A stretch of DNA of 63,140 nt, counting the filler, from Octopus bimaculoides (lineage: Eukaryota): NCBI RefSeq assembly GCF_001194135.2. It is 6 parts of 5 records of this genome, joined end to end, with 100 filler letters (N's around TTAATTAATTAA, not from the genome) between each part and the next. Parts side by side here need not be neighbours in the genome. Positions count along the whole stretch, not along the records: positions 16,295 to 43,724 come from NC_068983.1; positions 43,825 to 56,650 come from NC_068989.1; 4 more parts are not named here. One strand, 5' to 3'. Position numbers and translations under genes: made by a program. This document shows, one piece after another, positions 1-63,140 of this stretch (the stretch's first letter is position 1; each line of letters opens with the position of its first letter). Below the pieces are notes generated by a model. The model had not been told where the DNA came from, ran no database searches, and was given only the letters and a program-made list of their open reading frames with translations.

Positions 1-111
1 ATATGTATATAAAAAAGGGAAGAGAGAGAAGGTGGAGAGAGATATATCCTATTACACATTGGTACTGAAAAGTATATTATTATAGAAAATTTGAACATTA
101 TTATTTTGTTG

Positions 112-156
112 ATATCATTGTTGTTGTTGTTGTTGTTGTTGTTGATGATGATGATA

Positions 157-188
<32 letters not shown>

Positions 189-225
189 AATGATGATGAT
201 GATGATCATGGCGATGATGATGATC
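112..225. repeat. (GTT)n/(GAT)n trinucleotide microsatellite
   Basis: Direct reading: ttgttgttg followed by gatgatgat runs. Confidence 0.95.
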
Positions 226-361
226 TTGAACTCCAGGTTACCCCTGAACGACTAGACCTACCATTTAAGCCTACGATGACTATCAACGTTTACTTCAAGT
301 CATGTTTGTTTGTTTTCCATGTGTTGCGTACGATACCTAGGACTTTCATTTTTAGAAATAC

Positions 362-845
362 AAAAGCCAGGTTTGGGTTGAAGGAAACAAAAGATAAAAC
401 CAATCGCCTTCCTTTTATATAACGACCTGGAATTTTATGTGAAAGAATTCACTAACTTAAATATCTCATTTGTTTGGCGATGACATTAGAAATGAATTTG
501 GATTGAAAATGTGCGGAGCGTTGATTATAAAAAGAGGATAGGTGCCCAGAGATATGGTGTGAAATTGCCCATGGGATATGTAAGGATAATAGACAAGGAA
601 AGATAAAGGTATCTGGGCATATTGGAAGTGTGTGGATTGACGGAAAACCCAGTGAAGGAGATATTCTCTCATAAGAATTACAGAGGATTCAGATTAATGT
701 TGTCGTCTAAATTCAATGGGACGAATAAGTTCCAAGTAATAAATGCACTAGCAATTGCTCTCTTGAAATGTGGAGAAAGAGTGATACGATGGTTAACAGA
801 GTACCAGCAATACTTTGATAAGAGAACAAGGTGAGATATTTGAAA
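362..845 (+). mobile_element. Decayed non-LTR retrotransposon RT fragment, R4/Dong-like
   Basis: Frameshifted translation gives KARFGLKETKDKTNRLPFI..DLEFYV (cf. KINHLLFMDDLKLY), FGDDI..EFGLKMCGALIIKRG, RYLGILE and FRLMLSSKFNGTNKFQVINALAIALLKCG..W..QYFDKRTR. This resembles the YKYLG..RRIRLILKSKLNG.NK..AIN..A..L.Y...W..E....DR.TRK tail of R4/Dong-type RTs. Multiple stops and frameshifts. Confidence 0.75.
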
Positions 846-1587
846 CGGCATCAACTTTTTGATGGAGTTTGTCGTGGACAACAAATTCTAGCTTATGACA
901 AAAGTGGCATGTGCCATTTTGTTTTACTGTTGAATACATTTCGAACTCCAGAAGGTGCTCTGAGCTAATTCTGAGACGTTAATACCGTTTATCTTCAGAG
1001 TGAATTTGTCTCTCCACGACAAACTGTCGTTAAAAACCATTACATGTTCAAATATCTGCCAAACTTCAGATATTTTTTTCTACTGTCCCTGTCTACTTCC
1101 CGCATCTACTCATATACACACATACATACATACACATACACATTTATGCATACATACATACATACATACATACATACATACATGCATGTATACATGAATA
1201 CACACGCACACACACACACACACATACATATGACTCATATATATTTCTCAAACAATTGTTTTTGAAACTACTGCTGTTTGCAGTTTTGAATAGATTCTCT
1301 TTCGACTAACTTTGATTCAAAACTTAGTGAGACAATTAGGGATCAGCGAGAAGACAGAAGGCTCCATGAAATAATGGGAGGCAATAGTGTAAACGTCCCC
1401 TCCTTTTCCGATAATCTATTTTTGAGTGAACTGTATTTATTTATTTATTTTTTATTGTTCTGTGCATATATTTTATATAATCTGTCAATATATAGCCATG
1501 AACGGGATGTAAGACATAGCAGGACGTGCTCTACGATTTTGAAGAAAGAGAAAGAGATAGAGAGAAAGCGAGATAGAAAGACAGAAA

Positions 1588-1626
<39 letters not shown>

Positions 1627-2959
1627 CAATGAGTTGTGCGCAAAAGATAAAGCAATTAATAAAAAAATGAAAATGATTTTCCTAAATAAAATGTGTCATG
1701 AAAGAAATAGCAGAACGGGAGATAAAAACAAATAAGTGGAGTAAAGAAAACATCCTAAAGACGTGCTACATCGAAGCCAGGTGCCATTGAGAAACACTTT
1801 TAGTATTTCCACAACTTTATTTAATCGGAATTAATCTCTAAAAGATTGTGATTGATATTGATAGCCGAAAGCACACATTCATTCCGCTTTATTGATTATT
1901 TCTTCTGCTTTTACTGTCATTGTTATCATGTCGTCTTCCTCTATTCATGAACGACATGGCGGCCAGTCGAGCCAATTAGGAAGCTTTATGCGGGCTGGTT
2001 GACCTGCAAGAAATAACAACCAAATTTCATCTCAAATTATACCTTGTCGTGAAAAATAAACTTGAAATCTTTTGACGTAGATGGTCATGAGATAAACTTT
2101 CATCTATTACGGATGAACTCAATCATAACTCACCTGAGGTTAAAAAAGACATCGAGAAAATAACAACAAAATAACCATCACAACAACAACAACATAAAAA
2201 AGAAAATGGCGGCGAAAATTCAATAAATTGAACATATTAATATAATTCATTACATTGTATAAATATAAACACAATATTTTCTTTTCCTGTGGTTCCATAA
2301 GCATCGAGGTTGGTACAATAGTTATAATAGTCTCCTATCTAAAGGCTACAAAACCGAGCATGTATAATATCGAGGGAATCGTTAAGGGACCCATTATATT
2401 ATATAAATAGTAACCAAGTATCCTGAATACTACATTTGACTGTCTCAGGATATACTTGAGACAGTCCTGTCAGTTCCGATATCACAACTTCAAGACTTTT
2501 GGTTTGGGATTAATTTAGAAATATTCTTATGTTACACACCATCTAAAGCAACAGTTAGGAGTTACTTTTAAAACACAAGAAACGAGTTGTTAAGTTTGAT
2601 ACAATATAAATCAGAATTTTGAATTTACATATCTTTTATTTTTTTACTTGTTTCAGTTATTGGACTACGCCCAAGCAGGTGCAGCGCCTTGAAAACTTTT
2701 CCTCGTACAATTCGTCTCCAGAATTTAATATTAAGCTTGGCATTTTTGCTCAACAGGACCGCTAAGTTAAGGGAACTTGAACAAAAGAACACAAGCTGTC
2801 AAACGTTTGGGTGGACGACAAATTCAAACACACAAGCACAGAAACATACACGCGCACACAAACACACACAGACACACATACGCACACACGCACACACACA
2901 CATATACACACATGTAAATATATATGTGTGACTGTGTGGGTGCGTGGGTGTGTGCGTGC

Positions 2960-3122
2960 ATAACGGGATTCCACGCAGTTTTTCTCAAATAAATTCACTC
3001 ACATGGCATTCATCGATCCGGGGCTACAGGTGAAGACACTTGAATAAAGTGCCGCGAAGTTCAACTAAATCTGAAAACCCACGGGGTCGAAAAGCGGGCT
3101 TCTTACCCATACAGTCGTGCCT
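2960..3122 (-). mobile_element. Degenerate head of SINE family B (tRNA head plus CORE-like)
   Basis: Reverse complement resembles the 5' part of the copy at 11706 (…gtgtcttcacctgtagccccggatcgatgaatgccatgtgagtgaattt…). Confidence 0.55.
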
Positions 3123-3264
3123 ACACGTATAGATTATAAGCATTTCAGACACACAATAATGCAACTTGATATTGTAAAATATAAAAGGCTGATGCCTTAT
3201 CCTCTAATTAAATGCGCATTTTACAAACAAATTTGATTGCGGAGCGGACTGGTTGTCTTCGTCA

Positions 3265-3420
3265 ATCATATTTTCCCAAGTATTTGATTAGCGCTTTATT
3301 TTACCGACGTCGAAAGGATTAAAATGAAAGGGAAATTAATACCTTGGCAGTATTTGAACTGAAAAAACAGATCCAAAAGTTATACAGCATGATAATTTGT
3401 CCGTCGCTCTACCGATCCCG
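3265..3420 (-). mobile_element. Degenerate SINE family A copy
   Basis: Reverse complement contains gttcaaatactgccaagg…cctttcattttaatcctttcgacgtcggtaaaataaag, similar to the family A core seen at 29687 and 35364. Confidence 0.5.
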
Positions 3421-3499
3421 CTAATTTCCCGTTTCGCGTTTCTTCTTTCTAGAATGCAGATTGATAGCTCGATTAAATTGATCTTCGGTGATTGACTGT

Positions 3500-3580
3500 T
3501 TCATCATTTCATGAACGCCGGAGGGGTGAAAGATAAAAATGACCTCGGTGAATTTGAACTCAAATTTGAAATACCAAAAG
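3500..3580 (-). mobile_element. Short degenerate SINE family A fragment
   Basis: Reverse complement reads gagttcaaattcaccgaggtcatttttatctttcacccctccggcgttcat. Confidence 0.45.
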
Positions 3581-3974
3581 AAGTGTTGTTCGTGATGATG
3601 TTCGATGGCTCAAACGATTCTGCTAATACAATATCTTTATACAGAAAATATTAACCGGAAAATAAATTGATGTTTGTAGGCATAGCCGTATGATTAAATT
3701 ATGATCTGCTATGCGATTTCGAATTTGATTCTCTTATATGGTAACTTGAACAAAGTTTTGTATATTATCTCCGGTCGACGAGAAATTTGTGATAAAAATC
3801 TCATAGATGAAACTTGTGCGATAGACAAACCGCTCAGAAATATTTAAAAAAGAAAATGACACTGAATTATCATAGATCAGCAGAATCTCACAGCATCTGC
3901 CTCCATCTTTATGCCATGTTTCCAATTATAAATATTCTCGAAATCAATTTTACCTCTTGACACAATATTGGCTA

Positions 3975-4165
3975 GACAGCGATTGTATCATTACAGCAAG
4001 AGTCAATACTCAAGTGACTTTCATGCCAACCTACGCTGCCACTGAACTAACCAAAGACGAAGAAAAAGGTAAATTCTATGATCAACTACAGGACCCACTA
4101 GATCACGTTGCCAGACACTATATCAAGATATTAGGGGCAAACTTCAGCGTCGAATTGGATAATAT
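3975..4165 (+). mobile_element. LINE (RTE/CR1-type) APE endonuclease fragment
   Basis: Translation SDCIITARVNTQVTFMPTYAATELTKDEEKGKFYDQLQDPLDHVARHYIKILGANF matches the APE pattern S.RIITARF…IQVYAPT…..EEK..FY..LQ…D..P.HD..I..GDFNA. Confidence 0.8.
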
Positions 4166-4418
4166 CAGCACGTTTGTGATGACGACACAAATGATAAAGA
4201 CACGAAAATGATAACGTGTCGCAGTTGCTACACAATCAGCATTGGTAACACATACTCCACTCACAATGACTCCATTAGGCCACATCGATTTCACCTGAGA
4301 CGCAGCAAAAGTAATGACTACATTTGCATCCGTATGGGGTGACATTCATTGCTATTGAATGTTCGTGTGAACTGTGGTGAGGGTAACTTAATAACGGACA
4401 AATATATATATATATATA

Positions 4419-4634
4419 TGGCAAATAAGGTAACTTAATAACGGACAAAGGATACAAAAAATGACATACATCAACTGGTAGACTTTCTAGTATGTCTATT
4501 TATTTATTTATTTATTTATTCTAAAGTATTAGAAAGTATTAGAAATAAATAAAGAAATAAATAAATAGACACGCTAGAATGTCTACCGGCTGCTGTATGT
4601 CATATTTGTATCCTCTCCATTTACTTATTTGCCG
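4419..4634. mobile_element. Palindromic MITE-like element (~215 bp fold-back)
   Basis: Left arm tggcaaataag…ggatacaaaaaatgacataca..tggtagactttctagtatgtctatttattta pairs with right arm aaataaatagacacgctagaatgtctacc..tgtatgtcatatttgtatcc..cttatttgccg. Flanked by TA on both sides. Confidence 0.7.
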
Positions 4635-5050
4635 TATAAATTAAGGGTAAACCACTTTTTACCCCCGCCCATATATAACACTCAATTGCAAGATTGCCAT
4701 GCAATAACCAGCACTTGGGTATTAATAATTGGGTACACTACCAGCAGTATATTGAATAGGTACTATCCCTTGGTTGGCTTCCCAACCTCTAACTCTCACA
4801 TAAATATATGTATATATCTTCATGTTATATTTTTTGGAATTATATATTTTATTTATTCGTGTAGCTTATATTGTATTACATTGTATTTTCTATTCCTGTT
4901 TAGCTTAGTATATACTGGTTCAGAATTCTATGATTTTCAGGATGCTACAACTTCTCTCTGCAGGTAGGTATACAAGATATAATGCAATATAGTACTTAAA
5001 TTAATGTTCTTTCAGTTATTTGGAATTACACTTTATAATTATAATATATT

Positions 5051-5084
<34 letters not shown>

Positions 5085-6351
5085 TTGTTCGTACATATAT
5101 GTGTATGCCATATTTTTATACTGTTATATCTCTGTATGTCATTACAACCTTAAAGACTTTTCATATTTGTTAAAATTGTTATGTACTTATAGATTTAAAT
5201 TAGCTTATCTGCTACAGACGCCTCCATTATCTTATTTCCTTTGCCTTTGATCCCTTCTTTTCCATCACCAGATACTGTGTACCTCTTTCCCTGATATATT
5301 CTGAATGTAAGTTAGGCTTATTGCTTGGAAGCTTTTATCAGGATCGTACTTCAATAAGAAAAAAATTACAACATTCCGTCTCAATAAACTACTATTGTCC
5401 CTAAAAGTTGCTTTATATACATACATCCATACCCCCTCCCCCCAGACACATACCTGAAATAAGAATTCGTTATATGCTGGAGAGGCACGCAGTATTAGAT
5501 TTGAATAGCCATCTGCGTATCATACCTAATGCAGAAACATTGTGAAAGGGAAATTATCTGCAGTGTTATTTTAGAGATGTTTAAAAACACAAAGCTATAT
5601 CAGTGGCCGATGAAAGTTGTCTGGTATTTGCCACTGATATTGCATAACGAGGCAGAAACGTACATGCAGTATTCCCACCGCCGCTGTGGCGCGATTTTCG
5701 CCCACTGCTTATATAATTTCGAGGTTTTTGATTTGGTGTGTCTATGAGGAATATTATCCCCGGACGAATACCGCAGTTGATTAACTTTTTGCTATGTATT
5801 TCGATTAAGTATGATGCAAAGATAGACATTTTAATCCAATACCAATTCTGTGGCATATAACAATTTTTCATTGAACCAGGTGGCTAATCCCAACATCTGT
5901 TAAAAGTCAGTCACTGTGTTCCTAAATAAGTAGTAGAGAAATTTGTATTAGCATCTGGTTATATGCTATAGGAAAGCCTAGCATAGCAGAAATGTGTTCG
6001 TTGGAGCAACTATGTCAAGTAATCTATTCTCGTCATTGTCTTTCGTGGCAAATTTCGAGTCTCCACTGTTAGCGTTTTCGGTAACTTTTCTGTCATCTTA
6101 ACCCTCCATCTTTTCCTTTCTTTGCTTGGCGTTCATTCGTTTCCAAGGTTCGTCGGAAAATGAGCTTTGCAAGACTAACGGACTATATTATATGGTCATC
6201 ATTTCAACACCCTGTTCCTTATTTTGTGAGTAGCTCTTCCGTAGACCAAAATAGTGCCGAATGTTTTCATGGATGTGCTCATTGCGAAAGAGTTTAAAGA
6301 ATTCTTTCAAATAGGAAAGTAACAACCCCCTACTTTAGCGACACCAGAAGA

Positions 6352-6460
6352 ATGACAGTAAATTCAAATTCTGCTCCTCAGATTTTCATGATTCCGGGGT
6401 GGATAAGATTAAGCACCAATAAAGTATCCTGGGTTGATAAAATCGACCGAACCCTCATTC
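6352..6460 (+). mobile_element. Degenerate SINE family A fragment
   Basis: aattcaaattctgct…ttttcatgattccggggtggataagattaagcacc resembles the family A core. Confidence 0.45.
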
Positions 6461-6462
6461 GA

Positions 6463-6554
<92 letters not shown>

Positions 6555-6600
6555 GAAGAAGAAGAAGAAGAAGAAGAAGAATACCAACAACAATAATAAT
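6463..6600. repeat. (AAT)n then (AAG)n microsatellite
   Basis: About 30 AAT units followed by about 9 AAG units. Source of the poly-N/K and poly-L/F ORFs. Confidence 0.97.
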
Positions 6601-9221
6601 TTTATGCTGAATTTATTACTTTTGTCTCGCTTCTCTATTTCTTTTTCAGTTTTTTTTTGTACCTCTTATACTAAAAATTTTCTTTCTGTAATTTTTTTGT
6701 TTTATACTCAAACCGAAAAGAATATTTATCAAACTTCCATTTTCTTTATTTGTTTATTGGTTCGTCCATTTATTTTATACTCTCTTCTTCTTCTTCCTCT
6801 TCTTCTCTCTCTCTCGTGTTCGCTCATTCGCCCTTAATTTTTCATGTTTTTTTCTCTTCTTCTTCCTGTCTGACATGTAGAAATGATATCCCTCACTATC
6901 AAATAACGCAATTTATCATTGAAAATTACAGTAAGCAACCGACATTTTTAAAAGCTTCCACGGAAATAAATTTTGGCTTAATGTCCAAATTCTTGGTAGT
7001 TTTACAGATTTGTAGGAAATTCTAGCATGAACTTAATGATCTTTTCATTTTTTTAAATGTGTATCCTTCGTTCTTTCGTTCTTTCCATTATTATTTTTTC
7101 GTTTCATTTTGGTATTTTCGGTTACTTGTTATTTACTAAATCATTTTTTTACCTCGTTATTTTTCTCGTATATTATTCGTGAATGTGAACGAAAGGACAG
7201 CCACACCACTGAGTCAGGTGAAAAGCATATACAATTGTTTCTGTCTTCTCTGCATGTTTTCAAATTCTGACGGGAACATTTTCGACTGAAATTTGTAGTT
7301 GATAGTATTAAAATCCATCCGTAAGTGTATCTAAGGTTTAAAAACTTTGAAAAGAAATGAAAATATTGGGATACTGTCAATGAAATCCCCACCGTATTAC
7401 TGGTAAAACTGAGACGGTACTTTTCGCCGAGCAAAGTAAGTGATTGCCTGTGATACTCAAATCTGAGAATGCCGCTTATAATCTGAATAACTTATGTTTT
7501 AATCCAACCTATTTGCTATTCGATGCTTCAAAGAAATCTCAGAAATGAAAGGGAAAGTATGAGAGAATTGTGAATGGAGAATAAGTTTGGAATAAGGTAC
7601 GGAAGACGATAGGGCTAGGTGGGGCATAACACACCTGACGTTTTTGTGCCATATGCCAGCTCAACTCTGTTATATACATGGGAATATATCAACAGATTAT
7701 ATGTGTACAAGTGAATTATTCCTTATTTCAATTTTTCCTTATTTGAATTACTCCAATTCAATAATTCAGCTTGTGTAAACGAGAATGGGAGAGTTATCTA
7801 CATAAAAAAATTGCTTACGAACCCCATGATATAGGATTGGAAAATGAGGACAAATTGTTCGGCGTATGATGCGAGTCGTATATTTTAGAGATGAAAACAC
7901 GGAGTGCAAATTGCAGGACTGAGATAAAGACGTACTTTTTAGATGGGCCACATATCTATATCTTTTATCTCTTGCTTGCCTCGGTCCTTTCACCGCAGCC
8001 ATACTGGATCTTTGAAGATTTTAGCTCATGAAATCCACCCCAGTACTTAATTTAAAAGTCTGATACTTATTCTATTGGTCTCTATTGCCGATTCGCTACA
8101 ACAGAATAGTGTAAACAAACGAAAACTCAACTATGAGTCCACTGCACATTATAGTGGAAACAGCTGTAAGCCAATGAAGTTCAAAGTGTACATACATGCA
8201 TATATACATACACACATACAGCACAGAAAACTCTCTTAACTCAAAAAGTCCTCTACGCCATGTTAGCGACTGGATTGAACTCTCTAAAGAAATTTAATAT
8301 AAAATTTAAGAAAAAATTACATATATGCACGCATATGCATAGATATACGTGTGCGTGTGCGTGTCCACGTGTTTGTGTTTATTTATGTATATATATANNN
8401 NNNNNNNNNNNNNNNNNNNNNNNNNNNNNNNNNNNNNNNNNNNNNNNNNNNNNNNNNNNNNNNNNNNNNNNNNNNNNNNNNNNNNNNNNNTAGACCTACC
8501 GAAGGCGTGGAAAAATGAAGGAGGATAGGAAAACGTATTAGGAAAGACGCCGACCTCATAAAATGGTACTAATCGCCAATTAAAGCAGAAATTACTTTGA
8601 TTAGATTCTTTGATATTTGTCAAAGAGTATGAATTATAAATGTCAAAATTTCATTTTATGCACTCGACTGATTCGGCTGCGATGATCACCCGTTGATGGA
8701 TGATTGACTCCGACCGTGAAATCTACACCAAGCGACTCAATCTCTAATTAACAGCTTTATCGATTAACTACAGACACTGAGACCAATTTGTTGCTTTATC
8801 TAAAATCTATGGGCAACTGGATTATCACGTGAAAGTGTAAGAGGTTAGTTTTTTTCGCTTTCCTTTCACTAACAAAAGTTAATCATGTGCGCATAATTTT
8901 CAGACTTAGCAAGCTGTGTTCATATGGAACTCTGATGTCTGATTGATTTCCGTCTTAACTGACTTCCTTTCACTCATTCATTCATACATGATGAAGCCCG
9001 ATCCTTCGTTTGTGACCCTAAAACCATCACGGGACGTGTTACGCAGTCCTTTTGTTGTTGTCGTTTTCCATTTCATGCTATAAAAACAATATCGAACGCA
9101 TGCACGACGCACGAACGCATAACATATCCATTTTAGCGTTTTATACACTTTATCTTCTCTCACTTATTTTTCCATCGCTTTCTTTCTGCATTCTTCTTAC
9201 TATCACTCTATCAACGTAAGG

Positions 9222-9224
<3 letters not shown>

Positions 9225-9320
<96 letters not shown>

Positions 9321-9600
9321 ATACATATATATATGTGTTGTGTGTATATATATATATTTACACACACAAACACATATATATGTATATATCTACACGCACA
9401 TATATATGTGTGTGTTTGTGTGTGCGTGTGTTTGTGTGTGTGTGTGTGTGTGAATGTGTGAGCGGACATGTGTGTATGTTTCTGTGTGCGTGTGTGCGTG
9501 TGTCTGTATATGTGTGTGTGCGCATGTGTGTATATGTGCGTGTGTGTGTATGAGTGTGTGCGCATGTGTGTGTATTTGTCTGTGTGCATGTGTGTGTGTA
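9225..9600. repeat. Compound (TA)n/(TG)n microsatellite
   Basis: Direct reading. Confidence 0.95.
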
Positions 9601-9909
9601 AAACCTACGCATTAATTTCCCTAGCCGTGTGATATGTGTATCAACGCAACAGCCCTATAGTTATAAGTAAGCATATATTCCACGTTGAATCCGAGATTAT
9701 CCATTAATAAATTAATTTACACAGCTTCTGAAGGAAATTGCACCATTCAATCGAGTCGATCACCTTCTGATTCTATTCGGATTTCGTTCTGCTTCATGCA
9801 TGGATGTAATGCAATGTACAGAGTGGAAGCATGCTGTACCAATCGAAAAGCGGTAATCAAAGAGCATCCTCAAATCTCTCCGAGGGTACCTTAACTATCT
9901 AGATCTTGG

Positions 9910-9948
<39 letters not shown>

Positions 9949-9958
9949 NNNNNNNNNN

Positions 9959-9992
<34 letters not shown>

Positions 9993-10330
9993 GTGTGTGT
10001 ATGAATATATGTACGTATGCATATGTGTACATACCTATATATCTATATATACATATGTATATATGTATATATGTAGATGTATATATATGTACATATTTAT
10101 ATGTATATTTATATATGTATATACAAATGTATATATGTACAAATGTATATGTGTATAAGTATATATGATATATGTATATATGTATATACAAATGTATATA
10201 TGTTCAAATGTATATGTGTATAGGTATATATGATATATATATGATATATATATATGTATATATATACACACACACAAACACCCACATATAAATAGATATT
10301 GATATATACTTACATACGTATATAAACACA
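9910..10330. repeat. (TA)n and degenerate TATG/TACA low-complexity tract
   Basis: Direct reading. Includes a 10-N gap. Confidence 0.9.
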
Positions 10331-11074
10331 AATGGATGCCCATGAACCTTGGTAATATAGTCTTAGTTCATCTAAGCCAGATGTTTAATCATTGAGAGTG
10401 CACAATGACTCAGAAGGTCACCGGTGCTATGGCTTCGTGTGCGTATTAATTAAACGAAGAAGACGAATAAACTTCAAAGTGGGGTGCATCAATGGACTGC
10501 ATAAAAACTATATAGAATATTTAGCAGAAGCTGCTTCGCGGAACATCAACATGAATTATTTAACGAACTCTGTCAGATGAAAAAAAAAAGGTTGTGGTAT
10601 CCGCTTTTGCAATGCATTACTTTCGGGACAACAAGCGTTATATGAGGTGCCAGTGTCTGCAAACACGTGTATACTTACATCTTCGTATATGCTAACATTC
10701 AGGACGATTCCTTTATACGCACGCACATACATATGTATATCTAATGTATATACATTAGACATTAATAGCGAAATTTACACACATTTAAACACACACACAT
10801 CTTTGTGTTCATTGAAAGCTCTTGCATAAATCTTTCCAAGGCCCTTAATGTCATGGCCAATCGCCTTACTTTCCTCTGCGTAGTAGTCCCCGTCTCACTT
10901 GCCTATAAAATCACAGGCAGGTCGTAGCTGTTGGAGATATTTTCACGCAGGGTTTTGTCTCGCCGTGCGTGGAGTTGATGTTTAATCGTAACAAATGCCA
11001 TTCACACTGCTCTAAATCTACAGGAGATTTCAGCGTTCATGTCTAGGCATACATCTAATGCTAATTCATAGTAC

Positions 11075-11695
11075 ACTTGTTCCTTTACCTCCATAATTTC
11101 ATCGCCTTTCACAACTTTTCGAACTTGAGCTACATTTTAGGACCGCATGAGTTATTCACGATTTATTTTCTTCCCTTTTTTTGATGAGTTTTATTCACAA
11201 TCCTACTGTTGAAATCCAAATGTCCACCATAACATCTTGACCTGACGTTTCTGCTAAGAGTGCAATGTCGTTTTCGAACCGAAGGTATTTTAGTCACTCG
11301 TAGCTGATGTTAACGCCACTTTCCAGTGAATGTTTCATTTGATCATTTCGAGACAGGGAGTACAGAACTCTTAAAAGGTGGTATGTCCTTGACGAATTCT
11401 CTCTTTGACCGGAATTTCTTTTGGCAAATACAGATTTATTGAAAGTACATCGGCAGCTCTTCTCCCTGAAGAAATTGCTGAGTCGTGACTCTAGTCCTTG
11501 CTTCTTCATAGACTCCAGAGATGCATGACTGTTGACGCTATCGAGTGATTTTTCGCAATCAATGAAAGCGATTGAAAGAGGCCCCTGGTACTCTTTTACT
11601 CATTCTAAATGCTTTCTTCCATAGAATATGCGGTCAATTGTGTGGTAGTTCTGCATCCTTGTTTGTTTCTTTAGCTGTTAATCATTTCGAACTTC
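11075..11695 (-). mobile_element. RTE-clade LINE reverse transcriptase fragment (decayed)
   Basis: Minus-strand translation gives KEYQGPLSIAFIDCEKSLDSVNSHASLESMKKQGLE (cf. PL.IAFIDYEKAFDSV), VKERIRQGHT (GVRQGD) and GVNISYE*LKYLRFENDIALLAET (YLSHLRFADDI.L). Confidence 0.8.
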
Positions 11696-11705
11696 TGGTG
11701 ATTAT

Positions 11706-11866
11706 GGCGCAGGCGTGGCCGGGTGGTAAGAAGCTTACTTCTGAACCACATGGTTCTCGATTCAGTCCCACCGCGTGGAACCTTTGTCATATGTCTTCTA
11801 TTATAGATTCAGTCCGACCGATGCGTTATGAGCGGATTTAGTAGACGGAAACTGAAAAAAGCTCAT

Positions 11867-11901
<35 letters not shown>

Positions 11902-11915
11902 GTGTTTGTGTGTTT

Positions 11916-11947
<32 letters not shown>

Positions 11948-12150
11948 CTTTGTGTCTGTGTTTGTCCCCCACCATCGCCACCACCACATGACAACAGGTG
12001 TTCGTGTGCTTATATCCCTGTAACTTAACGGTTAGCAAAAGGAGACCGATAGAATAAGTTCCAGGTTTTTAAAAAGAAAAACACTGGAGTCATTTATTCG
12101 ACGAAATGTTCTCCGAGGCGGTGCCCAGAATCACCGGAGTCTAAAGACTG
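11706..12150 (+). mobile_element. Near full-length SINE family B (tRNA-derived head, CORE-like segment, internal (TA)n(TG)n)
   Basis: Head ggcgcaggcgtggccgggtggtaag…ggttctcgattcagtccca has A/B-box-like motifs. It is followed by tgtcttctattatag…tagacggaaactgaaa, a microsatellite, then gtgtttgtccccc…gaccgatagaataagt. The same blocks recur at 18601, 23679, 41993, 44625 and 56775. Confidence 0.8.
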
Positions 12151-12164
12151 GAAAAATTAGAAAG

Positions 12165-12450
12165 TAAAAGATGGGCGTTGAAAAAGCTCGAAGAAGTGAG
12201 AGAGGAGACACTTAATGCATCACTTTTCATGTCTTCTGCAAAATAGTGTTCGATTCCTTTCCCAGCGATGTTAATATTCTTTCCCTCAAATATCAATTAT
12301 ACATAGAACGAGAAATTTCCATAGCTCTTCTCACCTATTTCCTAAAATTCCCGTTGTTATCCGATCCTTTCTTAGGACTTTATCTCATTTCACCAGCTTT
12401 CAAACCATCTCAATCTTAGATAATTAGAATAGGTAGCGCCATGATTTCTT
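12165..12450 (-). mobile_element. Probable upstream part of the RTE-like ORF2 interrupted by the SINE at 11706
   Basis: Highly degenerate minus-strand translation (IEMV*KLVKMR*SPK..D.ITTGILGEIGE…) resembles the EV..AL..MK..KAPG.DGIT.E.LK.GG region that precedes RT domain 1. It is collinear with 11075-11695. Confidence 0.4.
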
Positions 12451-12676
12451 CCTTTCCTCTCTTTACGAACCGCAGAATATGTGAATCTCTGCATTAGCCG
12501 GATCTCTGAATAGATGCGCTTTAGTAAGTGATATGAATATTGCTTGATTGCATGCGAAAAGATTTTTTCGGATATAGCTTTTGCTTTTGTTGCTGAGCGA
12601 CAGGAGGCCTCTGATGTTAAATATTAAAAGTGATGGGCGCATACACACTATATATATAAATGTCTGTACCTGCATG

Positions 12677-12725
<49 letters not shown>

Positions 12726-12877
12726 GCATCCATACATACATATATATACTTATATATTACCTATATCTATATATATATAAATATATATATATAAATATAT
12801 GCATCCACTTCAAGATGCTTTGTAAAATACAGACACGTTTTTGCACTCCTGTTTCTTTCTCTCTTCACCTATACATT

Positions 12878-38954: not shown

Positions 38955-39556
38955 TTATCTGATTTAGAAATAATACATTTCTAAATCTCTCAGTGAGATT
39001 TATGCTGTAGTGATACGATTAAGTAGTTGTATGCTGTCAACTTAAGGTGACAGTCCCCTGAAGGGAATAATACTACTGTTGCTTAGACCTAGGAAGCTGC
39101 ACCGCTTCCTGTCGGCCTTGACACTTTTCCTGTGTCCTTATGTTTACAAGGGGGAGACAAGCACCTCCACCCAGCTAAGCCTGCATCCAGAGACATGTTT
39201 CTGAGTCTTTGCTCGTCATCAGTCTGGAGTAGCAATGGCCTGCTATTTGGAAGATGCCTGTCAAGCGCTCGTAAACATATAATAATTCTTGTGAAATACA
39301 TTCACTGGTTTCAAATTTAGAAACAATACATTTCTAAATCTCTGAGAGAGATTTATGCAGTAGTGATACGATGAAGTAGTTGTTTGCTGTCAACTTGATA
39401 TGACAGTCCTCTGAAGGGAAACATAAGGACACAGGAAATGTGTCAAGGCCGACAGGAAGCGATGCAGCTTTCTAGGTCTAACCAACAGTAGTAGTATTCC
39501 CTTCAAGGGACTGTCACATTAAGTTGACTGTATACAACTACTTCTTTTATCTGATT
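38955..39556 (-). mobile_element. Small non-coding HHR-bearing retroelement (retrozyme-like or miniature Penelope-like) with 10-bp TSD
   Basis: Direct repeats at 38962-39067 and 39315-39420 (period 353 nt). 39421-39543 is an inverted copy of 39021-39143. HHR at 39186-39228. TTATCTGATT occurs at both 38955-38964 and 39547-39556. Confidence 0.7.
39186..39228 (-). ncRNA. Type I hammerhead ribozyme (minimal)
   Basis: Minus strand: TCCAGA-CTGATGA-CGAG(CAAAGA)CTCA-GAAAC-AT-GTC-TCTGGA. It has a perfect 6-bp stem I, canonical core, palindromic stem III ACATGT and a GUC triplet. The stem II closing pair is C-A, consistent with a CpG-to-CpA decay of C-G. Confidence 0.8.
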
Positions 39557-40171
39557 GTTCAATTTAAGGCAATTTTGACAAGGCTATTGAAAGGTAATAA
39601 AGTATTCTGCACATACAAGTCATCCTGAAAGTAATTCGTGTGACTATATCTCAATTAAATACAGGATTCAAATTCATTTTTAGGTCCTCCACTGGGAAAT
39701 GTGAACCAGGTACAGAGAAACATGCGCTATACATGGAATGCTGGAGATTCGTTGACGACATGATACTTTATCTTAAATAGGCAAAGAACTTCAAAAACCT
39801 TAGGGAACTTTACGCCATATTGTTTAATATGTTGTGAACTGTCTAATAACTTGGAGTTTGTCTTACGTATCGTAATGATTTTGTCGCAGATTTCAAGAGT
39901 CAAGCTCAACAGATCTACCCTGCTAGGGATACAGGGTATACAGATGCAATCTATGACTTGAAACTTAACGAAAATTTCATGAATGTAAATGGCCAGGAAA
40001 AATACCTACTTCCTGAACCTAATCGCACATAATTTAGCTACAAAAAATATTTAAAGATACTTCATTAAAGCATATGTTATTAATTAACCGAAAATTATAA
40101 TTGTGTATTCCTTTGTCATCTTATCTTTTTATTACCACCCACCCTGTGTTCTTCGTTCTAAAGCATATATA

Positions 40172-40206
<35 letters not shown>

Positions 40207-41992
40207 TGAGTTCTACATTAGGCTATTAGTTTCGCGAATCCTAAGCGAAATGTGTGTGTTTGTGTGTGTTCTATTTGTGAAGATGTTTCTCATCTATATC
40301 GTAAATTCAAGGTTTTTTCCAATAATTTTAAACTTCAATTTACTCTTAGAAATGAACTCATACAAAGTATCTCGTGTTGTAACTTAAACTACACTAAACT
40401 TGCAAGTCCGTGTGTTTTTTTTTTGTTACCTTGAATGCTCTTAACTACTCTCACACAAAAAAAAAACCCAACTTAACTTACCTTAACTTACTATCTACCA
40501 TCTACTCATCTATTCACTAAAACACCAAATTTCACATATCCTCATTTTAATACTGCCCACGCACACATATAAATGTATCAACGTGTTTTATAGGTTAGGT
40601 CTCTATAAGTATGTGTGTGTCTATATATAAGCCCATGTTTGTATTTGTGTATACAGATAGGTTAGTGTACGTATTTATATATGAGTGTGTATACACATAT
40701 ATGTTGCGTGCACGCATATACATACACGTTTATCAGTGATATATGTGCGACTATGTACATGTATCTATATATAAACACATGCACCAGAACACACGCACAA
40801 TTATACATAAATATAAACACGCACAAATGCATAGATATGTACGTGCTATATGCATACGTGTATTTTGGTTGTTGCTTTTATTGTTTTGATATATGTATAA
40901 AAGTATATACATACATGTATAAACATATAATACGTGTGTCTAATAATTATATCCCTTTTTGTTATTATTTATCCTTTACTCTTCGTTTTTACATTCCCCA
41001 GTTTATTTAGCCTTTTACTTATGTACTTTTACATATATAACTAAAAGTTCTTCGCAGCATAGATTACACATGCTATTCATCCATGCAGAACCTCTTTGAT
41101 GTCATTGCTTTAAATACTTGCTTACAACAATGTTTATATATTCACCTACCGTTAATATTTTTTCCTATTAATTCGTTTTATTCCCTTTCACTCTACCAAA
41201 AACTTCCACAGCACCAGTTCTCCCTCCTTTATGATTTATATTGACTTTTCGTATCACGATACACCCCAATAACATATTTTAATAGTATGAGCATATTTAT
41301 AAATTGATAACACATGAGCATACCAACTTATTTGAACTTTTACCTACACTACTCTTTAAAAATAGTCTCCAATTTCTTTTCCCATGCTCACGCAATTGAG
41401 TCTGGTAATCCTAGTTTTCATTACGTTCTTTACAAAATTAATTAATACGAATTAGCTGCAAATTTCATTGGCCAATAATAATTCGTCCATTTAATACTTA
41501 ATCACAATCACTGGTACTCATTTCATGTCATTACAGCCGAATATCCTCATAGTTCCTTAACGTTACTCACACTTACACGTACACACATGCAAACATAGAA
41601 CAGACATACAAAGGGCTCTTTAGCACTTATTTCTAGCAATGTAGGTGTTCTAACACCTTAGTCATATTTAGTGACAATTATAGTTTCCTTCTTCGGTACC
41701 ACATTGCACACAGCTGTGTATATACATACGTACATACATACATACATACATACAAGATNNNNNNNNNNNNNNNNNNNNNNNNNNNNNNNNNNNNNNNNNN
41801 NNNNNNNNNNNNNNNNNNNNNNNNNNNNNNNNNNNNNNNNNNNNNNNNNNNNNNNNNNNNNNNNNNNNNNNNNNNNNNNNNNNNNNNNNNNNNNNNNNNN
41901 NNNNNNNNNNNNNNNNNNNNNNNNNNNNNNNNNNNNNNNNNNNNNNNNNNNNNNNNNNNNNNNNNNNNNNNNNNNNNNNNNNNNNNNNNNNN

Positions 41993-42100
41993 GTGTCTTC
42001 TACTATAGTCTCGGGCCGACCAAAGCCTTGTGAGTGGATTTGGTAGACGGAAACTGAAGGCAGCCCGTCGTATATATGTGTATAAATATATATATATGTA

Positions 42101-42131
<31 letters not shown>

Positions 42132-42326
42132 GTGTGTGTGTGTGTCTATGTGGCTGTGTTTGTCCCCCTACTATCGCTTGACAACCGATGTTGTTGTGTT
42201 TACGTCCGCGTAACTTAGTGGTTCGGCAAAAGAGAGCGATAGAATAAGTACTAGGCTTACAAAGAATAAGTACTGGTGTCCATTTGCTCTATTAAAGGCG
42301 GTGCTCCAGCATGACCACAGTTAAAT
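41993..42326 (+). mobile_element. SINE family B body and tail
   Basis: gtgtcttctactatagtctcgggccgaccaaagccttgtgagtggatttggtagacggaaactg…(TA)(TG)…cgcttgacaaccgatg…gttcggcaaaagagagcgatagaataagtactaggc…aaaggcggtgctccagcatgaccacagttaaatg. Confidence 0.85.
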
Positions 42327-43361
42327 GTGTGTGTGTGTGCGCACACACGCAAAATACGCACACGCACTCACACGCGCACACATGTATATGACTTAATTTA
42401 ATTTTAATTTGAGTCTGTTAAAAGCACACAGATAACAAAATCTATAAACATACGTAATGATATATGCTAAACTCAGTCATTATATTGATTCAAAAGCGTC
42501 GTTCTTTGCCTTTTGTAATTATTTAGTCTGCACGTTATCCTTACATTTACATCTATAAATATTTCCTCAAATCAATACCCAAATTATCTTAAGATAGTAT
42601 TAAGACTTTTCTTTTTTTTTCAAATTCATAATTATCGAGCAGAAATTCTATAAATTACTATAAGTATTTGGATTACGCACACACAAACATGCATACAGAC
42701 ATACACGCACAGACACACACACATACGTGTTTTCATATGTATGCCATTTATACATAAATATATATATACATATACACACACACACATCCATCTATATATG
42801 CATATTCCTCTAAATCACATTGTTCAATAAAAGTGCAAGCTGAAATATTTTCTTTTACAAACGCATTGAAATACAAAAATTAGTTTCAGTCTTCCTTCAA
42901 GCCTATGTTTCTTTCCCATTCTATAGTTACTGTGATTAGAATATTCTGTGATTAGAAGAATGTATCCCTTACTTCATGCTTCCTTCAATATTTCAGCGAA
43001 TTATAAATTTCGATTATCATCCGTTCATCTATAATGCAGCGCAAAATCTTTACCATATAATTATTTTTTTACTAACGGCCATCTTTACAAGAAATATTTC
43101 CGTTTTACTTTTCTCCTTTAATATCTCGACGTTTATTTATAACATTGCCCTCTCGTAATCATAATAATATATTTTTATATCTATTTTTCTAAATTATAAC
43201 AAGTATTTCAAGAAGCTCATTAGAGAGATATATTACTTCCTTTGTCAGGAGAATGTAAAATACGAAAAAAATTAAAATATTATGCTCCGCTAATTAGCTG
43301 TGACTCGCAGTTCTTTTCTACCTTATTCTGTTTGTTTTTGTTTCACAGAACACATTCTGTT

Positions 43362-43394
<33 letters not shown>

Positions 43395-43684
43395 CATACA
43401 TACATATATATATATGTGTGTGTATGTATGTGAGGGTGTATGCATGCATGATTGTGTATATCTGTGTGTGTGTTTACATATCCATGTCTATCTGTTTCTC
43501 TTACTGTCTATCTACCTAAAATACGTGTGTGTGTGCTCACATATGTATACACATCACACACAAACACACAGAAACATACTTCGGTTTACACATATATATT
43601 TACTTACGTATGTATGAATATATCTACGCATCTTTCTTTCTACTTATCTAGATTTTCTCTGTGTATGTATATACATACATATAC

Positions 43685-43724
<40 letters not shown>

Positions 43725-43921
43725 NNNNNNNNNNNNNNNNNNNNNNNNNNNNNNNNNNNNNNNNNNNNTTAATTAATTAANNNNNNNNNNNNNNNNNNNN
43801 NNNNNNNNNNNNNNNNNNNNNNNNATATACATACATATACACATACGTACATACATACATACATACATACATACATACATACATACATACATACATACAT
43901 GCATACATATACATATATATA

Positions 43922-44535
43922 CGAGGGAGAGTCAAAAATTATATGCACTCTTGTTTTTTCAAAATATTTACTCAAAAACAGAGGATTAAAAAGTACATCA
44001 TTTTTCTATATCATCCCGTTCCTTTTCCATACACCTGTTCCAGCGTCCACAAGCTTGCGCATTTCCTCGTTTGGATGAATAGTCATTTATACTCCGTTTT
44101 CTTCTCATCTTCATCTGTAGGAAATCGACGACCTTGTAAACCATCTTTGAGCAGTCCAAAGATATTATAGTCGGAAGGGGTGAAATGTGAGCTGTAAGCA
44201 TGTTGTTCTAGCACCTCAAAACCTAAATGGTTAATAGTTTCAACGGTCTGGGCGGCCATGTCTGACGTGCATTGTTATGGAACATCAAAACTTTCTTCGA
44301 AAATGGGCTTCGGCATTTGGTGCGAATTGCTAGCTTCACGTTGGCCAGCAAAGACTGTATCTTGCGCTGTTGATCGTACACAACTTTCCCAGGGAAATCG
44401 AATCACTGCTCTTTTTTCTTCTTTGGTGCACATTGCTAGTGGAGCGACTATACTTACACTGCAATGCCAGAAAGAAAAATGGCACAATCAGGCTCAACCT
44501 TCGATCAGGTGACCACAATAGTAACACGGATAAAC
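43922..44535 (-). mobile_element. Internally deleted mariner (Mos1/DD34D-type) element
   Basis: TA-CGAGGGAGAGTCAAAAATTAT terminus. Minus-strand N-terminus IVAPLAMCTKEEKRAVIRFPWE. C-terminus DNAR..AAQTVETINHLGFEVLEQHAYSSHFTPSDYNIFGLLKDGLQGRRFPTDE…GRWNRCMEKERDDIEK* (cf. HPPYSPDLAPSDY). The central part of the transposase is missing. Confidence 0.85.
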
Positions 44536-44624
44536 ACGTATGTGCAGAATGTGTGTGTGACCATAATAACACTTTCTTATGGCAAAATGGTGGATAATTC
44601 TTAACTTCTTGTATTTTTATGACG

Positions 44625-44768
44625 GGTTTCCTTCTACCAAATGTACTCACAAAGCTTTGGTCAACCCGAGGCTATAATAGAAGAAGACACTTGCCCAAAG
44701 TGCAACGCAGTGGACTGAACCCGGAACCCTATGCTTGGGAAATAAGATTCCTACCACACAACCACACC
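44625..44768 (-). mobile_element. SINE family B head
   Basis: Reverse complement: gtggttgtgtggtaggaatcttatttcccaagcatagggttccgggttcagtccactgcgttgcactttgggcaagtgtcttc…agcctcgggttgaccaaagctttgtgag. Confidence 0.8.
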
Positions 44769-45428
44769 TAAACATACATCGGAACTCTCAAGAAACCAAA
44801 GAACCCAATCTGGAATTTCCGTAGAGACATTGAAATAAAAGCAAAATATTTATAGATTGTGTGTCGGTTTGTGTGTGTATGTATGTGTGTGTGTATGCGT
44901 GTGCGCGCGTGTGTGTGCATGTGTAAGTGTTCCATGAGAAAGGACACATAAGAAACTGTGGAAAAGTGCTGTAGCGGGAAGCGATGATAAATATATTACA
45001 GATTCAGTGTAACATAATTATGTGCAGAAAGTATTTGATTCTATAAAGACTTTGCTTCCATACTGGAAACTTTAAAAATTATTGTGCGAACGAAATTGAC
45101 TCTGTATATGAACATATTTTTAATTTACTGGAAAGACTTTGGGTACCTGAAACAAAAAAAAAATTACGAAGTACAGAGAAACGATTGTAATTCTCTCCCG
45201 CACATGAATTTGCACTTATTTTCTGTACTTCTACGAATATTTCTGCACAGATTATAAAAGATATATTTAACCTTGTGTAATTTCGTAATACCAATCATTA
45301 GATATGAAAGCCAGAATGGATGTCTTTCGTACGTAATTTGGCCTCATAGTTATAGAGACCCAAAATATTACAGATTCTTTGTTGAATGTGTGATATCTTC
45401 TTTTTTCACACGATCCATTGATCCACTG

Positions 45429-45459
<31 letters not shown>

Positions 45460-45462
<3 letters not shown>

Positions 45463-46162
45463 CATTTAAAATACAGAGATGCCTATAATAGGACATCTAA
45501 CCCGCTAGAAAGAGCAGCAAAAAACTCTATACCACAAAAATAGGGATATTTTTTTTTACTGCTCTTTCTAGCGGGTTAGATGTCCTATTATAGGCATCTC
45601 TTTATTTTAAATGAATAATTCATAGTCTATTGACTAATTTTTATTCTCGCTGGATCACTGGTGGTAAATTAAATTTCTAAATTTTTTTTGCTGCCCTATG
45701 ATTTATTAATAATGATAATATATTTTTTGGCTAATTTCTGAAGGAAAATCAGCATTTGTTTTATATTTACTGCCGATAAGTTAAACCGCACATGCGCGGT
45801 AAATTTTGAAAAATTAAGCATATAAGCACAAGTCGTGTTTCCTATGACTCGTGTTTACACGCTGTCCCGGTACTCTGTTGAAGATAGGCCCGAGCAAGAT
45901 GTATTTTTATCTTGCTAAATAACTTGAAACCATGGTACAGAGTATAGACTGGTAAAAGTTTTTATTTTTCATTCTCTTTCGAAACTATGCCTATTTTTGT
46001 GGTATAGAGTTTTTTGCTGCTCTTTCTAGCGGGTTAGATGTCCTATTATAGGCATCTCTGTATTTTAAATGAATAATTCATAGTTTATTGACTAATTTTT
46101 ATTCTCGCTGAACCACTGGTGGTAAATTAAATTTCTTAATTTTTTTTTGCTGCCCTATGATT

Positions 46163-46167
<5 letters not shown>
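45460..46167 (+). mobile_element. Small non-coding HHR-bearing retroelement inserted in (TA)n
   Basis: Direct repeats at about 45553-45708 and 46012-46167 (period about 458 nt). 45460-45544 is the reverse complement of 45990-46074. HHR at 45871-45944. (TA)n runs flank both ends. Confidence 0.7.
45871..45944 (+). ncRNA. Type I hammerhead ribozyme (U3 variant)
   Basis: TACTCTG-TTGAAGA-T-AGG..[AGCAAGAT/GTATTTTT/ATCTTGCT]..CTT-GAAAC-CATG-GTA-CAGAGTA. It has a perfect 7-bp stem I, palindromic stem III ACCATGGT and a GUA triplet. C3 is U and stem II is extended with an internal loop. Confidence 0.7.
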
Positions 46168-46219
<52 letters not shown>

Positions 46220-46932
46220 CGTGCGTGTGTGTATGTATACGTATATGCGTGCGTGTGTGTGTACGTACGTATGTATGTATGTATGTATGTATGTATGTAT
46301 GTATGCATGTATGTATGTACGTATATATGTATGGCTTTTGTTTGAGGTTGCTAGTAACACAATATTCGGGCAATTAGGTTTAACCGAGTGAACGATGAAC
46401 TGTTTTGCGTACCGACGGTAGAGGACTAGTGTTTCTTCTGAAATGCTTATTTACTTTTAATCATGAAAAATATACCTTACCCGCTTTCTCACTACTAATT
46501 GACGGCAAATTACTGAAGAATAAAATTTTCTGGAATTCTCACTTATTCAGTTTATTACAAGTCCCGCCCAACACTGCTTTTCATTTTATGTTGTATGATC
46601 GGAGAGTCAAAATGCACAGCATTCCTTTATCATACACCTGTTTGATCAGGCATAGAAAAAGATAACTACGAACGCCACCACCACACTAAATGAACAACAA
46701 CAAAATCAACAACGTGAAAAGAAAAACCTCCCACACCAAAAATAATAAAAAAGGAGATCAGTATATAATTTTGAAGTACTGTCAGTATTTTTTGGCCAGT
46801 AGACAAGAGAGAATAATTTCAATTTAGCACAGAGAGGGTAGACATTTAACTGTAGAAAACTCATATCCTTTTATTGGATATCTATGTGTGTCTGCGTGTG
46901 TTAGTATACGTGTACATATCTGTGTATGTGTG

Positions 46933-46981
<49 letters not shown>

Positions 46982-47022
46982 ATACATATATACACACACA
47001 NNNNNNNNNNACACACACACAC

Positions 47023-47069
<47 letters not shown>

Positions 47070-47761
47070 TATGTGTGTATGTGTGTATATATGTATGTAT
47101 ATATACACATGTATATATAAGTAGGAAGGGAAAAGGAAAGAGAAAGAGAAAGAGAGTACGAGAGATAGGTGGCCACATATATATGTGTTTGCGTGTTTGG
47201 TACAGTATGAGTTTGGTTATTCACTGTACAAGAAGACAAGAGATCCATCTGAAATATTACGCTTCTTACATTATTCAATGATTGCAAAATATTATCTACT
47301 TCATCATATTGGAGCTAGGGTTTCCAAAATAAATACGTGAAGCCAGATATATAAAAGCTTTTGTTCCATATTTCAAGAGCTACTTGAATTATCATTATCA
47401 ACCACAAAAAGATATCATCAATCATGATGTCTATCGAATGGAATTGGACCTTAATAAAGAACCAAACAGTGACCGATCAATCATATTTTTCTTGAACATT
47501 TTTTTTCGCTAAATCATTAGATATAACACTTAATTTCAAGCTGAGATTTCGATGTGCCTTAGCAATTCATATAGGTAAATATAATAGTGTACAGGTTTAT
47601 CTAATACTCACAGACACACATACACGCATACATACATGTATACATACATACACACACATATGTCTTCATTGAAATAATTCTTTTCATATTTGAATCCGTT
47701 TCGAAATATAAGTATGTGCATATGCATATATTTGAGTTCCGTCTGTTCATCTCTGCATATG

Positions 47762-47800
<39 letters not shown>

Positions 47801-48468
47801 NNNNNNNNNNNNNNNNNNNNNNNNNNNNNNNNNNNNNNNNNNNNNNNNNNNNNNNNNNNNNNNNNNNNNNNNNNNNNNNNNNNNNNNNNNNNNNNNNNNN
47901 NNNNNNNNNNNNNNNNNNNNNNNNNNNNNNNNNNNNNNNNNNNNNNNNNNNNNNNNNNNNNNNNNNNNNNNNNNNNNNNNNNNNNNNNNNNNNNNNNNNN
48001 NNNNNNNNNNNNNNNNNNNNNNNNNNNNNNNNNNNNNNNNNNNNNNNNNNNNNNNNNNNNNNNNNNNNNNNNNNNNNNNNNNNNNNNNNNNNNNNNNNNN
48101 NNNNNNNNNNNNNNNNNNNNNNNNNNNNNNNNNNNNNNNNNNNNNNNNNNNNNNNNNNNNNNNNNNNNNNNNNNNNNNNNNNNNNNNNNNNNNNNNNNNN
48201 NNNNNNNNNNNNNNNNNNNNNNTGTGTGTGTGGGTGTGTGTGTATCATAGCTAACCACCTAGACTTTTTTTCTGCAAAATAGGGGTAGTTTGTTCTGTTC
48301 AGGCTATATTATTAGCATTATCCTGCGATTGAGAATTTAAAATCGCCTCTTTAACTTTCTAAGACATCTCAACGCTTCTAAAAGCAAACTTCGTTTATTT
48401 GTTTACGTTTATCGTAATTTGAATGTATACATATATATAAATATATATAAAGCAAATAAAAAATGGAC

Positions 48469-48540
48469 AGGATAATCAATCGACAAACATCACCCTGTTA
48501 GCATTAATTTACAGGCTGATGTTTGTCGAATGATTATCCT
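48469..48540. other. 72-nt hairpin (30-bp stem, 2 mismatches, 12-nt loop)
   Basis: AGGATAATCAATCGACAAACATCACCCTGT - tagcattaattt - ACAGGCTGATGTTTGTCGAATGATTATCCT. Confidence 0.85.
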
Positions 48541-50602
48541 CGCCATGTTCTTATTTGCCTTAAGAATTCTAGGTAAATTTCTACTTTATCCTACTCATAC
48601 CTAGCATTCAATTGCGGTGCTGCCCGGCAATAATGAACATTTGGATATAAATACGTAGGTATACATCCAGTAGTATATTATGTATTTATTATCCCTTAGA
48701 TGGTTGCTTAAACTCTAACTCATACAGATATGTGTGTGCGTGTTTGTGTGTGCGTGTGTGTGATGATGATTATCCGTGCATATGTTTTATGCATTGTATG
48801 CATATAAACTATTTTACTCACATATAACGGAGAATACTACTCTGAATTTTACGTTTTACCGATTCTGAAGTAACAGAAGAAATAGAGGTGTTCCCTGTTA
48901 AGAACAGAGATTATCGAAGTTTGGAAAGGCGTCTCGGTCATTCGATTGGTAGCCATTTTGAAATATGTTTCGAGAAAATCATTGAATGTAAAATGCTCAT
49001 TAATAAAAAGAAAATAAACTTCGTGTTAACTGATTTGGATCAAGAATCCGTTTGATACCTGCATCAGCAATGTTAAATCATCACGCACTTTAAAGTATTT
49101 TTTGAAATATTTTCATTTTAAAGTCAAAATAATCCTCTAGAATTTATATTGAATAATATATGCAGTATTTCTCCGAAATACAAAGCTCACAGCTATCATT
49201 TCACTGATTAAAAGATTTGGCAGTTGTAATTATTATACATATAATTGTATTGTCTCTAATATTGATATTTAGTTAAAACTGCATACCATCATAAGAAAAA
49301 CAAAAAAAAATATGCTGAAAAATATTAACGGTATTTGAATCTATGTCGATCTTGACTGAAGCTGAAATTAGAAATGTTTCCATGGCACTGCAACAGAATC
49401 CATACAAATGGATTCATTAGTATTGATTTCCAAGCAAAATTAAAGGAGTATATAAATTATGGGATAAAGCAATTTACAGAGGGTTAACTGTCGGATGAAG
49501 AATATTTAAATATCGGCAAAAAGTGAAATTATGAGTAATTTTGTGTATTTTCGGCTGGCAAATATAGGTTTTCTACTGAAAATCTTTTAATCAGCGTAGT
49601 AACGTCCCTTCTTATTTTCAGCAGACAAGACCTCTTGACATATAACAAAAAAATTTAGGAAAACCCCAAACACACATGCATGCCTAAGAAATATAGATAT
49701 AGCTTATACTACATTGAACAATCCACAGGCTATACGTTTTAGAATATATAAATCTATTAACCATTATTCATATCGAACTTATATCCTCATTCACGTTACT
49801 GCACACATCCAGTTAAGTCTTCAACAGGTAAGAGAAAAACTTAAAGAAACTTTGTAACTCATATACACATATAGAGACGTGTGTGTGTATGTGTGAGTAT
49901 TTGCATCTGTGCGTGTGTAGAACATACAATTGGAATAAAAGGTGTAACTGCAATGCAATAGTTCATTTCAAACGTCTTTACCTCAATCTAAACTACATTG
50001 GGAAGATTGGAGTAATGAAATAATGGAACAGGAAATATCAGCCTGCGGACAGATTTACTTTTAGTAAACATATATTTCAATTGCTCTAAGCATTATAATA
50101 CTATGCAAAATTTAACGCCGTTAAACTGTGCTAATCATCTACAGAGTATTGCACAAAAAAAAAAGCATTTTATTAAATATTACACAATTACTGTGAATTT
50201 AATAGAAATTAGGTTACATATTACTATATAATAATTTGGTATTATATACACAATCGTTTTGCTATCCTTTTAAGATTTCAAGATTTAATATTCAGGTGAT
50301 AAAATCATAATATATAATGTGTAACTTAAGATGTTCCACATTTAGAATTAATAACACTAGTATGTAGTGTGAATTAGTCAGAAAATTTGAAATCAAAAGA
50401 AACTGGAAATCATGTCTTAAACTCTAAGAGTTTAGTACATAAGAAATATTATTAGAATATAAGTTATTAAAATATATATATATATATATTCATATTTGAG
50501 AGTGTGTGTACACACACGCACACACGCACACACACACAACGACAGACGTACACATACAGATAGACACACGCAAAAACATACACGCTCACATGCACAAACA
50601 TA

Positions 50603-51842
50603 CATGAGGAATTCGTGAAACCATTGTAGAGACGCTTCCGGAAAAAAAAAATTCAGTAACCGTTGGAAAACTATTATAGCAGTGTCTCAATCAATTCCTA
50701 GTGATATCTGAAGAAGAGGTATTTATGTATTCCGGAATATTATTATTATATCAGACTATGGATGATTAAATTATTCTGTTATTATACTCCACTCTGCATT
50801 GTTGTGCCATTCGAGATATGTTATAATTTACAAACAATACACAATGCTTCAAGCGAACTACAATACTCTCCTATCTCTACGCCTGAACCAGGCCGAGTTC
50901 GTAACCGCTAGGAAGGTATATTTATGCTATCAGAGAAACGTGCTAAAATCGGATGCCAAATAAACTTTCTTCAACGCTGTACCATTTTAGCGAAAATTTA
51001 ACTGCATACAAAGACAAAGATTACACATACCACTAGCTCACTCCGGCCCCTCTCTGAGAAGACACGTAGCAAAGAAACGAGTAAGGGGCAGCAAACAGTG
51101 CACACTAGCTAACTTCCTCATCCGTGACACAGATTTATGCCAACGGGTATAAATGCTGCGTATAGAATACATTGTAACAAATGCAACAAGTTCTATGTGG
51201 GTAGCACAACAAGATCGTTACGATTTTTGCATCAAAGAACATCTGAACATGAGAGCCTCCTCCTGCAGAAAACATCTCGACAAATACCAGAACACCAACA
51301 AAAGCATAACAGTCGTAATTGAGGCTAATGAAGGAAGCTATACTCATAGACAGACTAGGGCCCCAAATTAACAGCAGGCTGGAGGTTGGCAATCAATATT
51401 TGGCAATCATTGAACTACTTCTGGATGCGTGTAGATTCATGTATTATATAAAAAAAGAAACTGCGCGTATAATACATAACTTAGAAGCAGCGCTGCGGAT
51501 GTGCCAGCGCATACGAGCATGATACATGGCCGCTGTCACGCACTTCTCATGAGGAATTCTAGAAGGAGCTTTCTGAGACAACTGCAGCGAGGCTTCCGGA
51601 AACAAAATCCAGTAACTGTTGGAAAGCCTATTATAGCAGTGACTCAATCAATTCCTAGCGATTTCTGACGAAGGATTTTTTGTATTCCGAAATATTATTA
51701 TTATTATTACATGAGACTATAGATAAATAAGTTATAACAGTTATTATACTCCACTCTACATTGCTGTTCCATTTATGACGCGTTATATTTTACAAATAAT
51801 ACACAATGCTTGAAGCGAATTACAATACTCTCCTATATCTAT
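50603..51842 (+). mobile_element. Internally deleted Penelope-like element with two pseudo-LTR-like direct repeats
   Basis: Diverged direct repeats at about 50603-50880 and 51548-51842. Between them are MLSEKRAKIGCQINFLQRC (50924-50980, like the PLE N-terminal K…H..FL..C motif) and GIY-YIG remnants YRIHCNKCNKFYVGSTTR..IKEHLNMRASSCRKHL..EAILIDRLGPQINSR (51137-51385). No RT is present. Confidence 0.75.
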
Positions 51843-51934
51843 GTTAATATCTATATTTTATCTATATTTCTATTCATACACAAACACCTATGTCCATATA
51901 CATCTTTCACTCTGTCTCTGTCTCTGTCTCTGTC

Positions 51935-51983
<49 letters not shown>

Positions 51984-52651
51984 NNNNNNNNNNNNNNNNN
52001 NNNNNNNNNNNNNNNNNNNNNNNNNNNNNNNNNNNNNNNNNNNNNNNNNNNNNNNNNNNNNNNNNNNNNNNNNNNNNNNNNNNNNNNNNNNNNNNNNNNN
52101 NNNNNNNNNNNNNNNNNNNNNNNNNNNNNNNNNNNNNNNNNNNNNNNNNNNNNNNNNNNNNNNNNNNNNNNNNNNNNNNNNNNNNNNNNNNNNNNNNNNN
52201 NNNNNNNNNNNNNNNNNNNNNNNNNNNNNNNNNNNNNNNNNNNNNNNNNNNNNNNNNNNNNNNNNNNNNNNNNNNNNNNNNNNNNNNNNNNNNNNNNNNN
52301 NNNNNNNNNNNNNNNNNNNNNNNNNNNNNNNNNNNNNNNNNNNNNNNNNNNNNNNNNNNNNNNNNNNNNNNNNNNNNNNNNNNNNNNNNNNNNNNNNNNN
52401 NNNNNNNNNNNNNNNNNNNNNNNNNNNNNNNNNNNNNNNNNNNNNNNNNNNNNNNNNNNNNNNNNNNNNNNNNNNNNNNNCCAGTCAATAAAGAATCACA
52501 GATAGCATTTATGGATTTTCGATTTTCTGTCGGGTGTCTTTTGGCCTACCCTGTGTACAAACACACACACACACACACGCACACATATACATCTATATAT
52601 ATACATATATATATATACATACATATACATATGTATATACATACATACATT

Positions 52652-52717
<66 letters not shown>

Positions 52718-54344
52718 CGTGTTTATATAGTGCGTCCCCATGAGCGAGATATTTGCGAAGGAACTTCGTTAGCAAAGGCATGAAATGTGATGGTGAAGAA
52801 CGTAGAGAGCCATTTAATTAAAGGAAGTGAATTCGTTGGAATATTCTTTGAAGTATAAGAAGGAAGGCTGGAAGAAATATTTGGTCCCATATTGCTGTTC
52901 AATTATGTAATGCTAGTCACTTCGTAACATTTGTCATTCCTTCAAGGCTTTTAATATGTTCATGTTTCTTTCATAACATGCCATTTTGTCATGTCTTTTT
53001 AGTCGTCATCTCTCTTTCTCTCTACCATCATATTTCATTCTTATCTCTTTATCTGTCATGTATTTCACTCTATAATGTATTCTCCTCTCATGAGTATTTG
53101 CGTTCCGTCCTTCATACATTTTTCATTGCATACATGCAAGTTCTCAAATGCACTCAATGAAATCTCAATGTTAAGAGAACGATCGTCTTTGCTATGCCAG
53201 CACCTGAGTACATCAGTATGAAGTTGAAGCCATGTCTTTGAGATAAAACCTAGTTTATGAAAGAAGTGTCAGCGAATCAGCAGTAATAAATAAATAAGAA
53301 AAGGTATCACGTGATAAGATCAATACTGAGTTTTCTTCCATGGTTTTGCCTAAGAAGCTAATGCCAGCTTATGAGTGAAAACTGGATGTTATGCTTCTTT
53401 CAATCAGTTTGCCTTCACTTATAATCACAGTGTTTGAGAAATGCAAGTACGTGAGATTTTATCTGTCATCTCTTTCCTCAATAATATAGACATTTTTTTA
53501 TATGGTAAAGATAAAATATCAGGAAGTAATATATTATTTAGTCTTATGTAGGAAATTAATTTGGAATGTCAAGCTCACAGAAATACCTTTTAGCTTATAA
53601 GAGACCGGAAATAATAGCATGTTGATAAAGGAACTTGTTGATATCAACGCTGTAACATGATAACGATTTCCTCCTTAGAGGCAAAAGTATTTGTTTTGTC
53701 GATGAGGAAAGTAATATGATGTCATTTGATTCGCCTCAATGTAAGTTTAACTTGTTTCCAAATATGAATTATTGCTTAACATTTTCAAGAATACAAAATT
53801 TTAAAATATTTTGCAAAATAACACAATAGGAAATTGCGACATTGAATCCTTTCATATAGACAGCAGTTGCCCAAAAATATTGCTTTAACTAAACAGTAAA
53901 TTACGTATTGTTATTTTTCCATTCATCGTATGAAATGCAACACGTTGCATAAATCTGATTTATATAGAAATAGATTTACTGTAATTACTTGCCAATACAG
54001 GCAATAATATATGGCCTTTTACTCACACATACATATATATGTATACAAACAGACGCACACTCACAGGCATATATATAAATGTAATATGATTTCAACGGTT
54101 TTCTAATAAAAATGACAGAAGTAGTTGAGGTTAACCCTAGGCGTTTAGAGCCACTGATGTTGATTAATAAGGTCTACAGCAAAATCCAGAATCGTGATCC
54201 GGCTAGGTACGCTGGGAACTTACTTCCCTTTATCAGTGCGTTTTAGCGAAAGCGGTGGAAGTCAGTACCATCTATCACTTTTGTAGCATCTATTAATTGT
54301 GCCTTTAGGTTCTAATTCCTAATAAGCCACACATTTTAAATTGT

Positions 54345-54347
54345 GGC

Positions 54348-54404
<57 letters not shown>

Positions 54405-54565
54405 NNNNNNNNNNNNNNNNNNNNNNNNNNNNNNNNNNNNNNNNNNNNNNNNNNNNNNNNNNNNNNNNNNNNNNNNNNNNNNNNNNNNNNNNNNNNNNNN
54501 NNNNNNNNNNNNNNNNNNNNNNNNNNNNNNNNNNNNNNNNNNNNNNNNNNNNNNNNNNNNNNNNN

Positions 54566-54610
<45 letters not shown>
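54345..54610. repeat. (TG)n and (TA)n flanking a gap
   Basis: Direct reading. Confidence 0.95.
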
Positions 54611-56235
54611 CAAACATGTATATTTATGTGTCCTTGCGTGTATGTTTATACATAATTTTAGTATTACGTTTAAAAGATAAGAAAGATAAAAACGTGACGG
54701 AAGTGCTAAAAGTATCGTGTATGACACAAAGTGTTTGTAAGTTCAATACACGGAAAATTCGGCCCTTCAATTTCACATATACTGCGATCCAGATCTGCTG
54801 TTCATTAAAACGTCCGCGCTTACGCACGCACACATACACAGAACACACACACTCACACACAGAGAAACGCATGTTCACACATGCGTTCAAATAATACTTT
54901 CAATTCTCTTCTACTTGATTATAGAGGGATTTTTTTCTGTGTTTGTTTAATGCGTCGTCAAAAACAATTATCGATATAGAAAAGCCCCCTCCTCTTCGTT
55001 TTTCTCGCTCGCTCTCTTTCTGTTTCTCTGAATCCCTCTCCAAATTTAATGATACAATTGTCAAACTATGACTAATAACCAATTATTAGCATATATTCGG
55101 TAAAATAATTGCATTTATTTCAAAGTTACTATGCTTCAAAGGAACATTATTAAATGCAATACCGTTGCTGTTGTTTTCTATTCATGAATTTCATTACGAT
55201 ATCATACAATATTTAATTTATTCCGGACATTTGTTTCATTCTACATGTCTGTAATTATTTTAATAATTTTGAGAAATCATTTACATTTACATCTTATACA
55301 TCTCGTATTTGATAGTATTATTTATATGTATCTTTGAATATCACATCTTAGCAGTATCGAGGTGTAAATTATGAGGACAGCTTTCATTCAAAGTCCTATA
55401 GGTCTTATAATCAACAATAGTCAGTATACAATCCAATGAATTTTATAATAATGACTTTGATTCCGTTGCCATAATTATAATTGGTTTATTTTTATTTGAT
55501 TCAAAGCAATATTTTCTGGAATTACTAAATATTGAAAATGATGTTGCCAATTCCATTCTGATATTGCTGAAGCATATAAATAATCAAATTATATTTTCTG
55601 TTGAAGAATGGAAGTACAATTAAATGATTGTTATCCATGTTTTGTGAAATGATGTACAATGAGAAAGAAGAATGAGGGTAGAACTTTAATATATAAGAAT
55701 ATAAATTTACAAAAATATTCACAATATATAGTACAACATATGAAGTCAGTGTATCAATGTGTTCCATAATTATGACGTAAATTTCTCAACTGGGGCTTTG
55801 CAAATGTATTTCGATACTCATATACAAAACATTTCTTTCCTAGTTAAACTAAAAGCTGGACCGGCAAAGTGTTTATGAATGATAATATAGTTAACGCATA
55901 ATTGTTACAATTAATATCAAAAATATGCCACCATATTCGAATGTTAGACTACATAAATGGCATTGTTTTTTTATCTGTACTTCTGTGAGTTCATTTTGAA
56001 ACCTATCAAAATTAGCTCATCTCCAGCTCCTATCAGACCGCTCATGTCTACAAGCAATGGTTCCGTCTATTCTCGTCAGAAAGTGTCGTACTCTCGCCAC
56101 AACATCTCCCACTTTGAGACTTCGAGTTCTGTAGGAATAAAGAAATTATATTTATTATTATTAATCTTTAGTTTCGTTTTGGCTTGGGCCTCATCTGAAG
56201 TTATTCGTTCTGCTTCCGGTTTACCATACTGGTTA

Positions 56236-56367
56236 CGTTTGGTTCCGTTCAAGCAATTCGTAATGGATAATACTTTCCCAGTCCCACCATATGCACAACA
56301 TCGTTTTACGCGGATGAAAATCTTGTTTCACGTGCGGTGAAATATCTTGTTTCACGTGCGGTGAAAT
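56236..56367 (-). mobile_element. Mariner transposase fragment
   Basis: Minus-strand translation SPHVKQDFHPRKTMLCIWWDWESIIHYELLERNQT matches the mariner K..LHP.K.ML..WWD..G.IHYELL…T motif. It includes a 24-bp tandem duplication (56320-56343 / 56344-56367). Confidence 0.8.
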
Positions 56368-56774
56368 ATCAACATAAAAACGCAATAAATTTCAATATTT
56401 AAAAAAGCAGCGGGAACTTAGTTGCCAACCCAATACATACTACAACATACTCGATATATACATACGTATACGTAAAGTATGTTGTAGGATATAAAACCTC
56501 TCAAGTGCAATTTTTGTGAAATAATTCCGTGATGAGATTCTTACAAAAATACATGATTTTTTAATAAATTTATCACTTGGTCACAACTGAAACAAGTGTA
56601 AGATTATAAAATTTATATTTATATCATATTACATTATATTATATTATATTNNNNNNNNNNNNNNNNNNNNNNNNNNNNNNNNNNNNNNNNNNNNTTAATT
56701 AATTAANNNNNNNNNNNNNNNNNNNNNNNNNNNNNNNNNNNNNNNNNNNNATATATATATATATATATATATAT

Positions 56775-56870
56775 ATACAACGGGATTCTCTCTGTTTCCG
56801 TCTACCAGATATACTCACAAAGCCTTGGTTGTTCTGTGTCTATAGTTGAGGACACTTGAAGCTGCCACGC
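56775..56870 (-). mobile_element. SINE family B head fragment next to (TA)n
   Basis: caacgggattctctctgtttccgtctaccagatatactcacaaagccttggtt…atagttgaggacacttg is the reverse complement of the family B segment. Confidence 0.7.
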
Positions 56871-57219
56871 GCTGAGACTCTGCACTCAGAACAATTTGGC
56901 TGGAAAGCAATTTACTACCGAGCCAAGCCTTCGTTTTTGTTTCTGATTATTAACTTTCTTTATGTGAATTCGTGTATTGAAACAAATTTCTTCAAGGTAG
57001 ATTCCTTCTGCTTTAACATGTTACACACTCACCGGTTCAGTTTCCACTCAATTATGTATGTGGTTGTGGTGTTTTAAAATATGAATTTCTTAAATGTACA
57101 TCTTTAAGCTCCACAGCCCACTTGAAATTGTGAATAATGAATGAAAAATCAATTTATAACACGAAATTATGTGAAATAAATAGACTTTTCGTCATTGGTT
57201 TCTTTCTTATTGTTAATAC

Positions 57220-58365
57220 TAGGTCACCGAATATGTGTTACATGAGGTCTAGATTACACAAAAGAATTAAAACTACGTGTAAACCAACTTTTGATTATTG
57301 ACACATTTTGGTGATAAAAATAATTAGCATTTCCAATTTATTCGAAATAATTCCATATAACTAAATAATACGAATCAACCACTGGACGTTCTGTTTAGAT
57401 ACTGCTTAGTCTCTTCCACCAAAGATAATTTTTTGATTTGTCAGTTGATACAGTAAAAAGAATCTTGTTCTCTCTATGGTACTTTTCAGTCCCTTCTACA
57501 ACTTCAGTTTTTAAAGGAGTTGCGCTTGCAACAGAAAATGTAAAATAAATCTTTTGTTGCATTATTTCTAAACACATTACACTTTGTTTCAAACGATGGC
57601 ACATTTTCCTATTTTCCACAGATTTCAATAATGCTTGGTACTTTAGATAAACTGTAATAGTTTCGGTTTAACTGACTCAATTGTAATACAAGTGACAGAT
57701 GCCTTTTACTAAAGAATTTTCCTTTCTGCTACAATCTTGACAATTTGTTTAATTGAAGGATCTTTCTCAACTACATTCGTTTCTTTTTCTTCTTCAAATA
57801 TAACACATTTTAGTACGTCCATGTTAGTTGGTAAAACTCACTCGCTAAGATCACATGGAGTAACAAATTTTGGATATTCAGTATCATGACACGTTATTGA
57901 TTTATGAGTCACCATTAAATGTAACCAACACTAGATTTAACACGATCATTAATTTTAATACAATATCCTAAAATGGAGATAAAATGCAGAAACCTTCACA
58001 TACGTACGCCGTACGTCCACATGCAATGACCGTTGCAGCTGCACTGGAGAGAAATTCATATTCATTCTATTTATAGCCAATGTGGAACCTCAAGATAGTA
58101 ATCAATTCTATTGAATCTTGGTATGAAACCTCTTACTGTTTTGCATACTGCTATGTCGAAATATGTATTCGTTACGATTTATAATGCAAGAAATCCAAAA
58201 TTCGACCAAAAATAATGATTTTTAAAATTTCCAGTTGCATTGCGAAGGTTGAACAAAATATTTAACCGCTAAATCCTTTATACAACTTTCTTTTATCCTA
58301 AATTTACAACAAAATATTGATGCGTAGATACAAATTTCGAAGGTTGCATTCTTCGCTCTACCCTA
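57220..58365 (-). mobile_element. Decayed cut-and-paste DNA transposon, N-terminal transposase part (hAT-like; family uncertain)
   Basis: Minus-strand translation gives VLPTNMDVLKCVIFE…KDPSIKQIVKIVAE.KI…KASV and DLFYIFCCKRNSFKN*SCRRD*KVP*REQD. These resemble the LPT..DVL.C…PS..I…VA.KI..IW.KASIP and LFDIA.CKC…C.C…KVP..E..FL.DQR motifs of a DNA-transposase family. There is a possible terminus TAGGGTAG at 58365. Confidence 0.5.
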
Positions 58366-58654
58366 ATGTGCATAGCATACGCTAAGAAATACAAATCTAT
58401 GAACAACAACTCAAAAGTTGAGCAAAACTAGAGTAATCTATTTATAAAACATCAAATCGAATTTGCGTTAAACTAATCTATCTATAGAAGATCACATCGT
58501 AGTTAAGATATAAAAATCTATAAACATCTCAACATATAAACAATTGTCTAAAAACATCTCAAATATTTGAATCACACACAGTGATATTTCATAGATTAAA
58601 GTAATAGAAAAGCTTACACATTTTTGGGAGCTGTTAAATAGCTATCATATCGTC

Positions 58655-58706
<52 letters not shown>

Positions 58707-58844
58707 GTTCAGTAGTTTTATTTTTATAACGTGCTTTCACTTCACNNNNNNNNNNNNNNNNNNNNNNNNNNNNNNNNNNNNNNNNNNNNTTAATTAATTA
58801 ANNNNNNNNNNNNNNNNNNNNNNNNNNNNNNNNNNNNNNNNNNN

Positions 58845-59150
58845 NGGGACCTTACACCACCCACAAATCTGGTCGGTGGCTTTCAACAGGTTGTCCCGCA
58901 GAAATCTCCAATTGTCTTCCACGTTGTATGATGCTATATCCCCTTCTATTTCGTTAAATGCTTCAAGTAACTTGTCTCTAAGTCTCTGTCCGTTTGCAGG
59001 GTCTTTAAGCTTCCACACCCTTCTTCTCCAAGCCTGTCTAATTCTGGGCACCCATTTTGCCTTGATCCCAAAGTCGCTAACTACTAATCTATGTTGTGGG
59101 GTACATTCTTCGCCAGGGTAGGTTTTGGCATTTATAAGCCGCCCTCTTCC
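58845..59150 (-). mobile_element. RTE-like LINE ORF2 fragment (end of APE domain and linker)
   Basis: LINAKTYPGEECTPQHRLVVSDFGIKAKWVPRIRQAWRRRVWKLKDP…LLKATDQICGWCK matches the .VIPGE….QHRLLV.D…..WKLK…..A…CG pattern of RTE ORF2. Confidence 0.8.
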
Positions 59151-59339
59151 CATATGAAATAAACTAAAATGGTGTTCCAGTTTCATGAGGATCTCTTTAA
59201 TTCTTGTGAGGCAATCTTCAAACCTGCCAATGTGGTTTGGAGTGTTTGGTGGGTGTTATGTATTGCATATGACTATATTGCATTGTCTTATGTATACAAT
59301 TAGAGTGCCACATACTGAATTTGAGTATGACTGTAAAAC

Positions 59340-60490
59340 AGGGTAGTTTGGACACGGGCTGAGGGGTATCCTCGATGCATGAACAGGTGGGCAAGGTACT
59401 GGGACTGGGTCTCAACATCCTGGTCCCAGCTGCACAAGTGTCGGAGAAGGAGAAACTGGGAGTAGGAGATGGTCCGTTTGGTATGGGAGGGATGGCAGAG
59501 GAAAAGTTGAGGTAGAGGTGGGAATCTGTGGGGTTGAAGAAGGCGGAGGTGATGAGATAGTGGGAGGGGAGGTCAATGGTAAGAAAAATATCTAGGAAGT
59601 TAACCGATGTGTTAGAAATGGTAGAAGTAAATTGGAGAGAGGGGTGGAAGTTAGAGAGCAAAGTTGTTTGTGGGAGAGGGAGGTGACGCCTATACAATCG
59701 TCTATGTAGTGGTCGTATAGCTCTGGGATCGGTCTGGAGAATTGTGAGAATACTTTGGCCTCAATGTGACCAACAAATAATAGGTTGGCAAAACTGTGGC
59801 CCATACTTGTTTCCATAGCAACCCCAGACAGGTTTTGGTAGATCTCCCTGGTGAATGTAAAGTAGTTCAGGATGTGGATGAGCTCTGCCAGATGGAGAAG
59901 GGTAGAGGTGCTGTGTGTGGGGTCAGGGCGATGGTTGAGGAAGTATCGGAAGGTTAAGAGACTGTCATTACAGGGAATCACCATGTATAGGGATTTGATG
60001 TACAAGGTGAAGAGATGATGTGAGGGGCCAGGAGGGAAGAAGAAGGAATTGAAAAGGTAAAGGGCATAATTGGTGTCATGTATATGGGATGGAGGGCGGC
60101 AACTAAATGGGACAGGATGTGGTTAAGGTATTTTGAGATGAGTTCTGTGGAGTAATTGCAGGCGGAAACAACGGGCGGCCAGGGTTGTCGGGTTTATGTA
60201 TTTTGGGAAGGAAATAGATGGTGGAGGTACTGAGTATTCGGACAATGAGGTTGGTGGGGTGGGGGGCAGAAGTGGAGACAAGGTCGTGGATGCTGGAGGA
60301 GGTGGGCTCGAAGGGGAAGAGGGGATTTCAAAGCTGGCTGAGCACTTTCTCCCTGTATAGGTCCACACGCCACACCACCACTGCTCCACCTTTGTCTGCC
60401 AGCTTGACAACAATGTCGTTGCAGCGACGGAGGTCATCAAGGGCGATCAATTCAGCCTGAGTAATGTTGGCATGGAGGGAGTTAGCAGTC
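59340..60490 (-). mobile_element. Penelope-like element reverse transcriptase (frameshifted, truncated at both ends)
   Basis: Minus-strand motifs: NITQAELIALDDLRRCNDIVVKLADKGGAVVVW; IYFLPKIHKPDNPGRPFVSAC; IKSLY; QNLSGVAMETSMGHSFANL; YDHYIDDCIG; FHPSLQFT..SVNFLDI; NPTDSHLYLNFSS; HRGYP. These are all typical PLE RT motifs. The 5' end abuts (TA)n. Confidence 0.9.
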
Positions 60491-60995
60491 ATATATATAT
60501 ATATATATTTACATATATGTTTATGTATCTATTTGTGCATGTCTTTATGACTGTGTAGACCAATAACATAACTTCCAGGCTTTAAAATATTAAATCCTGG
60601 AGTTGATTCATTCGACTAAAACACTTCAATGTGATGCCCCAGCATGGTTGCAGTTAAATGACTGAAACATAAAAGATAATATATATACATACATACATAC
60701 ACACATATATATATATATATATTTACATATATGTTTATGTATCTATTTGTGCATGTCTTTATGACTGTGTAGACCAATAACATAACTTCCAGGCTTTAAA
60801 ATATTAAATCCTGGAGTTGATTCATTCGACTAAAACACTTCAATGTGATGCCCCAGCATGGTTGCAGTTAAATGACTGAAACATAAAAGATAATATNNNN
60901 NNNNNNNNNNNNNNNNNNNNNNNNNNNNNNNNNNNNNNNNTTAATTAATTAANNNNNNNNNNNNNNNNNNNNNNNNNNNNNNNNNNNNNNNNNNN

Positions 60996-61378
60996 NTAAA
61001 ACCAAGTGGCCTAGCATATAACAAATCTGAAAATTCAGAAAAAATTGTATTACACGTGTATAAGGGATGACCACTAGGTGGACATCCAATATGCTAGAAA
61101 GAGGTCATCAACGACCCAACCACAAAGAAAAATAATGTTCTCCGGGTTCCTAACCCATGAGCAAAGAGGGGTTAGATGATGGCGGTGGTTTTTTCAAAGG
61201 GATGGCATGTATAACCTGATCACCTCTGCCGATCAAACTCTCAACCCATGCGCTCCAGTTGCAACACTGATTCTGCCCAATTTTGACGTCATGTTACTTA
61301 GTTTGGTTTGAAATAAAGAACTTGATTAGCTTAATAATCCCAACTTAATCCCGGGCAAAGCCGGGTTATACTGCTAGT
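60996..61378 (+). mobile_element. Helitron 3' terminal fragment
   Basis: GC hairpin CCCGG-GCAAAG-CCGGG (61350-61365) followed 8 nt later by CTAG|T (61374-61378), the canonical Helitron 3' end. Confidence 0.65.
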
Positions 61379-62164
61379 AATATAATAAAGTGAACGTGTA
61401 TTTGCAAGCTGATTTAAATACTGTCAACACTGACTTAAAAGTATGTAATTGCAACCAATTACTCGGGCTCCTTTTATTAAGTCTGGTCGCAGTTCATTTA
61501 TTTTCCTTCAGAGTCTGGTGGTCATCTTAGAGGTGCCCTGCGTCAAAAAATATCATTCGTAGTAGACGTTCTCTCGACATCTTTCATACGCGCCTGACTC
61601 AGGCTCGGAAGTTACAGCTCGAGTTGTTATGTATAATCGTAAAAATTAAAAGTAGTTCAAATTCAATATTTTCTTGAAATAATAAATTTCAATAGAGATT
61701 AGGATTTAAATCTCAATCTATGAAAAGCTTCCATTCTACAATACTCTTAATGAAAAATTATCTAGTAACTAATTACGAAAAGGACTAACTGGCATCTCTT
61801 GTCAAGAGTACAGGCAACAGTCAGATCGGTGATGTTTGATGTACAACTCCGCTTTCATTATTTGATTGCTGTTATTCTGTGTTTTGCATGCTTGCCTTAT
61901 TTTTACGCTTAACTTAGAAATGGAGAAACACATAGTGCTGGATATAAAAAGGTAAGCCATTTGGGGCTAGAAATATTGCGGAAAAAAGGTAAGGCATTCT
62001 TTCGTTAGAAGCAGCAAACTTGCTTATTGTTAAATTATTCGTGCATATATAAGTCTGCGGTGTGCATTACGCCTCTTACCTTTTTTTATTCATGTGTCTT
62101 ATGCGAAATCTGTCATGAGCCCGAGTAACGCTGATGACCTGCAGTCGCCTCTGACATACATACA

Positions 62165-62650
62165 TACTGTAAATAATAATAATAGGATTTTATAAGCTTA
62201 AAGCTTATAGCGATCACTGCTCAATGACTAAAGAAAATAGTCTAATAATGGGGCATATAAGCCTTCAACAGAAAAAATAAGTTTTCCCGTACGCATGGGT
62301 GTCGGACCTACACCTCTCTGTTTACGCGACCGAGTGTGCTACCGATTACACTAGCGAATCTATCTGTTTTTTTTTGTCAGATTTAAGAACTATAATGAGT
62401 TCGTAGTTGTTTTTGTAAACAAATTTTCATGTGCTTTTACTGCGAATAGTTTTGTTAAGCAGTGCCGGTTTTTACAATACGTTAAATAATAATAATAGTA
62501 TTTTATAAGCTTAAAACTTACAGCAATCACCGCGCAATGACTAAAGAAAATAGTCTAATAATGCGACAGAAAAATATTTACTCGTACGCGTGGGAGTTAG
62601 GGCTTTGTGGAGAGTTAGGGCTTTGTGGAGAGTTAGGGCTTCGAACGAAC
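62165..62650 (-). mobile_element. Two tandem copies of a third tRNA-derived SINE (family C) with (ATT)n tails
   Basis: Units 62165-62360 and 62485-62650 share aaataataataatag.attttataagcttaaa.ctta.agc.atcac.gc.caatgactaaagaaaatagtctaataatg. The reverse complement of 62300-62360 is a tRNA-like head (gctagtgtaatcggtagcacac…gtaggtccgacacc). Confidence 0.6.
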
Positions 62651-63140
62651 AAACAACAACAGAGTGGACATACAAAGCAAACAATCGACAAAGACAAATA
62701 TTGAGGGCCGTTAGGCCATGACGAATTGTCTTGGGTAACACCTGGGAGAGATTTTTGAAGGAAATAGAATAACTAGAAGAGAAAAAATGTCGGGAGGTGA
62801 GAGAAATGACGTCCAGCTCGATGGACGTCTTGTCCATAAAAGACAGGGGCGAGAGAAATGGCCTGAAGTCATGTGTTAGTAACAGGCAGAGGGGAAGTGA
62901 GAAAAGAGAGAGGATGAGGGAAAGAAACAAAGGGAGTGAGAAGGGAGAAGAAACGAAAGATAGTAGGGAGGGGGAGACAGACAGAGGATAGCAAAGGAGG
63001 GGGAAAAACGGAAAATATAGAGGATTATGGAGGGACAGAAAGAATACATTATATACATATGTATGTATGCATATATATATATACATACATTATATATATA
63101 TATATATATATATACTCATTTACTGTTTGTTTATATATAT

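What the first reader, a model, noticed from the sequence alone, without database searches (positions are those of the whole stretch)
38955..46170. Two unrelated small non-coding elements share one architecture: inverted segment + truncated repeat + hammerhead + full repeat
Seen: read in the ribozyme-sense direction, both the 39-kb element (minus) and the 45-kb element (plus) have the same order. They begin with an inverted copy of the first part of the 3' repeat, then a 5'-truncated copy of that repeat, then a unique core holding a type I HHR, then the full repeat. Each is about 1.3 units of a circularly permuted monomer (353 and about 458 nt). The two share no sequence similarity that I can see and have no ORF. 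Established: minimal type I HHRs with palindromic stem III occur in Penelope-like pseudo-LTRs and in metazoan non-LTR retrozymes, which make small self-cleaving circular RNAs, and partial tandem and inverted repeats are characteristic of Penelope insertions. Inference: these are genomic footprints of ribozyme-bearing circRNAs copied more than once round by a Penelope-type RT, with a 5' inversion formed at integration. That would be a family of retrozyme-like parasites in a cephalopod. I do not know whether this has been described in this lineage.
Basis: partly seen in the sequence, partly recalled or inferred. Interest (0 to 1): 0.88.

Follow-up and report, generated by a model that had tools for sequence, protein, structure and literature searches.

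The report
Hammerhead repeats inserted Penelope-style
Two unrelated short, protein-free repeats that each carry a hammerhead ribozyme motif are copies of two very abundant families, and the shape of their insertions shows they were likely pasted in by Penelope-type retrotransposon enzymes, a known kind of parasite whose predicted self-cutting and RNA circles are untested here.

Summary
E1 (38955-39556, minus) and E2 (45457-46167, plus) each consist of an inverted partial copy, a 5'-truncated copy and one full non-coding unit (353 and 458-459 nt) with a type I hammerhead. E1 has a 10-bp target duplication; E2 sits in (TA)n. Public reads show two very abundant families (summed depth about 2x10^4 times a single-copy flank). 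E1's hammerhead shows compensatory changes, and the head-to-tail seam recurs in other copies (seamless in E2), so the short units are real. But copies do not end at varying permutation points: E1 ends pile up at two fixed sites 59 nt apart. That is the published Penelope-like (PLE) signature of inverted copy, partial tandem and tail. Best reading: non-autonomous PLE-mobilised elements (metazoan non-LTR retrozymes) copied from a longer-than-unit RNA. Whether that RNA is a circle or an uncut tandem transcript is unresolved; cleavage is untested and no helper is linked. The circle-plus-PLE model is in print (2014, 2020, 2026 preprint), and this scan already noted the same kind on other DNA of this and other genomes. 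I found no cephalopod description in print. New member of a known kind; moderate interest.

The parts
38955..38964 (.). E1 target-site duplication, copy at the element's 3' end (its last 3 nt overlap the element end)
   Evidence: identical 10-mer at 39547-39556; 4 of 20000 random flank window pairs share a 10-mer
38962..39314 (-). E1 full unit, 353 nt, non-coding, GC 0.43
   Evidence: family depth up to 8.5e5 against 39 in the flank; folding z -6.6 against 40 shuffles
38962..39020 (-). E1 'tail': 59 nt between the outer (38962-38965) and inner (39021-39024) fixed 3' termini
   Evidence: loose ends with long unrelated flanks pile up at both sites
39186..39228 (-). E1 type I hammerhead: 6-bp stem I (predicted to extend past a 3x1 internal loop), CUGAUGA core, 3-bp stem II flanked by an extra C and A, palindromic stem III; predicted cut 39192/39191
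   Evidence: compensatory stem I and stem III changes in the family
39315..39420 (-). E1 5'-truncated direct copy (106 nt) forming the pseudo-LTR
   Evidence: 10 mismatches in 106 to 38962-39067
39419..39544 (+). E1 inverted 5'-truncated copy ending at the inner terminus; 2-nt overlap with the direct copy at the junction
   Evidence: 93% to 39021-39145
39547..39556 (.). E1 target-site duplication, copy outside the inverted arm
45430..45459 (.). (TA)n target, left of E2
45457..45552 (-). E2 inverted 5'-truncated copy ending at the inner terminus (about 46077); junction inside a T run
   Evidence: 97% to 45982-46077
45552..45708 (+). E2 5'-truncated direct copy (157 nt)
45709..46167 (+). E2 full unit, 458-459 nt, non-coding, GC 0.32; the seam into the next unit is continuous in the family
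   Evidence: folding z -3.3 (computed on 45708-46165)
45870..45945 (+). E2 type I hammerhead: 8-bp stem I, core with U3 in this copy (C3 in the family), long stem II, palindromic stem III; predicted cut 45937/45938
46078..46167 (+). E2 'tail': 88-90 nt between the inner and outer 3' ends
   Evidence: 29 contigs of run X14 end near 46080 into (TA)n
46166..46204 (.). (TA)n target, right of E2

Best explanation
E1 and E2 are old insertions of two unrelated, abundant, protein-free repeat families with short hammerhead-bearing units, likely mobilised in trans by a Penelope-like (PLE) reverse transcriptase-endonuclease. Shown: short unit with a recurrent head-to-tail seam, two fixed 3' termini (clear for E1, weaker for E2), inversions at variable inner points, a 10-bp target duplication or a (TA)n target, hammerhead covariation in E1. 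Inferred: the enzyme nicks both strands of an AT-rich target and primes two cDNAs at two internal start sites of a longer-than-unit RNA. The cDNA from the outer site runs through the uncut hammerhead and past the seam for 1.3 units. The cDNA from the inner site is short and ends up inverted, and the two 5' ends are joined through 1-2 nt or a T run of microhomology. The template is an uncut tandem transcript or a ligated circle (about even odds). The hammerhead likely cuts, best as a dimer through palindromic stem III, and would release monomers as in mussel and axolotl retrozymes.
For: (E1): contigs laid 4784 (X2) and 4470 (X14); peak summed depth 8.5e5 against 39. Loose ends with long unrelated flanks: 43 contigs at 38964 (X2); 30, 35 and 52 at 38963, 38964 and 39021 (X14); RNA reads 80, 34, 42 and 27 at 38963, 38965, 39021 and 39024 (24 of 601 rows shown). 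Seam joints 39314 to 38962/38965 in 3+2 (X2) and 4+2 (X14) contigs, one per run being this locus, and 4+4 RNA reads; 9 of 12 shown insert rows (of 35) lie at that seam with A-run length variants. Opposite-strand joints at 7 different position pairs among 15 shown (of 42). Stem I pairs change together: 39223/39191 at 0.49/0.50 and 39227/39187 at 0.46/0.49 of X21 reads; the stem III palindrome is kept by a double change at 0.18/0.16. (E2): depth 1.58e5 in the bin across the seam against 1.0e4 over the same letters at the unit end; contigs 45665-45806, 45679-45834 and 45689-45811 span it; 25 RNA reads continue from 46167 into the unit start. Craig 2021 (PMC8557442) describes exactly partial tandem + inverted 5'-truncated copy + tail, and non-autonomous PLEs. 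Frangieh 2024 (PMC11167929) ties the tail to two internal RT starts, AT-rich nicks on both strands and a predicted dimer. An octopus PLE with a hammerhead and (TA)n preference exists (Hydra-1_Obim). A decayed PLE-type RT lies in this window.
Against: No autonomous element sharing sequence with E1 or E2 was found: six short motifs gave 0 hits in the Craig supplement, and Hydra-1_Obim resembles E2 only in the hammerhead core and stem III (by eye). The tails (59 and 88-90 nt) are longer than the 30-40 bp usually reported. Each locus holds one hammerhead, so neither meets the 'two consecutive hammerhead units' rule for an active retrozyme. No pile-up of RNA ends at either cut site (table 6). One shown E1 tandem joint (39219 to 39021, depth 131) is a truncated copy joined to the inner terminus, so tandems also arise without a full round. 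The E1 query stopped at 39314, so what lies upstream in most copies was not displayed. The inner terminus was not among the six rows shown for X2, and the E2 termini are only partly resolved. Summed contig depth is not a copy number.
Confidence: 0.78

Rival explanations
1. Strict form of the first reader's model: the hammerhead cuts out monomers, a host ligase closes them, and the PLE RT rolls round the circle more than once. This is a sub-case of the best explanation that specifies the template.
For: Seamless seam in E2 and recurrent seam in E1. The direct arm crosses the cut site intact. Both units fold better than shuffles (z -6.6, -3.3). In E2 the RNA is dominated by one variant whose shown loose ends all continue as unit sequence and whose reads cross the cut site. 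Mussel, coral and axolotl retrozymes give abundant circles (PMC7229834).
Against: Genomic tandem copies produce the same reads, so seam-spanning RNA is not diagnostic. E1 RNA mostly runs into unrelated flanks (0.79 of reads run on unlike; fixed flanks at both termini). In vitro the Anolis PLE used unprocessed RNA and hammerhead mutants inserted normally (PMC11167929). One of two control flanks also folded at z -2.1.
Confidence: 0.4
2. The pieces are only 5'-truncated stumps of the 3' end of a long autonomous PLE, joined by template jumps; 353 and 458 nt are chance truncation lengths and no short unit exists.
For: This is the commonest PLE product (PMC8557442; PMC4209133 reports opposite-strand hammerhead pairs 100-700 bp apart). 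Three unrelated metagenome loci (L003, L008, L012) show head-to-head hammerhead arms with no tandem unit. The joint 39219 to 39021 is of this type.
Against: The seam recurs at 39311-39314 in several contigs of two organisms and is crossed about 15 times more deeply than the E2 unit end is left. No ORF remnant is evident upstream of either hammerhead.
Confidence: 0.12
3. The families are satellite-like tandem repeats spread by DNA-level processes (unequal crossover, extrachromosomal circles), and the inversions are later fold-back accidents.
For: E2 is mostly head-to-tail; satellite-type expansion of retrozymes is discussed in 10.64898/2026.07.22.740005.
Against: One 10-bp target duplication frames the whole of E1, inverted arm included. 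The inverted arm ends exactly at a family-wide terminus. Dispersed copies have unrelated flanks at two fixed ends.
Confidence: 0.05
4. The families are SINE-like passengers of a LINE (RTE, CR1), with L1-type twin-priming inversions.
For: LINE fragments are abundant in octopus genomes (PMC8967140), and Cervera 2020 left LINEs open as helpers.
Against: Twin priming (recalled) inverts an upstream, internally primed part at variable sites; here the inverted arm starts at a fixed second terminus. There is no poly-A tail, and a two-terminus tail is described as unique to PLEs (PMC11167929).
Confidence: 0.05

Closest known systems
Metazoan non-LTR retrozymes (PMC7229834: coral 220-245 nt, mussel 350-390 nt, axolotl 330/350 nt; vertebrate survey 10.64898/2026.07.22.740005)
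   Same: Short non-coding unit of similar size with a type I hammerhead, weak palindromic stem III, GC under 50%, TSD longer than 4 bp, head-to-tail organisation, very high copy number.
   Different: Here each locus has 1.3 units and one hammerhead, plus an inverted arm and two fixed termini, which the passages read do not describe for retrozymes. Circles and cleavage are shown there, not here. No cephalopod appears in the parts read.
Insertions of endonuclease-bearing Penelope-like elements (PMC8557442 Fig. 2 text; PMC11167929)
   Same: Partial tandem forming a pseudo-LTR, inverted 5'-truncated copy at the 5' end, tail at one end only, hammerhead upstream of the termini, AT-rich or (TA)n targets.
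   Different: No RT-GIY-YIG ORF; the unit is 353-459 nt instead of 2-4 kb; the tails are 59 and 88-90 nt instead of 30-40.
Hydra-clade PLEs, including Hydra-1_Obim (PMC8557442 supplement)
   Same: (TA)n targets as in E2; hammerheads with extra nucleotides on both sides of stem II as in E1; CUGAAGA core and a similar stem III as in E2.
   Different: No sequence similarity seen outside the hammerhead (by eye), so it is a candidate helper type, not a shown parent.
Non-autonomous Chlamys PLEs such as MRC1 (PMC8557442)
   Same: Protein-free PLE derivatives with pseudo-LTRs and multicopy head-to-tail insertions.
   Different: Green algal; most Chlamys elements lack canonical hammerheads; they resemble their autonomous partner at the 3' end, a link missing here.

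Membership tests
Metazoan non-LTR retrozyme | Type I hammerhead in the unit | tested here: met
   E1 covariation; family core C3 in E2. Rfam models did not hit.
Metazoan non-LTR retrozyme | Short non-coding unit, GC under 50% | tested here: met
   353 and 458-459 nt, GC 0.43 and 0.32, no ORF of 110 aa
Metazoan non-LTR retrozyme | Head-to-tail organisation of the unit in the family | tested here: met
   seam crossed continuously in E2 and recurrently in E1
Metazoan non-LTR retrozyme | [quoted passage not shown] | tested here: inconclusive
   each locus here has one hammerhead; the contigs laid are too short to show two in other copies
Metazoan non-LTR retrozyme | Target duplication longer than 4 bp | tested here: met
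   10 bp for E1; hidden in (TA)n for E2
Metazoan non-LTR retrozyme | Absence of PBS and PPT | not tested
   no tRNA-primer search was run
Metazoan non-LTR retrozyme | Self-cleavage in vitro | not testable with these tools
   bench assay needed
Metazoan non-LTR retrozyme | Monomeric circular RNA in vivo | tested here: inconclusive
   seam-spanning RNA reads exist but genomic tandems explain them equally; no pile-up of ends
PLE insertion signature | Partial tandem forming a pseudo-LTR | tested here: met
PLE insertion signature | Inverted 5'-truncated copy at the 5' end | tested here: met
   other copies invert at other points
PLE insertion signature | Tail at one end only (two fixed 3' termini) | tested here: met
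   E1 termini 38963-38965 and 39021-39024; E2 weaker; lengths 59 and 88-90 nt exceed the usual 30-40
PLE insertion signature | AT-rich or microsatellite target | tested here: met
   AT-rich flank consensus at E1 termini; (TA)n on both sides of E2
Autonomous PLE | ORF with RT and GIY-YIG endonuclease | tested here: not met
   no ORF in either unit; not filed as autonomous
Non-autonomous derivative of a named PLE | Terminal sequence shared with an autonomous partner | tested here: inconclusive
   no genome held; 0 hits for six motifs in one supplement

The most novel reading that the evidence does not exclude
These are abundant cephalopod retrozyme families whose genomic scars directly record the helper: a PLE RT dimer starts at two fixed sites on a ribozyme-made RNA circle and copies it past one full round, giving a 1.3-unit arm and an inverted arm. 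Both outer start sites lie about 230 nt downstream of the cut site in otherwise unrelated units, and one rare E2 variant supplies most of the RNA, which would make the proposed circle-to-genome step of animal retrozymes testable with a purified PLE protein.
Probability: 0.35. Interest if true: 0.65.

Novelty: new member of a known kind. Interest (0 to 1): 0.4.

Why it matters
The helper of animal retrozymes has been proposed from shared ribozymes, co-occurrence and pseudo-LTR homology. Short hammerhead units that carry the PLE-specific two-terminus, inverted-arm scar add direct structural support and define two candidate RT start sites per family that can be tested in an existing in vitro system. 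The families also add many thousands of hammerheads to a genome in a lineage where I found only a count of Rfam hits (giant squid) and one autonomous element in print. The architecture itself is the ordinary PLE footprint and should not be read as a new system.

Tried and rejected
No whole genome is held, so genome-wide BLAST was replaced by two read lays. Rfam missed both hammerheads. No indexed holder of 38430-40140 is on record as RNA (no RNA holder listed). An exact 24-nt E1 motif gave 0 metagenome loci. A relaxed E1-type hammerhead pattern gave 14 loci: 6 have hammerhead-like cores in non-coding AT-rich DNA (L001, L003, L004, L008, L012, L014), the other 8 lie in gene-dense contigs and were set aside as chance, and none is E1 family. 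E1-E2 homology rejected: one 30-column AT-rich patch, 4 of 300 shuffles, one of four comparisons, at non-matching positions. Variable permutation points rejected for E1. A 'collision' model for the overlap of the two arms was dropped because any two arms truncated upstream of the inner terminus overlap. Pfam gave no family for the two decayed PLE-RT frames, a protein search for longer relatives scored none of 306 candidates, and a search at near lengths could not be made. A relaxed scan found no further hammerhead at the window's other repeats (one extra weak hit at 55567 rejected for a poor core and stems). A sequence look-up in earlier scan notes found no look-alike of E1.
Full report
Observation. 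Both elements are as described. E1 reads on the minus strand: an inverted 125-nt copy (39544-39419), a direct 106-nt truncated copy (39420-39315) and a 353-nt unit (39314-38962). An identical 10-mer at 38955-38964 and 39547-39556 frames all three parts; 4 of 20000 random flank window pairs share a 10-mer. E2 reads on plus: an inverted 96-nt copy (45457-45552), a direct 157-nt copy (45552-45708) and a 458-459-nt unit (45709-46167), between two (TA)n tracts. My scripts used 45708-46165 for the E2 unit; the reads place the seam at 46167/45709. The same scan found a third motif at 22324-22403, and 2 of 100 shuffles of the window gave any motif of this quality. Rfam missed both. There is no ORF and no convincing E1-E2 homology.

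Families. No genome is held, so I laid public runs on one unit of each element. For E1, 4784 contigs of run X2 and 4470 of run X14 (a second organism) were laid, and summed depth rose from 39 in the flank to 8.5e5. For E2, 1670 and 1906 contigs were laid, with a peak of 6.4e5. The tool warns that this depth is not a copy number, but both are plainly very abundant families. X14 holds a contig that runs from the E1 flank into the element with 12 substitutions and 12 gap positions in about 290 nt, so this insertion predates the split of the two organisms. At 4 of the 10 sites where unit A differs from copy B, and at 39082 and 39125 against copy C, the family majority sides with B or C (only 40 of 268 variant rows were shown), which fits one insertion followed by decay.

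Ends are fixed, inversions are not. Among 24 of 601 loose-end rows shown for E1, those with long unrelated flanks sit at 38963-38965 (43 contigs in X2; 30 and 35 in X14; 80 and 34 RNA reads) and at 39021-39024 (52 contigs in X14; 42 and 27 RNA reads). These are exactly the outer end of the direct arm and the outer end of the inverted arm at this locus. The rows at 39010 and 39234 continue as diverged unit sequence. Seven of 15 shown joints (of 42) change strand, at seven different position pairs; four involve 39231-39234, where alignment to this copy ends, so they may be inexact. For E2, 29 contigs of X14 leave at 46059 into about 20 variant letters followed by TA repeats, matching the inner end near 46077-46080, and the last bin over the (TA)n keeps a depth of 1000-1400; only 24 of 388 rows were shown, so E2's termini are less firm.

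The short unit is real. In E2 the seam is crossed without a break: depth is 1.58e5 in the bin 45700-45717 against 1.0e4 over the same letters at the unit end, three X14 contigs span it, and 25 RNA reads run from 46167 into the unit start. In E1 the joint 39314 to 38962 or 38965 appears in 5 contigs of X2 and 6 of X14 (one per run is this locus) and in 8 RNA reads, and 9 of 12 shown insert rows are the same seam with A runs of different length. Against this, one shown joint (39219 to 39021, depth 131) is a truncated copy joined to the inner terminus, and the query ended at 39314, so upstream sequence in most E1 copies was not displayed.

The hammerheads. In E1, both changing pairs of stem I change on both sides at matching frequencies: 0.49/0.50 and 0.46/0.49 in X21, 0.46/0.41 and 0.42/0.32 in X2, 0.71/0.78 and 0.69/0.63 in X14. 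The stem III palindrome is kept by a double change (0.18/0.16 in X21, 0.024/0.022 in X2). These are column frequencies, not phased pairs, and may reflect few events. Constrained folding extends E1 stem I past a 3x1 internal loop, closer to the canonical metazoan layout of 6-bp helix I and 4-bp helix II than to the minimal PLE type (PMC4209133). Extra nucleotides on both sides of stem II occur in published PLE hammerheads. The U3 of the E2 copy is private: all family depth at 45878 reads C. Cleavage is untested; in the 2026 preprint 1 of 9 tested dimers cut.

RNA. E1 reads (826 in X21) come in both orientations, are mostly 95% or less alike, run on into unlike sequence in 79% of cases and do not cover this locus's flank: passive read-through of many copies. 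E2 reads (576 and 470) are dominated by one variant that is rare among laid DNA contigs (at 45780 and 45794 over 90% of RNA reads against 1-2% of X2 depth); its shown loose ends all continue as unit sequence and it crosses the cut site. That suits a circle or an uncut tandem transcript equally. Neither lay showed a pile-up of ends. About 6% of each RNA run was read.

Mechanism. Craig et al. 2021 describe PLE insertions as partial tandems with an adjacent inverted 5'-truncated copy and a 30-40-bp tail at one end. Frangieh et al. 2024 show that a PLE protein nicks both strands of AT-rich DNA, starts reverse transcription at two internal sites that bound the tail, is predicted to be a dimer, and uses mainly unprocessed RNA. 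I infer two target-primed cDNAs, one from each start site, joined head to head by microhomology (2 nt in E1, a T run in E2). The long arm passes the cut site and the seam, so the template was longer than a cut monomer. Whether it was circular cannot be told from these loci. The helper is not identified. Hydra-1_Obim has a hammerhead and targets (TA)n but shares only core features with E2 by eye. A decayed RT with PLE-type motifs lies at about 59290-60490 minus (atlas hits to RVT_1 clusters at 0.94; motifs matched by eye to Neptune rows), with no link to either family. Three unrelated metagenome loci show head-to-head hammerhead arms (L003, L008, L012), so the inversion is generic.

Prior work. 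Circular templates for more-than-unit PLE copying were proposed in 2014 (PMC4209133); metazoan retrozymes, their circles in mussel, coral and axolotl, and PLEs as likely helpers in 2020 (PMC7229834); pseudo-LTR origin in a 2026 preprint on 31 vertebrates, 3 insects and 1 coral. Searches for cephalopod cases returned a count of 235 Rfam hammerhead loci in giant squid (PMC6962438), Penelope abundance in coleoids (PMC8967140) and the Craig elements, but no description of these families; the library lacks most subscription papers, Repbase and Dfam. What I saw: 10.64898/2026.07.22.740005 parts 1-3 of 5, no supplements; PMC7229834 parts 2-4 of 6, supplement unreadable; PMC4209133 parts 1-2 of 4 and a term search in 2 of 3 supplement files (no octopus hit); PMC11167929 parts 1-2 of 4; PMC8557442 passages plus supplement parts 2 and 52 and four term searches; PMC6962438, PMC8967140 and PMC7761336 passages only. 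L1 twin priming is recalled, not looked up. Earlier notes of this scan report the same kind in this and other genomes; they are unchecked and not counted as evidence.

Verdict. New member of a known kind, interest 0.40. The boldest open reading, a PLE dimer copying a ribozyme-made circle from two fixed starts, has about 0.35 probability.

Noticed in passing
window 22324-22403 (minus; motif 22318-22409): Third type I hammerhead motif with a 10-bp stem II base and palindromic stem III, unrelated to E1 and E2, with no local repeat found; the opposite strand upstream has a decayed reading that looks coding. Flanked by assembly gaps.
   Followed up: partly
window about 59290-60490 (minus): Frameshifted RT fragment with PLE-type (Neptune-like by eye) motifs, starting right after a (TA)n tract, no endonuclease part; followed by a different LINE-like fragment at 58797-59255.
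   Followed up: partly
window 45821-45848: In the dominant expressed E2 variant the sequence after 45816 is, by eye, the reverse complement of this hairpin segment: a small internal inversion distinguishes it from this copy. DNA depth also falls here.
   Followed up: no
window 45731, 45780, 45794: One E2 variant that is rare among laid DNA contigs supplies 70-95% of RNA reads in two runs, suggesting a single source locus or small subfamily.
   Followed up: no
window 39191-38962 and 45938-46167: The outer 3' terminus lies 227-230 nt downstream of the predicted cut in both unrelated units (two cases only); the inner termini do not match (171 and 140 nt).
   Followed up: no
window 62164-62250 and 62477-62563: 87-nt direct repeat, 91% alike, 313 nt apart, no hammerhead found; a short run of telomere-like 6-mers follows near 62600.
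   Followed up: partly
window 4449-4614, 48448-48562, 34626-34914: Three more decayed fold-back segments without a detected hammerhead; the one at 48448 starts at a TA tract.
   Followed up: partly
window 50616-50879 and 51574-51841: 270-nt direct repeat, 81% alike, about 960 nt apart.
   Followed up: no
window 20690-21046, 25815-26244, 29686-29918, 32171-32385, 35353-36295, 37538-37671: A dispersed repeat family of about 230 nt in single, tandem and inverted arrangements, probably a SINE (not tested).
   Followed up: no
window 36878-37440 and 60490-60896: Perfect 255-nt and 193-nt duplications beside assembly gaps, probably assembly artefacts.
   Followed up: no
L003 2832-3056, L008 366-706, L012 886-1194: Head-to-head inverted arms each holding a hammerhead-like core in unrelated metagenome contigs.
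   Followed up: partly
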